In this document: positions 1 to 64,000 of the stretch, piece after piece
Numbering within the stretch: the stretch's first letter is position 1
Layout of the letters: every line of letters begins with the position of its first letter
Origin: an uncultured Gammaproteobacteria bacterium
GTDB lineage: Bacteria; Patescibacteriota; Microgenomatia; UBA8517
NCBI GenBank assembly: GCA_964599625.1
Contig: CAZRGC010000003.1
Span: forward strand, 97,759-161,758
DNA length: 64,000 nucleotides
Reading direction: 5' to 3'
Position numbers and translations under genes: made by a program
The notes under the pieces: model-generated
The model's input: the letters and a program-made list of their open reading frames with translations, nothing else
Databases searched by the model: none
Told to the model about the DNA's origin: nothing

Positions 1-1
1 G

Positions 2-361
2 GCAGACGCCGAAAAGATAACACTTCTTAAGTTCAATATAATTTACGAGCTTCTCAAAGAGATTGAGGAAATTATGAAAAAAGGAAAAGTGGTAGAAGTC
101 GGAAAGGCGGAGATATTGGCCATATTCCCGTTTGATAATAAAAAAGTTGCAGGCTCCAAAGTCATTTCCGGAAGAATCACCAAGGGTGACCAGATAATAT
201 TAAGACGGGCTGACAAAGATCTTGGTAAGGCAAAAGCAGTTTCTGTAAGAAAGGGGAAGCAAGAGGTGGGGTCGGTAGGACAAAGTGAAGAATTTGGCGT
301 TATTCTTGAACCACAGCTTGATTTTGCTGTAGGTGACGTGTTAGTATCCGTGGCGAAGTAA
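2..361 (+). CDS. infB: Translation initiation factor IF-2, C-terminal fragment (5' partial; frame is open from the window start)
   Basis: Frame is open from nt 2. C-terminal IF-2 domain pattern (..KFNIIYELLKEIEEIM..VISGRITKGDQIILRR..GVILEPQLDFAVGDVLVSV). Confidence 0.75.
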   Translation, partial: ADAEKITLLKFNIIYELLKEIEEIMKKGKVVEVGKAEILAIFPFDNKKVAGSKVISGRITKGDQIILRRADKDLGKAKAVSVRKGKQEVGSVGQSEEFGVILEPQLDFAVGDVLVSVAK

Positions 362-379
362 ACCTGCCTCATTTAAGTA

Positions 380-1345
380 ATGGACAATACTCTATCTCAA
401 TTAATTGATTCGTCTTCATCTGTACTTATTATTTTGCCAACAAAACCGTACTTTGATCAGGTTGCTGCGGGGCTTTCGCTTTATTTATCTCTTAGGGATA
501 AGAAAGATGTGGCTATAACATGCCCAAGTCCAATGACAGTCGGATTTAATAGGCTCATAGGGGTTCAAAAGATTGTTTCTGAGGTTGGCAATAAGAATCT
601 AACAATTAGGTTTGCAGGATACGACGCCACAAACATTGAAAAGGTGAGTTATGATATCGAAAACGGTGAATTCAAACTAACTGTGGTTCCCAAGGTCGGT
701 TTCGATTCTCCTCAAAAGGAAAACTTGAACCTGAATTATTCAGGGATGTCTGCTGACCTTGTTATTTTGGTGGGTGGTGCCAACGAGACTCATTTTCCGG
801 TACTAACCTCACCTGATTTTAGTGTAGAAAAAATTGTTCATGTAGGCACAAGAGTTTTAACCACAACCCGTGAAGTCATGTCGCTTTCGAAACCGGGTTC
901 TTCTACCAGTGAAATTGTTGCCAACATAATTAAGACTAACGAGCTTGCAATGGACCCGGATATCGCAACCAATCTCATCATGGGTATAGAAGAGGGCAGC
1001 TCCCACTTTGAGAGTTCCGAAGTTCGTGCGGAAACCTTTGAGACTTTTGCTTTTCTTTTAAGAAATGGAGGAAGGAGAATGCCTAAAAACAAATTAAGTC
1101 CCATGAATTTTCCTCCAGGATCAATTCCCGGAGTACCCGTAGCCCAGCCAGGGATAAGGCTTCCAAAGATGCCACCGATGCCACCTTTGCAGACTCTACC
1201 TTCTTTTGATGAAGTTCTTGCTCCTGACATGGACTCAACCAAAGAGGAAGAATCTGAAATTGACCCCCCTGACGATTGGCTTCAGCCAAAAGTATTCAAA
1301 GGATCCGTTAACCAACCCGAGTCTTTTAGCGAGAACAAGGGTTAA
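380..1345 (+). CDS. DHH/DHHA1 (NrnA-like) fold protein with degenerate catalytic motifs and a Pro-rich C-terminal tail
   Basis: N-terminus (VLIILPTKPYFDQVAAGLSLYLSLRDKKDVAI) aligns to the NrnA N-terminus, but the HxxPDGDAxGS and DHH motifs are replaced (..DLVILVGGANETH..). The C-terminus is P-rich and low complexity. Confidence 0.4.
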   Translation: MDNTLSQLIDSSSSVLIILPTKPYFDQVAAGLSLYLSLRDKKDVAITCPSPMTVGFNRLIGVQKIVSEVGNKNLTIRFAGYDATNIEKVSYDIENGEFKLTVVPKVGFDSPQKENLNLNYSGMSADLVILVGGANETHFPVLTSPDFSVEKIVHVGTRVLTTTREVMSLSKPGSSTSEIVANIIKTNELAMDPDIATNLIMGIEEGSSHFESSEVRAETFETFAFLLRNGGRRMPKNKLSPMNFPPGSIPGVPVAQPGIRLPKMPPMPPLQTLPSFDEVLAPDMDSTKEEESEIDPPDDWLQPKVFKGSVNQPESFSENKG

Positions 1346-1395
1346 ATTTCCCCATATGGTTTAAAATGAGATTTTCCTGATCACTTATAGATATT

Positions 1396-2013
1396 ATGGA
1401 CAAAAAAAATGACCCCGTAGGACATGGTTACGGAACAGATACCCAGAGAGTTATAGATACTTATGTTTCTAGTAGAGACATTGAAGAGTATAGAAGGAAC
1501 TTGGGTTTCGAAAACAAAGAATCTTTTTTAGCCAATATTCCCCAAGGTGCAGTACTGCTTGATATAGGTTCCGGTAACAATGAATTTTCCAGAAACATGA
1601 TGGATGTAAGACCTGACGTTAAGATATTTAACCTCAACCCCGCTTTGGCGGACAAAACAAATAGACTATTCAGCAAACGTTACAACAATTCCTCGAACGA
1701 TATAGCAGCAATTAATCCAGGGCTTCCTTACAAAGACGCTTCTTTTGATGTTGTTTTGGACTGCATGGCCAGTATTTACCGAGCAGATCCGATTTTTGGT
1801 ATGACGAGAGAGGAATCAAATTTACAAAAATTAAAGGAGGTTGTTAGGGTTCTTAAACCCAATGGCTTTGCAGCAGTGGGCCCCCTCTTGAGAGAAGACG
1901 AGATTGCAGAGTTAGTTGAGAATTCGAGACGCATTGGTGGTATTTCGGTTCAAAAAGCTAAAATTATCGAGCCTAACTTCCAAAGTTTTCATATCCGAAA
2001 ACTACCTCTTTGA
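1396..2013 (+). CDS. Class I SAM-dependent methyltransferase
   Basis: Motif I VLLDIGSGNN. Downstream acidic residue and FDVVLD motif. ..VLKPNGF.. motif III-like. Confidence 0.6.
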   Translation: MDKKNDPVGHGYGTDTQRVIDTYVSSRDIEEYRRNLGFENKESFLANIPQGAVLLDIGSGNNEFSRNMMDVRPDVKIFNLNPALADKTNRLFSKRYNNSSNDIAAINPGLPYKDASFDVVLDCMASIYRADPIFGMTREESNLQKLKEVVRVLKPNGFAAVGPLLREDEIAELVENSRRIGGISVQKAKIIEPNFQSFHIRKLPL

Positions 2014-2114
2014 ACTCAGCCTTGAGTTGTGGTAAAATACCCAAGATGAAAACAAGGTTTTCTCTGAAATGAGGCTACTTTGTTTAACATGACGAATAGT
2101 CTTTCAAGACAACT

Positions 2115-2384
2115 ATGGCACTAGCCAAAGATCACAAACAAGACATTATCAAGAAGTTTTCCCGCGAAAAGGGTGATACAGGTTCTCCTGAAGTTCAGGT
2201 TGCGCTTCTTACCATCCAAATTGAAAAACTCGTAGGGCATCTTAAGGAACACAAAAAGGACGTTCATTCCAGACGTGGACTTTTGTCCATGGTTGCCAAA
2301 AGGCGCAGGCTTTTGAACTATCTTAGAAGAAGAGATGAAGAAAGATACAAAAAGCTTATTGAGGAATTGAAATTAGAGAAGTAA
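2115..2384 (+). CDS. rpsO: 30S ribosomal protein S15
   Basis: 89 aa. [36 protein letters not shown] signature of S15. Confidence 0.92.
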
Positions 2385-2405
2385 AATACAAACAGTAGGT
2401 TTGAG

Positions 2406-2455
2406 GTTGAAGATGGTGTCCCGCAACGGCGGGACTTCAGAATACAACCTTCAAC
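2406..2455 (+). promoter_or_regulatory. rpsO-pnp intergenic stem-loop (perfect inner hairpin GTCCCGC-AACG-GCGGGAC with flanking GTTGAAG/CTTCAAC arms); candidate pnp leader / RNase III-type processing structure
   Basis: Inverted repeats read directly from the sequence. Not followed by a U-tract, so a leader structure is more likely than an intrinsic terminator. By analogy to the E. coli rpsO-pnp hairpin. Confidence 0.4.
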
Positions 2456-2470
2456 TTACCCCAGAATTAC

Positions 2471-4825
2471 ATGAAGAAAATAACAAAATCTTTAGAGCTC
2501 GGAGGAAAAACTCTGACTCTTACCACAGGTGAACTTGCAGAACAGGCAGCGGGTGCAGTTCTCGCTAGAATGGGCGACACAGTCGTATTGGCAACAGTGG
2601 CCGCAGCTCCACTCAAGATGGAAATGGATTATTTTCCACTTACAGTTGAATACCTCGAAAGACTTTATGCCGGTGGACGTATCAAAGGCAGTAAATGGGT
2701 CAAAAAAGAAGGAAGGCCCACAGATGAGGAAATTCTTTCCGCGAGACTTATAGACAGATCCATAAGACCCCTTTTCCCCAAGACCTACAAAAAAGAAGTT
2801 CAGGTGATTGTCACTGTAATGGCTGTGGACATGGAAAATGACCCTGCCATTTTGGGTGCAATCGCGGCTTCGGCAGCTGTTCACGTTTCTACACTTCCCT
2901 GGAAAGGTCCAGTTGCTCCACTTACGGTTGGACTTATAAACGGAGAGTACAAGATTAACCCGTCAAATTCAGAGATGGAAAATTCACTTATGGATCTTAC
3001 AGTTTCTTCGACAAAAGAGGCTGTTCTCATGATCGAGGCAGGAGCCAAAGAAGTAACAGAAGAGCAAATTGTGGGAGGAGTTGAATTTGCACAGAAAGAA
3101 TCTAAAGCGGTTTTGGCTTTTATTGAAGAACTTGCAAAAGAGGCAGGTAGGGACAGAGAAACATATGTTCCCGAAAAACCTTCTGCTGAACTTGAAAAAC
3201 AAGTAGAAAAACTGGTTGGAGACAAAATTGCGGGTGTTGTTGAAAGCTTGGTTAGTGTAGAAAACGGAAGATCTACAGAGCTTCAGGATTTGATTGACGC
3301 AGTTGTTGCAAATGTTACGGAGGAAGATGCTAAATGGGTTCCTGAGATTGTTGACCATATGAAGAAAGATTATATTCGTAGTCAGATTCTCAAAAAAGGA
3401 AAAAGACCAGACGGCAGGAAACTCACGGAAGTCAGAAAACTTTCTGGTGAGGTTGGCTATTTACCCAGAGTTCACGGTTCGGCTTTGTTCAAAAGAGGGC
3501 AGACACATGTCTTGTCTGTAGCTACGCTTGGTGCTCAGTCAATGGGACTCCTTTTGGAATCTGCAGAAGGCGAAGTCGAAAAAAGATATATGCACCAATA
3601 TTCCATGCCTCCTTATGCCAGCGGTGAGGTTGGAAGATTTGGTAACGCAGGAAGACGCGAAATTGGACACGGTGCTCTCGCAGAACGTGCACTTACACCG
3701 GTAATTCCTTCTCAGGATGAGTTCCCTTACACAATAAGAGTGGTATCAGAAGTTATGAGTTCAAATGGTTCGACTTCAATGGCTTCTGTTGTTGGTTCTA
3801 CATTGTCACTCATGGATGCAGGTGTACCCATAAAAGCTCCTGTTGCAGGTATTGCAATGGGTCTCATTATCGAAAACGAAAAAGAATTTGCGGTTCTTTC
3901 GGATATCATGGGCATCGAGGACTTCAACGGTGATATGGATTTCAAAGTGGCAGGCACCGATAACGGAATTACAGCACTTCAGCTTGATGTTAAGACCCTA
4001 AACCTTACCAAAGAAATTCTGGAGAAAGCACTTGAACAGTCCAAGGATGCAAGGTCCCAAGTGATGAAAGCCATCAAGGACACTTTGGCTGAACCCAGAA
4101 CTACAGTCTCGGAATATGCACCCAAGATTAAAGTGGTTAAGATTCCAGTTGAGAAGATTGGGGAATTTATAGGCCCAAGCGGAAAGAATATCAAAAAGCT
4201 TATGGCTGACACAGGGTGTCAGGTGGACGTTGAAGACGATGGAAGTGTTGCTATATCTGGAGTTGACCCGGACAAGATGCAGCAGGCGGTTGCATTTGTA
4301 GAAGGTTTTGCAAAAGTCGTGCAACCTGGAGAAATTTATGAAGGTGAAGTCGTGAGACTTATGTCATTCGGGGCATTTGTAAATATTTTGCCCGGCAAAG
4401 ACGGCATGGTGCATGTTTCAGACATGGGCCAGGAGGGATTTGTTAAAGATGCAGGAGATGTTGTAAGCATTGGACAAAAAGTTCAAGTTAGAGTTAAAGA
4501 AGTTGACGATATGGGAAGAATCAATCTTTCTATGAATATGGATCCTGCAATGGATGAAAAGATCAAAGCTGAAAGACAAGCAAAGTTTGGTGACAGAGGC
4601 GGCAGAGGTGGCGGACGAGGTGGATTTGGCGGAGGTCGCGGCGGATTTGGAGGCGGCAGAGGTGGCGGACGAGGTGGATTTGGCGGAGGTCGCGGCGGAT
4701 TTGGAGGCGGCAGAGGAAGAAGTTTTGACAGAGCCGATAGGGGTGCAAGTGGGGGACCACATTTTCCTGCATCCAGATTAATGGGTGACAATAATTCTTC
4801 GGGTGGCAACGACTTCGGAAGATAA
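2471..4825 (+). CDS. pnp: Polyribonucleotide nucleotidyltransferase (PNPase) with an RGG/RG-rich C-terminal extension
   Basis: 784 aa. Two RNase PH-like domains, KH (..KIGEFIGPSGKNIKKL..) and S1 (..GEVVRLMSFGAFVNILPGKDGMVHVSD..). Tail GGRGGGRGGFGGGRGGFG repeated. Confidence 0.95.
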   Translation: MKKITKSLELGGKTLTLTTGELAEQAAGAVLARMGDTVVLATVAAAPLKMEMDYFPLTVEYLERLYAGGRIKGSKWVKKEGRPTDEEILSARLIDRSIRPLFPKTYKKEVQVIVTVMAVDMENDPAILGAIAASAAVHVSTLPWKGPVAPLTVGLINGEYKINPSNSEMENSLMDLTVSSTKEAVLMIEAGAKEVTEEQIVGGVEFAQKESKAVLAFIEELAKEAGRDRETYVPEKPSAELEKQVEKLVGDKIAGVVESLVSVENGRSTELQDLIDAVVANVTEEDAKWVPEIVDHMKKDYIRSQILKKGKRPDGRKLTEVRKLSGEVGYLPRVHGSALFKRGQTHVLSVATLGAQSMGLLLESAEGEVEKRYMHQYSMPPYASGEVGRFGNAGRREIGHGALAERALTPVIPSQDEFPYTIRVVSEVMSSNGSTSMASVVGSTLSLMDAGVPIKAPVAGIAMGLIIENEKEFAVLSDIMGIEDFNGDMDFKVAGTDNGITALQLDVKTLNLTKEILEKALEQSKDARSQVMKAIKDTLAEPRTTVSEYAPKIKVVKIPVEKIGEFIGPSGKNIKKLMADTGCQVDVEDDGSVAISGVDPDKMQQAVAFVEGFAKVVQPGEIYEGEVVRLMSFGAFVNILPGKDGMVHVSDMGQEGFVKDAGDVVSIGQKVQVRVKEVDDMGRINLSMNMDPAMDEKIKAERQAKFGDRGGRGGGRGGFGGGRGGFGGGRGGGRGGFGGGRGGFGGGRGRSFDRADRGASGGPHFPASRLMGDNNSSGGNDFGR
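4598..4716 (+). repeat. Tandem 54-bp direct repeat (2 full copies + 11-nt partial) inside pnp, encoding the 18-aa unit GGRGGGRGGFGGGRGGFG
   Basis: Identical 54-nt units beginning at 4598 and 4652 (ggcggcagaggtggcggacgaggtggatttggcggaggtcgcggcggatttgga). Confidence 0.85.
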
Positions 4826-4846
4826 TCTTCATTGCCTAAGATTTAG

Positions 4847-5929
4847 GTGATACACTGGAAAGGAATTTTTTTTAAATTTGTTATGGATACTGCCGCACAA
4901 GAAATAAACGTACTTATAGAAAAAGTTAAGGCCTCGGATATGCCCGACAAACTTCGTGAGAGAGTGATGGTAAGACTTAGTCAGTTGGCAAAACTTACAA
5001 ATTCCCCATCTTTTTTGCCAGAATTCGACAGCATGGTCAAATATATTGATTGGATAACAATTCTTCCTTGGAACAAAAGAACTAAAGATGTTTTGGATCT
5101 AGCTAACGCCGCAAAAATTTTGGAAGAACATCATTACGGATTGGCCGAGCTAAAAGAGAGAGTTTTGGAGTACATGAGTGTTATGAAACTTAAAACAGAG
5201 CGCGGAGAAAGTGCAGACATATATAGGGCCCCAATTCTTTGTTTTGTGGGACTTGTTGGTACAGGAAAGACAACGATCGCATATTCTATTGCCGAAGCTT
5301 TGGGACGCCCCATTGCCCGTATTCCTTTTGGAGGAATGGGAGACCCGCTTGATCTTCGTGGACAGTCTCGTATGCACCCCGAAGCAGAGCCGGGGAAGAT
5401 TATTAAAGCACTAAGAGACTGTCAGTCCAAAAATCCTGTCATACTTTTGGATGAAATCGACCGTGTCACAGAACAGGGTAGGGCTTCAATAATGGGTGTT
5501 TTGGTTGAGCTTTTGGACCCTAAACAGAATAAAGCTTTTACTGACCACTATTTAGATTTTCCAGTGGATTTATCCGAAGCATTGTTTATTGCGACAGCAA
5601 ACAACACAACCAATATAGCAACTGCTGTTATGGACAGAATCGAACCAATTTCCATGCCTTCATACTCAGATCAAGAAAAAATAGTAATTGCCAAAAAATA
5701 TATTCTGCCGCACGCGCTTAAAGCGTCAGGGCTTCCCGAGGGGTCTTTAACTATAGACGACGAAGTTTGGATTAATATTGTCCGTCCTTTGGGATTTGAT
5801 GCAGGTATCCGTACATTGGAAAGAAATATAGACGGCGTTGTGAGGAAAGTTGCAAGGTTAATGGTGGAAGGAAAAGCACAAACAGTAAGTGTTACCCCCC
5901 AGAACGTTAAACAATTCATGCCACAGTAA
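4847..5929 (+). CDS. Lon-family AAA+ ATPase module (no N-terminal LON domain, no S16 peptidase domain)
   Basis: ILPWNKRTKDVLDL..HYGLAELKERVLEYMSV, Walker A GLVGTGKTT, Walker B ILLDEIDRV. The ORF starts immediately after pnp and ends after the Lon alpha-helical lid (..GIRTLERNIDGVVRKVAR..). The downstream ORF has no Ser-Lys dyad peptidase motifs. Confidence 0.7.
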   Translation: MIHWKGIFFKFVMDTAAQEINVLIEKVKASDMPDKLRERVMVRLSQLAKLTNSPSFLPEFDSMVKYIDWITILPWNKRTKDVLDLANAAKILEEHHYGLAELKERVLEYMSVMKLKTERGESADIYRAPILCFVGLVGTGKTTIAYSIAEALGRPIARIPFGGMGDPLDLRGQSRMHPEAEPGKIIKALRDCQSKNPVILLDEIDRVTEQGRASIMGVLVELLDPKQNKAFTDHYLDFPVDLSEALFIATANNTTNIATAVMDRIEPISMPSYSDQEKIVIAKKYILPHALKASGLPEGSLTIDDEVWINIVRPLGFDAGIRTLERNIDGVVRKVARLMVEGKAQTVSVTPQNVKQFMPQ

Positions 5930-5979
5930 TGTCACAAGAAAGCTATGCCGCAGTAACTCACTAAGTCTGCGACATAAAA

Positions 5980-6006
5980 TTTACAAGCTATTTTGTTGTG
6001 TATAAT
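5980..6006 (+). promoter_or_regulatory. Putative sigma70-type promoter (TTTACA-15nt-TATAAT)
   Basis: TTTACA 5980-5985, TATAAT 6001-6006. Confidence 0.4.
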
Positions 6007-6559
6007 GTTTGAAATGGCAGAGGTTGGATACAATGTTTACGCACAAGAACGAAGATATATAGAAACCCGTGTTGCTGAGATTACATTGGTGGAGCATATA
6101 GCAACAATGTATAAATCCATTCAAGACAATGTTACTACGGGTTGGCATTCTGTAAACAATACTCAAAACCAAATTCTGGACATATTGGCAAACGATTACA
6201 ATTCATGGCAATCGTTTCCTGAGCACCAAAATAAAGCAGGTTTGGACAGGGGCGCTCACGGTGAATACTTTATGAGACTGATTGGAGCCGGAATATTGGA
6301 GGATTTACCTCACAGATTTTTGTCAGAAGATGGAAAAGACATTTCGGGCGTAGAAATTCTCGCCACTCCTTCAGGAGACGACGGTGTAGGTATATTTGAT
6401 GTGACTTTTAAAATAGAATCAGGCAAAAAGAATGAATTTGGAAGGGTTAGAGTAAACGCAAGTATGCAATCACTTAGAGCTAGGATGAAAGATTTGTCCG
6501 AAGAGATGCGAATTTATAACGAAAGAATAAATGAAGGTAGGGGCGATTGGCAAAAATGA
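5993..6559 (+). CDS. Hypothetical protein (likely true start at ATG 6014, just downstream of the -10 box)
   Basis: Long ORF with no recognisable motifs. The annotated start codons overlap the promoter hexamers. Confidence 0.4.
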   Translation: MLCIMFEMAEVGYNVYAQERRYIETRVAEITLVEHIATMYKSIQDNVTTGWHSVNNTQNQILDILANDYNSWQSFPEHQNKAGLDRGAHGEYFMRLIGAGILEDLPHRFLSEDGKDISGVEILATPSGDDGVGIFDVTFKIESGKKNEFGRVRVNASMQSLRARMKDLSEEMRIYNERINEGRGDWQK

Positions 6560-7032
6560 AAATATTAGTCATTTCTGACTCTCATGGACAAATTTCCAAC
6601 CTTGAACATATCTTGGGTTTTGCAAAAAAGATAGGCGCCGGGGCACTTATTCACTGTGGAGATTGGGATAATTTATCTTCCGTAGAAAAAGTTTTGGAGT
6701 CACAAATTCCGCTTTATTCAGTTTCTGGAAATGCCGATGTCGACCCCAGTATTAAAAAAAGACTAGAAGAAGGATCGGAAAAATATGGAGAAAACTTTCT
6801 GTATTTTGAGTTGGAAGGAAAAAAAATCGGAGTGACCCACAAACCTAAAGATGTTAAAAAATATTTTGAAAATAGTGGGGCAGATATAGTTTTTTGTGGA
6901 CATTTACACTCTGTAGACGACAATTTTGTTTCCGGAATCCGAGTTGTCAGACCCGGAGCGGTAAAATCAGGAATAAATATTGTTGTTTATGAAACAAAAA
7001 ATGGAGACCTAGAATTTATAAAAGATGAATGA
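6547..7032 (+). CDS. Metallophosphoesterase (YfcE/MJ0936 family phosphodiesterase)
   Basis: ILVISDSHG ... IHCGDW ... GHLH motifs typical of the calcineurin-like phosphoesterase family. Confidence 0.7.
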   Translation: MAKMKILVISDSHGQISNLEHILGFAKKIGAGALIHCGDWDNLSSVEKVLESQIPLYSVSGNADVDPSIKKRLEEGSEKYGENFLYFELEGKKIGVTHKPKDVKKYFENSGADIVFCGHLHSVDDNFVSGIRVVRPGAVKSGINIVVYETKNGDLEFIKDE

Positions 7033-7615
7033 AAGTATAATTCACGAAAAATACAAAAAACTCCACGAGTTAAAAGACAAAATGGAAAAGGACGAATCTT
7101 TACCTTTGAAAAAGGGTGCCACCCGCCTTGTTTTTGGAACCGGTAACACAGAAGCAAAGATTTTATGTATTGGGGAAGGGCCGGGCTTTAATGAGGACCG
7201 AGAAGGTCTGCCTTTTGTGGGACAAGCAGGGAGGTTGTTGGATAAACTTTTACATCTTGCAGGCATCGAGCGCAAGACGGTATTTATAACAAACGTTGTT
7301 CATCACAGACCCCCTGAGAACCGTGACCCGTTGCCAGAAGAAATATCCGCTTACGGAAAATACCTGGACGAAATAATAAAAATAATAAATCCTAAAATGA
7401 TTATTACACTTGGAAGGTTTTCAATGGCAAAGTTTTTACCTGATGTATTTATTTCTCAGGTGCATGGTAAAAATTACAAAGTTGATTTTGGAGGCAGAAC
7501 AGTAACTATTGTGCCAATGTATCATCCCGCAGCAAGTTTGAGGAACGGCAATATTTTAGAAGCAGAAAAAAAAGATTTTTTAGAACTCGGAAAAATATTG
7601 CGGGATTTTAATTAA
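7025..7615 (+). CDS. Uracil-DNA glycosylase, family 4
   Basis: GEGPGFNEDREGLPFVGQAGRLL and HHRPPENR.. motifs of family 4 UDG. Confidence 0.8.
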   Translation: MNESIIHEKYKKLHELKDKMEKDESLPLKKGATRLVFGTGNTEAKILCIGEGPGFNEDREGLPFVGQAGRLLDKLLHLAGIERKTVFITNVVHHRPPENRDPLPEEISAYGKYLDEIIKIINPKMIITLGRFSMAKFLPDVFISQVHGKNYKVDFGGRTVTIVPMYHPAASLRNGNILEAEKKDFLELGKILRDFN

Positions 7616-7649
7616 ACCGATTATTGGGTACAATATAGATACTTCGAAA

Positions 7650-9377
7650 ATGAAAACATCTTCGCAAAGCAAAAACATGAATGAAAAAAATATAAAAACC
7701 AATCCCTCGATAATGACAACAAAAGTTACAGGTGGAATGAAATTTATAGCACTTTCGGGAACAACAGGTGTTACAGAGAATCTTTATGTATATGAATACG
7801 GTAACGACATGGTTGTTGTTGACTGTGGTGTCGGGTTTCCCGAATCTGAAATGTTTGGGGTGGACCTGGTTATACCTGATTTTTCTTATATAAAACAAAA
7901 CGCCCACAAATTAAGAGGTGTTCTTATTTCTCATGGACACGAAGACCACATTGGAGGTTTACCTTTCCTGCTAAAGGAAGTAAAAACCACAGTGTATGCC
8001 AGTAAACTTGTTGCCGGTTTTATTCAGGAGAAACTTGATGATGCAGAGGTCCAGGGGAATATTAAAGTCTTTGACCCCGAACGTGATGTTTTGACACTTG
8101 GAGTTTTTAAAGTTACACCTTTCAGAGTTGCCCACTCGGTTCCCGATGGGGTTGGTTTTTGTATCGACACACCCGAAGGAAAAATGTTCCATGTGCCGGA
8201 TTACAAATTTGATTGGACACCTGTAGATGGTAGGCCGTTTGACGTCGCAAAACTTTCTGTTCTGGCATCTGGTGGTGCATTGGCCTTGGCATCGGATTCT
8301 CTGGGGTCTACTTCACCTGGATACACTGAAAGCGAGAGAGAGATAGAAGGCAGAATTGAACCTATTGTGCGGGACGCCAAAGGTAAGGTGTACCTGACCA
8401 CTATCTCGTCAAATATAAGTCGTATGCAGCAAACTCTTAATGTCGCAGCAAAAACAGGAAGAAAAGTATGTTTCATTGGCAGATCTATCGTCAGAAAGTC
8501 CGAAATAGCCAGAGATCTGGGTTTTATGTCGCAGGGGAACGGAATAATTGTTCAACCCAAACAAGCCGCCAAACTTCCACCCAATAAAGTTCTTTATATT
8601 ATTTCAGGTAGTTACGGTCAACCCGGAAGTGCACTATACAGGCTTTGTCTGGGCGACCACGACTTCTTGTCTATTGGCAGTAATGACGTGGTTATATTTT
8701 CGGCAGATCCTGCTCCTCCAGGCAGTAAGGCAAATGTTGATTTTTTGGTAGACAAATTAATCGAGTCTGATGTGGATGTGCATTATTACGACATGCAGGA
8801 AGATCTTCATGTTTCGGGACATGGATGTATCAAAGACATCGAAATGCTTTTTGCTTTAGTTAGACCAAAGTATTTTATACCAATTGGTGGAACAGTAAGA
8901 CACAATAGAGCATATGGACTTATTGCTCAAAGTATGGGTGCCGAAGAAAAAGAAATCCTTGCACTTTTGCCTGGCGACATTGTTGAGTTTAATTCTGGAA
9001 TAGCCAGAAGGTCCGGAAAAATTCAGGTTAAAGAGGTGCTGGTTGACGGATTAGGCATTGGAGATGTTGGCAATTCGGTATTAAGGGATAGACACATCCT
9101 TTCTAAAGAGGGAGTTGTTATTGCAATGTGCCAATTTGATCGCAACAACGGTGTTCTTTCCGCACTCCCCGAAATGATAAGCCGAGGTTTTGTTTTTGAA
9201 CAAAAATATGGCCGGCTTTTGGATGAAGCGTCACGGGACCTTGCAAAGGTCCTGGATAGAAAAAAGAATGTTAACGCGCTTTTTATACGAAACACTACGA
9301 TTGATTTTCTCGAAAAATATTTCTTCCAAAAAACAGGCAGGCGCCCAATGATACTTCCGTTGGTTGTGGAGACTTGA
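7650..9377 (+). CDS. rnj: Ribonuclease J (metallo-beta-lactamase / beta-CASP)
   Basis: VVVDCGVGFPE..ISHGHEDHIGGLPFLL, HVSGHG, beta-CASP region. 575 aa. The true start may be an internal Met (approx. 7737). Confidence 0.85.
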   Translation: MKTSSQSKNMNEKNIKTNPSIMTTKVTGGMKFIALSGTTGVTENLYVYEYGNDMVVVDCGVGFPESEMFGVDLVIPDFSYIKQNAHKLRGVLISHGHEDHIGGLPFLLKEVKTTVYASKLVAGFIQEKLDDAEVQGNIKVFDPERDVLTLGVFKVTPFRVAHSVPDGVGFCIDTPEGKMFHVPDYKFDWTPVDGRPFDVAKLSVLASGGALALASDSLGSTSPGYTESEREIEGRIEPIVRDAKGKVYLTTISSNISRMQQTLNVAAKTGRKVCFIGRSIVRKSEIARDLGFMSQGNGIIVQPKQAAKLPPNKVLYIISGSYGQPGSALYRLCLGDHDFLSIGSNDVVIFSADPAPPGSKANVDFLVDKLIESDVDVHYYDMQEDLHVSGHGCIKDIEMLFALVRPKYFIPIGGTVRHNRAYGLIAQSMGAEEKEILALLPGDIVEFNSGIARRSGKIQVKEVLVDGLGIGDVGNSVLRDRHILSKEGVVIAMCQFDRNNGVLSALPEMISRGFVFEQKYGRLLDEASRDLAKVLDRKKNVNALFIRNTTIDFLEKYFFQKTGRRPMILPLVVET

Positions 9378-9456
9378 CGTTAATGTTGCAGGCTTGAAGC
9401 TTCCAAGATCTTTTTGTAAAGTATACAATGCATTTGCGTAGTGAAATCAAAATAAA

Positions 9457-11592
9457 ATGAAGCAAAGAAAAAGAATAACAAAACGGGGTTTCAAATTAAA
9501 ACTTAAGAAGGAAACTACTTTTTCTATTGCTCAGATTTTTTTCTTTATTTTTTCTGCTCTTATTTTGGTCTCTTTTTCAAAACAGGGCGCAATTCTTCGG
9601 GGTTTTAATGACTTTTTAACAAATTATTTTGGATGGTCTGCTGTGTTTTTGCCATTTATAACCCTGTCGTTTGCGTTTCTGGTGTCCAAAATTAAATTTC
9701 CTTTGGGTCAACCCAATGTTGTTGTCGGCGGACTTCTTTTTTTTGTTTCTGTGATGGCTTTGGGTAAGGCGGGGGCTTTGGGAGTGGGCTCCTGGGAGAT
9801 GATTGCCAGTTTGATATCTGGGTTTGGGGCTGGATTGGTTTTTTTCTGCTCGGCCTTTATTGGGTTAATAGTTCTTTTTAACACTTCAGTAGATGTTGTT
9901 TTTAAATATTTACAGGGACTTTTCAAGACAGCAAAAGGATATGTAAAAAGCGATACACAATTTAAAGTTAGCGGTTCCGGCATTAGTAAACCCTTAAGCA
10001 CGGGTCCTTTGAAAGTTGTTGGTGGTGGCGCTTCCCCAGCCATTAATTCGAATACTACGGTTACTCCTACAAAAACTACTGTACCCGCAGCCGTTCCTCA
10101 TGCTGCGCTTGAACAAAAGTTGGTGAGCAATGTTCCAGGCGAAGAGATGATTTGGAAATATCCGTCGGTAAATCTTCTTAGTGAAACGGACAATGGTAAA
10201 GCAGAGCGAGGAGATATCAAAGGCAACGCTGATACTATCGAGAAAACCCTGGACTCTTTTGGAATATCTGCGCGTGTTGTGGAAGTAAACCTTGGCCCTG
10301 CTGTCACACAGTATGCCCTAGAGGTGGCACTTGGAACCAAGCTTTCCAAAATAACCTCACTCGAACGTGATTTGGCATTGGCACTTTCCGCACCAACAGG
10401 AACTATAAGAATAGAGGCTCCAATTCCTGGGCGTAATTTAGTGGGAATTGAGCTTCCAAACCGATCTGCCGAGTTTGTGAGTCTAAGAAAAATGATGTCT
10501 TCTGATGAAATGCTGGGTCATAAATCTAAGCTCGCGGTTGCATTGGGTTTTGATGTTTCGGGTAAGCCTATTGTTGCAGATGTTGCCAGAATGCCCCATG
10601 TGCTTATTGCAGGACAAACAGGATCCGGAAAGTCTGTTTGTATAAACACTTTCCTTGCATCAATTCTTTTCAGAGCAGCACCAACCGAAGTAAAAATGAT
10701 ATTGGTTGACCCTAAGCGAGTAGAAATGACTGGTTACAATGGAATTCCCCATTTGTTGACCCCTGTTATAGTTGAGCCGGATAAAGTCATAAACGCTCTT
10801 AATTGGGTAATGGGGGAAATGGATAGAAGATACAAACAATTTGCCGAAGCAGGCGCCAGAAACATTGAGGCTTATAACGAGATGTCCGGTTTTCAAGCCC
10901 TGCCTTATATAGTTGTAGTTATCGACGAACTTGCTGATATTATGCTTTTTTCACCTGTTCAAGTTGAGGACGCCATTACCAGGATTGCACAAATGAGCCG
11001 TGCAACCGGGATACACATGGTCCTGGCAACTCAAAGGCCGTCTGTGGATGTCATTACCGGACTCATTAAAGCAAATGTACCAAGCAGGATTGCATTTGCC
11101 GTGTCGTCCCAAATTGACTCTCGTGTTATTTTGGATACACAAGGAGCAGAAAAGCTTTTGGGTAAAGGTGATATGCTTTATCTACCTCCGGAACAAGCTA
11201 AGCCGTTGAGAATTCAAGGGGCTTTCGTGAATGACAAAGAAATAAACGCTTTGGTATCGTTTATTAAAAATCAGGGAATTGAGCCGCACTACACCGAAGG
11301 TGTCACAACAAGTGTTAAGCCGGGCACTGTTGTAGTTCCGGGAGTTGAAGGAGGGGTTGATGATATGTTCAAAGAAGCGGTAAGGGTGGTGTGTCAATTT
11401 GATCGAGCAAGCGCGTCACTTTTGCAAAGAAAACTTTCAATTGGTTATTCAAGGGCAGCAAGAGTTATAGATCAGTTGGAAGCTGCGGGGGTGGTGGGCC
11501 CCTCTGATGGAACAAGTAAACCCAGAGAAGTATTGGTGCAAAATGCGGAAGAATTCCTTGCCTCATTCGGTGCTCAGCCAGCCCAAGGTTAG
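9457..11592 (+). CDS. ftsK: DNA translocase FtsK/SpoIIIE
   Basis: N-terminal TM segments. Motor domain with Walker A AGQTGSGKSVCIN, Walker B VVVIDELADIM, and a gamma wHTH domain at the C-terminus. Confidence 0.9.
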   Translation: MKQRKRITKRGFKLKLKKETTFSIAQIFFFIFSALILVSFSKQGAILRGFNDFLTNYFGWSAVFLPFITLSFAFLVSKIKFPLGQPNVVVGGLLFFVSVMALGKAGALGVGSWEMIASLISGFGAGLVFFCSAFIGLIVLFNTSVDVVFKYLQGLFKTAKGYVKSDTQFKVSGSGISKPLSTGPLKVVGGGASPAINSNTTVTPTKTTVPAAVPHAALEQKLVSNVPGEEMIWKYPSVNLLSETDNGKAERGDIKGNADTIEKTLDSFGISARVVEVNLGPAVTQYALEVALGTKLSKITSLERDLALALSAPTGTIRIEAPIPGRNLVGIELPNRSAEFVSLRKMMSSDEMLGHKSKLAVALGFDVSGKPIVADVARMPHVLIAGQTGSGKSVCINTFLASILFRAAPTEVKMILVDPKRVEMTGYNGIPHLLTPVIVEPDKVINALNWVMGEMDRRYKQFAEAGARNIEAYNEMSGFQALPYIVVVIDELADIMLFSPVQVEDAITRIAQMSRATGIHMVLATQRPSVDVITGLIKANVPSRIAFAVSSQIDSRVILDTQGAEKLLGKGDMLYLPPEQAKPLRIQGAFVNDKEINALVSFIKNQGIEPHYTEGVTTSVKPGTVVVPGVEGGVDDMFKEAVRVVCQFDRASASLLQRKLSIGYSRAARVIDQLEAAGVVGPSDGTSKPREVLVQNAEEFLASFGAQPAQG

Positions 11593-11673
11593 TGTAATAA
11601 TATAAAATTCCGTTAGGAGATGTTAGGCGATTCGAAGAATCTCCAAAGATGAATTTTATATAAAACAAATTTT

Positions 11674-12303
11674 ATGAAAACAATTGGACAGATACTCAAA
11701 AATGCCCGTGTTGAAAAAAAACTTTCAATTGCTGATCTGGAAGACACCACAAAGATCAAGGAATCTTTTCTAAGATCGATCGAAAATGAAAACTGGTCGT
11801 CACTTCCCGCATTCCCAGTGGTACTGGGTTTTGTAAAGAGCATATCAGGTGTGTTGCATTTAAACGAAAACACAACGGTGGCAATTCTTAAAAGGGACTA
11901 CCCACCCAAGAAACTGACAATAAATCCAAGTCCGGATATTTCTGATAAAAAAATGGTGTGGGGTCCAAAGACGACTTTTTTTGCCGGTGTTTTTTTTGTG
12001 GTTCTTTTTGTTGTTGGGTATTTGGGTTACCAATACTACAAATTTGTTTCTCCACCAATGATAAGACTGGAAAGTCCCAAGGAGAATCAAATGATTTCAG
12101 GGAGTTCTGTTCTCGTGTTTGGTTCAACAGATACAGACGCCAAAATAACTGTAAACAACCAACCTGTTTTGGTTGATGACGGGGGTAAGTTCAAAGTAGA
12201 TCTTGGAGTGAGCAAAGCGACTCAGGAAGTTGTTGTGAAGGCCACGTCCCGTACTGGCAAAGAGAGTGTAGTTTCGCGTAAAATAAACGTAAGTCAAAAC
12301 TGA
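11674..12303 (+). CDS. HTH (XRE-type) domain membrane protein, RodZ-like
   Basis: N-terminal HTH (..LSIADLEDTTKIKESFLRSIEN..), a single TM (FFAGVFFVVLFVVGYL), and an extracytoplasmic C-terminal domain. Confidence 0.55.
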   Translation: MKTIGQILKNARVEKKLSIADLEDTTKIKESFLRSIENENWSSLPAFPVVLGFVKSISGVLHLNENTTVAILKRDYPPKKLTINPSPDISDKKMVWGPKTTFFAGVFFVVLFVVGYLGYQYYKFVSPPMIRLESPKENQMISGSSVLVFGSTDTDAKITVNNQPVLVDDGGKFKVDLGVSKATQEVVVKATSRTGKESVVSRKINVSQN

Positions 12304-12306
12304 TAT

Positions 12307-12540
12307 ATGGACTCTGTTCAAACACTTTTAGTGATCGTAGTGATAAGCCTGACGTTGCTTTTGATGGTTGTGGGTGTTCAAGTGATGCTTATAATTTTTG
12401 ATCTTAGAAAGGCAATCAAAAGACTCAATAGTATTTTGGAAGACTCAATTTTGGGTGGAGGACTTATACGACCCGAAAAGCTGACTTCAGTTATGGAGAT
12501 CCTCAGGAAAAACAAGAAAATTGAGACTCACGGAGGATAG
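12307..12540 (+). CDS. Small hypothetical membrane protein
   Basis: 77 aa with one hydrophobic helix. No motifs. Confidence 0.3.
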   Translation: MDSVQTLLVIVVISLTLLLMVVGVQVMLIIFDLRKAIKRLNSILEDSILGGGLIRPEKLTSVMEILRKNKKIETHGG

Positions 12541-12582
12541 GAGTATAATCTATAGGATAGTTTTCGTTTAGAGGAGTGAACC

Positions 12583-12936
12583 TTGAACATAAGATTACCC
12601 TACTGGATTACAGGGATTGCCTGGATCCTTATATTTATCTACCTGGGATACAACAACATCAACTACCTTTCCGGGCGCCCTAACACATATTTTGGCGGTG
12701 TCGAGGCCATGATTCTCGTCATGGGTGGTGTTGGTCTTGTTTTTTCGGTCTTTCAATTTAAGTATGGGCTTTTGGGAGTTGGCATCCTGATGCTGGTGTT
12801 CGCTGTATGTGGCGGGCTTGCGACAATTATCACATCGGTGAACCTGGAATACATGGTGCAGTATTTGAAAGGTTTGTCCTTTCTGGCTCACACCTCCCTT
12901 CCCAATTTTGTGGTTCTTTTTGACAAAGAAAGTTAA
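12583..12936 (+). CDS. Hypothetical integral membrane protein (TTG start)
   Basis: 117 aa with 3-4 predicted TM helices. Confidence 0.4.
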   Translation: MNIRLPYWITGIAWILIFIYLGYNNINYLSGRPNTYFGGVEAMILVMGGVGLVFSVFQFKYGLLGVGILMLVFAVCGGLATIITSVNLEYMVQYLKGLSFLAHTSLPNFVVLFDKES

Positions 12937-12941
12937 GGCCT

Positions 12942-12979
12942 AACCGCGACGACAAAAAACCGTCGCGGTTATTTTTTTT
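12942..12979 (+). terminator. Rho-independent terminator (AACCGCGACG-loop-CGTCGCGGTT + T8)
   Basis: Perfect 10-bp stem followed by ATTTTTTTT, directly upstream of alaS. Confidence 0.75.
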
Positions 12980-12985
12980 GACCAA

Positions 12986-14815
12986 ATGCGATATACTTTA
13001 CGCATGACGACGAAGGAAATAAGAGAAAAATATTTAGAATTTTATAAAAAACAAAACCATAAGATTATTGCTCCATCTCCGTTGGTTTTGGAAAACGACC
13101 CAACAACGCTGTTTACTTCGTCCGGAATGCAACAAATGATCCCCTACTTAAAAGGTGAGACGCATCCTCTGGGAAAAAGACTTGTTGATTCGCAGCCGTC
13201 ACTCAGGCTGCAAGATTTGGAAGAAGTTGGAGATAATCGTCATACGACTTTTTTTGAAATGCTTGGTAATTGGAGTTTGGGTGATTACTTTAAAGACGAA
13301 CAACTCAATTGGATCTGGCAGTTTTTTACAAAGGAGCTTGGGCTTAATCCCGACAGACTTTACGTGTCATGTTTTGCCGGAAACGAGAGTGTTGCAAAAG
13401 ATGAGGAATCATACGAAATTTGGAAAAAAATTGGTGTTCCCGAAAATCACATTCATTTTTATGATGCCAAAAAAAACTGGTGGAGCAGAGCAGGTGGGCC
13501 CGACCAAATGCCTGCTGGTGAAGTGGGTGGACCAGATAGTGAAGTCTTTTTTGAATTTGAGAATGTGTCCCACAACCCAGAATTTGGCAAATTTTGTCAT
13601 CCGAACTGCGACTGTGGAAAATTCATGGAGATTGCCAACTCAGTTTTTATGCAGTTTAAAAAAGAGAGTAGCGGGAGTTTGAGCGAGCTGCCTCAGAAGA
13701 ATGTCGACTTTGGGGGAGGTCTCGAAAGAATCTCGGCTGCTTTAAACAATGATCCTGATATTTTTAAAATAGACATTTTTGACTCAATTGTTAAGAAGAT
13801 TGAAAAAGAAGTTGGTGCAGAGTACGGAACTGACGAAAAGAAGACAAAGAGTTTCAGGGTTATAGCGGATCATCTTCGTGCTTCCTGCAATCTTCTTTCG
13901 GAGGGCGTCATTCCTTCCAACAAGCTCCAAGGTTATGTGCTTAGGCGTTTGGTTAGACGGGCGATGTTTCACTTTCACTTGTTGGGAAGCGGAATTTCTG
14001 GGAGTGCAGTCTCATCCATCGCTGAAAGCCTTAGAAATGAGTATCCAATTATCGATAAAAACTGGCAAGTTGTATCAGAAAACTTGACTATAGAGGCAAC
14101 AAAGTTTGAATCTGCTCTCAAACGGGGTCTTGCCAAATTGACTAAGGGGGTTTCCGGTGGCAAAAACATTGACGGTAAGTTTGCATTTGACTTGTATCAA
14201 ACAGAGGGTTTTCCTCTTGAGCTTACGCTTGAGATTTTGACTCAAAACGGAATGCAGTTTAGTGACAACGAGAAGAATAATTTTGCATCGGAATTTGAAA
14301 AACATAAAGAAAACTCAAGAACAACAAGTGCCGGAATGTTTAAAGGTGGTTTGGAAAGTAAGAGCGATGAGACAATCACCAAGTTGCATACTGCGACACA
14401 TCTTTTGCATGCATCGCTGAGAAAGGTATTGGGAGAACATGTTTCCCAAAAAGGAAGCCATATTACGAAAGAAAGATTGAGATTTGATTTTTCTCACCAA
14501 TCTAAACTTACTCAAGAACAGATAAAAGAAATTGAAAATCTTATAAACGAACAAATTAAAAAAGATTTACCTGTGTCTTTTGAGATGAAAACTCTTGATG
14601 AGGCGATTACAGAAGGCGCTTTGCATTTTTTTGCGGAGAGATATGGGAGTGAGGTTAAAGTCTATACGATTGGTGACCCTAAGGGTGATTATTTTTCTAA
14701 AGAAATATGTGGCGGTCCCCATGTTGCCCACACTGGCGAGGTTGGTAATATTAGTATAATAAAGCAAGAGAGCATTGGTTCAGGAACAATTAGGATTTAT
14801 GCGTCTATAACCTGA
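12986..14815 (+). CDS. alaS: Alanine--tRNA ligase (short form, lacks C-terminal C-Ala domain)
   Basis: N-terminal catalytic core (..TLFTSSGMQQ..HHTFFEMLGNWSLGDYFK..), editing domain with HTATHLLHASL and ..GGPHV.. motifs. 609 aa. Confidence 0.9.
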   Translation: MRYTLRMTTKEIREKYLEFYKKQNHKIIAPSPLVLENDPTTLFTSSGMQQMIPYLKGETHPLGKRLVDSQPSLRLQDLEEVGDNRHTTFFEMLGNWSLGDYFKDEQLNWIWQFFTKELGLNPDRLYVSCFAGNESVAKDEESYEIWKKIGVPENHIHFYDAKKNWWSRAGGPDQMPAGEVGGPDSEVFFEFENVSHNPEFGKFCHPNCDCGKFMEIANSVFMQFKKESSGSLSELPQKNVDFGGGLERISAALNNDPDIFKIDIFDSIVKKIEKEVGAEYGTDEKKTKSFRVIADHLRASCNLLSEGVIPSNKLQGYVLRRLVRRAMFHFHLLGSGISGSAVSSIAESLRNEYPIIDKNWQVVSENLTIEATKFESALKRGLAKLTKGVSGGKNIDGKFAFDLYQTEGFPLELTLEILTQNGMQFSDNEKNNFASEFEKHKENSRTTSAGMFKGGLESKSDETITKLHTATHLLHASLRKVLGEHVSQKGSHITKERLRFDFSHQSKLTQEQIKEIENLINEQIKKDLPVSFEMKTLDEAITEGALHFFAERYGSEVKVYTIGDPKGDYFSKEICGGPHVAHTGEVGNISIIKQESIGSGTIRIYASIT

Positions 14816-14878
14816 TATTATATAGTCATATTAAAACAAGATATCAGTTTTGTTTTGCTATAAATAGCTGCCCAAAAG

Positions 14879-17107
14879 ATGAATTTAAAAGATTTTTTGT
14901 CCAACAAAGGAAAACCACCCGAACTCTATTGGTCGTTGGTATTGGAAGACGGTTGGGTTCAAGCCGGTATTTGGTATATAGATCAGTCTGTTGCGCAGGT
15001 TGTTGGAACAAGTCCCGCAGCAGCATGGGAAGTCAAAGAAGAATTGGTTGGAGCAACTGATTCAGCTTTGTCTTCGGCGATTCAAAGACTTCCGGAGGAT
15101 TACCCCGAACCCAACAAGACAGTGTTTGGCGTTCCTTCTTCATGGGTCAAAAACGGCGAGATCGACGAAGATCATTTGAGGTTGATTAAAAAAATTTGTT
15201 CAGAACTATCATTGATACCTGTGGGTTTTGTTGTGCTTCCTGAAGCAATTGCACATCTTTACAAGTCTGAAGAAGGGGCGCCTGTTAATGCGATAGTAAT
15301 GGGAATAGGGAGAGAGAATTTGGAAATTGCAGTGTTTTCTTTGGGTAATCTGTTGGGTACAACTCAGGTTGCCAGAAGTGTGTCTTTAATCGATGATGTT
15401 ACCGAGGGGCTATCCAGATTTGAAAGCTCTTCACCGCTCCCGTCTAGGTTTATTCTTTTTGACGGAAAAGGGGGAGAGTTGGAGGATGCTAAAGACCAAA
15501 TCCTAAAAAATCGTTGGGAAGAGAGTGAAAGAGTCAAATTTTTACACACACCAAAAGCTGAAATATTGCTCCCCGAAAGGAAAGTTTTGGCAACGTCTTT
15601 GGCGGGTGCAAACGAAATTGCAGATGTCTCAAAAGTTGAAACTCAAGACCAAAAAGAAGTTATCGAAGGTCCCTATACGGAGAACATCCCACCCGAAACA
15701 GCAAATGTCCAGGAAACAAACGAAGTTACACCTGAAGACCTTGGTTTTTCTTTGGATTCCGACGTGAGTTTGAACAAACAGGTTGAACCTGATGTTGTAA
15801 AAGCTTTTGAAAAACCGCCGGCTACTGAGCACGTGCAGCCCACGATTCACCGTCAATCTCCTGTTTTTGAACATAAGCCAAAAATTAACCTTAAAGAAAT
15901 GTTCAATAAAGTGAAAACAAAAGCATCGGCTTTGCTGAAAAGACTTTCGTTTTCGGCAAAAATCTCTTCTGCCAGACATGGAGTGATGAAGCCGGTGTAT
16001 CTGGTTGTTCTTGTGCTTGTTTTGGCAGGACTAGGGGCGCTTTGGTGGTTTGTACCCAAAGCGGAAGTAGTTGTATATGTTAGGCCTCAAATAGTTCAGG
16101 AAGAAACAGAAGTTGTATTTACAACTAGTGGCCAGGGTGACATAAATTCGGGGTTGGTTGCTGCCAAATCCGTGACCTCTAATGTTAGCGGCGAAAAGAC
16201 GAAGTCGGCAACTGGAAGCAAACTTGTCGGTGACAAAGCCAAGGGTACAGTACAAATTCAAAACGGCACAGCATTTCCAATCAATCTGACTGCCGGAACT
16301 TTTTTGGTGTCGTCGGGTAATTTAAAATTCGAACTTGATCAGGCAGCCTCAGTCTCTGCTGCGCTGTCCCCGACTTCGCCGGGAACGGCTAGCTTGTCTG
16401 TGACGGCGGGTTCGATAGGCGCGGAATACAATTTGGCAAAAAGTGAAGTATTCAAGGTAGGCAATTATCCCAAAGCCGAGGTTGATGCCACATCAATAAC
16501 CGACTTTGCAGGAGGAAGCTCCAGACAGATTTCAGCCGTAAGCAAAGTGGATATTGAAACATTGCAAACTTCACTTAAAGAGGAGCTAGTACAAAAAGCA
16601 AAGGAAGATTTATCGTCTAAGGTTTTAGACGGCCAAGTGTTGGTTTCTGATTTTGTTTCAAGCGATGTTGCATCCGAAACATTTGATCACAAACAGGGTG
16701 AAGAAGCCAACAACGTTAAGTTAAATATGGAGATTGCTGCCAATGCGCTTGTGGCCGACAAGAACAATTTATATGATTTTGCATCAAAAGTTCTGACTGA
16801 CAAAAAACCGGAGGGTTTTGTTTTAAGAAACGAACAAATAAAGTTCGAGTTTAGTTTTGTGGAACAAAAAGACGAGGGTTATGTTTACAAGGTAAAAATC
16901 AATGCAAATTTCCTACCTTCATTTTCTGAGAAGGACATAGTAGATAAAATTATTGGAAAGAACCGGGCAACCGCAAAAAATTATCTGTCGAGTATTCCTG
17001 GCTTCGTAAGGGTGGAACTGAAAATCAATCCGCCTTATCCGTTTATATTTAACAGCCTTCCAAGAGTTAGAAAAAACATTGATATTACAGTTGAGGCAGA
17101 CAGGTAG
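14879..17107 (+). CDS. FtsA/PilM-like actin-fold domain fused to a TM segment and a large extracytoplasmic domain (function unknown)
   Basis: N-terminal ~230 aa show the actin-like ATPase pattern (..LIKKICSELSLIPVGFVVLPEAIAHLY...AIVMGIGRENLEIAVFSLGN..). TM at ~aa 370-392 (VYLVVLVLVLAGLGALWWFV). ~350-aa C-terminal domain with no motifs. Confidence 0.5.
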   Translation: MNLKDFLSNKGKPPELYWSLVLEDGWVQAGIWYIDQSVAQVVGTSPAAAWEVKEELVGATDSALSSAIQRLPEDYPEPNKTVFGVPSSWVKNGEIDEDHLRLIKKICSELSLIPVGFVVLPEAIAHLYKSEEGAPVNAIVMGIGRENLEIAVFSLGNLLGTTQVARSVSLIDDVTEGLSRFESSSPLPSRFILFDGKGGELEDAKDQILKNRWEESERVKFLHTPKAEILLPERKVLATSLAGANEIADVSKVETQDQKEVIEGPYTENIPPETANVQETNEVTPEDLGFSLDSDVSLNKQVEPDVVKAFEKPPATEHVQPTIHRQSPVFEHKPKINLKEMFNKVKTKASALLKRLSFSAKISSARHGVMKPVYLVVLVLVLAGLGALWWFVPKAEVVVYVRPQIVQEETEVVFTTSGQGDINSGLVAAKSVTSNVSGEKTKSATGSKLVGDKAKGTVQIQNGTAFPINLTAGTFLVSSGNLKFELDQAASVSAALSPTSPGTASLSVTAGSIGAEYNLAKSEVFKVGNYPKAEVDATSITDFAGGSSRQISAVSKVDIETLQTSLKEELVQKAKEDLSSKVLDGQVLVSDFVSSDVASETFDHKQGEEANNVKLNMEIAANALVADKNNLYDFASKVLTDKKPEGFVLRNEQIKFEFSFVEQKDEGYVYKVKINANFLPSFSEKDIVDKIIGKNRATAKNYLSSIPGFVRVELKINPPYPFIFNSLPRVRKNIDITVEADR

Positions 17108-17145
17108 CACTTAACTTCATCCAAATAATTGTTTATATTTGTGAG

Positions 17146-17826
17146 ATGGATCAACGTACAGTTCTTAGAATATCGGCAATAATCTCAGGTATATCAGGGG
17201 TAATAATACTGGTTGGAGTTTTTTATCCAATAATTTCATACAATTCATCAAAAACCATACCACTCGTTGCACCCGTAACCGAAGAAAATTCCGGTAACCC
17301 TGTTGTTGAAGGTTATCAAACCACACAAAGTTTGGACTACACCCAGGCCAGCAATTGGTTTCAGGGTGGTAATGTTACCAAGAGTGACTTTATTTCTTCG
17401 AAAATTGAATACTACACAATAACCATCCCCAAACTGAAAATTGACTCTGCAACTGTGGCAATTGGTGGAGAGGATTTAAGCAGCCACCTTATACAGTATC
17501 CCGGAACCGCCGTACCGGGAAAAAGGGGAAACTCAGCGATTTTTGGACATTCTATTTTGCCAATTTTTTACAACCCCAAAAATTATCTTGCAATATTTTC
17601 ACTTCTGCCAACCCTTAAGAAAGGTGACGAGATTTTCATCAACTACGACGGTATAGCCTACACTTATAAGGTTGAGTCCATGTTTGAAGTTCTTCCAACA
17701 GACATTCAAGTTCTTGACCAGGATTCCTCTGACTCATTTTTGACACTTGTCACATGCGTACCTCCGGGAGACCCAGGACAACCAAGGAGGCTTGTTGTTA
17801 GGGCAAGAGTTGTTCCGCCTACTTAA
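17146..17826 (+). CDS. Sortase family transpeptidase
   Basis: N-terminal TM anchor, conserved His (AIFGHS), TLVTC active-site Cys motif, conserved Arg near the C-terminus. Confidence 0.75.
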   Translation: MDQRTVLRISAIISGISGVIILVGVFYPIISYNSSKTIPLVAPVTEENSGNPVVEGYQTTQSLDYTQASNWFQGGNVTKSDFISSKIEYYTITIPKLKIDSATVAIGGEDLSSHLIQYPGTAVPGKRGNSAIFGHSILPIFYNPKNYLAIFSLLPTLKKGDEIFINYDGIAYTYKVESMFEVLPTDIQVLDQDSSDSFLTLVTCVPPGDPGQPRRLVVRARVVPPT

Positions 17827-18219
17827 ATGAAAATCATCGGAATAGATTACGGAAGAAAAAAAATAGGAGTGGCACTTTCTATAAACGGATTTGTGGAGCC
17901 AATCAAGGTGTTGCATCTTTCCAACTACCAAGATGGTTTGCAAAAAATAAGAAGCGTGGTTGAATCCGAGAGTCCAGAAAAGATTGTCGTGGGTGTTTCT
18001 GAGGGCGAAATGGGCCTTGAGATAGAAGATTTTGCTGATGACTTGGCAGAAATGCTCAGTCCAACTCAGATTGAACTTTTTGATGAGACCCTCTCTACAA
18101 AAGATGCTAACTTTATTGCCAGGGAATCTGGTGTCGGACGTAAAAAGCTAAAAGAGATGGAAGATGCCTATGCGGCTACGATAATGCTCCAAAACTATTT
18201 AGACTCAAGCGTCTCGTAG
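17827..18219 (+). CDS. ruvX: Putative pre-16S rRNA nuclease / Holliday junction resolvase-like YqgF (RuvX)
   Basis: IIGIDYGRKKIGVALS N-terminal motif of the YqgF family. 130 aa. Confidence 0.8.
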   Translation: MKIIGIDYGRKKIGVALSINGFVEPIKVLHLSNYQDGLQKIRSVVESESPEKIVVGVSEGEMGLEIEDFADDLAEMLSPTQIELFDETLSTKDANFIARESGVGRKKLKEMEDAYAATIMLQNYLDSSVS

Positions 18220-18273
18220 TTTGCCAATTCTTGGCTGGTCCTAAAAAAGATAGTTTGGATTTGTCGAAAAAGG

Positions 18274-18300
18274 TTGACACGCCAGCCTTCGTGTTATACT
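18274..18300 (+). promoter_or_regulatory. Putative sigma70-type promoter (TTGACA-15nt-TATACT)
   Basis: Consensus -35 at 18274-18279, -10 at 18295-18300. ATG at 18313. Confidence 0.5.
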
Positions 18301-18312
18301 TTTATTACACAA

Positions 18313-18507
18313 ATGTTTAAAACAGTTATAGCACCAATACAGGCTTGGTTGATGAGTCAAGGAAGATGTGTGGGTTGTGGAACTGAACTTTCGGAAGGAA
18401 CAACCAAAAGTACAAGATTTGGTGAACAGGTTACCTGCAAAAAATGCGGTAGGATTTTTATCAAGAAAGACGGAAAATACCGCAGGGCCCTTCTTGAAGA
18501 GGTTTGA
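18313..18507 (+). CDS. Small zinc-ribbon protein (CxxC...CxxC), hypothetical
   Basis: 65 aa with CVGCG..CKKCG. The start is placed at the ATG after the promoter rather than the ORF-track start at 18274. Confidence 0.4.
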   Translation: MFKTVIAPIQAWLMSQGRCVGCGTELSEGTTKSTRFGEQVTCKKCGRIFIKKDGKYRRALLEEV

Positions 18508-18515
18508 TTTTTTAA

Positions 18516-19487
18516 ATGAAAAAGCTACTTTACGTTCCTTTGTTTCTCTTGTTGCTTGCTTTGGGAATTTTTGCCTGGTTTTACTCAGTAATTAAACCCG
18601 TGGCATCAACCAAAGAGTTCACAACTTTTGTAATCAATAGGGGCCAGTCTGCAGGTCAAATTGCTCAAAATTTGGAAAGTTCTGGGATTATAAGAAGTGC
18701 TTTGGCTTTCAAAGTTTATCTTCAATTCACAAATCAGTCTGGAAAAATTCAAACGGGTGAATTTAGACTTTCGCCGGGACTTTCGCTGTTCGAAGTTGTT
18801 GATGCATTGCAAAAAGGACCATTGGAAATTTGGGTCACAATACCCGAAGGACTAAGAAGAGAAGAGGTGGCTTCAAGATTTGCAGATACTCTTGGAAAAG
18901 ATCAGCTGTTTGTCGACGAATTTTTGAGTCTGACTGAGGGCAAAGAAGGAATGCTTTTTCCTGACACATATCTGTTTCCTAAAGAAGCGTCTGCGTCATC
19001 AATTGTTAAAAAGTTGTTGAGCAATTTTGATGCCAAAACCCAAGGTTTGTCTTCCGCAACCAACCTTAACCCTAACCAAGTACTAACATTGGCATCCCTG
19101 ATCGAGAGAGAGACAAAAAAAGGCAGTGAAAGAGAAATTGTTGCGGGAATACTTTTGAAACGCATGGAAGCGGGTTGGCCCCTGCAGGTTGATGCTGCCG
19201 TTCAGTATGCAGTTGCAGATAAAAAGTCGGGAGGAAAGTCTTTGGATAATTGGTGGCCGATATTAACCAGAGATGACTTGGGAATAGATTCACCATACAA
19301 TACTTACAGGTTTCAGGGCCTACCACCGGCACCAATTGCAAACCCAGGGTTGACCGCAATTAAAGCTGCTTATAGTCCCCAAGACTCAGAATATTGGTAC
19401 TATATACATGACAACTCAGGTGTAATCCACTACGGCAGGACACTTGAAGAGCACAACCAAAACATTGCAAAGTACTTGGGGAAATGA
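18516..19487 (+). CDS. mltG: Endolytic murein transglycosylase MltG (YceG family)
   Basis: N-terminal TM, YceG-like domain with the GLPPAPIANPG catalytic-region motif. Confidence 0.85.
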   Translation: MKKLLYVPLFLLLLALGIFAWFYSVIKPVASTKEFTTFVINRGQSAGQIAQNLESSGIIRSALAFKVYLQFTNQSGKIQTGEFRLSPGLSLFEVVDALQKGPLEIWVTIPEGLRREEVASRFADTLGKDQLFVDEFLSLTEGKEGMLFPDTYLFPKEASASSIVKKLLSNFDAKTQGLSSATNLNPNQVLTLASLIERETKKGSEREIVAGILLKRMEAGWPLQVDAAVQYAVADKKSGGKSLDNWWPILTRDDLGIDSPYNTYRFQGLPPAPIANPGLTAIKAAYSPQDSEYWYYIHDNSGVIHYGRTLEEHNQNIAKYLGK

Positions 19488-19500
19488 TCTATATTACCTG

Positions 19501-19528
19501 TTGACATGGTGTATTTTTCTAATATAAT
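19501..19528 (+). promoter_or_regulatory. Putative sigma70-type promoter upstream of rpoB (TTGACA-16nt-TATAAT)
   Basis: Consensus hexamers at 19501-19506 and 19523-19528. Confidence 0.55.
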
Positions 19529-19533
19529 CCCCA

Positions 19534-19585
19534 TTAGGCGTACATAGATTGGTACGCCAGTCCCGCTTCTTTGTAGCGGGAATTT
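19534..19585 (+). promoter_or_regulatory. Two adjacent stem-loops in the rpoB 5' leader (GGCGTAC..GTACGCC and CCCGCT..AGCGGG)
   Basis: Inverted repeats read from the sequence. No T-tract after either. Confidence 0.35.
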
Positions 19586-19605
19586 AGTGTCTTTAAACTA
19601 CAAAA

Positions 19606-22600
19606 ATGAACTCAAAAACTAACCGCAGAAATTTTGGTAAAGATGACACAAACCTCCCAGTCATAAATTTATCAGAAGTCCAAACAGAAAGCTGGAAGTG
19701 GTTTTTGACAGAAGGAATCAAAGAAGAACTCATTCAAATTTCCCCAATTGATGATTTTACCGGGAAAAACTGGCAACTAATTCTCGGAGACCATTCCTTG
19801 GGAGTCCCCACAATTTCTCCAAGACAGGCACAGAAAAAAGGCATAACATACTCCTCACCTTTGAAGATAAGAGCAACTTTAGTAAACAAGAAAAATGGAC
19901 GTGAAGTAACCCAGGATGTTTTCTTGGGAGATATTCCACAAATGACTACCCGTGGCACCTTCATCGTTAACGGAATTGAAAGAGCAGTTATCAACCAGAT
20001 TGTCAGATCTCCGGGAGCATATTTCTCAGGTGAACTCGATCCTTCATCAGGAAGGGTTTTGTATAAGGCTGAAATCAGACCACTTCACGGAAGTTGGTTG
20101 GAATTTGAAGTTACAAGAGGTGATCTCATTTATGCAAGAATTGACAGGCGCAGAAAAGTGTTGGCGACCACTTTCCTGAGGGCAATGGGTCTTGAATCCG
20201 ATCAGGAAATAATGTCTGCCTTTGCAGATTCTGATAAACATGCAGAACATAAATATATTGCCACAACACTTGCTAAGGATTCCACAAAGACTAGGGAAGA
20301 AGCTCTTATAGAAATTTACAGAAAAATGAGGCCAGGAGAACCAGCTGTTTTGGACAATGCCGAAACACTTTTTGCTACTCTTTTTACAGACGGCAGAAGG
20401 TACGACCTTGGTAAAGTTGGAAGGTTCAAGATTAATAAAAGACTTGGTGTAACTCTTCCCAACGATAAGTCCACATGGGTTTTAACAAAACAAGACGCAG
20501 CCGCATCGATCAATTACCTTTTGGGACTCCAAAATGGAAACGGAAGAATTGACGACATTGACCATCTTAGCAATCGAAGACTCAGAAGAGTTGGTGAACT
20601 TGTTGCTGTCAACGCATTTAGAGTGGGACTTTTAAGACTTGAAAGGTCCGTTAAGGAAAAGATGAGTTTGATTTCCCCTGATGACAAACCTCTTCCTGCA
20701 AGCCTCATCAACGCAAGACCTTTAATAGCATCACTAAACGAATTTTTCCGAAGCAATCAGCTGTCAACCATATTGGATGACACAAACCCCTTGAGTGAGG
20801 TAGATAACCTTAGACGTGTTTCTGTTCTTGGTACGGGTGGTATAAACAGGGAACGTGCAAGTTTCTCAATTCGTGACGTTAACGCTTCTCAATATGGAAG
20901 AATTGATCCGGTCAGAAGCCCTGAAGGACCAAACATTGGATTGGTAACATATCTTACCCTTTACGCAAAAGTAGACGAATTTGGATTTATTCAGGCTCCA
21001 TACAAAAAAGTTGAAAAAGTTAACGGAAAAATGAAAATCTCAGATGAGGTGTCCTACCTTACAGCCGACGACGAAGAAGACAAATACATTACCCATTCGG
21101 GAGTTGGAGTCGATAAAGACGGTTTTATAACAGATACTCGTGTACCGCTTAGACAAAGAGGAAAGTTTATCGAAGGTGACGTCGAGCTTGTTGAGTATAT
21201 TGACATTACACCTAGAGAAGTTATTGGTGCATCTGCTTCTCTCATTCCGTTTTTGGCCAACGACGAAGGTAACAGAGCCCTCATGGGAAGTAACATGCAA
21301 TGTCAGTCTGTTCCTCTTGTAAATCCGGAATCTCCAGTGGTCGGAACTGGTATGGAAAAGGTAATTTCGGCAGGAATGCAGAGAGTTTTTACAGCCAGGC
21401 ACGCAGGAGTTGTTGAATGGGTTGACGGGGAAAAAGTAATAGTCAAACTGGACAAGAAGGAAGAGACAGAGCCGGGAACCGAGATGGAGGACGTTGAGAT
21501 TACTGACGGAGGAAAGAAAGAAGTCTATTATCTTACAAAGTTTAAGCGCACTGCTCACTCAACTGCTTACAACCAAATAGCACGGGCAATGCCAGGCCAG
21601 AAAGTTAATGTTGGAGATCTTTTGGTGGACGGTCCTGCAAGTCAGCACGGAGAGCTTGGACTTGGACGTAATTTGGTGGTTGCTTATGCAAACTATGGTG
21701 GATACGGTTTTGAGGACGCTATTCTCATATCCGACAGATTAGTCAGAGAAGATCTTTTGACCTCTATTCATATCGAAGAATACGACGCCGAGGTTGTTGA
21801 TACCAAACTTGGTCCTGAAGAAATTACCAACGACATTCCTAACGTTTCCGAAGCCGAACTTGCAAATTTGGCAAGTGATGGAATTGTAATGATTGGAGCC
21901 GAAGTTGGCCCCAATGACATTTTGGTGGGTAAAATCGCACCAAAAGGAGAAACAGAGCTGACATCTGAGGAGAGGCTTCTGAGAGCCATATTCGGTGAAA
22001 AGGCAAGAGAAGTTAGAGACACATCTCTAAGAGTTCCTCATGGAGAAAAAGGAATTGTAGTTGATGTTCAGGTTTTGGATCGCGACAAGGGTGATGAACT
22101 AGGGGCAGGTGTAATCAAAAAGGTTATAGTCAGAGTAGCCCAAATCAGAAAGATCACAGTAGGTGACAAAGTTGCGGGCCGTCACGGAAACAAGGGTGTT
22201 GTTGCTAAAGTAATGCCAGTTGCAGACATGCCTTATATGGAAGACGGAACACCTGTAGATATTATTATCTCCCCACTTTCTGTTATTTCCCGTATGAATT
22301 TGGGACAGCTCATGGAAGCACATCTCGGATGGGCACTTCTTAAAAAAGGTGACAAAGCTGCACTCCCTGTTTTTGACAAGATTGGTGCAGACACAATTAC
22401 AAATGAGCTTAAAGATGCCGGTCTTCCTGTAACAGGAAAAACACGACTTTATGACGGTAGAACCGGTGAGCCGTTCAAAGAGGATACTGTGGTCGGAGTT
22501 TCATACATCATGAAGCTTATCCACATGGTGGAGGACAAGACTCATGCACGCTCAACAGGTCCGTACTCACTGGTTACACAACAGCCGTTGGGAGGAAAAG

Positions 22601-22974
22601 CTCAAATGGGAGGTCAGAGACTTGGAGAAATGGAAGTCTGGGCACTCGAGGCACACCGTGCCAGCCATACATTGCAGGAAATGCTTACCATTAAATCCGA
22701 CGATGTGTTAGGGCGTGCCAAAGCATTCGAAGCAATTGTCAAAGGAATTGATATTCCAGAAGCAACAATACCAGAGTCGTTTAAGGTTTTGGTTAGGGAA
22801 CTTAACTCATTGGGTCTTGCAATTGACCCTAAAGGAGTTAGCCTTGCAAAGGTAGAGGAAACATCAACAGACGAAGGGGCGATTCTTGCAGAAGCAGCCG
22901 GAGCTGAATTGGTTGCAACAGAAGAACTTTTAGCCAAAGACAGTCCAATGGAAGTCGAGGAGGCGGCAGTCTAA
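19606..22974 (+). CDS. rpoB: DNA-directed RNA polymerase subunit beta
   Basis: 1122 aa with canonical beta-subunit blocks (..GRHGNKGVV.., ..NMQRQ..-like region NMQCQ). Confidence 0.97.
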   Translation: MNSKTNRRNFGKDDTNLPVINLSEVQTESWKWFLTEGIKEELIQISPIDDFTGKNWQLILGDHSLGVPTISPRQAQKKGITYSSPLKIRATLVNKKNGREVTQDVFLGDIPQMTTRGTFIVNGIERAVINQIVRSPGAYFSGELDPSSGRVLYKAEIRPLHGSWLEFEVTRGDLIYARIDRRRKVLATTFLRAMGLESDQEIMSAFADSDKHAEHKYIATTLAKDSTKTREEALIEIYRKMRPGEPAVLDNAETLFATLFTDGRRYDLGKVGRFKINKRLGVTLPNDKSTWVLTKQDAAASINYLLGLQNGNGRIDDIDHLSNRRLRRVGELVAVNAFRVGLLRLERSVKEKMSLISPDDKPLPASLINARPLIASLNEFFRSNQLSTILDDTNPLSEVDNLRRVSVLGTGGINRERASFSIRDVNASQYGRIDPVRSPEGPNIGLVTYLTLYAKVDEFGFIQAPYKKVEKVNGKMKISDEVSYLTADDEEDKYITHSGVGVDKDGFITDTRVPLRQRGKFIEGDVELVEYIDITPREVIGASASLIPFLANDEGNRALMGSNMQCQSVPLVNPESPVVGTGMEKVISAGMQRVFTARHAGVVEWVDGEKVIVKLDKKEETEPGTEMEDVEITDGGKKEVYYLTKFKRTAHSTAYNQIARAMPGQKVNVGDLLVDGPASQHGELGLGRNLVVAYANYGGYGFEDAILISDRLVREDLLTSIHIEEYDAEVVDTKLGPEEITNDIPNVSEAELANLASDGIVMIGAEVGPNDILVGKIAPKGETELTSEERLLRAIFGEKAREVRDTSLRVPHGEKGIVVDVQVLDRDKGDELGAGVIKKVIVRVAQIRKITVGDKVAGRHGNKGVVAKVMPVADMPYMEDGTPVDIIISPLSVISRMNLGQLMEAHLGWALLKKGDKAALPVFDKIGADTITNELKDAGLPVTGKTRLYDGRTGEPFKEDTVVGVSYIMKLIHMVEDKTHARSTGPYSLVTQQPLGGKAQMGGQRLGEMEVWALEAHRASHTLQEMLTIKSDDVLGRAKAFEAIVKGIDIPEATIPESFKVLVRELNSLGLAIDPKGVSLAKVEETSTDEGAILAEAAGAELVATEELLAKDSPMEVEEAAV

Positions 22975-23023
22975 AAAAATTGAAGCTTAACCAAGGCTAA
23001 AAATTTGGTAAAATACGAAAATT

Positions 23024-26000
23024 ATGGAACAAATGGCAGATCTAAAAAACTTAGCAGACTTTAAGAGTCTTTTGGTGCGTTTCGCGTCACCGGAAGAAAT
23101 CAGAGCTTGGAGCCGTGGAGAAATAACCAAACCCGAGACAATCAACTACAGAACCCTCAAGCCGGAGAAAGATGGACTTTTTGACGAAAGGATCTTTGGA
23201 CCTACAAAAGATTGGGAGTGTTATTGTGGTAAGTACAAGAGGATTAGATACAAAGGAGTTATTTGTGATAAATGTGGTGTCGAAGTCACCCAATCTCGTG
23301 TTAGACGCGAAAGAATGGGTCATATCACACTTGCTTCGCCGGTTGCACATGTCTGGTTCTTTAAAGGTGCACCTTCAAAGATCTCACTTCTTTTAGGGGT
23401 TGCTCCAAGAGGAATTGAACAAGTGGTCTATTTTGCAAGATATTTGGTCACTGAAGTAGACGAAGAGAAGAAGAAAGATGCCATGAAGAGCATTGAGAAT
23501 GCCAAGAATGAAAGACTCGACGAAATCGCAGAAGGTTTTAAATCCAGAAAAGATGCACTCAAGCAAGAAGAGAAAGAAGCTAAGGACAAAATATCTGCAA
23601 AAATCAAAGACAAAGAACAGGCGTCATTAGCCATAAGTGAAATCGAGCTTTCATTAAGAAAGAAAGAAGCTGCAGTAGGCGAAGAAGAAAAAGGTACTAT
23701 TTCCAAAACAGAACAGCTTTTTGAAAATCTTAACCTTGTAATTAAAAGCCTTAAACCTCTTAGTATTCTTTCTGAAGAAGAATACGATGAGCTTTATCAG
23801 CATGGTGCAGCAGATTTCTTTACAGCCAAAATGGGTGCTGACGCAGTATTGGAAGCCGTATCCAAACTTAATTTGGAAGAAATAGTCAAACCTTTGAGAG
23901 AAGAAATCACAACAATTAAGGGTGGAAGTAGCAAGTATGTGAAATTGGTTAAAAGACTCAAGCTTATAGAAGGACTCAAAAGAGCAAAGGTAAATCCTTC
24001 GTGGATGGTTCTTAAGGTTCTTCCGGTGCTTCCGCCAGACTTGAGACCAATGGTTCAACTTTCAGGCGGGAGATTTGCAACAAGCGATCTTAACGATCTT
24101 TATAGAAGAGTAATCAACAGAAACAACAGATTAAAACATCTTATTAGTCTTGGTGCCCCCGAAATTATCTTGAGAAACGAAAAGAGAATGTTGCAGGAAG
24201 CAGTCGACTCTTTGATTGATGCATCCCAAAGAAAGGCAACAAGAAAGTCCCGAGGTAGACAACCATTAAGGTCGCTTTCCGACATGCTTCGTGGTAAACA
24301 GGGAAGATTCAGACAAAACCTTTTGGGTAAACGTGTCGACTATTCCGGCAGGAGCGTCATCATCGTCGGACCCGAACTCAAACTCACTCAGTGCGGACTT
24401 CCCAAAGATATGGCTCTTGAAATGTTTAAGCCTTTTGTTCTTCGTGAAATGATTGCCAGAGGAATTGCACCCAACGTAAAAAGTGCCAAAAACATGCTCG
24501 AAAGACGACCTCCCGAGGTGTTTGATATTTTGGAAGAAATCACCAAAGATCATCCTGTGCTTTTGAATCGTGCGCCAACTTTGCACAAACTTTCAATTCA
24601 GGCTTTTTATCCTGTTCTTATTGAAGGGAGCGCAATAAGACTTCATCCTGCAGTTTGTAGCGGATTTAACGCAGACTTTGACGGAGACCAGATGGCTGTA
24701 CACGTTCCACTTTCAAAACAGGCTATCGAAGAGGCCAGAGCCTTGATGCTTCCATCCAACAACTTGCTTAGACCTGCTGACGGATCTCCTGTTGCCACCC
24801 CTTCGTCTAAAGAAATTGCTTTGGGCGCTTATTATCTCACCAGTGATGACGACAGAATTCCGATGGGTGAAACTGTTTTTTCAGACAAAGACGAAGCCAT
24901 ATATGCATATCAGTGTGGACGAATTGAGGTAAGGCAAAAAATAAACGTTTATATGAGTGGCAAAATAGTTACAACAACAGTTGGAAGAATTCTTTTCAAC
25001 GAAGTTTTGCCAGAGAACTTTGATTATGTGAACGAGGCGGCGACATCATCGCTCATCAAGGGACTATTCGTAAAAGCTTATGCCACAGTATCCAAAGATA
25101 GAGTTGTTCAAATGGTAGACGACATTAAAGACCTCGGATTTTTGGGAGGGACAATGTCTGGTATATCTTTTGGAGTGTTTGATGCCAAAGTCTATCCCGG
25201 AAAAGCAGATGTTCTTAAAGAAGCAGATGCAAAAGTTGCCGAAATCGAAGACAACTTTGATCAGGGGCTTATCACAGCAGAAGAGAAAAAGCGCCTTACT
25301 CAGGAAGTTTGGATCGACGTTTCTGAGGACTTGGCAGACAAGACTTGGAACGAAATGGAGCCCACAAACCCAATTAGGGTTGTTATTGATGCAAAAGTAG
25401 GTCGTGCAAGCAAAGATCAAGTTAAACAGCTTGCAGCCATCCGCGGACTTGTTGTTGACCCGCTTGGAAAAATCGTTGAACTTCCTATTAAGTCCAACTT
25501 CAGGGAAGGACTTTCGATATTTGAATATGTTACATCATCTCGTGGTTCCAGAAAGGGTCTTACCGATACAGCTATCAAAACCGCCGACGCAGGTTATCTT
25601 ACACGCCGTTTGGTAGACGTTGCTCATGACGTGATCATTAGACTCGAAGATTGTGAAGCCAAAGAAGGACTAATCATTAAAAGAGACATCAGGACACCGG
25701 CATTTTATGCCAGAATCCTTGGAAGGTTTGCAGCAAAAGATGTTGTAGGGAAAGATGGGAAGAAAGTTTTGGTTCCCGCCGGCGAGCTTATTGACGAAGA
25801 AAAAGCAAAAATGATCGACGAAAGTGGAATTTCAGAACTTACTTTGAGATCTCCTCTGGAGTGCAGGGCCAGATATGGAATGTGTGCCAAGTGTTACGGA
25901 TGGGATTTGGGTACCAAGAAAGTTGTTGATTTGGGAATGCCTGTGGGAGTTGTTGCTGCACAATCAATCGGAGAGCCTGGAACCCAGCTAACACTTCGTA

Positions 26001-26743
26001 CTAAACACGCAGCTGGTGTGGTTGGAGTAGACGTTACACAAGGTCTTCCTAGGGTTGAAGAACTTGTGGAATCAAGAATTCCCAAAGTTGTGTCTGCACT
26101 TTCAGAAATCGCAGGCAAAGTCAGAGTTGGTGAAGCAGAAGAAGGTTGGACTGTTACCGTTGTTAGCAAGGGTACTCCCAAAGAAGAGAAGTCATACATT
26201 ATTCCAAAGACCTTGGAACTGGCAGTGGGAGATGGAGATCTTATAGACTCGGGTACACCTTTGGCCAAAGGACCGCTTGATATCAAAGATGTTCTTTCTA
26301 TAAAAGGGCTGAGAGCTGCTCAGGAATATTTGGTAAACGAAATCCAAAGAGTCTATGAATCTCAGGGAATTCCCATTAATGACAAACACTTTGAGGTAAT
26401 TGTCCGAAAGATGAGTGATGAAGTAAGGATTGTTACAACAGGAGACACTCCTTTCCTTCCGGGAGAGCTTACAAGTCGTGCAGTATTTGAAGAAGAAAAC
26501 GAAAAAGTTTTGGCAGCGGGTGGGGAACCTGCAAGCGCACAACAAGTTGTCTTGGGAATTACCAGAAGGGCTTTGTACACAGACAGCTGGCTTTCGGCAG
26601 CATCTTTTGAACAGACAACAGATGTTCTTACGGAGGCTTCACTCTTGGGCCGAGAAGACAGGCTTATTGGACTCAAGGAAAACGTTATCATCGGAAGACT
26701 TATTCCGGTTTCCCCAGAACGGGCCGCCTTGCCTCAGAAGTAA
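23024..26743 (+). CDS. rpoC: DNA-directed RNA polymerase subunit beta'
   Basis: 1239 aa. Zn finger CxxC..CxxC near the N-terminus, NADFDGD catalytic motif. Confidence 0.97.
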   Translation: MEQMADLKNLADFKSLLVRFASPEEIRAWSRGEITKPETINYRTLKPEKDGLFDERIFGPTKDWECYCGKYKRIRYKGVICDKCGVEVTQSRVRRERMGHITLASPVAHVWFFKGAPSKISLLLGVAPRGIEQVVYFARYLVTEVDEEKKKDAMKSIENAKNERLDEIAEGFKSRKDALKQEEKEAKDKISAKIKDKEQASLAISEIELSLRKKEAAVGEEEKGTISKTEQLFENLNLVIKSLKPLSILSEEEYDELYQHGAADFFTAKMGADAVLEAVSKLNLEEIVKPLREEITTIKGGSSKYVKLVKRLKLIEGLKRAKVNPSWMVLKVLPVLPPDLRPMVQLSGGRFATSDLNDLYRRVINRNNRLKHLISLGAPEIILRNEKRMLQEAVDSLIDASQRKATRKSRGRQPLRSLSDMLRGKQGRFRQNLLGKRVDYSGRSVIIVGPELKLTQCGLPKDMALEMFKPFVLREMIARGIAPNVKSAKNMLERRPPEVFDILEEITKDHPVLLNRAPTLHKLSIQAFYPVLIEGSAIRLHPAVCSGFNADFDGDQMAVHVPLSKQAIEEARALMLPSNNLLRPADGSPVATPSSKEIALGAYYLTSDDDRIPMGETVFSDKDEAIYAYQCGRIEVRQKINVYMSGKIVTTTVGRILFNEVLPENFDYVNEAATSSLIKGLFVKAYATVSKDRVVQMVDDIKDLGFLGGTMSGISFGVFDAKVYPGKADVLKEADAKVAEIEDNFDQGLITAEEKKRLTQEVWIDVSEDLADKTWNEMEPTNPIRVVIDAKVGRASKDQVKQLAAIRGLVVDPLGKIVELPIKSNFREGLSIFEYVTSSRGSRKGLTDTAIKTADAGYLTRRLVDVAHDVIIRLEDCEAKEGLIIKRDIRTPAFYARILGRFAAKDVVGKDGKKVLVPAGELIDEEKAKMIDESGISELTLRSPLECRARYGMCAKCYGWDLGTKKVVDLGMPVGVVAAQSIGEPGTQLTLRTKHAAGVVGVDVTQGLPRVEELVESRIPKVVSALSEIAGKVRVGEAEEGWTVTVVSKGTPKEEKSYIIPKTLELAVGDGDLIDSGTPLAKGPLDIKDVLSIKGLRAAQEYLVNEIQRVYESQGIPINDKHFEVIVRKMSDEVRIVTTGDTPFLPGELTSRAVFEEENEKVLAAGGEPASAQQVVLGITRRALYTDSWLSAASFEQTTDVLTEASLLGREDRLIGLKENVIIGRLIPVSPERAALPQK

Positions 26744-26789
26744 GGTAGATGATACAATACAGCCTTGAATTAACCTAAACCGATTTATT

Positions 26790-27215
26790 ATGCCAACAAT
26801 TAACCAACTTACCAGGAAAGGTAGAAAAAGAGTTATTAAGAAAATGAAAACTACTTCTCTCAAGAAGTGGTTTAACGCTAAAGAAAGAAGTTTCAAAGAA
26901 AACCCTTCGGCTTTCAAAAGAGGGGTGGTTTTGGCTGTGCGTACTATGACTCCCAGAAAACCAAATTCGGCTCTTCGAAAAGTTGCCAGGGTTAGGCTTT
27001 CCAACAAGCAGGAAGTTACAGCTTATATTCCAGGTGAAGGGCACGAACTCGCCGAGCATTCTATCGTATTGGTCCGAGGAGGGCGTGTTAAGGATTTGGC
27101 CGGGGTTAAATATCATGTAGTTCGTGGAAAGTTTGACACAACCGGTGTTACTGGAAGAATTAACGGTCGAAGCAAATATGGAGCAAAGATGAATCAAAAA
27201 GCAGCAACTAAATAA
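26790..27215 (+). CDS. rpsL: 30S ribosomal protein S12
   Basis: [17 protein letters not shown] signature. Confidence 0.95.
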
Positions 27216-27217
27216 AT

Positions 27218-27697
27218 ATGTCACGAAAAGGACAGTTCAGAAGAATAAAAGCACAGCCCGACCCGGTTTACGGAAGTTTCCTTATTTCCAAGCTCATCAA
27301 CAGGGCAATGTTTGATGGCAAAAAGTCTGTTGCCAGAAAAGAAATATATAGCGCGCTCGAGATCATAAGAGAAAAGATGGGCGAAGATCCGGTTAAAGTC
27401 TTCGACAGAGCAATGGAAAATATTAAGCCTGTGATGGAAGTCAGACCCAGACGTGTAGGAGGAGCTGCCTATCAGGTTCCTCAACAGGTCAGAGGTGATA
27501 GGCGTGAATCTTTGGGAATAAGGTGGTTGGTTGCAGCAGCAAATTCAAAATCCAACTCCGAATTCAAGACATTTGGTCACAAAATGGCCCAAGAAATAAT
27601 GGACGCGGCAAAGGGCGAAGGGGCGTCTGTCAAAAAGAGACAGGATGTCGAACGTGTTGCCGAAGCCAACAAAGCCTTCAGCCATTTTAGATGGTAA
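27218..27697 (+). CDS. rpsG: 30S ribosomal protein S7
   Basis: Typical S7 sequence (..KFINRAMFDGKKS..AMENIKPVMEVR..). Confidence 0.95.
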   Translation: MSRKGQFRRIKAQPDPVYGSFLISKLINRAMFDGKKSVARKEIYSALEIIREKMGEDPVKVFDRAMENIKPVMEVRPRRVGGAAYQVPQQVRGDRRESLGIRWLVAAANSKSNSEFKTFGHKMAQEIMDAAKGEGASVKKRQDVERVAEANKAFSHFRW

Positions 27698-27731
27698 ATA
27701 TGGTTTGTCACTCAAGGTGATAATATAAAAC

Positions 27732-28511
27732 ATGTCTGGCCCCGATTCCCCTTTTCACTCAGACTCAAGTGTTTTCGAAACAAAAAACTCTCATATAGAC
27801 ACCCCTTTAGAGACAGTAATAAAAGCGGATTATTGGGCCAATTCACATTATCCTCAAATGTGGATAGCAAAACGCCTGGTTACAACGCACGCAGCTTTGG
27901 AACAGGTGCTTGCGGGAAAGTTGTTGTGGAGTGATTTTTCCACATCACAACTCCCCGACGTTTTTATTGAACCCCATATGAAAGAAAAGGCAAATAAAGC
28001 ACATGCTGCATATGGGCAACCTGCAATAATGGATCGTGATCTTAACAACCTGTGGAGGTCTGATGTAAGTGATGTATCAAATACACTTTGGAATTTGCTG
28101 CCCGACAAGGGAGACCCGTTGGAAATCCAAGACGTAACAATTGCCAAAGCCTTGAAAGACCCAAAAAATAAACAGTTTTTTGGGTCGTTGTTGGGTGTAT
28201 TGGCGGCAGAGAAGTCGGCCTTGGAAAGCCAGGAGTGCCTGGAGATATCAAAAGACCTGCGTGAGTCATTAAGAGACCTTCATCATAAAAAATTTGACCG
28301 CGGGTATAGTTTTTCTTTAAAGGAACAAGCTGACTTAAGGGTCAGATGGAACGCTATTTCAGACCGTCTCGAGTCTGTTTTGCAGCGGGAGCTTTCAAAG
28401 GCCAATCAAAAAGCAAAACTGATGCTTAACGATAGCCAATTGGAGTTTCTAACGCATCAAATCCATGTTGGTTCGAGAGTTGTGGCCAGTACGCCGATGG
28501 AGTCTTTTTGA
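27732..28511 (+). CDS. Hypothetical protein inserted between rpsG and fusA
   Basis: 259-aa ORF with no recognisable motifs. Occupies the position where fusA normally follows rpsG directly. Confidence 0.5.
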   Translation: MSGPDSPFHSDSSVFETKNSHIDTPLETVIKADYWANSHYPQMWIAKRLVTTHAALEQVLAGKLLWSDFSTSQLPDVFIEPHMKEKANKAHAAYGQPAIMDRDLNNLWRSDVSDVSNTLWNLLPDKGDPLEIQDVTIAKALKDPKNKQFFGSLLGVLAAEKSALESQECLEISKDLRESLRDLHHKKFDRGYSFSLKEQADLRVRWNAISDRLESVLQRELSKANQKAKLMLNDSQLEFLTHQIHVGSRVVASTPMESF

Positions 28512-28591
28512 TTCATATTGAGCTTTGGAGTTTTAACTGATAAAATCACTTTTGCTTCCGATAGGGAGTTTTTTGTTTGGATCTTACTTAA

Positions 28592-30763
28592 ATGGCAGAA
28601 GTTGCAAAGAAAAAGGCAAGTATTGTTATGACGGCCACCAAGGACCGTGTAGTTTCCTATGAAAAAATTAGAAACATAGGAATTATTGCCCACATCGACG
28701 CAGGAAAAACTACAACAACAGAGAGGCTTCTTTATGAAACAGGCAGGACCTACAAATTGGGGAGTGTCGATGATGGAACCACAGTTACAGATTGGATGGC
28801 CCAAGAAAGGGAGCGTGGGATCACAATTGTTTCTGCTGCAATCACCGCTTTTTGGGACCTTAAAACAGATTCGTCTGTAGAAGCTGGTCATTACAGAATT
28901 AACCTTATTGATACACCAGGCCACATCGACTTTACTGCAGAGGTAGAAAGAAGTTTGAGAGTTCTAGACGGTGCTGTAATGGTATTTGATGGAAGGACAG
29001 GTGTTGAGTCCCAATCCGAAACAGTTTGGAGACAGGCAGATAAATACAACGTCCCAAGAATTTGTGTTCTAAATAAACTCAACTTGATTGGAGCTGACTT
29101 TGAAAGCTCAATCCAATCAATCAGAGAAAGACTCAAGGCAAATGCATCCCCGGTAGTAGTTCCAATTGGTCAAGAACACGACCACAGAGGTGTTGTGAAC
29201 CTTATTACAATGAAAGCTTTGACATTCAAAGCTATCGAAGACCACGAACTTACAGAAGGAGAAATTCCTGCAGAAGTTGCCGACATGGCCCAAAAATACA
29301 GAGCCGAACTAATTGAAAAGGTTTCAGAATTTGACGACGAAGCTCTTAACATGTTTTTGGAAGGAAAAGAACCGGATGAAATAACTCTTAAGCGGGCAAT
29401 CAGAAAAGGAGTTATTGCCGGCAAGTTCTTCCCCGTATTTGGTGGAGACAACAGAACTGCAGAAAGCCAGTTGCTTTTGAACGGGGTTGTGGAATTTTTG
29501 CCGTCTCCAATCGACGTTCCACCTGTGGTCGGTTCAAATCCCAAGACCGGAGAAGAAGAAAAAAGAGAAAGAAAGAACGAAGCTCCGCTTTCCGCTTTGG
29601 CATTCAAGGTTATCACGGATCCTCATGTAGGACGATTGGTTTATATGAGAGTTTATTCCGGAACACTCAAAACAGGACAAGAAGTCTATAACTCATCCAA
29701 ACAAAAATACGAAAGAATTGGAAAACTGGTTCTTTTGCACGCTGACCAAAGAGAGCTTATTGAAGAAGCATTCGCAGGAGAAATTGTTGCGGTTGTCGGT
29801 GTAAAAGATACTTCTACAGGTGATACGGTTTGTGATTCGGATCATCCAATATTCTTGGAGTCAATTTCGTTCCCAGAACCTGTCATATCACTGGCAATCG
29901 AACCCGCAACCAAATCTGATCAAGAAAAAATGGGAATTGCCCTTTCCAAGCTTTCGGACGAAGATCCAACCTTTAGAATCAAAAGCAATCCCGAGACAGG
30001 GCAGACAATTATCTCCGGTATGGGTGAGTTGCAGCTAGAGGTTTTGGTAGACCGTATGAAACGGGAATTCAATGTTGTCGCTAATACCGGTGCTCCGCAG
30101 GTTGCGTACAAAGAAACAATCAAAAAATCAGGCGATGGAGAAGGAAAATACATCAGACAAACAGGAGGACGCGGACAGTATGGACACTGTCTCCTTAGAC
30201 TTGAACCTTTGGGCAGGGGTGAGGGTTTTGAATTCAAGAGTGAAATCAAAGGAGGGGCAATTCCACAAGAATACATTGGGCCAATCGAAAAAGGTGTCAA
30301 AGAAAAGATGGAGAATGGAGTTTTGGCGGGCTTTCCTATGGTTGACATGAGAGTTGTCGTTTATGACGGATCATTCCACGAAGTTGACTCTTCTGAAATG
30401 GCCTTCAAGATTGCAGGATCGATGGCTCTTGAGGATGGTTTCAAAAAATCAGATCCGGGACTTTTGGAGCCCATAATGAAGATAGAGGTTTTCACCCCAG
30501 GTGAATTCATGGGAGATGTCATAGGAGACCTTTCTAGTAAACGTGCACAAATTTCAGGGTCCGAAGAAAAAGCGGGAGAAACAGTTATCTACGGCAGTGT
30601 TCCTTTGGCCGAGCTTTCTGGTTATGCAACCAAACTTAGGTCGTTGACTCAGGGTCGTGCCAGGGCCTATGTGGAGCCGTCACACTATGACGACGTTCCT
30701 TCGCATATAGCCGCGCAGGTTATAGAAAAGGCAGGTAAAGTTACAATGGCCAGGGGCCAGTAA
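28592..30763 (+). CDS. fusA: Elongation factor G
   Basis: G domain AHIDAGKTT, DTPGHIDF, NKLN. Full five-domain length (723 aa). Confidence 0.95.
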   Translation: MAEVAKKKASIVMTATKDRVVSYEKIRNIGIIAHIDAGKTTTTERLLYETGRTYKLGSVDDGTTVTDWMAQERERGITIVSAAITAFWDLKTDSSVEAGHYRINLIDTPGHIDFTAEVERSLRVLDGAVMVFDGRTGVESQSETVWRQADKYNVPRICVLNKLNLIGADFESSIQSIRERLKANASPVVVPIGQEHDHRGVVNLITMKALTFKAIEDHELTEGEIPAEVADMAQKYRAELIEKVSEFDDEALNMFLEGKEPDEITLKRAIRKGVIAGKFFPVFGGDNRTAESQLLLNGVVEFLPSPIDVPPVVGSNPKTGEEEKRERKNEAPLSALAFKVITDPHVGRLVYMRVYSGTLKTGQEVYNSSKQKYERIGKLVLLHADQRELIEEAFAGEIVAVVGVKDTSTGDTVCDSDHPIFLESISFPEPVISLAIEPATKSDQEKMGIALSKLSDEDPTFRIKSNPETGQTIISGMGELQLEVLVDRMKREFNVVANTGAPQVAYKETIKKSGDGEGKYIRQTGGRGQYGHCLLRLEPLGRGEGFEFKSEIKGGAIPQEYIGPIEKGVKEKMENGVLAGFPMVDMRVVVYDGSFHEVDSSEMAFKIAGSMALEDGFKKSDPGLLEPIMKIEVFTPGEFMGDVIGDLSSKRAQISGSEEKAGETVIYGSVPLAELSGYATKLRSLTQGRARAYVEPSHYDDVPSHIAAQVIEKAGKVTMARGQ

Positions 30764-30805
30764 AGTATTTGACTTAAAAACCCCGCGGTGTAAACTGAAT
30801 TAAGT

Positions 30806-31600
30806 ATGAATTTCTTTAAGAAAGTTGCTTCTAGTGTTTATTCCCCGGAGTTCTATTCCCAAATACCCAAAATGACACTTGGTTCTGTGTTGGGTTATTT
30901 TTTCTTGCTGCTTCTAGTGGTCGAACTTGTCATGTTTGGCAAAAGCATGCCGGAGTTTATGTTTGGTTTCTCAGGAAAGATAAAATCTACAATAAGCGAG
31001 GTTATCGACACTTATCCCAGTAATTTGGTTTTGACAATCAAAGATGGAGCGCTTTCCACCAATGTTAAGGAGCCTTACTACCTTATGGATAAAACCAACA
31101 ACAAGTTCGCGGTTATAGACACAAAAACTGCATACTCTGCCGATCAATTTAAAAAGTACAACGTACCGGTCTGGGTTACCAAAGATACTGTTTTTTACCA
31201 AGACAGCGACCAAATCAAGAGCAATAGTTTTGTAGAGATGAAAGATATGGTGGTAAACAAAGAACTTGTAAACAGTTTTTCTGCCAAAATATCTCCCTGG
31301 ATTCCATATTTTGGCCCTGTTGTTATGATTTTTGCACTCGTAACTCTTTACGCCCTCCAATCTTTCAGACTGGTTTATGGGTTTTTCCTTGCACTTTTAA
31401 TTTTGCTGGTTGCCAAAATGACCAAGAAAAGTCTGACGTATAAAGAATCTTACAAAGTAGGGATATTTGCCATGACACTACCCTTTATTTTAGAAGCGCT
31501 TAATACCTATATCGGTTGGAAGGCTTTTCCGTTCACTTTTACTATAATTGCACTTATTGTTGTTGGCGTAAATTTTGCAGGATCCAACTCGAAGAAGTAG
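30806..31600 (+). CDS. Hypothetical integral membrane protein inserted between fusA and tuf
   Basis: 264 aa with hydrophobic helices at the N- and C-termini (..LGYFFLLLLVVELVMF.., ..VMIFALVTLYAL.., ..IIALIVVGVNF..). Confidence 0.5.
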   Translation: MNFFKKVASSVYSPEFYSQIPKMTLGSVLGYFFLLLLVVELVMFGKSMPEFMFGFSGKIKSTISEVIDTYPSNLVLTIKDGALSTNVKEPYYLMDKTNNKFAVIDTKTAYSADQFKKYNVPVWVTKDTVFYQDSDQIKSNSFVEMKDMVVNKELVNSFSAKISPWIPYFGPVVMIFALVTLYALQSFRLVYGFFLALLILLVAKMTKKSLTYKESYKVGIFAMTLPFILEALNTYIGWKAFPFTFTIIALIVVGVNFAGSNSKK

Positions 31601-31610
31601 AATATTCCTA

Positions 31611-31640
31611 TTGACAGCTTTATTTAGGCTCAATTATAAT
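31611..31640 (+). promoter_or_regulatory. Putative sigma70-type promoter upstream of tuf (TTGACA-18nt-TATAAT)
   Basis: Consensus hexamers at 31611-31616 and 31635-31640. Confidence 0.55.
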
Positions 31641-31754
31641 TGCTCTAGGTAATTAGATTTCTTAGAGAAATCATAATAACTTTGGAGGCTAAATATGCCT
31701 CTTGTTTTTTGAAAGACAGTTATTTATACTAGCATTTCGGTAAAATTAAAAAAA

Positions 31755-32945
31755 ATGGCAGACGCAAAACAAAAATTTGATCGCAGCAAACCACACGTAA
31801 ACATTGGTACTATTGGTCACGTTGATCACGGAAAGACAACCTTGACCTCTGCTATCACCATGGTTCTTGCCAAGCAAGGACTCGCCACAGCTAAGAAATA
31901 CGAAGACATCGATTCAGCCCCAGAAGAGAAAGAAAGAGGAGTTACAATCAACCTTTCTCACCAAGAATACCAAACAGCAAAAAGACACTATGCTCATATT
32001 GACGCTCCTGGCCATGCCGACTATATCAAGAACATGATTACCGGTGCAGCACAAATGGACGGAGCAATTCTGGTTGTTTCCGCAGCAGACGGACCCATGC
32101 CTCAGACAAGAGAACACGTTATTTTGGCCAGACAGGTTAACGTGCCAGCTTTGGTAGTTTTCCTCAACAAATGTGATACAGTTGATGATCCAGAAATTAT
32201 CGACTTGGTAGAAGCAGACGTAAGAGAACTTCTCAAAAAATACGAATACCCAGGAGATGAAGTTCCTGTAATTCGAGGTTCCGCTCTCAAAGCAGTCGAA
32301 GGCGACGCAGAAGCAGAAAAGAAGATCACAGAGCTCATGGATGCAGTAGACAGCTACATCCCTGATCCTGTAAGACAAACAGATAAACCTTTCTTAATGC
32401 CTGTTGAAGACGTATTTACAATTTCAGGACGCGGAACAGTTGTTACAGGTAGAGTAGAACGCGGAGTTATCAAAGTTAACGAAGAAATTGAAATAGTTGG
32501 TATCAAAGACACAGCAAAGTCAGTTGTCACAGGTCTTGAGATGTTCAGGAAGACTTTGGACGAGGCTATGGCAGGTGACAACGTTGGAGTTCTTCTAAGA
32601 GGTGTAGAAAAAGATCAAGTAGAAAGAGGACAAGTTCTCGCAAAGTCGGGAAGTGTTACTCCGCACACAGAATTTGAAGCAGAAGTTTATATTCTTTCAA
32701 AGGAAGAAGGAGGAAGACACACGCCTTTCTTTACAGGTTACAAACCTCAGTTTTATATTAGGACTGCAGATGTAACAGGAGAAGCAACACTCCCCGAAGG
32801 AATCGAAATGGTTATGCCTGGCGACAACGCTAAGATGAAAGTCAAACTTATTCAGCCAGTAGCTCTCGAGGAAGGTCTTAGGTTTGCAATCAGAGAAGGC
32901 GGACACACAGTAGGTGCAGGAGTTATCACCAAGGTACTTGTATAA
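31755..32945 (+). CDS. tuf: Elongation factor Tu
   Basis: [22 protein letters not shown]. 396 aa. Confidence 0.97.
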
Positions 32946-32985
32946 CCGCTAAAAGCTTTCACGCTTCTAGCTCTTTCATAAGGAT

Positions 32986-33291
32986 ATGGCAATTAGACTA
33001 AGAGTCAAACTTAAAAGTTATGACCACAGGGTCTTAGATGAAGCAGCCGGTAAAATTATAGATACCGCGCTATCATCTGGTGCAAAAATTGTCGGTCCTA
33101 TTCCTCTCCCCACAAACCGCAGCGTAATGGCAATCAAAGAATCACCATTTACGGACAAAGACGCTCAGGAACACTTTGAAGTTCTAACCCACAAAAGACT
33201 TATTGATATTTTGGACCCAACCCCCAGAACTGTTGATTCTTTGGGCAACCTCGACCTCCCTGCGGGAGTTTCTATCGAGATTAAGATGTAA
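32986..33291 (+). CDS. rpsJ: 30S ribosomal protein S10
   Basis: [34 protein letters not shown]-like signature. Confidence 0.95.
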
Positions 33292-33318
33292 GGCCTCTTG
33301 TTCGACCAAACCCCATAG

Positions 33319-33346
33319 TTGGAATAACTGAACTACCTGATATAAT
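33319..33346 (+). promoter_or_regulatory. Island promoter P1 (CCCATAGTTGGAA-16nt-TATAAT)
   Basis: TTGGAA 33319-33324, TATAAT 33341-33346. Shares the CCCATAGTT(T/G)G upstream motif with P2-P4. Confidence 0.5.
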
Positions 33347-33392
33347 GCCAATGTCTGAATTAAGTTAGATCTTTGTACAATCAAAAAGGAAT

Positions 33393-33701
33393 TTGACTAT
33401 GGATCCGATAAGAGTAGTTGTTGCAGTGGATGGCGACAAGGCAAAGTTCCACACCACTTTTCCGTTGGACGTGTATTTACCAGGACGACAAAAAAGGTCT
33501 GAAAAAGGCCAGGAGCTGGTAAACAAGTTGAAAGAGGTCAAGGGTATTAAAAACGAAGAGTTGGATATCTGGATCTACGAATATGAAATTTCGGCCAATA
33601 AGCTACACGCCTTTAAATGGAAGGATGAGGTCGCACCTGCTGTAGTTGAGGTTCTCAAGACCTTTTACAATCTCGGCACAGTCGAAATTGTATACGAATA
33701 A
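33393..33701 (+). CDS. Island ORF1, hypothetical protein (102 aa)
   Basis: ORF with its own promoter and downstream terminator. No recognisable motifs. Confidence 0.5.
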   Translation: MTMDPIRVVVAVDGDKAKFHTTFPLDVYLPGRQKRSEKGQELVNKLKEVKGIKNEELDIWIYEYEISANKLHAFKWKDEVAPAVVEVLKTFYNLGTVEIVYE

Positions 33702-33734
33702 TACCCTGTCCGAATATCTGTTGTGTTAGTTTTT

Positions 33735-33771
33735 GCTCCGCTTTGTGGAAATTTCCCGGGCGGAGTTTTTT
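33735..33771 (+). terminator. Rho-independent terminator, repeat-module copy 1 (GCTCCGC-loop-GCGGAG + TTTTTTGTGGC)
   Basis: 6-7-bp GC stem, 18-nt loop, T6 tract. Confidence 0.6.
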
Positions 33772-33793
33772 GTGGCCAACATTAGTCCCATAG

Positions 33794-33823
33794 TTGGATT
33801 TATGGTGGTTAATCTGCTAGAAT
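33794..33823 (+). promoter_or_regulatory. Island promoter P2 (CCCATAGTTGGAT-18nt-TAGAAT)
   Basis: Hexamers at 33794-33799 and 33818-33823. GGAGG RBS before the ATG at 33867. Confidence 0.45.
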
Positions 33824-33866
33824 CCGCTAGCACGTTGAATTATTACAGAACGTCCTTGGAGGAACA

Positions 33867-35015
33867 ATGATTCTTGGACTGAAATTAACTGTCGAAAACG
33901 ACGATATTGTCGACATTGGCGGAGATTTGTACGTCAAAAACTCCAAAGCCATGAAGCGTCTTCACAGGGAGCTTCGCTACCTGGGATACCAAATCGACAA
34001 CTTGCGGCACGATAAATACCGCTTGGACAAGGGAGCCACCCCGCGCGAAATGGAAAAAGGTGGTTGGTCGCTTTGGTTTGCCAAGTTACCCAATATCAGA
34101 CGTGGTGTCTGTGGAAGCTGTGGAGCAACCATTTCCACTCTCGGCATTCAGTCACACGGCCACAAATGCGAGAGGTGCGGCGAAGTGACCTACTGGGAAA
34201 TGGTGGAAGGATCAGTAATCCGGTTCGTCTTTTTGCAAAAAGAGGGCCGTGGAATGTGGGATCCCGAGCTTAAGATGAAAGTGCACCATTGGGATACGCG
34301 TGAAGGGCTTTTATATCTTTACCCGGAAGCCTTGGAAGGTGGCCTTTCGACTGTGACGGGAGATACAGCACGGCAGTACTTGGGCAATAACCACGAAAAG
34401 TGGAATGTAGTCACGATCGATGGCCAAAAAATTATCGTGATCAAGTACCCCAAGCAGTGGCGGCGCGATACGGCTGTTATCGAACCTTATGAGATTTACG
34501 GTCATCAGTGGAATCACAAGATCGTCAAAATCTACAAAGGTAAACATTACAGTGACTGGGACCGGCTCCCTGTTCCCGAGACATTTTCTATCTACGAAAC
34601 CTGGCACTGGGACAAGCTTGTGGCTTCGCCAACATTGCACAGGCGTGTATTGCAGGCTGTTCACAACACCGATGACAAGGGTTGGCACTACCAAGACGGT
34701 CGTCCCTGGTTTAGAGAAGGAAGCTGGAAGGGCATGGCAAAGTTTATTCGCCATTTTACAGCCCTTGATGCTGATGCCTTTGACCGAGCCTGGCCACGTT
34801 TCAGAAACGACGGTCCCGGCGGGATCGACGACTTGGCACACTTCTGTCACCCCAAAGCCATCACTCGTGATGAGCCAAACATAGGTAATGTTCTTGTTGC
34901 CATGGGGAAACGCATGGAAAATAAGTCTCTCACGCGCGATGAGATCGAAGCAGCCAAACGCGGCTTGAGCGATCCATTGACGGGTGATTTTTTACGTTCC
35001 CTGCGTAAGCGTTAG
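33867..35015 (+). CDS. Island ORF2, hypothetical Trp/His-rich protein with a Cys4 zinc ribbon (382 aa)
   Basis: CGSCG...HKCERCG cluster. Many W/H/Y residues. Higher local GC by eye. No family motif recognised. Confidence 0.55.
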   Translation: MILGLKLTVENDDIVDIGGDLYVKNSKAMKRLHRELRYLGYQIDNLRHDKYRLDKGATPREMEKGGWSLWFAKLPNIRRGVCGSCGATISTLGIQSHGHKCERCGEVTYWEMVEGSVIRFVFLQKEGRGMWDPELKMKVHHWDTREGLLYLYPEALEGGLSTVTGDTARQYLGNNHEKWNVVTIDGQKIIVIKYPKQWRRDTAVIEPYEIYGHQWNHKIVKIYKGKHYSDWDRLPVPETFSIYETWHWDKLVASPTLHRRVLQAVHNTDDKGWHYQDGRPWFREGSWKGMAKFIRHFTALDADAFDRAWPRFRNDGPGGIDDLAHFCHPKAITRDEPNIGNVLVAMGKRMENKSLTRDEIEAAKRGLSDPLTGDFLRSLRKR

Positions 35016-35028
35016 TTTTGGAGTCTCA

Positions 35029-35066
35029 CTCCGCCTTGTGGAAATTTCCCGGGCGGAGTTTTTTGT
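35029..35066 (+). terminator. Rho-independent terminator, repeat-module copy 2 (CTCCGCC-loop-GGCGGAG + TTTTTTGTGGC)
   Basis: 7-bp stem, 16-nt loop, T6 tract. Confidence 0.65.
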
Positions 35067-35087
35067 GGCTAAAATAAGCCCCATAGT

Positions 35088-35116
35088 TTGACATAACTTT
35101 GAACCTTTGATATATT
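35088..35116 (+). promoter_or_regulatory. Island promoter P3 (CCCATAGTTTGACA-17nt-TATATT)
   Basis: TTGACA 35088-35093, TATATT 35111-35116. Confidence 0.55.
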
Positions 35117-35156
35117 CACAAGGTTTATTTGCACATTATGGTTAAAAGGAGAGACT

Positions 35157-35660
35157 ATGGGAATTACCCATGCAGAGGGTGTTGACTTGCAAGAGTGGGC
35201 GAATGCTCACAAACCGGATGATGACTTGATTTACAGGGATGGTTATTGGCATCAAATCATCTTTGTCCGGGATCGCTTGCCACAGCCGCTTTTTGGCTCA
35301 TACGAAGAGTACAAAGCCAATCCGGTACGCGTGGTGGGTGATCATACAAGCAAATCAGTACTCCTTCCTGTTTACAGTATCAAATTTGCTCCTCTCGAAA
35401 TTCGGATGCGTTACAACTTTTACGACTGGAAAGTGAGTGTGGTATCTCAAGTTCCCATCAGGTCGAACTTTTACCCGTTCCTTTTTAGAGATGAAGCTGT
35501 GCACCCGGTTTATTTTGAGGGTTTTACCAATGACTGGGTTTTTGGCTCCTACTCTGCCGACAACACCAAATTTTCTGTTGAAATTAGCAACGAACACATG
35601 TTGTTCGCTTTCATGGCTATTTTAGCGGGTGATTTGGGCTTGGGAGGCAATAAGAAGTAG
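35157..35660 (+). CDS. Island ORF3, hypothetical protein (167 aa)
   Basis: GAGAG RBS. No recognisable motifs. Confidence 0.5.
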   Translation: MGITHAEGVDLQEWANAHKPDDDLIYRDGYWHQIIFVRDRLPQPLFGSYEEYKANPVRVVGDHTSKSVLLPVYSIKFAPLEIRMRYNFYDWKVSVVSQVPIRSNFYPFLFRDEAVHPVYFEGFTNDWVFGSYSADNTKFSVEISNEHMLFAFMAILAGDLGLGGNKK

Positions 35661-35672
35661 TTTGGAGCTCAA

Positions 35673-35710
35673 CTCCGCTTTGTGGAAATTTCCCGAGCGG
35701 AGTTTTTTGT
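35673..35710 (+). terminator. Rho-independent terminator, repeat-module copy 3 (CTCCGC-loop-GCGGAG + TTTTTTGTGGC)
   Basis: 6-bp stem, 18-nt loop, T6 tract. Confidence 0.6.
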
Positions 35711-35731
35711 GGCAAAAACAAGTCCCATAGT

Positions 35732-35761
35732 TTGACAAAGCCTCGAATATGGTTTTATAAT
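35732..35761 (+). promoter_or_regulatory. Island promoter P4 (CCCATAGTTTGACA-18nt-TATAAT)
   Basis: TTGACA 35732-35737, TATAAT 35756-35761. Confidence 0.55.
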
Positions 35762-35804
35762 CATCTGTTGTCAGAAATTTGTACTTTACAAAAAATAGCT
35801 TGGC

Positions 35805-35846
35805 AGGCAGCTTTTTACCCGTAAAATTTATGGTTGAAAAGCTGCC
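35805..35846 (+). promoter_or_regulatory. 10-bp stem-loop in the 5' UTR of island ORF4 (GGCAGCTTTT ... AAAAGCTGCC)
   Basis: Perfect inverted repeat with a 22-nt loop, about 75 nt upstream of the ORF4 ATG. Confidence 0.4.
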
Positions 35847-35922
35847 TACGGATGATAGTGAGGCGTATGGGAGCACTCCTAAAACAAAAACCAAATAAAA
35901 ATTAGAAAGTAACAGGAGCAAA

Positions 35923-36300
35923 ATGTCTCAATCTCAAAAGCGCGTTTCCGAACGCGAGGTACCCGAAGTCAATCCCAACAAGAGGTTTTTCCCAGACTTT
36001 CCTCTTTGCAACGACACGGCTACCCACACAAGCTATTCATACAGGAACAAGAAGGATGTCGGTGAAAAGGGTGTCGCCTTGGTAGAGGCTGTTTTGGCAA
36101 TCCACGGCGTGATCGATCTGACGATCTCAAAGAATGAACTTCGGGTCGTCAAACAACCTGCCCACACCTGGGAAGAGGTTACACCTTTGATCCACAATGC
36201 TTTCAGGCATGTTTACGGCGACGATATCAAATTTATCGGAGAAAACAAGGCTATTTTGGCCTACAGACGTCTCCGAGTTGCCATGAACGTGGCTAAGTAA
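35923..36300 (+). CDS. Island ORF4, hypothetical protein (125 aa)
   Basis: AGGAG RBS. No recognisable motifs. Confidence 0.5.
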   Translation: MSQSQKRVSEREVPEVNPNKRFFPDFPLCNDTATHTSYSYRNKKDVGEKGVALVEAVLAIHGVIDLTISKNELRVVKQPAHTWEEVTPLIHNAFRHVYGDDIKFIGENKAILAYRRLRVAMNVAK

Positions 36301-36315
36301 CATCAATGGCCTTCC

Positions 36316-36348
36316 GGCCCAAATCTCACAAGGTTTGGGCCTTTTTTG
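36316..36348 (+). terminator. Rho-independent terminator closing the island (GGCCCAAA-loop-TTTGGGCC + TTTTTTGTGGG)
   Basis: 8-bp stem followed by T6GTGG, the same tail as the three repeat-module terminators. Confidence 0.65.
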
Positions 36349-36353
36349 TGGGT

Positions 36354-36393
36354 TTGACCCGTGCTTGCGGCGTTTTGGTATATCTGATATAAT
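36354..36393 (+). promoter_or_regulatory. Putative promoter region re-initiating transcription into rplC (TTGACC ... TATATC / TATAAT)
   Basis: TTGACC 36354-36359. Candidate -10 hexamers at 36379-36384 and 36388-36393. A further small hairpin (GCGCCTTCCGAAGGCGC + T6) lies at ~36478-36500. Confidence 0.35.
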
Positions 36394-36539
36394 TCCGAAT
36401 AACAAATATGGTGGTTACAATGTTTGCTCAACCACGCTAAGTTAGTCTTTGGCAGATGCCTCACTGGCGCCTTCCGAAGGCGCTTTTTTGTTTAATGTCC
36501 TTCGACTCGCAAGAGCTCGCTCTAGGATCCAAAACAAAT

Positions 36540-37265
36540 ATGATCAACACAATTTTAGGTTCCAAGCTGAAAAACAGTCAAACCTTCTTGCAAGGGTTTA
36601 GGATTCCCGTGACCAAAATCATGGCAGGCCCCTGTACAGTCACTCAAATTAAGAAAATGGACAAAGATGGATATTGGGCAGTTCAGATCGGATTCGGTAC
36701 CAGACGCACCAAAGTTACTTCAAAAGCACTCCAAGGACACCTCAAACTAACAGCAAAAGAAAACCTTTTCCCCAGACATCTTAGAGAAATAAGATTAACA
36801 GAAGAACCCGAGTTTAAAGTAGGCGATACAATAAATGTCGCCGATATTTTTGCTGCAGGGGACGTTGTTGCTGTCACTGGGGTTTCCAAAGGCAAGGGAT
36901 TTGCCGGCGTTGTCAAAAGGCACGGTTTTCGTGGAGGACCCAGAACTCATGGACAATCTGACCGCGAACGCGCACCCGGATCAATCGGACAAACAACAAC
37001 ACCAGGCAGGGTCTACAGAGGCAAAAGAATGGCAGGAAGAATGGGTGGCGAACAAATAACCATCAAAAATTTGCATGTGGTATCAGTGAATGCAGACACC
37101 GGCGAGGTGGAAATTTCAGGACAGGTTCCGGGATCCGTTGGAACACTTCTTTCAATCAAAAAGATCAAAGCAGGCAGTCTTAAAGATTTGGAACACGAAA
37201 CAGTTGCTCAGGTAGTAGAAGGAGAAGGTGCTAAGGTTGCAGGTTCGGCACCAAAATCAGAATAA
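36540..37265 (+). CDS. rplC: 50S ribosomal protein L3
   Basis: L3 signature (..GVSKGKGFAGVVKRHGF.GGP..HG). Start placed at ATG 36540; the longer ORF-track start at 36456 would read through the leader hairpins. Confidence 0.9.
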   Translation: MINTILGSKLKNSQTFLQGFRIPVTKIMAGPCTVTQIKKMDKDGYWAVQIGFGTRRTKVTSKALQGHLKLTAKENLFPRHLREIRLTEEPEFKVGDTINVADIFAAGDVVAVTGVSKGKGFAGVVKRHGFRGGPRTHGQSDRERAPGSIGQTTTPGRVYRGKRMAGRMGGEQITIKNLHVVSVNADTGEVEISGQVPGSVGTLLSIKKIKAGSLKDLEHETVAQVVEGEGAKVAGSAPKSE

Positions 37266-37270
37266 TCAAA

Positions 37271-37933
37271 ATGCTGAAAATAAATTCATACACACTCAAA
37301 GGTGAGAAGAAAGGAGAAATAGTTCTTCCCAAGGAGTTTGATGTCAAACTAAATCTTCCTTTGTTGGCTCAGGCAATTAGAGTTTACGAAGAAAGATCTC
37401 ATGTCGGTCTTAGAAACACAAAAACAAGATCCGAGGTCAACAGAACCACCAAAAAAATTTACAAACAAAAAGGAACAGGTGGGGCCAGACATGGAAGCAG
37501 ACGCGCTAACGTGTTTGTGGGCGGAGGCATAACTTTTGGTCCCAGACCGGAACGAAGAATCTTAACTCTTACTTCGGCTCTTAAGTCTTTGGCAAAAATG
37601 ACAGCCTTTGTTTACAAAGCAAGTGAAAAGTCGCTGATTGCTGTCGAAGGCCTTTCTAAAATTGATAAGACAAAAGTAGCCGGAGAATTTCTCAAAAAGT
37701 TATCCACCGAGCTTAAGGCAAATAGGTTCACTTTTGTAATTGCAGACAAAAACGCCGCTTCAAGAAAGTTCCTTAGAAACTTGGGCAATGCTGTTCCGAT
37801 TTCGTTCAAAGAAGTTAGCGCCTTTGATGTGGCCCGCGGTGGTGTTGTAATAATGGACGCTGATATTTTTGAAAAAGCAGCCGACAAAGCCGTAAAGACT
37901 GTCAAAAAGATAGCTGTTAAGAAGCAAACATAA
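37271..37933 (+). CDS. rplD: 50S ribosomal protein L4
   Basis: L4/L1e family sequence and operon position. Confidence 0.9.
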   Translation: MLKINSYTLKGEKKGEIVLPKEFDVKLNLPLLAQAIRVYEERSHVGLRNTKTRSEVNRTTKKIYKQKGTGGARHGSRRANVFVGGGITFGPRPERRILTLTSALKSLAKMTAFVYKASEKSLIAVEGLSKIDKTKVAGEFLKKLSTELKANRFTFVIADKNAASRKFLRNLGNAVPISFKEVSAFDVARGGVVIMDADIFEKAADKAVKTVKKIAVKKQT

Positions 37934-37950
37934 GAAATAAATATATAACT

Positions 37951-38226
37951 ATGATTAAACCAGTATTTACAGAAAAAAGTTTAACGCTTGCCAGACAGGG
38001 TAAGTATTCATTTTGGGTGGACAAAAATGCAACCAAGCCCGCGCTTAAGGCTGCCATTGCAAAAATGTTTGGAGTTCATGTTTTGTCCATTAAAACAATC
38101 ACCATCCCGGGTGAATCCAAAAGAAATGTACGAGGCAAAAAGATAGTTGTTCTCCCAAGTAAGAAGGCGGTTGTAACTCTCAAAAAAGACGAAAAAATAG
38201 ACATTTTTGAAGAAACCAAGAAATAA
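37951..38226 (+). CDS. rplW: 50S ribosomal protein L23
   Basis: L23 family sequence and operon position. Confidence 0.9.
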   Translation: MIKPVFTEKSLTLARQGKYSFWVDKNATKPALKAAIAKMFGVHVLSIKTITIPGESKRNVRGKKIVVLPSKKAVVTLKKDEKIDIFEETKK

Positions 38227-38264
38227 AACATAGAATATAGAACATAAAACATAAAAAATAAAAT

Positions 38265-39017
38265 ATGAAAAGACTCAAATCAATATTATCCAAAAAATCA
38301 GGACGTGCAGGGGGAACAGTTGTTGTCAGACACCAAGGTGGACGACACAAAAGATTTTTGAGAGAAATCGATTTTAAGCGTGTTCACAAGGATGTTTGGG
38401 GAGTTGTTCAGGCAGTAGAATACGATCCCAACAGAAACTCAGAAATCGCCCTGGTACTTTACGAAAACGGCAAGAGAGGGTATATTTTGTCTCCTGTCGG
38501 TCTTACGGTTGGGATGAAGGTGATAAGCTCAGAGTCCGCGCCAATAGAGCCCGGGAACTCACTTCCTTTAAAATTGATTCCAGTGGGTGCTCAGGTTCAC
38601 AACATAGAATTAACAAAAGGCAAAGGTGGCCAAATAGTTAAAGGGGCAGGAAGCGCAGCCGTTATTTTTGGACGTGAAGAAGCTTGGATTTTGGTTAAGC
38701 TTCCGTCTGGAGAAATCAGAAGATTTGATCCGGAATGTTATGCCACAGTTGGTCAAGTCGGCAATGTTGATGCCAAAAACGAGATAATGGGGAAAGCGGG
38801 AAGAGTGAGGCATATGGGTGTAAGACCTTCAGTTCGTGGAGTTGCAATGCATCCTAATGCACATCCTCACGGAGGAGGAGAAGGAAGAAGTGGAATTGGT
38901 ATGAAGCACCCCAAGACTTTTTATGGTAGAAGTGCAGTCGGAAAAACAAGGGCTAAGAAAAAATATTCTGATAGACTAATAGTTCAAAGGAAGGGAGGCA
39001 AAGCCCTTCTGGGTTAA
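38265..39017 (+). CDS. rplB: 50S ribosomal protein L2
   Basis: ..GRNxxGxITxRHxGGGHKR-like motif (VVRHQGGRHKR), C-terminal HPHGGGEG. Confidence 0.95.
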   Translation: MKRLKSILSKKSGRAGGTVVVRHQGGRHKRFLREIDFKRVHKDVWGVVQAVEYDPNRNSEIALVLYENGKRGYILSPVGLTVGMKVISSESAPIEPGNSLPLKLIPVGAQVHNIELTKGKGGQIVKGAGSAAVIFGREEAWILVKLPSGEIRRFDPECYATVGQVGNVDAKNEIMGKAGRVRHMGVRPSVRGVAMHPNAHPHGGGEGRSGIGMKHPKTFYGRSAVGKTRAKKKYSDRLIVQRKGGKALLG

Positions 39018-39025
39018 TTTAAATT

Positions 39026-39307
39026 ATGGCAAGAAGTTCAAAAAAGGGTCCGTTTGTAGACCCGATACTAGTCAAAAAGTTGGAAAAAGGAATGGGCACA
39101 AAAGAAAGCCCTATCAAAACCTGGTCCAGAAGATGCCAAATTTCACCGGAATTTGTTGGTAAATATTTTCAGGTTCATAACGGTCGTGTATTTATCGATG
39201 TATTTGTAACAGAAGACATGGTCGGCCATAGGCTTGGTGAGTTTTCACCTACAAGAACATTCAGAGGACACGGAGAGATAGTCAAAAGAACGATGGACAA
39301 GACGTAA
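39026..39307 (+). CDS. rpsS: 30S ribosomal protein S19
   Basis: [23 protein letters not shown] signature. Confidence 0.95.
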
Positions 39308-39341
39308 ATGTCTTCGTCTGGCGACGTAAAAAAGTAAAACT

Positions 39342-39803
39342 ATGGAAAAAACATACACATCAACTCAAAAATATCTGATTATGAGTCCTAGAAAAATAAG
39401 ACTTGTAACTGAACTTGTAAAAAAGATGAAACCGCTTGATGCGATTGAGAAGTTGCCCTTTGTTCAAAAAAGAGCAGGAGAGGTTGTTGCAAAAGTAATA
39501 AAAAGCGCTTTAGCAAACGCTAGAGTTCAGGGTGCGACCGATACAGATTTGGTTTTTAAAGAGATTCAAGTTGGCGAAGGACCCAGACTCAAAAGAGGTA
39601 GGGCTGCAAGCCGCGGAAGATGGCATCCGTTTAAACACAGAATGTCACACATTAGAGTGGTTTTGGTATCAGGTAAACAAGTAAAGACAGTGGAAGCCGA
39701 AGTGACCAAGAAAGTAGAAGATAAAGAAGTCAAAGCAGAAGTAGTGAAGAAAGAGACGCCGGCAAAAAAAGCCGCAGCAAAGAAAAATGGGACAAAAGGT
39801 TAA
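39342..39803 (+). CDS. rplV: 50S ribosomal protein L22 (with Lys-rich C-terminal extension)
   Basis: L22 core plus a K/E-rich tail. Overlaps the rpsC start. Confidence 0.9.
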   Translation: MEKTYTSTQKYLIMSPRKIRLVTELVKKMKPLDAIEKLPFVQKRAGEVVAKVIKSALANARVQGATDTDLVFKEIQVGEGPRLKRGRAASRGRWHPFKHRMSHIRVVLVSGKQVKTVEAEVTKKVEDKEVKAEVVKKETPAKKAAAKKNGTKG

Positions 39804-40443
39804 TCCAATCGGTATAAGAATCGGAAGCTACCTTCCTTGGAAATCAAGATGGTTTGCCGACGGTGGTGTTCTGAAGGACTTTTTGGTGGAAGATATCAAA
39901 ATCAGAAAAGGACTCATGGAACGTCTCAAGCTTGCCGGAGTCACAACTGTTGAAATCGAAAGACTTCCCAAAAGCATGGTGATTTCGATAACAGTCAGTA
40001 GGCCAGGAGTTGTAATTGGGCGAGGCGGAACAGGAATCGAAGACGTCAAAAAATTCGTAATGAGCATAATTAACGAGGTTAGAAAGAAAAAAGTTAAAGA
40101 TCTTAAAATCGACATTAGAATCAATGAAGTCAAAAATGCAGAACTTTCGGCACATCTTGTTGCAGGAAGGATTGTGGGAGAGTTGGAACGTAGAATTCCC
40201 CACAGACGTGCAGTTACAAAAGCTCTCGAAAGAGTAATGGCCTCGGGGGCCTTGGGAGCCAAAGTTGTTTTGGCAGGGCGCATAAACGGAGCAGAAATCA
40301 GCAGAGTTGAAAAGTTCCATGTTGGATCTGTTCCCACTCAAACACTTAGAGAAACTGTCGATTATGCACAGACACCGGCATCGCTTAAAAGAGGTTATGT
40401 CGGGGTAAAAGTTTGGATACACAAAAAACAGGAAGGTAATTAA
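39787..40443 (+). CDS. rpsC: 30S ribosomal protein S3
   Basis: MGQKVNPIGIR start, KH domain. Confidence 0.95.
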   Translation: MGQKVNPIGIRIGSYLPWKSRWFADGGVLKDFLVEDIKIRKGLMERLKLAGVTTVEIERLPKSMVISITVSRPGVVIGRGGTGIEDVKKFVMSIINEVRKKKVKDLKIDIRINEVKNAELSAHLVAGRIVGELERRIPHRRAVTKALERVMASGALGAKVVLAGRINGAEISRVEKFHVGSVPTQTLRETVDYAQTPASLKRGYVGVKVWIHKKQEGN

Positions 40444-40448
40444 CGATT

Positions 40449-40859
40449 ATGATGCAACCAAAGCGAAGAAAGTTTGTAAAAGAGTTTAGGGGAAGACGAC
40501 GCGGTCTCGCTACCCGCGGTGCCAGTATGGCTTTTGGAGAATTTGCACTGAAGGCTCAGGAAGTTTCTTGGATAACATCTGCTCAGATTGAGGCAGCTAG
40601 AAGAAGCATAACCCACAATCTAAAAAAAGGTGGACGTGTTTGGATTAGAATTTTTCCGGACAAGCCCATTACCAGTAGGCCAGCAGGAAAAAGAATGGGT
40701 GGAGGAAAGGGAGATATTTCGACATATGTTGCAGTAGTTAAACCCGGAATGATACTTTTTGAAGTTGCAGGGGCAGCGGAAGATGTGGTTAGGACTGCAT
40801 TCAAAAGAGCATCCGCCAAGCTCCCGATAGATGTCAAGATAGTTACAAGAGAAGACTAA
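40449..40859 (+). CDS. rplP: 50S ribosomal protein L16
   Basis: L16/L10e signature (..RMGGGKG..). Confidence 0.95.
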   Translation: MMQPKRRKFVKEFRGRRRGLATRGASMAFGEFALKAQEVSWITSAQIEAARRSITHNLKKGGRVWIRIFPDKPITSRPAGKRMGGGKGDISTYVAVVKPGMILFEVAGAAEDVVRTAFKRASAKLPIDVKIVTRED

Positions 40860-40863
40860 GACT

Positions 40864-41091
40864 ATGAAAAGAAAAGAATTTACAGATTTAAAAACAAAAC
40901 AGATAAAAGACCTTTTAAAAATGGTTTCTGCCAAAAGTCTTGAGGCGGGCAAGAAACAAATGGAAGTGTCCGGAGGAAAAGAAAAGAATCTAAGATCGGT
41001 CAAAAATATCCGAAAAGATATTGCCAGAATTTTGACGTTAATCAAAGAAAAGCAGATAATCGAGACTTTGGAGAAAGGAGTGAATAAATAA
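40864..41091 (+). CDS. rpmC: 50S ribosomal protein L29
   Basis: Small helical protein at the operon position of L29. Confidence 0.8.
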   Translation: MKRKEFTDLKTKQIKDLLKMVSAKSLEAGKKQMEVSGGKEKNLRSVKNIRKDIARILTLIKEKQIIETLEKGVNK

Positions 41092-41094
41092 TTT

Positions 41095-41340
41095 ATGAAA
41101 ATTTTTAGAGGAAAAGTAATCGGTAAAAAGATGACCAATACTGCGACTGTGGCTGTAGAGCGTGTTATTGTTCACCCTCTTTATCAAAAAAGATTCAGAC
41201 GCGATACAAAATATCAAGTCCACGACGAGATGGATACAAAAGTTGGTGATACTGTCAAATTTGCAGCCAGTAAACCCTATTCAAAGACAAAGAAATGGAA
41301 AATTTTGGAGATAGTTAAGGAGAAAGGGGGAGCCAAATAA
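41095..41340 (+). CDS. rpsQ: 30S ribosomal protein S17
   Basis: ..GKVIGKKMTNTATVAVER..HPLYQK signature. Confidence 0.92.
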   Translation: MKIFRGKVIGKKMTNTATVAVERVIVHPLYQKRFRRDTKYQVHDEMDTKVGDTVKFAASKPYSKTKKWKILEIVKEKGGAK

Positions 41341-41705
41341 TGGTGCAGTTAAGAACAATGTTGGTTCCTGCAGACAACAGCGGAGCCAAAAGACTCCAGA
41401 TAATTGGAGTTCCTGGAAGAGTTGGTAAAATTGCCACTTTGGGAGATGTTGTTCTTTGTGTAGTCAAAGGCGCGGACCCAACAGGTGTGGTGGCTGATCA
41501 CGAAAAAGTGAAAGTGCTTATCGTACGCACCAAAAAAGAAGTAGGCAGACCAGATGGAAGCTATATCAGATTTGACGATAACGCAGGGGTGGTAATTGAT
41601 AAACAAGGGTTGCCAAGGGGTACCAGAATATTGGGACCGGTTGCCCGCGAGGTTAAAGAGGCAGGGTACAACAAAATTGCATCACTCGCCCGTGAGGTTA
41701 TATAA
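41340..41705 (+). CDS. rplN: 50S ribosomal protein L14
   Basis: MVQLRTMLVPADNSGAK start. Confidence 0.95.
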   Translation: MVQLRTMLVPADNSGAKRLQIIGVPGRVGKIATLGDVVLCVVKGADPTGVVADHEKVKVLIVRTKKEVGRPDGSYIRFDDNAGVVIDKQGLPRGTRILGPVAREVKEAGYNKIASLAREVI

Positions 41706-41720
41706 GCAAACAAAACAAAT

Positions 41721-42035
41721 ATGCTCAAAATTAAACTTGGAGACACAGTCAAAATAACAGCAGGCAAAGACAAAGGCCGCGAAGGGAAGGTTGAAAAAAT
41801 CTACCCAGAGGACTCAAAGGTTGTTGTGCCAGGCGTAAACCTGTACAAAAAACACGTTAAAGGTTTTGGTGACGTTAAGGGTGGAATCTACGAAATTCCC
41901 AGAGCTTTGGGATTTGGAAAAATTGCACTTATATGTCCAAAATGCAAAAAAATAACCAGAGTTGGTTTCAAATTTGCGGGTAAGGAAAAAGTGAGAGTTT
42001 GCCGCAAGTGCGGAAAAGAAATCGACGGTAAATAA
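41721..42035 (+). CDS. rplX: 50S ribosomal protein L24 (with C-terminal Cys4 zinc-ribbon extension)
   Basis: KOW motif (GDTVKITAGKDKGREGKV) plus CPKC...CRKCG at the C-terminus. Confidence 0.9.
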   Translation: MLKIKLGDTVKITAGKDKGREGKVEKIYPEDSKVVVPGVNLYKKHVKGFGDVKGGIYEIPRALGFGKIALICPKCKKITRVGFKFAGKEKVRVCRKCGKEIDGK

Positions 42036-42040
42036 ACAAT

Positions 42041-42619
42041 ATGGAAAATAATAAACAAAGATTACAGGTTAAATACGAAAAAGAGGTTAAGCCGGTTTTG
42101 ATGAAAGAGTTTGGCATCAAACACGAACTGGCCACTCCCAAGATTGCCAAAGTGGTTGTTAATATGGGAGTCGGAAAACTCTCCAAGAACCAAGCCCAGA
42201 TGGACGCACTTAAAAAAGATATTGCTACCATGACAGGTCAGGCGCCGTCGGTCAGAAACGCGAAGGTTTCTATTGCGAGCTTCTCGCTCAGGGAAGGACA
42301 GCCTGTAGGTTTGTCAGTGACTCTTAGAGGTGCCTCTATGTACGGTTTTCTGGATAGACTAGTTTCTATAACCTTACCGCGTCTTAGGGACTTTAGAGGA
42401 GTTTCTGGTAAGTCTTTTGACCAGGCAGGCAACTACACCCTTGGTTTTCAGGAACATACGGTTTTTCCGGAAATTGACCCGACCCGGTCTGCTCAGCCTC
42501 ACGGAATGGAAGTAACAGTAGTTGTAACAGGCACCGATCCGTCAGATAAATCAGGCACAAACGTGGTAAAATCCAAAAGACTTTTAGAGCTTATGGGTAT
42601 GCCTTTTGAAAAACCCTAA
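42041..42619 (+). CDS. rplE: 50S ribosomal protein L5
   Basis: L5 signature and operon position. Confidence 0.93.
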   Translation: MENNKQRLQVKYEKEVKPVLMKEFGIKHELATPKIAKVVVNMGVGKLSKNQAQMDALKKDIATMTGQAPSVRNAKVSIASFSLREGQPVGLSVTLRGASMYGFLDRLVSITLPRLRDFRGVSGKSFDQAGNYTLGFQEHTVFPEIDPTRSAQPHGMEVTVVVTGTDPSDKSGTNVVKSKRLLELMGMPFEKP

Positions 42620-42655
42620 GGTTTTTGGTTCTAAAGTACAAATAAATATAAACAT

Positions 42656-42841
42656 ATGGCAACAACAGCAAAAGAAGTAAGAGAAACAAAAAAATTAAAG
42701 TACGCAATTAGGTACCGCAATAGGTGCCGCCTTTGCGGAAGAAGCAGAGGTTACCTTAGAAAATATGGTATTTGCAGACTGTGTTTTAGAGAGCATGCCT
42801 TAAGAGGTGAAATTCCAGGTGTCAGAAAGGCAAGTTGGTAA
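42656..42841 (+). CDS. rpsZ: 30S ribosomal protein S14 type Z (zinc-binding)
   Basis: 61 aa, CRLCGRS...CRLC zinc motif. Confidence 0.92.
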
Positions 42842-42853
42842 TTAATAATAACT

Positions 42854-43261
42854 ATGAAAAAAGCAGAAACAATCAAACACGGAACAGTTAACTACGGAGT
42901 AGGAGATTTTCTTATAAAAATCAAAAACTGTTCTATGGCCAAAAACAAAAGCCTGGTAACCAGATATACAAAACACAATATGGCTATCGCAGAAACTCTC
43001 AAGAAACTTGGCTATTTGGACGAAGTCAAAAAAGACGGACTCAACCTCCATCTTTCTCTGACATTCAAAAACAAAAGACCTGTAGTTATGGACCTCAAAC
43101 TTGTTTCCAAACCAGGACTTAGGGTTTACAAGGGAGTAGATGAAATTGAAAGCAAAAAAGGACCTTCCCTTCTTTTGATTTCTACACCTTTGGGAGTAAT
43201 TTCTTCCAAAGAAGCCATCAAAAAGAGAGTTGGCGGAGAAGTAATAGCAGAAATTTGGTAA
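42854..43261 (+). CDS. rpsH: 30S ribosomal protein S8
   Basis: S8 family sequence and operon position. Confidence 0.92.
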   Translation: MKKAETIKHGTVNYGVGDFLIKIKNCSMAKNKSLVTRYTKHNMAIAETLKKLGYLDEVKKDGLNLHLSLTFKNKRPVVMDLKLVSKPGLRVYKGVDEIESKKGPSLLLISTPLGVISSKEAIKKRVGGEVIAEIW

Positions 43262-43265
43262 AAAT

Positions 43266-43814
43266 ATGTCAAAGATAGGAAGACAACCAATTAAAATTGC
43301 CCAAGGAGTAACGGTTGCGGCCGACAAATCAAATGTCAAAGTCACCGGTCCCAAAGGAACGCTTGATCTTGCATTGCCTGCAGGTGTAAGTGTGGAAGTT
43401 AAAGATGGTGAAGCGCTTGTGAATGTCAAAGGCACAGGTAAGTTTTACTCTAGCCTTCACGGAACAATCCGTTCGCGCATCAACAACAATGTAAAAGGTG
43501 TGAGTACGGGTTGGAATAGACAGCTTGAACTTGTGGGTACAGGTTTTAGGGCCGAAGTTTCGGGAAAAACATTGACACTTACTGTAGGATATTCTCACCC
43601 TGTAAAAATCGAGGCACCCGAAGGGATTACGTTCAAGGTGGAAAAATTAATAGTAACCGTTGAGGGTTACGATAGAGTAGTTGTCGGACAAGTGGCTGCA
43701 AATATCAGAGCAGTAAGACCGCCCGAACCATACAAAGGAAAAGGAATTAAATATGTCGACGAGGTTATAAGAAGAAAGCCTGGTAAAGCTGCAGCAAAAA
43801 CAACAGGAGCATAA
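43266..43814 (+). CDS. rplF: 50S ribosomal protein L6
   Basis: MSKIGRQPIKI start, two L6 repeats. Confidence 0.93.
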   Translation: MSKIGRQPIKIAQGVTVAADKSNVKVTGPKGTLDLALPAGVSVEVKDGEALVNVKGTGKFYSSLHGTIRSRINNNVKGVSTGWNRQLELVGTGFRAEVSGKTLTLTVGYSHPVKIEAPEGITFKVEKLIVTVEGYDRVVVGQVAANIRAVRPPEPYKGKGIKYVDEVIRRKPGKAAAKTTGA

Positions 43815-43832
43815 TCCCAGCAGTAAAATATT

Positions 43833-44192
43833 ATGAAAACAATACAACTTAAAGCTAAAAGACAAGCAAGAAGAAAAACAAGTGTTAAGTCCAAGATTTT
43901 TGGGACAACCGATAGGCCAAGACTTTCCGTTTTCAGGTCCAACCTGCACATTTACGGACAGTTGGTGGACGATGTTAAAGCTATTACAGTCGCAGCTTTT
44001 TCCGACCTTAAACTCAAAAAATCAGATAAAATGACAAAATCGCAAATTGCAGAAGCGGTTGGCGAGGAACTTGCCAAGCTCGCAGTTGCTAAAAAAGTCA
44101 AAAAAGTAATTTTTGACAGAAACGGATTTATTTATCACGGACGAGTAAAATCACTGGCAGAGGGAGCAAGAAAGGGAGGATTGGAGTTTTAA
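43833..44192 (+). CDS. rplR: 50S ribosomal protein L18
   Basis: L18/L5e signature (..[18 protein letters not shown]..). Confidence 0.92.
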
Positions 44193-44201
44193 GATATAAA
44201 T

Positions 44202-44708
44202 ATGGCAAATTTTAACCGAACATATGCCGACCAGGCACCAAAAGAATATGAGGAGACAGTTGTTCAAATAAACAGGATCTCCAAAAAGACAAAAGGTGGA
44301 AACACAATGAGATTTTCTGCACTTATTGTGGTGGGCAACAGAAAAGGAAGAGTTGGGGTTGGTATGGCCAAGGCACACGACGTTAGAAACGCAATCCGAA
44401 AATCAATCGAGGCAGCCAAAAGAAATTTGGTGGACGTTCCTCTTACTGGAACAACCATCCCTTACTCAGTAAGCGAAAAGTATTCTGCAGCTAAAATTCT
44501 TTTGAAACCAGCACCCCCCGGATCCGGAATTATTGCAGGCGGACCAATGAGAGTTGTTTTGGAAGCGGCAGGAATCAGAGATGCAGTCGGAAAAATTTTG
44601 GGAACAAAGAATAAAATTTCTAATGTTTATGCGACACTCAAGGCGCTGGAGCAAGTATCACGCCTTGTTGTTATGAAGAAAAATGAGCCAAAAGCAGAAA
44701 CTAAATAA
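44202..44708 (+). CDS. rpsE: 30S ribosomal protein S5
   Basis: S5 dsRBD and C-terminal domain (..VVGNRKGRVGVGMAKA..). Confidence 0.95.
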   Translation: MANFNRTYADQAPKEYEETVVQINRISKKTKGGNTMRFSALIVVGNRKGRVGVGMAKAHDVRNAIRKSIEAAKRNLVDVPLTGTTIPYSVSEKYSAAKILLKPAPPGSGIIAGGPMRVVLEAAGIRDAVGKILGTKNKISNVYATLKALEQVSRLVVMKKNEPKAETK

Positions 44709-44710
44709 CT

Positions 44711-45118
44711 ATGAGCAAATTACCAAAAGTTGTAACAAAGTCAAAAAAGAGAATCGGTAGAGGTTTTGGAACCGGTAAAGGTGGACACACCACAAACCGC
44801 GGACAGAAGGGGCAAAAATCCCGTGGTTCCATTGGAGTTCTTTTCGAAGGAATGAAAGTCAAGAAGTCACTTCTTAAAAGACTTCCATTGCAGCGCGGAA
44901 AAGGAAAGTTCAAAGCCAACGGAAAACCGGTTATTGTTACCCTTACCGACCTGGATATTCTCCCAACCGGTAGTGAAATTACTTTAGATCTTTTGATCAA
45001 AGAGAACTTGGTCGACCCTATTTTAGGCCGAAAATTCGGAGTAAAAGTCTTGGGAGGAGGAAAATCTACCAAGAAATTTACTTTCAAAGTCCCAACTTCC
45101 AAATCTGTAGCCAAATAA
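44711..45118 (+). CDS. rplO: 50S ribosomal protein L15 (no rpmD/L30 between rpsE and rplO)
   Basis: ..GRGFGTGKGGHTTNRGQKGQKSR signature. rpsE is followed directly by rplO. Confidence 0.93.
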   Translation: MSKLPKVVTKSKKRIGRGFGTGKGGHTTNRGQKGQKSRGSIGVLFEGMKVKKSLLKRLPLQRGKGKFKANGKPVIVTLTDLDILPTGSEITLDLLIKENLVDPILGRKFGVKVLGGGKSTKKFTFKVPTSKSVAK

Positions 45119-45122
45119 ATAT

Positions 45123-45599
45123 ATGACAGAAAGTCCAACACCTGTTGGAGAAGAAGCAGAAAAACTACAAAAAACATCACTTTTAGTGATGTATTCACGC
45201 CAAGATATGGCAGATACAGCCCTTGAGGTAATAAAAGAACTTAGGGAAGCAGGTCTTAATGTCATCGATATAAACGATAAGATTGCAGATGGCTCGTGGG
45301 TGGGTGAGTCGGATAAAATATTGGAAAATACCCCAGCAGTTCTTGTTATTCCATCAAAATCCATAAAAGAAGATGGTTTGGTTAAGGACGCAGTTTACCG
45401 TGCCGACATGCTAAGGGTAGAAAAAAGAAAGAGAATCGTTCCAATATTTTTTCAGGCTAATGCAAATGTTTCGATAGGAGGCCTTGGCAGCCTTGCCGGA
45501 ATAAATTGGGACGGTGAGACAGAAGGGATTCAAAATTTTGATAAGACTGCAGCTTTCGGCCACCTCAAAACTTTTGTCGCCCAAAATACTAATTCATAA
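45123..45599 (+). CDS. TIR-like (TIR_2 / DUF1863-type) domain protein
   Basis: LLVMYSRQDMADTALEVIKELREAGLNVIDINDKIADGSWVGESDKILENTPAVLVIPSKSIKEDGLVKDAVYRADMLRVEKRKRIVPIFF follows the bacterial TIR pattern (xISYSxxD..AxxLxxxLxxAGxxVxxDxDIxxGxxW...AIxxSxxxLxxxSxxSxxSxW..E...A...KRIIPV). Confidence 0.55.
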   Translation: MTESPTPVGEEAEKLQKTSLLVMYSRQDMADTALEVIKELREAGLNVIDINDKIADGSWVGESDKILENTPAVLVIPSKSIKEDGLVKDAVYRADMLRVEKRKRIVPIFFQANANVSIGGLGSLAGINWDGETEGIQNFDKTAAFGHLKTFVAQNTNS

Positions 45600-45601
45600 A
45601 C

Positions 45602-46030
45602 ATGGAAACAATTAAACCTAACGGGTTTTTGACAAGCTTCGAGTTTGAGGGATTAAAACTTCCTGTGGAATACGTGAGAACAGATCAAGTTTGTGAGGGT
45701 GTAACTTGCGACGTTTACAAATTTTGGGGAGACAAAAAGAAGGACTTGGCGATAATAACAATACAACCTGACGCCAAAACACCACCCCAAAAAGTTTTGT
45801 CGGGAGAAAAAACAATCGAAGGATATATTTCGGGATCGGGTGTATTTACAGTGAAAAAGGACGACGGGGGTGAAGAAAGAATATTGGTAGAAGATAAGCC
45901 CACAGAGTACTTTTCAATTCAAGTAAACGTAGGGGACACAATGCAATGGAAAGCTTCGGAAGATTCTATTCTTACTGTTTTTGAAGTTTGCTACCCCCCA
46001 TACGAAGACGGCAGGTTTCAAAATCTTTAG
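45602..46030 (+). CDS. Cupin-like small beta-barrel protein (hypothetical)
   Basis: 142 aa. Alternating beta-strand pattern with a Gly-rich turn typical of cupin_2 folds. No metal-binding His motif identified. Confidence 0.35.
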   Translation: METIKPNGFLTSFEFEGLKLPVEYVRTDQVCEGVTCDVYKFWGDKKKDLAIITIQPDAKTPPQKVLSGEKTIEGYISGSGVFTVKKDDGGEERILVEDKPTEYFSIQVNVGDTMQWKASEDSILTVFEVCYPPYEDGRFQNL

Positions 46031-46045
46031 TGTTATACTTCCAAT

Positions 46046-46489
46046 ATGTCCCGCGATAGATTCAGACTTCTTGCAGCGTGTTACTTATTGCCAATAAAGG
46101 GGAAGAAAGTTCTTTTGTCCCGCCGTTTTAACACTGGCTGGAAGGATGGTTGGTATTCCTTGATTGCAGGGCATTTGGATGGCAACGAATCTGTAAGCGA
46201 CTCAATGATTCGTGAAGCGAAAGAGGAGTCTGGTATTGAAATTGCCAAAAAAGACTTGGTTCCTTTAACCTCCGTTCACCACAAAACAGAAGACTCAGAA
46301 TATGTGGACTTTTTCTTCGCAGTAAAAAAGTGGAAAGGTGAACCGCAAATCAAGGAGCCCAACAAGTGTGACGATATGTCCTGGTTTCCAATAGACAAAC
46401 TTCCGGAAAAATTACTTCCACACGTTAAGCAAATAATTCAAAACCTGGACTCCAATGTTCCTTTTTTTGAACACGGATGGAACAAATAA
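46046..46489 (+). CDS. NUDIX hydrolase
   Basis: Nudix box GHLDGNESVSDSMIREAKEESGIEI (Gx5Ex7REUxEExGU). Confidence 0.8.
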   Translation: MSRDRFRLLAACYLLPIKGKKVLLSRRFNTGWKDGWYSLIAGHLDGNESVSDSMIREAKEESGIEIAKKDLVPLTSVHHKTEDSEYVDFFFAVKKWKGEPQIKEPNKCDDMSWFPIDKLPEKLLPHVKQIIQNLDSNVPFFEHGWNK

Positions 46490-46504
46490 CTGCTAAACTA
46501 TTTT

Positions 46505-47476
46505 GTGGCTCAAAAAGAAGACGACTCCTACCAAAAATATCTTGAAGACAAACACTTGGCATTTGCAACGCCCGAAAGTCTGGTATCGTCTATGGTAAAA
46601 AAGGCAACGGGATCAGAACCCTTTTCTGTCGAAAAGTTGATTCAGGGTGAAGTGAACGAGGTTTATGATGTGGAGGCTGGTGGTCAAAATGTAATAGTAA
46701 GAATTTCCCGACAAGGACCGGAAAATTTTGAAACCGAAGAAACTGTAATACGCCTCGCTTTGCAAGCAGGTGTACCCGCTCCCAAAGTTCTTCTTTTGGA
46801 ATCTGCCTCAACCGAAACCGAAGAATTGACCTTTTGTATAGAAGAAAAGATTGAAGGAAAGCCATTGAAAGAATTACTAAAAACTCTGGACGCAGAAACT
46901 CTCAAGGCAATTCTGATTCAGTCGGGCGAGATATTATCCCGTATCCATTCATTGGAAACGGACAGATTTGGGCCCTTGGATAGGCAGGTCTTTTATCCTT
47001 CATGGACAGAATATTTATTCAGGAAGGAAGAAAATAAACGTGAGATAATTGAGTATGGCTCTAAAGTGGGACTCCTGCCCGGTGTTATAGATAAAGCCTT
47101 TTCTATACAAAGGAAAAACTCAGGAATTTTGGAAATACAAATCCCCTATATTCTGCACGGCGATTTTAGTCCCAAACACATTCTCACGAATGGAAAAACA
47201 GTCACTGGAATAATAGATTTTGAAGACGCCAAAGGAGGCGATCCGGTGAGAGATATTGCTTGGATGAACTTTTTTTATGGCGATTCGGTAAATCTTGAGT
47301 GGTTTTTAGAAGGATACGGAAGGGAAAAAACAGGAATGGACTTTGATATAAAAATGAGACTTTTGAAAGTTAACTTGGGACTGGACCTGTTGGATTATTA
47401 CGGATCAGAAGGTAATATTTCAGGACTTAAATACTCGAAACGTAAATTGGAGGAAGAGATGGAATTTTTCAAATGA
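46505..47476 (+). CDS. Phosphotransferase enzyme family (APH/choline-kinase-like) protein
   Basis: Brenner motif LHGDFSPKHIL (HGDxxxxN) and IIDFEDA (D-F/x-E metal-binding loop). N-terminal nucleotide-binding lobe. Confidence 0.7.
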   Translation: MAQKEDDSYQKYLEDKHLAFATPESLVSSMVKKATGSEPFSVEKLIQGEVNEVYDVEAGGQNVIVRISRQGPENFETEETVIRLALQAGVPAPKVLLLESASTETEELTFCIEEKIEGKPLKELLKTLDAETLKAILIQSGEILSRIHSLETDRFGPLDRQVFYPSWTEYLFRKEENKREIIEYGSKVGLLPGVIDKAFSIQRKNSGILEIQIPYILHGDFSPKHILTNGKTVTGIIDFEDAKGGDPVRDIAWMNFFYGDSVNLEWFLEGYGREKTGMDFDIKMRLLKVNLGLDLLDYYGSEGNISGLKYSKRKLEEEMEFFK

Positions 47477-47483
47477 CCCGACA

Positions 47484-48065
47484 ATGAATTCAAACACAAT
47501 AGTAATTTTGGGAACCCTGATTGGTGCAATTGGCTCGATCTTTTATCTTGTCGACGTTGTTAAGGGAAAAATAAAACCCAATCGGGTTTCTTTTATTCTT
47601 TGGTCACTCCCACCATTGATATCTGCATACGCAAATATTAAAAGTGGCGGTGGAATTGAATCTTTAATGACTTTTAGTGTTGGTTTTTTTCCACTGCTTA
47701 TATTTTTGGCAACTTTTCTCAACAAAAAATCCGTTTGGAAACTTACCAAATTTGATTTTGTTTGCGGCGCACTTTCACTTTTGGGATTCCTGCTTTGGCA
47801 GGTAACAAAAGAAGGATATTTGGCAATAACTTTTAGTATAGTTTCCGATTTTTTGGCTGGAATTCCCACCATAACAAAAACTTACAAACACCCAGAAACG
47901 GAACTGGCTTGGCCCTGGTTGATGCCGGTCTTGGGAGAAATTCTTACACTTTCCACACTTGGGGATATTACTTATCTCAACTCAGGTTTCATGATTTACG
48001 TAACTTTGTATAACACAGTCATTTTTCTTTTGGCGCAGTATAAAATCGGAAAGATATGGAAATAA
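47484..48065 (+). CDS. Hypothetical integral membrane protein (about 6 TM)
   Basis: 193 aa with alternating hydrophobic helices. No family motif recognised (PnuC-like was considered, not supported). Confidence 0.45.
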   Translation: MNSNTIVILGTLIGAIGSIFYLVDVVKGKIKPNRVSFILWSLPPLISAYANIKSGGGIESLMTFSVGFFPLLIFLATFLNKKSVWKLTKFDFVCGALSLLGFLLWQVTKEGYLAITFSIVSDFLAGIPTITKTYKHPETELAWPWLMPVLGEILTLSTLGDITYLNSGFMIYVTLYNTVIFLLAQYKIGKIWK

Positions 48066-48562
48066 TTAAACTACCTGTTTCAGAGTGGAAAAGTTATAAA
48101 GCAATAAGGCTTCGAGCTCTCAAGGAAGACCCTCAGGCATTTGGAGCCTCATACGACGATGCGGTCAAATTTGACGAGTCCGAATGGAGACGCAGGCTTG
48201 AAAATGCCGAAAATTCGGACAGAAGTTGGTTATGGTTTGCACAAGAAAACCAGAAAATTGTAGGCCTTATTGGGGCATATATGGAAAAAGGTGCAACAAA
48301 TGAGGCAACTATAGTTTCTGTTTTTGTTCCCAAGGAAGAAAGAGGGAAAGGAATATCGAGCCTTTTGATGGATAAGATGATATCCGAACTTTCAGCTAAA
48401 CCATATCTCAAAAAAATTAATTTGACTGTGAACAAAGACCAAGTAGCGGCCGTAAATCTTTATACAAAGTTTGGTTTCGTAAAAGTCGGTGAGCAAAATT
48501 TTAAAATGGGAAACGGTCAGAAGGCTGTGGAATTTGTTATGGAAAGACAAATTAGCACTTAA
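48056..48562 (+). CDS. GNAT family N-acetyltransferase
   Basis: Motif A region (..RGKGISSLLMDKMISEL..) and C-terminal ..NLYTKFGF.. typical of GNAT. Confidence 0.75.
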   Translation: MEIIKLPVSEWKSYKAIRLRALKEDPQAFGASYDDAVKFDESEWRRRLENAENSDRSWLWFAQENQKIVGLIGAYMEKGATNEATIVSVFVPKEERGKGISSLLMDKMISELSAKPYLKKINLTVNKDQVAAVNLYTKFGFVKVGEQNFKMGNGQKAVEFVMERQIST

Positions 48563-48606
48563 GGTCTGTCATTGATAACTTAGTTGCGATATAATTCAAC
48601 TTCGGT

Positions 48607-49890
48607 ATGTTTGAACAAATTTTGAATTTCTTCAAGAAAGCTGTAACCACACCTTCTATTAGGAAGAAGCTTCTGGTTACCGCGGTTATCCTTGTTGTAT
48701 TTCGTTTGGCAGGACATATCCCGGCCGCAGGAATAGATCGCAATACACTCACCGCACTCTTTTTGGGAAGCCCTCTTCTTTCGCTTTTGGATGTGTTTTC
48801 CGGAGGAACTCTTGCAAACTTTTCTATTTTGGCCTTAGGGCTTAACCCTTACATCAATGCATCCATTATTTTGCAGCTTTTGGGTTATGTAGTTCCATCG
48901 TTGGAAGCCTTGCAAAAAGAGGGTGAGTACGGCCAGGAGAAAATAAATCAGTACACAAGGCTTTTGACAGTGCCTCTTGCGGCTCTCCAGGCGTTTGGTA
49001 TGTACGCACTCCTTAAGGGGCAAAATGTAATTTCCAATCTTGCTCCTTTGGAACTTTTGGCTTTGGTGATTACGATGACAGCCGGAACTGTTTTCTCGGT
49101 TTGGTTGGGAGAGCTGATTAGCGAGTATGGATTTAAAAATGGAGTTTCCCTGCTAATTTTTACAGGAATAGTAGCAAGACTTCCTGTTGTTTTGGGACAG
49201 TCGGCCAGTGTTGTACAGTCGCAGGATATTCTGAAAGTAATTCTCTTCCTGGTTGTAGCAGCTTTGGTTGTGGGAATGATTATTTTCATAAGTGAAGCTT
49301 CCCGCAAAATCCCAATACACTATGCAAAAAGACGCACCGACACAGGTTTGGGGGCAACTTCCTATTTACCACTAAGACTCAATCAAGCAGGTGTGATTCC
49401 TATCATATTCGCGGTTTCATTGGTTTTGATACCTTCGCTTATGGGTCAGTTTTTGGCCAACATTCCAAATGCTGCTGTTGCGAATGCTGCCAGATTCATA
49501 AGTACTGCATTTAATCCCCAGTCTGTTGTCTATAACCTTACATATTTTGTTTTAGTGTTTGGTTTCACTTATTTTTATACAGCGGTTATTTTCAATCCGG
49601 ATAAAATTTCCGAAGATTTACAAAAAGGTGGAGGTTTTATTCCGGGAATCAGACCCGGAAAAGAAACATCCAAATATTTGTCTTTCGTTTTGTCTCGTTT
49701 GACAGTGGTTGGAGGAGTGTTTTTGGGTTTGGTTGCTGTCATGCCTTCTTTCTTTCAAAATTCGATTGGTGCCAGTAATTTAGCAATTGGAGGAACTGGG
49801 GTGTTGATTGTTGTTTCTGTGGCTTTGGAAATTGTCAGAGAAATGGAAGGTGAGTTGGTAATGGGTAAGTATGAAGGTTTTCTAAGATGA
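48607..49890 (+). CDS. secY: Preprotein translocase subunit SecY
   Basis: 10-TM SecY topology, ..[15 protein letters not shown].., ..[13 protein letters not shown].. motifs. Confidence 0.95.
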
Positions 49891-50519
49891 ACATCATTTT
49901 AATTGGGCCTCAAGGGTCCGGAAAAGGAACTCAAGCAAGACTTATTTATGAGAAGTTTAACTTTTTTTATTTTGAGTCTGGGGCCTTCTTGCGAAAAATT
50001 GCCGAAAACAATCAGGAGCTGAAAGAAGCATTGGCCTCTGGTATGTTAGTACCAGACAGGGAAATGACATCATACCTTTCTGCTTTTTTGGATCAGGAGG
50101 GTCTTTATGACGATGTGATTTTTGACGGGTTTCCAAGAACTGTTGACCAATTTAAGTTTTGGAGAAAATGGCTTGAAGACAAAGAGGTGAAATTGGACCT
50201 AACACTCCTTCTGGTTATTAGCGAGGACGAAACAGTCAGAAGACTGTCGGCAAGAAGGCTCGATCCCGCCAGCGGGGCCATATACAATTTGGTGACAGAT
50301 CCCCCACCCAAAGAAGTAGACATTAGCAAATTGGTTCACAGGGACGACGACAAACCCGAGGCAATTAAAAAAAGGCTTGCTTTATACAAGGAACGCACAG
50401 AACCCCTGATAGAGGAACTCAGGAGTGTGTCAGAGGTTGTGGAAGTCAGCGGAGAACGACCAATTGACGAGATTGCCAAGGAGATTAGAAAGATTATAGA
50501 ATACCGCCTCAGGTCATGA
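49887..50519 (+). CDS. adk: Adenylate kinase
   Basis: P-loop [20 protein letters not shown] motif. Confidence 0.9.
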
Positions 50520-51265
50520 TTACAATTAAAACTGACGAAGAGATCAAAATAATGGCGGAGGGTGGCGCCAAACTTGGACGGGTTAAAAACTCCCTCAAAG
50601 AAGCGGTGGCTTCGGGTGTCAGGGCCTCTGAGATAGACAAGTTGGCCGTTGAGCTCATCAAAAAGGAGGGAGCGGAAGTGGCATTTAGCAAAGTGAAAGA
50701 CTACAAATGGGCTACCTGCATAAATGTAAATGAGAGTCTGGTGCATGGAATTCCCCATGACTCAATAGTTTTCAAAGATGGCGATGTTGTTTCAATAGAT
50801 GTTGGGGTTTATTACAAGGGCTTTTTTACCGACACTTCTATATCTACAGTCATCAACCCTTCTCCCGAAGTAAAAAAATTTGTGAATATAGGAAAGATGG
50901 CTCTTGAGAAGGCAATATCCAAAGTAAGGATTGGAAACTATATATACGACATCTCAAAGGTGATCGAAGACGCCGTCGAAGGTGCAGGCTACGCAACAGT
51001 CAAAGCCCTTGTGGGGCATGGTGTGGGGCGTGAGCTTCACGAGGATCCGCAGATACCATGTTTCGTTCCCGGCAAACGTGAGGAAAGCCCGGAAATCAAA
51101 AAGGGTATGGTTTTGGCCGTGGAGGTAATGTATGCTATGGGAAGCGATAAAGTGGCCATCGCCGAAGACGGGTGGACAATTGTTATGCGTGATGGTAAAA
51201 TATCAGCACTTTTCGAGGAGACAGTGGCAGTAACCGAAAAAGGCCCTAAGATACTGACTCTTTAA
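50516..51265 (+). CDS. map: Methionine aminopeptidase type I
   Basis: ..VHGIPHD.., ..DVGV.., ..GHGVGRELHEDP.. metal-ligand motifs. Confidence 0.92.
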   Translation: MITIKTDEEIKIMAEGGAKLGRVKNSLKEAVASGVRASEIDKLAVELIKKEGAEVAFSKVKDYKWATCINVNESLVHGIPHDSIVFKDGDVVSIDVGVYYKGFFTDTSISTVINPSPEVKKFVNIGKMALEKAISKVRIGNYIYDISKVIEDAVEGAGYATVKALVGHGVGRELHEDPQIPCFVPGKREESPEIKKGMVLAVEVMYAMGSDKVAIAEDGWTIVMRDGKISALFEETVAVTEKGPKILTL

Positions 51266-51316
51266 GTTAGTTATATCCACGTAAAGTAGGTAGTCTAAGG
51301 CTATCTGTGTCAAAAA

Positions 51317-51532
51317 ATGAAAACGACAAGCGTACTGGAAGTTGACGGAACAGTTAGTCAGGCCTTGCCCAATACAATGTTTAGGGTTGATTTGGCTGAC
51401 GGCCGAGAGGTCTTGGCAACTTTGAAAGGCAAAATGAGACGAGCCTATGTCAGGATTTTTCCGGGCGACAGGGTTAAAGTTGAAATGACACCTTTTGACG
51501 AAAAGAGAGGGAGAATAGTTTTTAAGTATTAA
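51317..51532 (+). CDS. infA: Translation initiation factor IF-1
   Basis: 71 aa, S1-like fold, ..LPNTMFRVDLADGREVLA..GKMRR.YVRIFPGDRV.. signature. Confidence 0.95.
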   Translation: MKTTSVLEVDGTVSQALPNTMFRVDLADGREVLATLKGKMRRAYVRIFPGDRVKVEMTPFDEKRGRIVFKY

Positions 51533-51565
51533 AAAGAGAAAGGAATTTATATCAATAAGATAGCT

Positions 51566-51679
51566 ATGAAAGTTATAAGCTCAATCAAGCCAAGATGTAA
51601 GGACTGCAAAATTGTCAAAAGACGAGGGGTGCTTTATATTATTTGCAAAAATCCTAGGCACAAACAGCGTCAAGGTTAA
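51566..51679 (+). CDS. rpmJ: 50S ribosomal protein L36 (37 aa; not in the supplied ORF track)
   Basis: Translated by hand: [38 protein letters not shown]-x2-C-x12-C-x4-H zinc-ribbon pattern of L36 (CKDC...CKNPRH). Confidence 0.85.
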
Positions 51680-51689
51680 TTTTAAATAA

Positions 51690-52100
51690 ATGAGAATTGT
51701 AGGTATTGATTTACAAGACGGTTGGAAGGTAGACTACGCTCTGACAAAAATCAAGGGGCTTGGATGGACATTGTCCAGAAAAGTCATGAAAAGCGTAGGA
51801 GTTGATTTGGCAAAAAGAGTTTCAGAACTTACAACCGACGAGGTTAGCAAGATCTCTGCAGAGCTCGAAAAATATACAGTAGAAGGAGATTTGGCCAGGG
51901 TTGTCAGAGGTAACATTCAAAGACTGCAAGTAATCGGATCTTATAGGGGTTTGAGACATTCCAGAAATCTTCCGGTTAGGGGTCAAAGAACCAAAACTAA
52001 CGGTCGTACAAAACGAGGTAAAAGAAAGACAGTTGGTGCATTCAAGAAAGAAGTTCTTTCCAAGATGGCAACTGCCAAAGCTGAAGACGCAAAGAAATAA
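51690..52100 (+). CDS. rpsM: 30S ribosomal protein S13
   Basis: MRIVGIDL start, ..GLRHSRNLPVRGQRTKTN signature. Confidence 0.95.
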   Translation: MRIVGIDLQDGWKVDYALTKIKGLGWTLSRKVMKSVGVDLAKRVSELTTDEVSKISAELEKYTVEGDLARVVRGNIQRLQVIGSYRGLRHSRNLPVRGQRTKTNGRTKRGKRKTVGAFKKEVLSKMATAKAEDAKK

Positions 52101-52109
52101 TTTATTTAA

Positions 52110-52490
52110 ATGGCTACAACAACTAAAAATATTAAAAAAGAATCCAAACTCGGAAAGATTTACGTTTCTGCTTCGTTCAATAATACATTGGTTACCATTA
52201 CAAACGATCGTGGGGAAACACTCGCTTGGGGTAGCTCAGGTGCGTCAGGTTTCAAAGGAACAAGGCGCGCAACTCCTTATGCTGCAACAACTGCAGTTGA
52301 GAAAGTCTTAGGAAAAGCTAAATCTGAATTTGGTGTTGAAGAAGTTGAGATTTACGTAAAAGGTCCCGGACCGGGCAGAGATGCCGCACTGCGTGCTGTA
52401 AGAAGCACTGGGGTTAAAATCAATTTGATTGCGGACATCACACCGGTTCCACACAACGGACCAAGACCCAAGAAAAAGAGGAGAGTGTAA
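52110..52490 (+). CDS. rpsK: 30S ribosomal protein S11
   Basis: ..ASFNNTLVTITN..GE.LAWGSSGASGFKG.RRATPYAA signature. Confidence 0.95.
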   Translation: MATTTKNIKKESKLGKIYVSASFNNTLVTITNDRGETLAWGSSGASGFKGTRRATPYAATTAVEKVLGKAKSEFGVEEVEIYVKGPGPGRDAALRAVRSTGVKINLIADITPVPHNGPRPKKKRRV

Positions 52491-52520
52491 GCAAATAAAT
52501 AAAACAAAAATAAAAAAGAC

Positions 52521-53120
52521 ATGGCAAAATACGTAGGACCAAAAGATAGACTTTCAAGACGCGAAGCGTTTGATATTTTTAGTGCTGGAACAAAACTCAC
52601 AAGACTCAATGTTCCGCCCGGGGTTCATGGGCCAAAAGGTTCCAGATCTTCTTCCCAATACGGAAAGCAGCTCAGGGAAAAACAAAAGGTCAAAAGAATG
52701 TATGGCATTATGGAAGCACAGTTCGAGAGGTATGCAACCGAAGCTTTCAAATCCAAAGGAAACACAGGTGAAGCACTTCTATCTGCTCTTGAGAGACGTT
52801 TGGATAGTGTTGTCTACAGACTTGGCCTTGCTCCCAAAAGGACATCTGCAAGACAGCTTGTTTCTCACAGACACGTGCTCGTGAACGGAAAAAAGCTTAA
52901 TATTCCTTCGTACAAAGTCATGGTGGGGGATACAATTTCCCTGGATGGTAAGGGTATGAATATTCCCGAAATCAAAAAAAGCATCGACAATGACGAGTAC
53001 AAAGCCCCTGAGTGGTTGGAAAGAAAAGCTGCAGCAGGAAAAATGGTTAGAGAGCCAAAAAGAGGAGATATAACAGAACCTATCAGCGAACAGGACATAG
53101 TAGAGTTTTATAGTAGATAA
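52521..53120 (+). CDS. rpsD: 30S ribosomal protein S4
   Basis: MAKYVGPK start, S4 RNA-binding domain (..LDSVVYRLGLA..). Confidence 0.95.
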   Translation: MAKYVGPKDRLSRREAFDIFSAGTKLTRLNVPPGVHGPKGSRSSSQYGKQLREKQKVKRMYGIMEAQFERYATEAFKSKGNTGEALLSALERRLDSVVYRLGLAPKRTSARQLVSHRHVLVNGKKLNIPSYKVMVGDTISLDGKGMNIPEIKKSIDNDEYKAPEWLERKAAAGKMVREPKRGDITEPISEQDIVEFYSR

Positions 53121-53251
53121 AGACAAATTGAGGCTATTTTGTGCCTAAATAGGCAATTTCAGAATTGGTGTTGAAAAACACTTAAATTAGGTTTAAAATA
53201 GCTCAATTCCCAAGAAATCTTGGGACTTTTATTTGTAAGCGAGTTAATAAT

Positions 53252-54169
53252 ATGAACGAACCAATGTTTGAGATCAAAGAAGAAGGAAAGTCGGCAAACT
53301 ATTCAAAGTTTGTGATTTCTCCTTTGGAGAGGGGTTACGGACTTACAGTCGGAAACTCTCTCAGGAGAGTTTTATTGACCAGCCTTTCCGGAATTGCAGT
53401 TACTTCTGTTAAGATTGCAGGTGTTAAGCACCAATTCTCAAGCCTTAGCGGCATGAGAGAGGATGTAGTAGAGTTTGTTTTAAACCTCAAAAAAGTCAGA
53501 TTCTCCGGAGACATAGATAAAGTAACCAAAGCCACAATCGAAGTAAGTAAAGAGGGTGAATTCACAGCAGAAAACATTAAAGTTTCAGGAGGGGTAAAGG
53601 TTGTTAATCCGGAACTGGTACTAGGAACACTCAACAAGGGGACAAAACTTTCTGCGGAGCTCACAATCGAAAAAGGAGTAGGTTTTTCTCCCGCGGAAGA
53701 TAGATCAGTGGAAACAATTGGACTTATCCCCATGGACGCATCTTTCTCTCCTGTCAAAAGAGTAAGCTACAAAATCGAAGAGACACGTGTTGGACGCCTT
53801 ACAAACTACGACAAACTTATTTTGGAAGTCTGGACAGATGGCACAATGGACGCCGCAGATGCAGTTACCGAATCTGGTAAAATTTTGGTTTCTTACTTTG
53901 GACAGGTGGTAAACCCCAAAAAAGTAGAGGAAGCCGAAGTCGAAATTAAAAACGACCTTGGTTTGGTGGGTAAACTCTCTGTAGAAGAAATTGGACTCCC
54001 AACAAGAGTCGCAAATGCTTTAATCAAGGCTGGTTTTGAAACAGTCGAGCAATTGGCATATGCCAAGAAAGAAGATTTGGTCAAAGTCAGAAACTTGGGA
54101 GAAAAGTCCCTCAAAATTATAGCGGCTGCACTCGGAACAAAAGGAGTCGAGTTCCAGGCTATAAAATAA
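53252..54169 (+). CDS. rpoA: DNA-directed RNA polymerase subunit alpha
   Basis: NTD (..GYGLTVGNSLRRVLL..) and CTD (..LPTRVANAL..VEQLA..) present. 305 aa. Confidence 0.95.
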   Translation: MNEPMFEIKEEGKSANYSKFVISPLERGYGLTVGNSLRRVLLTSLSGIAVTSVKIAGVKHQFSSLSGMREDVVEFVLNLKKVRFSGDIDKVTKATIEVSKEGEFTAENIKVSGGVKVVNPELVLGTLNKGTKLSAELTIEKGVGFSPAEDRSVETIGLIPMDASFSPVKRVSYKIEETRVGRLTNYDKLILEVWTDGTMDAADAVTESGKILVSYFGQVVNPKKVEEAEVEIKNDLGLVGKLSVEEIGLPTRVANALIKAGFETVEQLAYAKKEDLVKVRNLGEKSLKIIAAALGTKGVEFQAIK

Positions 54170-54215
54170 TAGTCCCGAACTTCGATTTTCTACATTCTGT
54201 CTTAAATTTCATCAC

Positions 54216-54695
54216 ATGAACAAGAAAGTCTTTGGAAGAAAATTGTCCAGAAGCAGGCCTGCAAGAGAAGCTTTATTTGCCTCAATTGCTCGCGCAATGC
54301 TTCTTAATGGAAAAGTTGAAACAACCAGGGCCAAAGCCAAGGCTACTCTTGGCATGCTTGAAAAAATGGTAACAGTTTCCAAAAAGGGAACAGTTGCAGG
54401 TATGAGGCGTGTTTTGGCAGATCTGGATAATCAAAGAGATGCTCTAAACGCTTTGTATCAGGAGGTTGCACCATCGTTTACAAGGACGTCCGGTTTTATC
54501 AGACTTATCCAACTTCCAAACAGGAAGGGTGACAATGCCCAGATGGTAAGGATGGAATGGACTGATAAAATTGTCAAAAAAGCCGTGCCCGCCGGCAGGC
54601 AGGAAAAAGTTGTTAAAGAACCTAAGAAAAAAGAAGTTAAAAAAGTAGAAAAATCGGCTAAAAAAGTAGCAACAAAGAAAGAAACAAAGAAATAA
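54216..54695 (+). CDS. rplQ: 50S ribosomal protein L17 (with Lys-rich C-terminal extension)
   Basis: L17 core (..LGR..SHR.AML.N...L..HE.I.TT..KAK...) plus a K/E-rich tail. Confidence 0.9.
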   Translation: MNKKVFGRKLSRSRPAREALFASIARAMLLNGKVETTRAKAKATLGMLEKMVTVSKKGTVAGMRRVLADLDNQRDALNALYQEVAPSFTRTSGFIRLIQLPNRKGDNAQMVRMEWTDKIVKKAVPAGRQEKVVKEPKKKEVKKVEKSAKKVATKKETKK

Positions 54696-54696
54696 A

Positions 54697-55116
54697 ATGA
54701 AAACATACCAGCCATCATCCAAAGAAATCACAAGAACCTGGCGTGTAATGGACGCCAAGGATAAGATTTTGGGTAGATTCGCCACAGAAGTTGCAATAGC
54801 ACTTACAGGCAAAGACAAAGTTACCTACAGCACACATATGGATTCTGGTGATTTTGTGGTTGTTTTGAACTCCGAAAAAGTAAAGGTAACAGGCCGAAAG
54901 GCCTCTCAGAAAGTTTACAGAAGCCATTCTGGATACCCAGGTGGTTTTCGAGAAAGAAAGTTCTCCAAGGTTATGAACGAACATCCTGAGAGAATCTTGG
55001 AAAATGCAATTTCCGGAATGCTTCCTGACAACAAACTCAAAGCCAAAAGAATGGCAAGGCTCAGAGTTGTGGTAGGTGACAAAAATCCGTATTCGGATAA
55101 AATTGAGAAACAATAA
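54697..55116 (+). CDS. rplM: 50S ribosomal protein L13
   Basis: MKTYQPS..WRVMDAKDKILGRFATEVA signature. Confidence 0.95.
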   Translation: MKTYQPSSKEITRTWRVMDAKDKILGRFATEVAIALTGKDKVTYSTHMDSGDFVVVLNSEKVKVTGRKASQKVYRSHSGYPGGFRERKFSKVMNEHPERILENAISGMLPDNKLKAKRMARLRVVVGDKNPYSDKIEKQ

Positions 55117-55118
55117 CT

Positions 55119-55523
55119 ATGGCAAAGAAACTTGATTACACATACGCAATTGGTCGCAGAAAAGAATCCCAGGCAAGGGTGAGGGTATACCGTGGCAAAG
55201 GAGAAAACACTGTTAACGGAATGCCGGCATCAAAATATTTCGAGGGTGAACTTTTCCAAAAAATGCTTGCAAAGCCGATGGGTGCAACCGAAACATCCGA
55301 CAAGCATTATTATTCCGGACGCGTTGTGGGCGGCGGGAAAATGGGACAGCTTTCCTCGTTGATCCTGGCACTTTCCAGGGCTTTGGTAAAGATTTCTCCC
55401 GAAAAAAACAGAATAGTTCTTAGAAAATTAAATCTTCTCACCCGTGATTCCAGAATCAGACAACGAAGGATGGTTGGAATGGGTGGAAAAGCCCGCAGAA
55501 AGAAACAATCTCCAAAACGTTAA
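55119..55523 (+). CDS. rpsI: 30S ribosomal protein S9
   Basis: ..GRRKESQARV.., C-terminal ..ARR.KQSPKR. Confidence 0.95.
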   Translation: MAKKLDYTYAIGRRKESQARVRVYRGKGENTVNGMPASKYFEGELFQKMLAKPMGATETSDKHYYSGRVVGGGKMGQLSSLILALSRALVKISPEKNRIVLRKLNLLTRDSRIRQRRMVGMGGKARRKKQSPKR

Positions 55524-55567
55524 CGGTTTTCTTTTTCCATAGCTTCACTTTGTAGTACAATCTTTCT

Positions 55568-55939
55568 ATGGTAAGTGATCGTATTTTGGCAGAGGCTAAA
55601 AAATATATACCTGAGTGTGACTACATCGTAGATCTTTTTGACCTAATGTTTATTTGGGTTAGCGACAAAGCACTAAAGGAGACAGGTTTTACCAAGGATG
55701 AGATTTTGAGGATGCGAAACCTTGATCTTATAGCCGAAGGAATGTATTCCGAAGTTGACTTGCGCAAGCAACTTATTGAAAGAATTACCAAAAAACAGGG
55801 CGAAAACACTTACATTCTCAAAACCGCCAAGGGTCTTTTGAATGTGCGTTATCAATATCAGGCATTTCAATTTGATGGCGGCTGGTACATAACGGGAAAG
55901 ATTTTGGAAACCTCCCCCGCCCCAAATCCTCAGTCTTAA
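55568..55939 (+). CDS. Hypothetical protein (123 aa)
   Basis: ORF directly after rpsI. No recognisable motifs. Confidence 0.4.
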   Translation: MVSDRILAEAKKYIPECDYIVDLFDLMFIWVSDKALKETGFTKDEILRMRNLDLIAEGMYSEVDLRKQLIERITKKQGENTYILKTAKGLLNVRYQYQAFQFDGGWYITGKILETSPAPNPQS

Positions 55940-55954
55940 GTTATAATTTTTACA

Positions 55955-56998
55955 ATGTCAGAACCACTTTATGATCCGACGGTTTTGGAAAAATATGAAG
56001 TGCCGGAAGCTTTCCGTTATTCGTTGGACGAAGAAGAGGTGACCAACGAAGAAATTTCGGCTGTCAGGCGTTTGGTAAGGGAAAATAAAATAGAGCAAAA
56101 AGGAGCATTTGCAGCAGGTATTAAATACGCGAGGCAAGAGATAATAGCGCTGGAGAATGATCTGGGTCTGGTTCAGAAAGATGAAAGGTCGATGCAAGTA
56201 GCTGTCTTACCCGACGCAGTATTTGAAAAGGCATACTTTGATCTTACCCGTCAAGAAGCCGGAGACAGTGGTGGCGGTTATGCAAACGCACTGGGAAGTG
56301 TTGTATTAAGAGCAAGTACCGACCCTGCATATATAAAATCTTCAATGGTTTACCACGAGTTTGTACATAAGTTTATAGATAAGCATATACAGGTTTTTTC
56401 CAAGGTAAGACGCCCAAGTGGCAGAATTGCCCATGATTATGTAGATAGAAGATCGGGTCTATCGGTGGAAAATGTAACCAAAGAAAGCTCGGCAAAAGGG
56501 ACAAAACCCCGCGGCGAACTTTTGAATGAGCTGGGAAACTACATGGAACAGCATAGGTTTATTTTAAATATATTGGATAAGCCCGAATTTGCTGAAGAAA
56601 AACAGAGGCGCGAGAAACTTCTCAGATCGATGGGTTTTGGAGAATCGGGAGGGTTTTGGATAGCAAATGTCAAAAAGCAGGATGGGAGTACATTGCAGAT
56701 AAACCTTGATAGAGACAGTATTCATATTGACGAAAACGGGGATTTTAATCCCGCAACCCTGTTTTTTTATATGCAACTTGCAACGGATTTGGGAAAGGCA
56801 TGTGACCCACAAAACGATGGGGCGGCTTTCAGGAAGCTTCTTTTGGATTGTAAAGTTGATCCCTCAAAACAAAACGAACTCAGAAAGATGGTGGATATGG
56901 GAATGGGAGAGGGTTTTTACACCAGATTAAAGTCGGCGGGTTACCAATCGGACGATGAACTTTTAGACCTCATTGTAGAGGTGCAATCCAAACTATAG
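55955..56998 (+). CDS. Hypothetical protein with an HExxH motif (possible zinc metallopeptidase-like)
   Basis: ..SSMVYHEFVHKFID.. contains HEFVH. No other protease motifs verified. Confidence 0.4.
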   Translation: MSEPLYDPTVLEKYEVPEAFRYSLDEEEVTNEEISAVRRLVRENKIEQKGAFAAGIKYARQEIIALENDLGLVQKDERSMQVAVLPDAVFEKAYFDLTRQEAGDSGGGYANALGSVVLRASTDPAYIKSSMVYHEFVHKFIDKHIQVFSKVRRPSGRIAHDYVDRRSGLSVENVTKESSAKGTKPRGELLNELGNYMEQHRFILNILDKPEFAEEKQRREKLLRSMGFGESGGFWIANVKKQDGSTLQINLDRDSIHIDENGDFNPATLFFYMQLATDLGKACDPQNDGAAFRKLLLDCKVDPSKQNELRKMVDMGMGEGFYTRLKSAGYQSDDELLDLIVEVQSKL

Positions 56999-57030
56999 TG
57001 AAACCTATTGTGTGGTAAAATAGGCTCCTA

Positions 57031-57045
57031 CGGGGTGTAGTTTTA
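57031..57045 (+). repeat. Partial copy 1 of the tRNA-Pro 5' end (CGGGGTGTAGTTTTA)
   Basis: Matches tRNA positions 1-13/14 at 57181. Confidence 0.6.
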
Positions 57046-57084
57046 GCCAGCAGGCGAAATACACACTTTAGTCTTAGTTACAAA

Positions 57085-57107
57085 CGGGGTGTAGTTTACC
57101 CGGTAAG
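57085..57107 (+). repeat. Partial copy 2 of the tRNA-Pro 5' end (CGGGGTGTAGTTTACCCGGTAAG)
   Basis: The first 16 nt are identical to the tRNA 5' end, then it diverges. Confidence 0.6.
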
Positions 57108-57180
57108 CTTCGATGGGTCCCTTCCCATCTCAGGTGCTTTGCACCAAGCTTGGCCAGTAATCTCCACCCCTCGCATAGCT

Positions 57181-57251
57181 CGGGGTGTAGTTTACCGGTA
57201 GAATGGGCGCATGGGGTGCGTCCGGACTGAGTTCAATTCTCAGCACCCCGA
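57181..57251 (+). tRNA. tRNA-Pro (anticodon GGG), CCA not encoded
   Basis: Manual cloverleaf. Acceptor CGGGGTG/CACCCCG; U8; D-stem GTTT/GAAT with GG in the loop; anticodon stem GGCGC/GCGTC; loop A-U-GGG-G-U; T-stem CTGAG/CTCAG with a TTCAATT loop; discriminator A. Confidence 0.65.
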
Positions 57252-57754
57252 CCGAATGGTGGGTTTAGTTTATAAAGGTCGGCAAGGGTTTTTTTGACGC
57301 TTTCAAAACCGATATTTTTAAGATTTGGAATATCTTTGATATCCACCCAAACCAGTTCTGATACGTCGTCACTTGCTTCTATCTCTCCACCCGTAATCTC
57401 CACAATAAACTGAAATACTAATATTGGTTTGTCCGCATCACCATATGTGTCGGGATAATTCCCGAGAAGTCTGATTACTTTAACATCAAGCCCTGTTTCT
57501 TCTTTTGTTTCCCGAATAGCAGCCTCTTCAGCTGACTCTCCCGGGTTTATAAATCCTCCAATCACATCATATGTTCCTTTGAATGGTTCGTTTTTTCTTA
57601 TTGCCAGAAGTACTTTATTGTTTTTTATGGGAATTGCTGAGGCGCCGGGTACAGGGTCTTGGTAAATACTAAACCCGCAGTCCAAACAAATGATTTTGGT
57701 TTCTTTGAGGTCCAGTTTCCGACTTCCGCAAACAGGGCAAAATATATATTTCAT
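57233..57754 (-). CDS. NUDIX hydrolase with N-terminal zinc ribbon (NudC / NADH pyrophosphatase-like architecture)
   Basis: CPVCGS...CLDCG zinc ribbon followed by the Nudix box GGFINPGESAEEAAIRETKEETGL. Start placed at MKYIF (ATGA overlap with the upstream gene) rather than the ORF-track start at 57874. The 3' end overlaps the opposite-strand tRNA by ~19 nt. Confidence 0.7.
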   Translation of the reverse strand: MKYIFCPVCGSRKLDLKETKIICLDCGFSIYQDPVPGASAIPIKNNKVLLAIRKNEPFKGTYDVIGGFINPGESAEEAAIRETKEETGLDVKVIRLLGNYPDTYGDADKPILVFQFIVEITGGEIEASDDVSELVWVDIKDIPNLKNIGFESVKKTLADLYKLNPPFGRGAEN

Positions 57755-58311
57755 TTTTCTACCTTCGAATTTTCGAACATTGTCTTTAGTGTCTTCCAAT
57801 TCTCTGGTAACGGTGTGCCATTTTGTGATAATTCCAAAGCAAAAAGAATTATTTTTTCGTCTCCATCTTGCCAATCCTCAATTCTTCTGTCGGGATAATA
57901 ATAACCATTCGGTGGTATTTGGATGTCTTTGTTTACCTTGTAATCAGTAAAATACTGAGGTATTTTGTCGGGAAACATGTGTGCAATTCCCGAAAAGGCG
58001 TCCATAACAGAAGCGGCATATTTTGAACCGTTTTCGGAAACATCAGGGCCGTCTTCCACATGTCTTTGTAAATTTTTTATATGCATGTGCAACACTTTTG
58101 TTTCAAATACTTTCTTTTTTCCATCCTTGGTTACCGGCAGATAAACCTGACTTCCACCTTGGTCCAAGATGTAATCATGTGACACTTTGTCCAATACACT
58201 TCTGGCTTTTTCCCTGAAGTCGTTGCCAAGACGTTCTGTTAAGTGCAAATTATTTTCGGCAAGTTTTCCTGTGTGTTGTCTCAATTCTATTTTGTCGTTT
58301 GTTGAGTCCAT
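57751..58311 (-). CDS. Hypothetical protein (186 aa), translationally coupled to the downstream NUDIX gene
   Basis: The stop overlaps the NUDIX start (ATGA). No recognisable motifs. Confidence 0.45.
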   Translation of the reverse strand: MDSTNDKIELRQHTGKLAENNLHLTERLGNDFREKARSVLDKVSHDYILDQGGSQVYLPVTKDGKKKVFETKVLHMHIKNLQRHVEDGPDVSENGSKYAASVMDAFSGIAHMFPDKIPQYFTDYKVNKDIQIPPNGYYYPDRRIEDWQDGDEKIILFALELSQNGTPLPENWKTLKTMFENSKVEK

Positions 58312-58366
58312 GGAGATAGTCTAACATTTTAATTGCTTTTTTATCTGCTAAGGAGTAAAAAAAGCT

Positions 58367-58981
58367 ATGCCCAAGAAAGAAACACATTCTTTGATTGAGT
58401 ACTTGGCAATACGCGAAGAAGAACGAATGAAAGCTGTTCGCGAGGGAACACCCGGAGTGCAAAAACGGCTTAAAGAAATGATTCTTCACAGATGGGGGGA
58501 GATTTTGGCAATAAAACAAACAGAAATCCCGCCCGAAATCCATGAAATGGTTGGGTACAAAATGCCGAAAACCGCGGCAACAGTTCTTTGGATGTCGCCT
58601 TCCCCAAACGATTTTGATGTTTTTGGTAAAACCGACATTGATTCAGTGAGTCTTTTTACACAACTTGCCCAAAACACACTTTGGGAAGCCAATAAAAAAA
58701 GTGACGTTTTGAATTATTTCCAAAAACTTGCCGATAATTTGTCGGATTTGAAACACAAATTTAAAATTCCCACCGAGATCAGATATTTTTCACCGCGTCT
58801 AAATGAAAGTGTTTTGCAAACATTATGGAGGCTTCCTTCACCTTGGCTTTGGGGATTTGATGACCGCGATGAGGTTGTTGACTTGCGAAGGTCGCCAATG
58901 GGTATGTGGAAAGACAACGACAGACAACAAGTTATAAATTATATGAGAGTTGTTGCTGACAACATTGAGTATATTCATTAA
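58367..58981 (+). CDS. Hypothetical protein (204 aa)
   Basis: ORF with no motifs. Divergent from the minus-strand pair. Confidence 0.4.
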   Translation: MPKKETHSLIEYLAIREEERMKAVREGTPGVQKRLKEMILHRWGEILAIKQTEIPPEIHEMVGYKMPKTAATVLWMSPSPNDFDVFGKTDIDSVSLFTQLAQNTLWEANKKSDVLNYFQKLADNLSDLKHKFKIPTEIRYFSPRLNESVLQTLWRLPSPWLWGFDDRDEVVDLRRSPMGMWKDNDRQQVINYMRVVADNIEYIH

Positions 58982-59042
58982 TTCTACCTTCATCCTGTAA
59001 TTGCTTCTTGTAATTTGTTTTTACAAATAGTAAAAAGTACCA

Positions 59043-60131
59043 ATGGCAAACAAGAAAAAACCCGAAACAGACGCACCGGTCAAACAAGAAGGTGCATCCG
59101 CAAAGCTTCAGGCAATCAAACTTGCCATGGATCAGATTGAGAAACAATACGGAAGGGGTTCCATTATGCGACTTGGAGAAAGAACTCCGGAGCAAATGAA
59201 AATAGAAGTAATCTCAACAGGGGCAGTTGCCTTGGACTTGGCACTTGGAGTGGGTGGATTTCCCAGGGGAAGGATAATTGAAATCTATGGACCAGAAGCT
59301 TCCGGAAAAACTACACTGGCATTATCAGTAATTGCAGAAGCTCAGAAAAAAGGCGGGCAGTGTGCTTTTGTAGATGCAGAACATGCTCTAGACCCAGTAC
59401 GGGCCGAAACAATAGGAGTTGATTTGGACAATCTTCTTATGAGCCAGCCTGATACAGGCGAGCAGGCTTTAGAAATTACAGAAACTTTAATCAGGTCGGG
59501 TGCGCTGGACGTTGTCGTTGTTGACTCGGTCGCCGCTCTTGTGCCGCGGGCAGAGTTGGAGGGTGAAATGGGTGACTCTGTCATGGGTATGCAGGCACGC
59601 CTTATGTCCCAAGCATTAAGAAAGCTCACAGGCGCAATTTCCAAGTCTAAAACTGTTCTTATATTTACAAACCAACTCAGACAAAAAATCGGTGTCATGT
59701 TTGGAAATCCGGAGACAACACCCGGCGGACTTGCGCTTAAGTTTTATGCATCCGTAAGAATTGACACCAGAAGGATAGAAGTCCTGAAAGATGGTGAACG
59801 TGTAATTGGTTCACGCCACAGGGCCAGAATAGTCAAAAACAAAGTTGCGCCCCCTCTTCGAGTAGCTGAATTCGACATAATGGAGTCAGAAGGAATATCC
59901 AAGTCCGGCGGACTTTTGGATGTGGGACTTGAGCTTGGTATAGTTGGAAAAAACGGTTCATTCTTTAATTACGACGGTAAACCCATAGCCCAAGGAAAAG
60001 AGGCTGCCAAAATGTATCTTTCCGACAATCCCAAAGTTGCAGACGAGATAGAAAAGAAAATCCGCGATATGGCAACCTCCGGAAAAAAGCTTCCCAAGGA
60101 AATAGGCGAAGAAGATTCAGAGGAAGAGTAG
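59043..60131 (+). CDS. recA: Recombinase RecA
   Basis: Walker [14 protein letters not shown]1/L2 loops, ..[22 protein letters not shown]... Confidence 0.97.
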
Positions 60132-60140
60132 AATAAGATT

Positions 60141-60746
60141 GTGCCGACAGTCACTTCATTAAAAAGCCAGAAAAAAGACGGAAGAGTTAATGTTTTTATA
60201 GATGGCAAATTTGGATTCGGAATAGACCTGGACAATTTAGTTCTCCAAAAAATAAAAATCGGAAAAGAGTTTACCGACGAAGAATTGGCAGAGGTGGTTA
60301 AAAAAGCAGAGTTTCAAAAGACTTTGGACAAACTCTTGGCATATGCAACACTCAGACCCAGGTCAGAAAAGGAAGTGTCCAACTACTTCAAAAGAAAAAA
60401 GATTCATGATAGTTTATGGAACACCCTTACCGACAAACTTCGGCATTTTGAACTTTTGGACGATCTTAAATTTGCCCGTTGGTGGGTGGACCAAAGGCAA
60501 TCTTTCAAGCCCAAGCCAAAAAGAATATTGGTTGCGGAACTAAAGACAAAGGGTATAAAAGATGTTTTTATTGAAGAGGTTTTGGGTGAAACAAAATTGG
60601 ATGAGGTGGTTATGGCCAAAAACATTTTGGAAAAAAGATCCTATAAATGGGCCAAATTTGAACCAAGGATAGCACGACAAAAAATGGCGCAATACCTGGG
60701 TGGAAAAGGTTTTTCTTGGGAAACTATTGAGAAAGTTCTTCCTTGA
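60141..60746 (+). CDS. recX: Regulatory protein RecX
   Basis: Three-helix-repeat RecX pattern (..LAYATLRPRSEKEV...ARWWVDQR..). Immediately downstream of recA. Confidence 0.75.
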   Translation: MPTVTSLKSQKKDGRVNVFIDGKFGFGIDLDNLVLQKIKIGKEFTDEELAEVVKKAEFQKTLDKLLAYATLRPRSEKEVSNYFKRKKIHDSLWNTLTDKLRHFELLDDLKFARWWVDQRQSFKPKPKRILVAELKTKGIKDVFIEEVLGETKLDEVVMAKNILEKRSYKWAKFEPRIARQKMAQYLGGKGFSWETIEKVLP

Positions 60747-60862
60747 TTAGAGGTGGTCTAAGATGGTAAAATAGCACAGTCAAAGATTATGGTTAAAAGA
60801 GCACAAAATTCAGCCCCTTTTGCCACAAGGCTTTCTTAAGCCCCTCTTTGCGTTATTAGAAT

Positions 60863-62026
60863 ATGTCTAAACAGGACGAATATATCGAAAAATTGGCCAA
60901 AGTGGCTAAAATGACCTCTGAAGAGGCTAAGCGAGCTCTTCTTGACGAGGTACAAAAGGATCTGGTGGGCGAAATTGCCAAGAAGATTAGAGCCGCGGAA
61001 GAAAAGATTAAAGAAGAGGCCAAATTAAAGGCTCAGGAAATTCTTTTGGACGCCATGAAACAGGGAGCCACCCAATACACCGCTGAGTACACAGTTTCTG
61101 CGGTTACAGTCCCCAACGAAGACGTCAAAGGAAGAATAATAGGTGCGGGTGGAAGGAACATCAGAACTTTTGAAAAAGAAGCAGGTGTGGAAATTGAAAT
61201 TGACGAAACAAACGAAATCAGACTTTCCTCGTTCGACGCAATAAGACGTGAAATTGCCAGGAGATCTTTGGAAATACTTATCAATGATTCAAGAATTCAG
61301 CCTTCCAGAATTGAGGAAGTGATTAGACAAGTGAAAGCAAGTATGGAGGATGTTCTTTTGGAAGAAGGAAAGAAAATCACTCACGAGTGTGGTGTTTACA
61401 ATCTTCCGCTTGAGCTTATGAAGATGATAGGCAGATACAGGTTTAGAACTTCTTACGGGCAGAATTTGGGCATCCACACAATCGAGGAAACCAAAATGGG
61501 AGTTGCTATCGCCGAAGAGATCGGCGCCAATACAGACATTGTAAGACTTGGATGTTTACTCCATGACGTTGGTAAAATTGTCACCGACGAAGAAGGTAAT
61601 CATGTGGAGTTGGGAGTGAATCTTCTTAAAAAGTACGGCATTCCCAAAGAGGTGGTTGCTTGTGTTGCAGAGCATCATGAGGATAGACCTTTTTCTTCAA
61701 ACGAGTCAGTTTGTGTGTGGATAGCAGATGCAGTTTCGGGTTCCCGCCCTGGTGCCAGATATGAACCACACGAAGGTTATGTTAAAAGAATGAGCAAGAT
61801 TGAGGAAATCAGCAAAGGTTTCCCGGGTGTTGACGCAGTATTTGCTTTCCAGGCAGGCCGTGATGTTCGTGTTATTGTTAACCCTGATGAAGTAGATGAT
61901 GACAAACTTACAGTTTTGGCACACGATATTGCCAGAAAATTAGAAAAAGAAGCAGAATATGCAGGTCAGGTTAAAGTATCTGTGATTAGAGAAGTTAGGG
62001 CCACCGAAATTACTTCAGCAAAATAA
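60863..62026 (+). CDS. rny: Ribonuclease Y (KH + HD domains; no N-terminal TM anchor in this ORF)
   Basis: KH motif VKGRIIGAGGRNIRTFE. HD domain LLHDVGK. 387 aa. Confidence 0.85.
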   Translation: MSKQDEYIEKLAKVAKMTSEEAKRALLDEVQKDLVGEIAKKIRAAEEKIKEEAKLKAQEILLDAMKQGATQYTAEYTVSAVTVPNEDVKGRIIGAGGRNIRTFEKEAGVEIEIDETNEIRLSSFDAIRREIARRSLEILINDSRIQPSRIEEVIRQVKASMEDVLLEEGKKITHECGVYNLPLELMKMIGRYRFRTSYGQNLGIHTIEETKMGVAIAEEIGANTDIVRLGCLLHDVGKIVTDEEGNHVELGVNLLKKYGIPKEVVACVAEHHEDRPFSSNESVCVWIADAVSGSRPGARYEPHEGYVKRMSKIEEISKGFPGVDAVFAFQAGRDVRVIVNPDEVDDDKLTVLAHDIARKLEKEAEYAGQVKVSVIREVRATEITSAK

Positions 62027-62105
62027 TTTTTTAAATTATAAATTTAGTTTCTATCTTTGCCCGAAATCTTGACTTTTTATTCAATGTGTCATATCCTTTT
62101 CGGTA

Positions 62106-62381
62106 ATGACAAAAGGTGAACTTATGGATCAGGTCGCAAGAAAAGCGCACCTCACAAAAAAAGCCGCAGAAGAGGCAGTAGAAGTTTTTTTGGACGAAAT
62201 TGGAAGAGTTTTGGGTAAGGGAGAAAAAGTAGTTTTGTCAGGCTTCGGAACTTTCAGAGTTATCTCCATGAAAGGTAAAACCGTAAAAATTCCCAAAACC
62301 GATAAACTGGTTACAATAAAATCACATAGATCTCCAAGGTTTACTCCTGGTAAAAAACTCAAAAGACAAGTAAGCAGATAA
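62106..62381 (+). CDS. hup: DNA-binding protein HU
   Basis: MTKGELMDQVA..., ..GFGTF.V....R.G.NP-like beta-arm (SGFGTFRVISMKGKTVKIPKT). Confidence 0.9.
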   Translation: MTKGELMDQVARKAHLTKKAAEEAVEVFLDEIGRVLGKGEKVVLSGFGTFRVISMKGKTVKIPKTDKLVTIKSHRSPRFTPGKKLKRQVSR

Positions 62382-62444
62382 TTTCCTCGTTATATTTCAA
62401 AGTAGTATACTGGGCCCAGGGGCTAGTTAGCTGTAATAACTATT

Positions 62445-63431
62445 ATGGATAGAGCTGTCATTGTAGATCATCTTGTTAAAAACTTCGAAGTACCCGTAAG
62501 GGGTAAGGGTCTGTCTGGTGCTATTTCTTCATTTTTGTCTCCCAAGGTGAAAACCGTAAACGCTGTCCGCGATATAACCTTTACAATTCAACCGGGTGAG
62601 TTGGTGGGTTTTATCGGCCCAAATGGCGCAGGTAAAACAACCACACTCAAAACACTTTCCGGCCTTTTGTACCCAACTAACGGATTTGTACAAGTCCTTG
62701 AGTTCGACCCTTGGGATAGACGGCCGGAGTTTTTGAAACAAATAGCACTTGTTATGGGTCAGAAAAATCAGATGTGGTGGGATTTGCCTGCAATTGAAAC
62801 TTTTGAACTAAATAGAGCAATTTACGAAATTCCTAAAAAGGAGTACGAAGACTCACTTAAAGAACTTGTCGGTATGTTAGAGGTTGGCAAACTTTTGGAT
62901 ACACCAGTTAGAAAATTATCTTTGGGGCAGAGGATGAGGATGGAGTTGATCGCGGCGTTGATTCATAAACCAAAAATTCTTTTTTTGGATGAACCCACCA
63001 TTGGCTTAGATCTTGTTGCTCAACAAAAAGTTCGTGATTTTATATACGAATACAACCGAAAATACAAAGCAACAATATTGCTCACATCTCACAACATGGA
63101 CGACCTTACAGACTTGGCCAGACGGGTGATTGTAATAGATGAAGGGAAAATGTTATTTGATGGGGTTATCGATGAACTTGTATCAAAATTCGCAAAAGAC
63201 AAAATAATCAAAGTTACCTTTAAAGGCGGCGAAGACATTAAAGAATTGGAAAATATTGGCAAAGTCAAAAAGTTAAATTATCCAACAGCGGTTATTAGTG
63301 TTCCCAGGGATACTGTGCCGGTTGCTGCTTCAGAGCTTTTGCAAAACTATCCTGTGGAAGATCTGACAATTGAGGAGGTTCCCATTGAAGACATAATTAG
63401 AAAAGTCTTTAAAGGAGAACTCAAAAAATGA
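62445..63431 (+). CDS. ABC transporter ATP-binding protein
   Basis: Walker A GPNGAGKTT, signature LSLGQRMR, Walker B ILFLDEPT, H-loop. Confidence 0.9.
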   Translation: MDRAVIVDHLVKNFEVPVRGKGLSGAISSFLSPKVKTVNAVRDITFTIQPGELVGFIGPNGAGKTTTLKTLSGLLYPTNGFVQVLEFDPWDRRPEFLKQIALVMGQKNQMWWDLPAIETFELNRAIYEIPKKEYEDSLKELVGMLEVGKLLDTPVRKLSLGQRMRMELIAALIHKPKILFLDEPTIGLDLVAQQKVRDFIYEYNRKYKATILLTSHNMDDLTDLARRVIVIDEGKMLFDGVIDELVSKFAKDKIIKVTFKGGEDIKELENIGKVKKLNYPTAVISVPRDTVPVAASELLQNYPVEDLTIEEVPIEDIIRKVFKGELKK

Positions 63432-64000
63432 ACACTCTGATTTCTGTCTTCAAGATATCGTTTCAACAAGAATTTATTTACAAAGCAAACTTCATTATGT
63501 GGAGAGTCAGAAATATATTTCAGATAATTGTTAATTTCTTTTTATGGACAACTATTTTTGCCGCAAAAGACAGTCAATTTTTTGGTTATGACAAAACAAT
63601 GATACTAACATATGTTTTTATGCTCATGGTGGTAAGGTCAATAGTTTTGTCCGGTCGTGCAAGCGATGTTTCAACAGATGTATCCGAAGGTAACATTTCG
63701 AACTACCTTCTCAAGCCAATAAGCTATTTTAAATATTGGTTTGTAAGAGACATTGCCGGAAAATCGTTGAATCTTTTTTTTGCTTTTTTGGAATTTGGTG
63801 CTTTGTATATTATTTTGCAGCCGGAAATTTTTATCCAAAGTAATCCCTTGTACTTACTCCTTTTTGCTCTGTCATTGGCTATCGCAATACTTATTTATTT
63901 CAATGTTGTTTTCTTAATTTCTGCAGTTCCTTTTTGGGCTCCTGAACTCGGATGGGCATCACAATTTTTGGTGGCTGTGGTTGTTGTTGAGTTTTTGTCC
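63428..64000 (+). CDS. ABC-2 type transporter permease (3' partial, runs off the window)
   Basis: ATGA overlap with the ATPase gene. Open frame to the window end with multiple hydrophobic helices. Confidence 0.7.
   Translation, partial: MNTLISVFKISFQQEFIYKANFIMWRVRNIFQIIVNFFLWTTIFAAKDSQFFGYDKTMILTYVFMLMVVRSIVLSGRASDVSTDVSEGNISNYLLKPISYFKYWFVRDIAGKSLNLFFAFLEFGALYIILQPEIFIQSNPLYLLLFALSLAIAILIYFNVVFLISAVPFWAPELGWASQFLVAVVVVEFLS

What the first reader, a model, noticed from the sequence alone, without database searches (positions are those of the whole stretch)
45123..45599. Standalone 158-aa TIR-like domain protein placed directly after rplO
The sequence follows the bacterial TIR pattern closely: (L)LVMYSRQD start, AGLNV..D..I..G..W, a block of small/Ser residues, KRIVPIFF. 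It has no partner domain such as SIR2, STING or a sensor. The 4-nt gap to rplO implies constitutive high expression with ribosomal proteins, which would be dangerous for an unregulated NADase. It may instead be a 2-deoxyribosyltransferase-like or nucleotide-binding (SLOG-type) variant, or it may be regulated post-translationally.
Basis: inference. Interest (0 to 1): 0.6.

Follow-up and report, generated by a model that had tools for sequence, protein, structure and literature searches.

The report
Glutamate-less, hypervariable TIR protein in ribosomal operon
A small TIR-fold protein really is encoded right after ribosomal gene rplO, but it lacks the glutamate that TIR enzymes need to destroy NAD+, and its gene is a sharply bounded, allele-swapping hot spot inside an accessory-gene island that a small group of ultra-small (CPR) bacteria carry in their ribosomal operon.

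Summary

The "dangerous NADase" reading is weakened. In both possible alignment registers the catalytic Glu of TIR NADases falls on alanine (A90 or A94), and the Trp of WxxxE is also missing.

New findings:
- The gene is the first of six accessory genes (TIR-like, cupin, NUDIX, hygromycin-kinase-like APH, membrane protein, GNAT) between rplO and secY.
- In most relatives fished out by rplO, the two genes are adjacent. In the nearest clade the junction holds varied cargo.
- The family is very rare: 47 hits among 1.84 billion representatives. Its nearest relatives carry an N-terminal zinc ribbon.
- Between contigs whose upstream ribosomal genes are 100% identical in DNA, the TIR gene differs at pS 0.79 and pN 0.28. 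The breakpoints lie at about codon 10 and at the stop codon. Within one allele class dN/dS is 0.05.

Most likely it is a non-catalytic, polymorphic TIR scaffold or recognition module. Its function is untested.

The parts
44711..45118 (+). rplO (ribosomal protein L15, 135 aa). It is the upstream conserved flank of the variable gene. rpmD (L30) is absent between rpsE and rplO.
   Evidence: ORF list. Pfam Ribosomal_L27A 24.4 bits. 99-100% protein identity among window, L007 and L004.
45119..45122 (+). 4-nt spacer (ATAT) between the rplO stop and the TIR-like start. No SD, promoter-like or terminator-like site.
   Evidence: Sequence. Scan. Upstream-region comparison.
45123..45599 (+). The 158-aa TIR-fold ORF of the finding.
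45123..45152 (+). Conserved 5' 'handle' encoding MTESPTPVGE. It stays nearly invariant while the rest of the gene diverges. It contains the palindrome TCCAAC-ACCT-GTTGGA (45134-45149). The peptide corresponds to the T-E-x-G linker that follows the zinc ribbon in the distant relatives.
   Evidence: DNA alignment A2. Protein alignments A1 and A3. In L001, three of the nine codons after the ATG carry a synonymous change, so the constraint is mainly on the peptide. The hairpin fold is not better than shuffles, z -0.61.
45153..45599 (+). Hypervariable body of the gene. DNA identity is 50-75% between contigs whose flanks are 95-100% identical. Variation is concentrated in alphaA and the BB-loop/alphaB segment.
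   Evidence: Sliding-window identity. pN/pS tables. Per-element conservation. 3' boundary alignment A4.
45390..45404 (+). Codons A90 (gca, 45390-45392) to A94 (gcc, 45402-45404). These are the two candidate positions for the catalytic Glu of TIR NADases, and both are alanine.
   Evidence: hhalign register. PDB 7uxr WTEYE register. SARM1 KDWVHKE register. Sequence.
45602..46030 (+). 142-aa cupin-fold protein with no Pfam hit. Its family is found only in CPR/Patescibacteria and often lies near a NUDIX gene.
   Evidence: AF2 pLDDT 87.5. Foldseek cupin hits at about E 1e-5. Homologues and source names. Contexts.
46046..46489 (+). NUDIX hydrolase, 147 aa, MutT/NUDT1-like. It is replaced by a HAD hydrolase in L001 and accompanied by one in L070.
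   Evidence: Pfam NUDIX 65.9 bits. PDB hits. Loci.
46505..47476 (+). APH-family kinase, 323 aa. Its closest solved relatives are hygromycin B 4-O-kinase and APH(2'')-Id.
   Evidence: Pfam APH 81.7 bits. PDB E 4e-14.
47484..48065 (+). 193-aa hydrophobic (predicted membrane) protein of unknown family. A relative lies directly after rplO in L017.
   Evidence: No Pfam, NCBIfam or PDB hit. L017.
48056..48562 (+). GNAT acetyltransferase, 168 aa. Its best NCBIfam similarity is to RimI, below threshold. It overlaps the previous gene by 10 nt.
   Evidence: Pfam Acetyltransf_1 62.8 bits. NCBIfam.
48607..49890 (+). secY, the downstream conserved end of the island. A promoter-like site lies at 48566-48595.

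Best explanation
The ORF encodes a small cytoplasmic protein with a genuine TIR fold. It belongs to a very rare family restricted to CPR/Patescibacteria-like bacteria. The family has lost the catalytic glutamate and the Trp of the WxxxE motif that TIR enzymes use to cleave NAD+.

It is therefore most likely not an NAD+-depleting enzyme. That removes the paradox of making it constitutively with ribosomal proteins.

It is the first gene of a six-gene accessory cassette (TIR-like, cupin, NUDIX or HAD, aminoglycoside-kinase-like APH, membrane protein, GNAT). The cassette is inserted between rplO and secY, a junction that serves as a hot spot for variable cargo in this clade, and it is probably transcribed as part of the spc operon.

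The gene behaves as a discrete, exchangeable allele. Anciently diverged allele classes, each under purifying selection, are swapped between otherwise near-identical genomes by recombination, apparently homologous, through two conserved handles: the end of rplO plus the first 10 or so codons, and the start of the cupin gene.

My proposed mechanism (inferred, not shown) is that the protein works as a non-catalytic TIR scaffold or recognition module, as animal adaptor TIRs do. It would bind a partner through the alphaA and BB-loop/alphaB segments. Those are the parts that differ most between alleles. The polymorphism would be maintained by balancing or diversifying selection, as expected for a protein engaged in conflict with a phage, a host or a competitor.

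Shown: the fold, the missing Glu, the genomic anatomy, the rarity of the family, the allele pattern and the purifying selection.
Inferred: co-transcription, absence of enzymatic activity, the scaffold role and the conflict context.
For: - Missing catalytic residues. The catalytic E of the canonical TIR_2 set aligns to A90. The WTEYE motif of PDB 7uxr aligns to L86...A90. SARM1 KDWVHKE aligns to KDAVYRA, which gives A94. A94 is invariant in the orthologues. Across the zinc-ribbon relatives these positions hold A, S, V, T, C or I, never Glu or Asp. Mutating the Glu abolishes the NAD+-dependent activities assayed for AbTir, TcpO, BdTIR and ThsB (PMC10022894).
- Cassette conservation. The same gene order occurs in every orthologous locus.
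- Hot spot. rplO and secY are adjacent in most relatives fished out with rplO. The nearest clade carries varied cargo there: NADAR, DUF3800, glyoxalase, NTP_transf_6, GrpB, SET, alpha/beta hydrolase, NUDIX and a zinc-ribbon TIR.
- Allele pattern. L007 against L004: rpsH to rpsE pS = 0, TIR pS 0.79 and pN 0.28, other cassette genes pS 0.10-0.25. Identity falls from 95-100% to 50-75% only across about 45132-45600.
- Incongruence. The L004 TIR is 84% identical to L070 and 55% to L007, while its rplO is 100% identical to L007 and 83% to L070.
- Purifying selection. dN/dS is 0.05 within an allele class.
- Distribution of variation. 11-14% of positions are invariant in alphaA and BB/alphaB, against 75-100% in betaC and betaE.
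- Alleles recur in independent assemblies.
- Composition matches the flanks.
Against: - No experiment or structure shows that the protein is inactive. D89 is invariant in the five orthologues and sits next to A90, and E100 is nearly invariant family-wide. A non-canonical active site cannot be excluded.
- The alphaC helix is four residues longer than in canonical TIRs, so the register is ambiguous. It was not settled by 3-D superposition, because the tools return no model coordinates.
- The AF2 model is of moderate confidence (pLDDT 76.9, from four sequences).
- The conflict or recognition role rests only on the population-genetic signature and the fold. No defence-system model matches (PADLOC best E 0.017). 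The neighbours look like house-cleaning or drug-modifying enzymes, not immune effectors.
- Only five alleles are known, all from metagenome assemblies. Strain-level mis-joins at conserved flanks could exaggerate how identical the backgrounds are.
- Synonymous sites are saturated between allele classes, so positive selection cannot be tested.
Confidence: 0.55

Rival explanations
1. It is an active TIR NADase or signal-producing immune protein. It would be kept silent until triggered, for example by phage-induced oligomerisation as in standalone TIR defence proteins, and would use a non-canonical acidic residue such as D89.
Against: The Glu position is Ala in both registers, and the WxxxE Trp is missing. 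D89 is not conserved in the zinc-ribbon relatives, which have T or A there. No PADLOC defence model matches. There is no effector or sensor partner. The position in the operon suggests constitutive expression.
Confidence: 0.13
2. It is a nucleotide-processing house-cleaning enzyme of the wider TIR/SLOG/deoxyribosyltransferase-like group. It would work with the neighbouring NUDIX, HAD and cupin enzymes on a nucleotide or nucleoside substrate.
Against: TIR domains outrank those folds by 3-5 Z units. There is no Pfam hit to NDT or LOG families at E <= 1. The cupin-NUDIX pair occurs without the TIR gene, so there is no obligate linkage. House-cleaning enzymes are not expected to show swapped, anciently diverged alleles.
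Confidence: 0.1
3. It is a lineage-specific protein associated with the ribosome or the translation apparatus, made stoichiometrically with ribosomal proteins. The zinc ribbon of its relatives would be reminiscent of small zinc-binding ribosomal proteins.
For: It is placed 4 nt after rplO inside the spc operon, with a start region like those of the ribosomal genes. In L013 a zinc-ribbon relative also follows rplO. The zinc-ribbon part has a weak similarity to eS27, E 0.058, not significant.
Against: Other zinc-ribbon relatives lie outside ribosomal operons. Close relatives of the organism lack the gene at this site. Hypervariability and allele swapping are the opposite of what ribosomal components show.
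Confidence: 0.1
4. It is a decaying or functionless remnant, diverging quickly simply because constraint is relaxed.
For: It is the fastest-evolving gene of the region. The L013 relative has an in-frame stop codon. The catalytic residue is lost.
Against: The ORF is intact in all five alleles, with 61 invariant positions among the first four. dN/dS is 0.05 within a class and about 0.2 between classes. Saturated synonymous divergence next to identical flanks, together with incongruent allele relationships, indicates allele exchange rather than fast decay.
Confidence: 0.05

Closest known systems
Bacterial TIR NADases (AbTir and PDB 7uxr TIR domains, Thoeris ThsB, SpbK)
   Same: Same fold and the same Pfam family (TIR_2). 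Small, cytoplasmic, sometimes standalone. Shares the betaA xSYSxxD-type motif and the betaD 'iPi' motif.
   Different: The catalytic Glu and the WxxxE Trp are replaced (A90/A94, L86). There is no ThsA, STING, SAVED or Argonaute partner. No PADLOC model matches. The gene sits inside a ribosomal operon rather than a defence island.
Animal adaptor TIR domains (TRIF, TRAM, MyD88, MAL/TIRAP)
   Different: Sequence identity is only 9-14%, and there is no evidence of common descent closer than the superfamily. No receptor or death-domain partners exist here. Oligomerisation of the CPR protein is untested.
SARM1 TIR domain
   Same: It is the best-scoring TIR in the sequence-profile search of solved structures (E about 0.1), with a readable KDW.H.E / KDA.Y.A alignment. 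It is also among the Foldseek top hits.
   Different: SARM1 E642 corresponds to Ala in this register. The SARM1 TIR is part of an ARM-SAM-TIR protein.
Variable-cargo hot spots between conserved core genes (genomic or defence islands)
   Same: Two conserved core genes, rplO and secY, bracket cargo that differs between close relatives. One gene within the cargo shows swapped, deeply diverged alleles.
   Different: The hot spot lies inside an essential, tightly packed operon. In this lineage the cargo runs in the same direction with 2-16 nt spacers. No integrase, flanking repeats or compositional anomaly were found. The cargo consists mostly of small-molecule or nucleotide-modifying enzymes.

Membership tests
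TIR domain superfamily (Pfam TIR_2, PF13676) | Score at or above the curated gathering threshold | tested here: met
   36.9 bits against 28, E 6e-9. The other four alleles score 29.4-38 bits. The zinc-ribbon relatives fall below threshold at 13.8-22.7 bits, and two of the seven show no TIR_2 match at E <= 1.
TIR domain superfamily (Pfam TIR_2, PF13676) | TIR three-dimensional fold (flavodoxin-like alternating strands and helices), with solved TIR domains as the best structural neighbours | tested here: met
NAD+-cleaving TIR enzymes (SARM1, AbTir, ThsB, plant TIRs) | Catalytic glutamate in alphaC (WxxxE in many bacterial TIRs) | tested here: not met
   The Glu aligns to A90 or A94. The Trp aligns to L86 or A90. 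The same holds across the family alignment. Requirement of the Glu: PMC10022894.
NAD+-cleaving TIR enzymes (SARM1, AbTir, ThsB, plant TIRs) | NAD+ hydrolase or cyclase activity | not testable with these tools
   Needs a biochemical assay.
Known TIR-containing anti-phage systems (Thoeris, CBASS TIR-STING/TIR-SAVED, SPARTA, and others) | Match to a system-specific protein model and presence of the partner gene or domain | tested here: not met
   PADLOC best hit is SAVED_TIR at E 0.017, 12.2 bits. The neighbours are cupin, NUDIX, APH, a membrane protein and GNAT. No SIR2, SLOG, STING, SAVED or Argonaute is present.
Nucleoside 2-deoxyribosyltransferase / DNPH1 / LOG (SLOG) enzymes | Sequence-family match, and best structural similarity to these folds | tested here: not met
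CheY-like receiver / flavodoxin | Best structural or sequence match to receiver or flavodoxin domains | tested here: not met

The most novel reading that the evidence does not exclude
A catalytically dead TIR domain acts in bacteria as an allele-specific recognition or adaptor (or decoy) protein. It is hard-wired into the ribosomal spc operon so that it is always present. It is kept polymorphic by balancing selection in a conflict between CPR episymbionts and their phages, hosts or competitors. This would be a bacterial counterpart of scaffold-type TIR signalling (MyD88/TRIF-like), and an immune-type polymorphic locus inside an essential operon.
Probability: 0.2. Interest if true: 0.75.

Novelty: new variant of a known kind. 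Interest (0 to 1): 0.5.

Why it matters
Bacterial TIR domains are currently understood almost entirely as NAD+-cleaving immune enzymes. Here is a conserved bacterial TIR family under purifying selection that has lost the catalytic Glu, yet shows the allele dynamics typical of recognition or immunity genes. It would be a natural test case for non-enzymatic TIR function outside animals.

The rplO-secY junction of this CPR clade also shows that an essential ribosomal operon can host a variable accessory-gene island. That island includes drug-kinase-like and acetyltransferase genes. This bears on how genome-reduced symbionts obtain constitutive expression of accessory functions.

If the protein turns out to be inactive and merely structural, the finding is a modest curiosity. 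If it binds phage or host factors in an allele-specific way, it opens a new class of TIR biology.

Tried and rejected
- Sequence search of solved structures with the single protein found nothing useful. Profiles were needed.
- PHROGs and PADLOC gave no meaningful hit.
- Rfam found no RNA family anywhere in the window.
- The palindrome at the start of the gene (45134-45149) does not fold better than shuffled sequence, z -0.61. Synonymous sites vary in L001. I therefore rejected an RNA-element explanation for the conserved 5' end in favour of peptide-level constraint plus its role as a recombination flank.
- No repeats flank the gene that could indicate site-specific recombination.
- There is no paralogue or silent copy in the window that could feed gene conversion.
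- A diversity-generating retroelement was considered and rejected. The whole gene is diverged, including saturated synonymous sites, rather than a short adenine-targeted region.
- Foreign origin by composition was rejected. GC is about 0.40, like the flanks.
- An obligate TIR-cupin module was rejected. The cupin occurs after rplO, or elsewhere, without the TIR gene.
- The search for a conserved partner of the zinc-ribbon relatives was inconclusive. Contigs were short, or the neighbours were unrelated.
- The search for related loci with the broad alignment failed for lack of a conserved stretch.
- Literature searches found no precedent for a TIR gene in a CPR ribosomal operon, for zinc-ribbon-TIR fusions of this type, or for Glu-less bacterial TIR families.

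Full report
**1. The observation**

ORF 45123-45599 (+) exists. It encodes 158 aa and begins 4 nt after the TAA of rplO (44711-45118).

The similarity to TIR domains is statistically solid:
- Pfam TIR_2 scores 36.9 bits against a gathering score of 28 (E 6e-9, residues 22-131).
- A family profile aligns to a set of canonical TIR_2 proteins with 96.9% probability, E 2e-10.
- An AlphaFold2 model (pLDDT 76.9, pTM 0.77) finds only TIR domains at the top of a Foldseek search of the PDB.

The protein has no second domain, and no other Pfam, NCBIfam, PADLOC or PHROG family matches it.

**2. The catalytic residue**

Three independent alignments address this.
- hhalign against canonical TIR_2 proteins, whose Glu is invariant (alignment A5), places that Glu on A90.
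- The family profile against a solved bacterial TIR domain (PDB 7uxr, E 1.1e-3) aligns its W-T-E-Y-E motif to L86-V-K-D-A90.
- The orthologue profile against the SARM1 TIR (E about 0.1) aligns KDWVHKE(642) to K88-D-A-V-Y-R-A94.

The two registers differ by one helical turn, because alphaC is four residues longer here. In both registers the Glu position is alanine and the Trp position is Leu or Ala. A94 is invariant in the orthologues. Across the more distant relatives these positions hold A, S, V, T, C or I, never Glu or Asp.

The nearby D89 is invariant only in the five orthologues. E100 is nearly invariant, but it aligns with a non-catalytic Glu at the C-terminal end of alphaC. By the topology of the fold, that end lies away from the active-site side (inference).

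Substituting the Glu abolishes the NAD+-dependent activities assayed for AbTir, TcpO, BdTIR and ThsB (PMC10022894). I therefore consider canonical NADase activity unlikely. No assay was possible, and 3-D superposition could not be done because model coordinates are not returned.

**3. Surroundings in the window**

The gene is the first of six tightly packed, co-directional genes between rplO and secY:
- TIR-like protein.
- A 142-aa protein with no Pfam hit that models confidently as a cupin (pLDDT 87.5; Foldseek cupin hits).
- A MutT/NUDT1-like NUDIX hydrolase.
- An APH-family kinase whose closest solved relatives are hygromycin B 4-O-kinase (E 4e-14) and APH(2'')-Id.
- A 193-aa hydrophobic protein of unknown family.
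- A GNAT acetyltransferase.

Spacers are 2-16 nt, or the genes overlap. A 44-nt gap containing a promoter-like site precedes secY.

No terminator-like or promoter-like site separates rplO from the TIR gene. The genome largely lacks Shine-Dalgarno sequences, and the A/T-rich region before the TIR start resembles those of the ribosomal genes. GC content is the same as in the flanks. Co-transcription with the spc operon is thus plausible but inferred.

The operon lacks rpmD (L30). The cupin family carries only Saccharibacteria and Patescibacteria names. Both point to a CPR bacterium. The title "uncultured Gammaproteobacteria" on a related MAG is probably a mislabel.

**4. Distribution**

The word-indexed search of 5.8 billion proteins found only three relatives besides the protein itself (74%, 54% and 51% identity). 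A fifth allele turned up through its neighbour (L070).

All of them lie in the same place: rplO, TIR, cupin, NUDIX and/or HAD, APH, membrane protein, GNAT, secY.

An exhaustive HMMER search of 1.84 billion representatives gave only 47 hits at E <= 1e-3 and 3 at E <= 1e-10. The nearest non-orthologues (203-216 aa) have the same Glu-less TIR-like domain preceded by a CxxC...CxxC zinc ribbon. The N-terminal MTESPTPVG of the window protein corresponds to their T-E-x-G linker.

One zinc-ribbon relative also sits directly after rplO, in L013, but with an in-frame TAA. Others are in unrelated contexts.

**5. The rplO-secY junction is a hot spot**

I fished 57 metagenomic loci with the L15 protein. 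In most of the contigs that reach far enough, rplO is followed directly by secY.

In the nearest clade (L15 59-70% identical) the junction holds different cargo in each lineage:
- zinc-ribbon TIR (L013);
- cupin, NADAR, DUF3800 (L014);
- glyoxalase/bleomycin-resistance-like protein (L015);
- NTP_transf_6 (L016);
- a relative of the membrane protein (L017);
- alpha/beta hydrolase and GrpB (L019);
- SET, GNAT, GrpB, NUDIX (L020);
- NUDIX alone (L021);
- cupin, NUDIX, TPR, GrpB, CYTH, DHH (L071).

The cupin and NUDIX recur together without the TIR gene, including outside the ribosomal operon. The TIR gene is therefore an independent addition, not part of an obligate module.

**6. The gene is a discrete, exchangeable, hypervariable allele**

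This is the most unexpected result.

Protein identity between the window and L007, L004 and L001:

| Genes | L007 / L004 | L001 |
|---|---|---|
| Ribosomal proteins | 98-100% | 83-95% |
| Other cassette proteins | 89-96% | 70-81% |
| TIR protein | 73% / 54% | 50% |

L007 against L004:

| Gene(s) | pS | pN |
|---|---|---|
| rpsH, rplF, rplR, rpsE | 0 (identical DNA) | 0 |
| Other cassette genes | 0.10-0.21 | 0.013-0.025 |
| TIR gene | 0.79 | 0.28 |

A 60-nt sliding window shows identity dropping from 95-100% to 50-75% only between about 45132 and 45600. It recovers at the first codons of the cupin gene. The first 10 or so codons remain conserved.

Relationships are incongruent. The L004 TIR is 84% identical to that of L070 and 64% to that of L001, but only 55% to that of L007. 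Yet its L15 is 100% identical to L007 and 83% to L070.

Within that allele class (L004 against L070) dN/dS is 0.05, similar to the neighbours. Each class is therefore under purifying selection, and the protein is functional.

The pattern is that of anciently diverged allele classes swapped by recombination, apparently homologous, through conserved flanks. Simple fast evolution does not explain it. A DGR does not explain it either, because the whole gene is diverged and its synonymous sites are saturated. No flanking repeats or silent copies were found.

Variation is concentrated in alphaA (11% invariant) and the BB-loop/alphaB segment (14%). BetaC (75%), betaE with the AGINWDG motif (100%) and the N-terminal peptide (78%) are conserved.

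Each of three alleles (P0002, P0003, P0004) was recovered from at least two independent assemblies. Strain-level mis-joins in metagenome assemblies remain a caveat for the exact degree of flank identity.

**7. Interpretation**

Best supported: a Glu-less, probably non-catalytic TIR-fold protein, made together with the translation apparatus. I propose that it works through protein-protein contacts, as adaptor TIRs do. Its polymorphic alphaA/BB segments suggest a recognition, adaptor or decoy role in some biological conflict. Only the fold, the missing residues, the genomic anatomy and the allele dynamics are shown. The rest is inference.

Rivals:
- a triggered NADase using a non-canonical acid (about 0.13);
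- a nucleotide house-cleaning enzyme working with NUDIX, HAD and the cupin (about 0.10);
- a lineage-specific ribosome-associated protein (about 0.10);
- a decaying remnant (about 0.05, largely refuted by dN/dS).

**8. Comparison with known families, and novelty**

It is a member of the TIR superfamily (threshold and fold both met). It fails the defining feature of the NADase TIRs, and it matches no known TIR defence system.

I found no literature precedent for a TIR gene in a CPR ribosomal operon, for this zinc-ribbon-TIR architecture, or for a Glu-less bacterial TIR family with such allele dynamics. I rate it a new variant of a known kind.

Interest is moderate (0.5). The allele-swapping behaviour and the operon-embedded island are surprising and directly testable.

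Noticed in passing
window 45119-48606; loci L013-L023, L071: In this CPR clade the rplO-secY junction of the spc operon is a hot spot for variable accessory genes. Cargo seen includes NADAR, DUF3800, a glyoxalase/bleomycin-resistance-like protein, NTP_transf_6, GrpB, SET, alpha/beta hydrolase, CYTH, DHH, NUDIX, HAD, APH and GNAT. In most relatives fished out with rplO the two genes are adjacent.
   Followed up: partly
window 46505-47476 and 48056-48562: An APH-family kinase, closest to hygromycin B 4-O-kinase (E 4e-14) and APH(2'')-Id, and a GNAT sit inside the ribosomal operon. The GNAT's best NCBIfam similarity is to RimI, below threshold. Together they could be ribosome-antibiotic-modifying enzymes co-expressed with ribosomal proteins.
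   Followed up: partly
window 46046-46489; L001 8923-9522; L070 4777-5841: The NUDIX gene is replaced by a HAD hydrolase in L001. Both are present in L070. The cassette itself is therefore modular.
   Followed up: no
window 46379-46489 and 47446-47560: Two further short blocks have low DNA identity (61-72%) between the window and L007/L004, while L007 and L004 stay 81-97% identical there. The blocks lie at the 3' end of NUDIX and at the APH-end/membrane-gene-start junction. This suggests additional recombination mosaicism in the cassette, unrelated to TIR allele class.
   Followed up: no
L013 979-1623: The zinc-ribbon TIR-like gene directly after rplO is interrupted by an in-frame TAA (..DLKQ*GIGVID..). 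This is a pseudogene, a sequencing error or read-through. P0006 is its C-terminal fragment.
   Followed up: partly
window 45134-45149: A perfect 6+4+6 palindrome, TCCAAC-ACCT-GTTGGA, encodes SPTPVG at the conserved 5' boundary of the hypervariable region. The CCAAC/GTTGG arms are kept in the four loci aligned. The predicted hairpin is not more stable than shuffled controls.
   Followed up: yes
window 44708-44711; L012 record title: There is no rpmD (L30) between rpsE and rplO, and S14 is the short 61-aa form. Both are consistent with CPR/Patescibacteria. The related MAG contig CAZRJH010000002.1 is titled 'uncultured Gammaproteobacteria bacterium', which is probably a taxonomic mislabel.
   Followed up: partly
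window 380-1345, 14879-17107, 33867-35015, 55955-56998: Four sizeable + strand ORFs (321, 742, 382 and 347 aa) have no Pfam hit at E <= 1e-5. They sit in an otherwise standard core-gene region that also encodes PNPase, Lon-like AAA, RNase J, FtsK, AlaRS and YceG.
   Followed up: no
zinc-ribbon relatives P0005, P0011, P0012, P0022, P0031, P0046, P0102 (residues ~20-55): The N-terminal CxxC...CxxC zinc ribbon of the distant relatives matches no Pfam zinc-ribbon family above noise. It gives a weak, non-significant hit to ribosomal protein eS27 (E 0.058).
   Followed up: no
window 48513-48528 and 48566-48595: A terminator-like hairpin lies near the end of the GNAT gene and a promoter-like site (CTGTCA-18-TATAAT) just before secY. 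This might give secY its own promoter downstream of the island. Neither class of site is enriched over shuffled sequence.
   Followed up: no

Follow-up and report, generated by a model that had tools for sequence, protein, structure and literature searches.

The stretch of DNA analyzed here (64,000 nucleotides, hereafter the window) is chromosomal, as it carries rpoA, rpsI, recA, the gene for RNase Y and a NUDIX gene. By RpoA, MAGs of Woesebacteria and Microgenomates (Patescibacteria) come closest to it. The tRNA region studied has rpsI, the NUDIX gene, recA and the RNase Y gene as neighbours, with recX assigned by synteny, and the NUDIX gene is present on the opposite strand as the first-pass annotation had it. 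Scans of the flanking ORFs with Pfam, PHROGs, PADLOC and NCBIfam gave no recombinase. A phage or prophage context was considered and rejected, since the window has no similarity to 50,697 phage records and carries the chromosomal genes named above. Two hypothetical genes, hyp123 and hyp347, form a strain-specific insertion upstream of the promoter of the region. For the 347-aa upstream ORF only three homologues were found, the two distant ones being followed by other genes, and it was therefore a poor anchor for collecting relatives.

The tRNA gene and the two repeat units

ARAGORN detects one tRNA in the window, an intact tRNA-Pro(GGG) at the place where it had been claimed, and the Rfam tRNA model RF00005 matches it with 47.6 bits (57181-57251). 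Three copies of its 5' segment had also been reported, and the 13-mer CGGGGTGTAGTTT is indeed found as an exact match at 57031, 57085 and 57181, the last being the start of the tRNA itself. No further copy of CGGGGTGTAGTTT exists in the 64 kb, even when two mismatches are allowed, and by our own arithmetic an exact 13-mer is expected by chance about 0.002 times per 128 kb (two strands). The first copy shares 13 nt with the tRNA. The second shares 16 nt exactly, or 21 nt when one inserted C is tolerated, and the start-to-start distances of the repeats are 54 and 96 nt. Together with the inverted copies, the region reads as direct, inverted, direct, inverted and direct copies of the tRNA 5' end, where the direct copies are called F and the inverted ones antiF (Table 1). 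A fourth, imperfect F-like copy is located downstream of the tRNA, where the window differs from the sister strain L298 by a 9-nt in-frame F-like insertion and several substitutions.

The repeat region is not an assembly artefact, because it is base-for-base the same in two independent assemblies (L001 and L002) and homologous structures are found in further genomes, including L007 (chromosome record CP066686.1). The structure is real, reproducible and lineage-restricted. Its anatomy and comparative pattern are solid, and we infer its transcription, processing and function.

Table 1. Features of the tRNA-Pro(GGG) region, in window positions.
Feature	Position	Strand	Description
hyp123 and hyp347	55568-56998		hypothetical genes
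Promoter P1	57013-57021	+	extended -10 TGGTAAAAT; hexamer 57016-57021; nine bases before the first repeat
Unit A	57031-57084	+	imperfect hairpin: tRNA 5' fragment, apex hairpin, inverted copy, spacer
F_A	57031-57043	+	5' arm of unit A; direct copy of tRNA nt 1-13 (exact 13-mer)
Unit A apex hairpin	57046-57055	+	GCC-AGCA-GGC; stem kept in relatives
antiF_A	57057-57064	+	AAATACAC; imperfect inverted copy; pairs with 57035-57039 and 57041-57043
Unit A spacer	57065-57084	+	poorly conserved
Unit B	57085-57180	+	imperfect hairpin: F_B, core with two apex hairpins, antiF_B, spacer
F_B	57085-57105	+	5' arm of unit B; direct copy of tRNA nt 1-21 plus one extra C; 16 nt exact
Unit B core	57104-57152	+	inner stem TAAGCTT/AAGCTTG around hairpins 1 and 2; MFE and centroid folds
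Unit B hairpin 1	57112-57129	+	GATGGG/CCCATC; loop TCCCTT
Unit B hairpin 2	57133-57145	+	GGTGC/GCACC; loop TTT
Palindrome	57144-57153		CCAAGCTTGG
antiF_B	57157-57170	+	GTAATCTCCACCCC; inverted copy of tRNA nt 2-15 (12/14); pairs with F_B, G2-C86 through C15-G73
Unit B-tRNA spacer	57171-57180	+	TCGCATAGCT
tRNA-Pro(GGG)	57181-57253	+	intact; ARAGORN
Fourth F-like copy	57258-57272	+	GGTGGGTTTAGTTTA; imperfect; 3' of the tRNA, within the NUDIX C-terminal codons

The two units differ in how strongly they fold. Unit A alone is not exceptional (z = -1.3 vs shuffles) and the antiF_A of the window is weak. In a manual structural alignment, six unit A variants retain 9-13 of 13 pairs. The unit A spacer varies in length and sequence between the window, L005, L012, L287 and L306. 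For unit B (57085-57180), the predicted folding energy is -40.9 kcal/mol (z = -5.3), and none of 200 shuffles was as stable. The corresponding z is -5.6 in L007 and -2.6 in L109, and the larger region 57000-57260 in the window reaches z = -2.6. The hairpins and the palindrome named in the first-pass annotation are all present within unit B. The inverted arms of this unit span 14-25 nt and agree at 18-19 of 25 positions (own count from arm alignments). A covariance model of unit B also matches the minus strand, so unit B is a near-palindrome. Every variant of the two units folds into a hairpin with F and antiF as its arms. In relatives, F_B follows each host's own tRNA variant, i.e., T13 or C13.

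Several other identities were tried for unit B and rejected. Treating it as an odd tRNA (with an intron, a long variable arm or a missing T arm) led to spurious calls with wrong boundaries in the intron, mitochondrial and lowered-threshold runs of ARAGORN. A 15-codon ORF at 57113-57160 (MGPFPSQVLCTKLGQ*) might have encoded a leader peptide and is present in L007. However, all changes there are nonsynonymous, L109 has lost the frame, L116 lacks the ORF altogether and there is no Shine-Dalgarno sequence, and we judge it spurious. A role as terminator of the convergent NUDIX gene was dismissed, as the minus strand of the relatives has no U tract. On the plus strand, no U tract after unit A or B is consistent across relatives, and the only two terminator-like matches are weak 5-bp stems ending in the TGTAGTTT of F. 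The body of unit B might also be a copy of the rpsI-tRNA spacer, since its start TAAGC(T/C)TC equals the rpsI stop region in relatives, but the parental spacer was not found and this is a lead only.

Promoter position and distribution of the units

Transcription from P1 is predicted to start at ~57028-57030, i.e., 1-3 nt before unit A. The promoter motif TGnTA[A/T/G]AAT was scored in 74 related loci by the distance of its end to tRNA +1. In 65 of these the motif ends 7-40 nt before the tRNA (7-10 nt in 30 loci, 11-15 nt in 23 and 16-40 nt in 12), and in four it was not found. Distances above 40 nt are seen in the remaining five loci only, which are the unit carriers where the motif could be scored and include the window (-159). 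The spacing between P1 and the first repeat in the window is the same as that between motif and tRNA in the other genomes. Since P1 stands in front of unit A, both units lie between the native promoter and the tRNA, and judging from the position of the motif they are probably transcribed as a ~150-nt 5' leader of the tRNA.

A second promoter directly before the tRNA, TTGGCC-N18-CATAGC or TATAAC, was considered and rejected because it would start transcription inside the tRNA. This sequence is more likely what remains of the promoter region found in 'UE'-type relatives, after deletion of the -10. The spacer TCGCATAGCT aligns with the CCTCG-TGGTAAAAT-leader of relatives that have the 'UE' upstream element, and may thus be what is left of a second, now dead promoter region. 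In the 'UE' relatives, the active promoter is preceded by a short-B palindrome remnant (GATAAGCAAAGCTTGCC) in which F and antiF are decayed. This decay of F and antiF where the element is outside the tRNA transcript is a comparative hint in favour of a mechanism acting through the leader.

In 74 of 104 related loci, a tRNA gene follows rpoA-rplQ-rplM-rpsI at a place close to rpsI, and all 74 tRNAs are tRNA-Pro(GGG). Homologous units occur in about nine Woesebacteria lineages. Unit A is carried by the window and L298, L005 (as two tandem copies), L012, L287/288 and L306-308. Full-length unit B is found in the window and L298, L007, L109 and L297, and a short form that lacks the two apex hairpins is found in L116 and L306-308. 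Wherever both units are present (the window, L298 and L306), the order is A, B and tRNA. Searches of the 64-kb window and ~1 Mb of related loci gave neither unit at any site other than upstream of tRNA-Pro(GGG), and the cores of A and B are absent from 2.9 million viral contigs. The 15-mer GCACCAAGCTTGGCC matched at least 120 viral contigs, with no B-like context among the matches listed.

Probable constraint on the structure and instability of the junction

The units are more similar between carriers than neutral sites next to them. Carriers agree at only 37-47% of the fourfold-degenerate sites in the adjacent rplM-rpsI genes, i.e., these sites are effectively saturated, while in the same comparisons the non-tRNA core of unit B has 84-92% identity. 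For unit A, the identity is 97-100% in the first 30 nt. Conservation starts abruptly at the first base of F and stops at the 3' end of the tRNA, and the flanks are unalignable. Within unit B, variable columns make up 9 of 64 paired positions vs 14 of 33 unpaired ones (p = 0.005), and in its non-tRNA centre the numbers are 1 of 22 vs 6 of 13 (p = 0.006).

Some paired positions also appear to change together. The apex stem of unit A exists as GCC/GGC, GUC/GAC and AUC/GAU, and in this unit 2 of 7 pairs are compensatory, a score reached by 4 of 500 shuffles (5-6 sequences, alignment A6 fitted to the model). In unit B, 2 of 32 pairs are compensatory and one changes from G-C to G-U, which 20 of 500 shuffles reach, in a control that for both units ignores the relatedness of the 5-6 sequences. 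The stem of hairpin 1 changes from AUGGG/CCCAU to CGGG/CCCG in L297. The window and L298 have two differences over A, B and the tRNA, one of which makes a pair (C.A to C-G) while the other puts a G.U wobble, which RNA tolerates, in place of G-C. Covariation is also seen between antiF_B and position 13 of F, with U-A in the window and L007 and C-G in L109 and L116, although this could come from gene conversion or quasi-palindrome correction instead of selection. The signals, drawn from five or six sequences and uncorrected for phylogeny, are concordant and make selection on structure likely.

A leader ncRNA was among the options raised in the first-pass annotation and is the one closest to the evidence. 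The repeats are essentially part of a conserved structured RNA, as had been allowed for there, though this RNA belongs to no known family: an Rfam scan of 56900-57350 gave, besides the tRNA, no family below E 0.4, and a scan of the whole window in gathering mode listed no family at all, not even the tRNA, presumably owing to its filters.

At the same time, the units come and go. L298 lacks hyp123 and hyp347 despite an S9 that is 100% identical, which agrees with the earlier description of these two genes as accessory, and it retains units A and B and the tRNA with only the two substitutions given above. The units are therefore independent of the accessory genes and are not flanking cargo. Both units are missing from L285 (S9 98% identical), where another small hairpin is found in the leader, and L109, L007 and L012 each have unit-free relatives at 91-97% L13+S9 identity. 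L109 equals L008/L099 with 93 nt added, a clean segment that has a 21-nt direct repeat at its borders, and a deletion between F copies would produce exactly this difference. Judging from these comparisons, the units are dispensable and have a fast turnover.

The alternative with the most to be said for it is that the units have no function and are neutral by-products of a junction prone to template switching and illegitimate recombination, where direct and inverted fragments of the tRNA 5' end would have been scattered. The similarity between carriers would then reflect recent horizontal exchange of the tRNA block, with arms homogenised by gene conversion. Much of what happens at the junction agrees with this. 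The 3' end of rpsI has left decayed duplicates in at least seven relatives, a decayed tandem F is found in L293-295, and 9 of the 74 loci have a tRNA that is inverted with respect to rpsI. The tRNA alleles of L108 and L109 differ at 95% L13+S9 identity, and accessory genes vary even among strains with identical S9. The strain-specific F-like insertion 3' of the tRNA in the window and the patchy distribution of the units point in the same direction. However, a recent transfer should bring its flanks along, while conservation here has sharp edges at F and the tRNA end. Neutral debris would also not be expected to keep the core of unit B so similar when neutral sites are saturated, or to have substitutions that avoid the stems. 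Moreover, the compensatory changes in the apex stems of A and B concern sequence that is not derived from the tRNA, and hence lie beyond the reach of conversion from it. We consider it rather doubtful that the units are neutral debris of this kind. Irrespective of function, the rpsI/tRNA-Pro junction is a very active micro-hotspot where genes are gained and lost, inversions and allele replacement occur and fragments are duplicated in either orientation, and it could be used for studying template switching and repeat-mediated deletion in Patescibacteria.

The reading that we favour is that A and B form a selected, self-masking structured leader of the pre-tRNA, which arose by inverted duplication and is often lost via deletion between direct repeats. 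We judge the chances for and against this full account to be about even. Transcription would begin at the extended -10, displaced ~150 nt upstream of its usual place, and units A and B would be made as a 5' leader and removed by the 5'-processing cut at 57180/57181. In such a precursor, antiF would be able to pair with ~15 of the first 19 nt of the tRNA and thereby prevent the acceptor stem and the D stem from forming. The upstream F would be made earlier and could capture antiF in inert leader hairpins, leaving the tRNA to fold freely. In silico, antiF_B can pair with tRNA nt 2-19, and a construct of antiF, spacer and tRNA folds in this way. The strongest upstream complementarity to tRNA nt 1-21 occurs in the carriers and reaches to within 9 nt of the tRNA. 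For the duplex of antiF_B with this tRNA segment, -21.9 kcal/mol is predicted, and the MFE structure of the whole precursor is strand-swapped; as RNAfold alone misses the cloverleaf of tRNA-Pro(GGG), such competition energies are indicative only.

Masking alone fails to explain why the hairpins persist, since antiF could simply decay if it were merely harmful. After cleavage, the hairpin would also provide upstream transcripts with a stable 3' end, and it could protect this end in read-through transcripts of the ribosomal-protein operon. The units would have originated by inverted and direct duplication of the tRNA 5' end through template switching. Selection on the stems would hold them as long as they are transcribed. 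Deletions between direct F repeats would remove them cleanly and account for the patchy distribution.

Comparison with known systems

Short repeats of tRNA fragments next to tRNA genes are routinely taken as att scars of mobile elements, and the first-pass annotation had likewise seen the repeats as a mark of integration or excision. Applied to this locus, the units would be either scars left by a site-specific integrative or mobile element or miniature derivatives of it. Such an element would have the 5' part of tRNA-Pro(GGG) as its target and bring along a replacement 5' fragment, and unit B would be a MITE-like palindrome having tRNA-like terminal inverted repeats. Fragments of tRNA genes at att sites are a known product of integration and have been reviewed with reference to Reiter 1989 and Williams 2002 (PMC9897764). 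As in such scars, a partial direct copy is found beside an intact tRNA gene and strain-variable genes adjoin it. The imperfect palindrome of unit B and the clean filled and empty sites in L109 and L008/L099 are also what a mobile element would leave, although a deletion between direct repeats explains the clean loss equally well. In other respects the locus differs from att scars. The 5' end of the tRNA is copied here, at distances of 54 and 96 nt and not kilobases, and each direct copy is paired with an inverted one. In element-derived copies, the 3' part of the tRNA is reportedly the usual one. An integrase or an attachment-site partner had been proposed as something to look for, and neither was found: there is no integrase, transposase or phage gene nearby, and a repeat search of the 64 kb gave no distal copy. 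In addition, the units are just 54-96 nt long, they persist almost unchanged in L298 without any accessory cargo, they are confined to one locus in ~1 Mb of related DNA, and their cores are missing from the viral contigs searched. Our results therefore make an origin from a mobile element unlikely.

A similar distinction applies to REP, ERIC/IRU and MITE sequences. Like these, the units are imperfect palindromes of 57-96 nt in a probably transcribed intergenic region, would form a stable RNA hairpin and could protect the 3' end of an upstream mRNA. In contrast to these, they are single-copy and locus-specific in the DNA examined, and their arms come from the adjacent tRNA gene.

We know of no natural riboswitch of the RNase P type on a tRNA gene. 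A designed leader structure can gate cleavage by RNase P (PMC7897497). Both this design and attenuator-type leaders (1:2 vs 2:3 pairing) resemble the present locus, in that the middle one of three segments (antiF) can pair with either an upstream partner (F) or the 5' strand of the tRNA, and in that the structure of a leader can gate 5' processing. They differ in that no ligand domain, leader peptide or terminator is evident here, that switching is hypothetical here, and that the RNase P riboswitch is synthetic (PMC7897497). A stronger version of this likeness would make A and B a natural riboregulator, where F, antiF and the tRNA 5' end form a switch acting on folding or processing and the loop of hairpin 1 senses mature tRNA-Pro(GGG) through its anticodon, giving a feedback like that of a T-box. 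The loop UCCCUU (UCCCCA in L007) does display CCC, the cognate codon of the anticodon GGG, and as in T-box riboswitches (RF00230) it is part of a leader RNA with potential for pairing with a tRNA. However, the units are positioned upstream of a tRNA gene and not of an aminoacyl-tRNA synthetase or amino-acid gene. The region gave no match to RF00230 at E <= 10 and has no T-box motif or Stem I architecture. We regard regulation of this kind as very unlikely.

A decayed tandem tRNA array had been offered as another option and would here have consisted of three tRNA-Pro genes; it is largely refuted and retains next to no probability. The copies do begin with the tRNA 5' end at roughly gene-like spacing (54 and 96 nt), and the CACCCC at the end of unit B in the window and L007 does resemble the acceptor strand on the 3' side of a tRNA. 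Yet neither ARAGORN (default and relaxed) nor Infernal (E <= 10) finds a cloverleaf in A or B, and there is no similarity to the tRNA beyond nt 13 or nt 21. The CACCCC is part of the 14-nt antiF, an inverted copy that reaches into D-arm sequence and covaries with it, unlike a 3' acceptor strand, and in L109 and L116 this segment is no longer 3'-end-like.

Patescibacteria are known to have small structured introns in tRNAs as well as group I introns (bioRxiv 10.1101/2025.07.03.662931), whereas the tRNA-Pro(GGG) of the window is uninterrupted. The order of direct, inverted and direct copies is what two template switches yield, as in quasi-palindrome mutation and DUP-TRP/INV-DUP rearrangements. 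However, template switching explains the origin only and not the conservation across lineages in which neutral sites are saturated.

Collectively, a structured pre-tRNA leader is the best description of units A and B, one that has been put together from copies of the 5' end of the same tRNA in forward and inverted orientation. If functional, this leader would be a case from nature in which the 5' leader of a pre-tRNA holds both a mimic and an antisense copy of the tRNA 5' strand, a design that to our knowledge has so far only been engineered (PMC7897497). It would then be found in uncultured bacteria with reduced genomes, for which little is known about tRNA expression. For annotation, this case means that repeats of tRNA fragments beside a tRNA gene need not be att scars and can be arms belonging to a conserved leader structure.

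Genes flanking the tRNA and their annotation

The sister strain L298, whose S9 (the rpsI product) is identical to that of the window, lacks the two hypothetical genes found in the window strain; there, rpsI is followed directly by the promoter, the tandem hairpin units A and B (the putative leader) and tRNA-Pro(GGG). The longer hypothetical protein has only three homologues among 5.8 billion proteins, and neither protein has a match in Pfam, PHROGs, PADLOC or NCBIfam.

On the other side, the 3' end of the NUDIX gene falls within the tRNA gene, an overlap which is also present in L016 and L298. The region of the fourth F-like copy, F being a copy of the tRNA 5' end, carries several substitutions and a 9-nt in-frame insertion relative to L298, and the insertion makes the NUDIX C-terminus three residues longer in the window.

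Features around tRNA-Pro(GGG), in window positions
Feature	Position	Strand	Remarks
Two hypothetical genes	55568-56998		123 and 347 aa; specific to the window strain relative to L298
15-codon ORF	57113-57160		within unit B; MGPFPSQVLCTKLGQ*
Hairpin-1 loop	57118-57123		UCCCUU; within unit B
NUDIX gene	~57233-57745	minus	170 aa, from comparison with L298
NUDIX/tRNA overlap	57233-57253
Fourth F-like copy	57258-57272		GGTGGGTTTAGTTTA; imperfect; just 3' of the tRNA

When Rfam was run in gathering mode over the full window (1-64000), the tRNA was not listed. An E-value-mode scan of 451 nt gave it 47.6 bits, where the gathering score is 29; its omission from the gathering-mode results looks like a filter effect. 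Several contigs with an RpoA 64-92% identical to that of the window are titled "uncultured Gammaproteobacteria" in the public record (L005, L006, L013, L015, L016, L024 and L025). The window itself is Woesebacteria-like, and these are probably mislabelled bins.

Rearrangement at the rpsI/tRNA junction

Among the 74 related loci with tRNA-Pro(GGG) near rpsI, nine have the tRNA in inverted orientation with respect to rpsI. In L093, L104, L107, L119, L121, L146 and L147, the stretch between rpsI and the tRNA promoter, 3' of the true stop codon, holds direct duplicates of the final 30-40 nt of rpsI in decayed form, sometimes with a small ORF inserted between the real stop and the duplicate. These decayed copies indicate that the rpsI side of the junction has been duplicated too. 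Additionally, L108 and L109 share 95% identity over L13 (the rplM product) and S9, yet they carry different tRNA-Pro(GGG) alleles (CGGAGAT... and CGGGGTG..., respectively), and the breakpoint coincides with the -10 element.

Leaders and the conserved upstream element

The end of the predicted -10 hexamer is only 7-10 nt from the tRNA +1 in 30 of the 74 loci, so that many such pre-tRNAs would have nearly no 5' leader. In other lineages, small, unrelated leader hairpins adjoin the tRNA (L132, L134, L135, L157, L162; L285). One such hairpin, GTTCTTC-NNN-GAAGAAC, has a variable loop and its final C is nucleotide 1 of the tRNA, and that of L285, GTCAA-G-TTGAC, ends 2 nt upstream of the tRNA.

Within unit B, the loop of hairpin 1 is unchanged in four of the five full copies (UCCCCA in L007), in contrast to that of hairpin 2, which varies freely. 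The CCC in the hairpin-1 loop is the codon for the GGG anticodon of the adjoining tRNA. The 15-codon ORF persists in L007, where its changes are all nonsynonymous; its frame is shifted in L109 and it is missing in L116. It was judged spurious.

A conserved element, GATAAGCAAAGCTTGSC ... CCTCRTG, is found immediately 5' of the tRNA promoter in L013, L014, L087/088, L097, L107, L112, L119, L126, L148, L150, L151, L164 and L286. The short unit B of L306, CCGGTAAGCAAAGCTTGCCGG, connects this element with unit B; the element may therefore be a decayed unit B whose transcription has since been lost.
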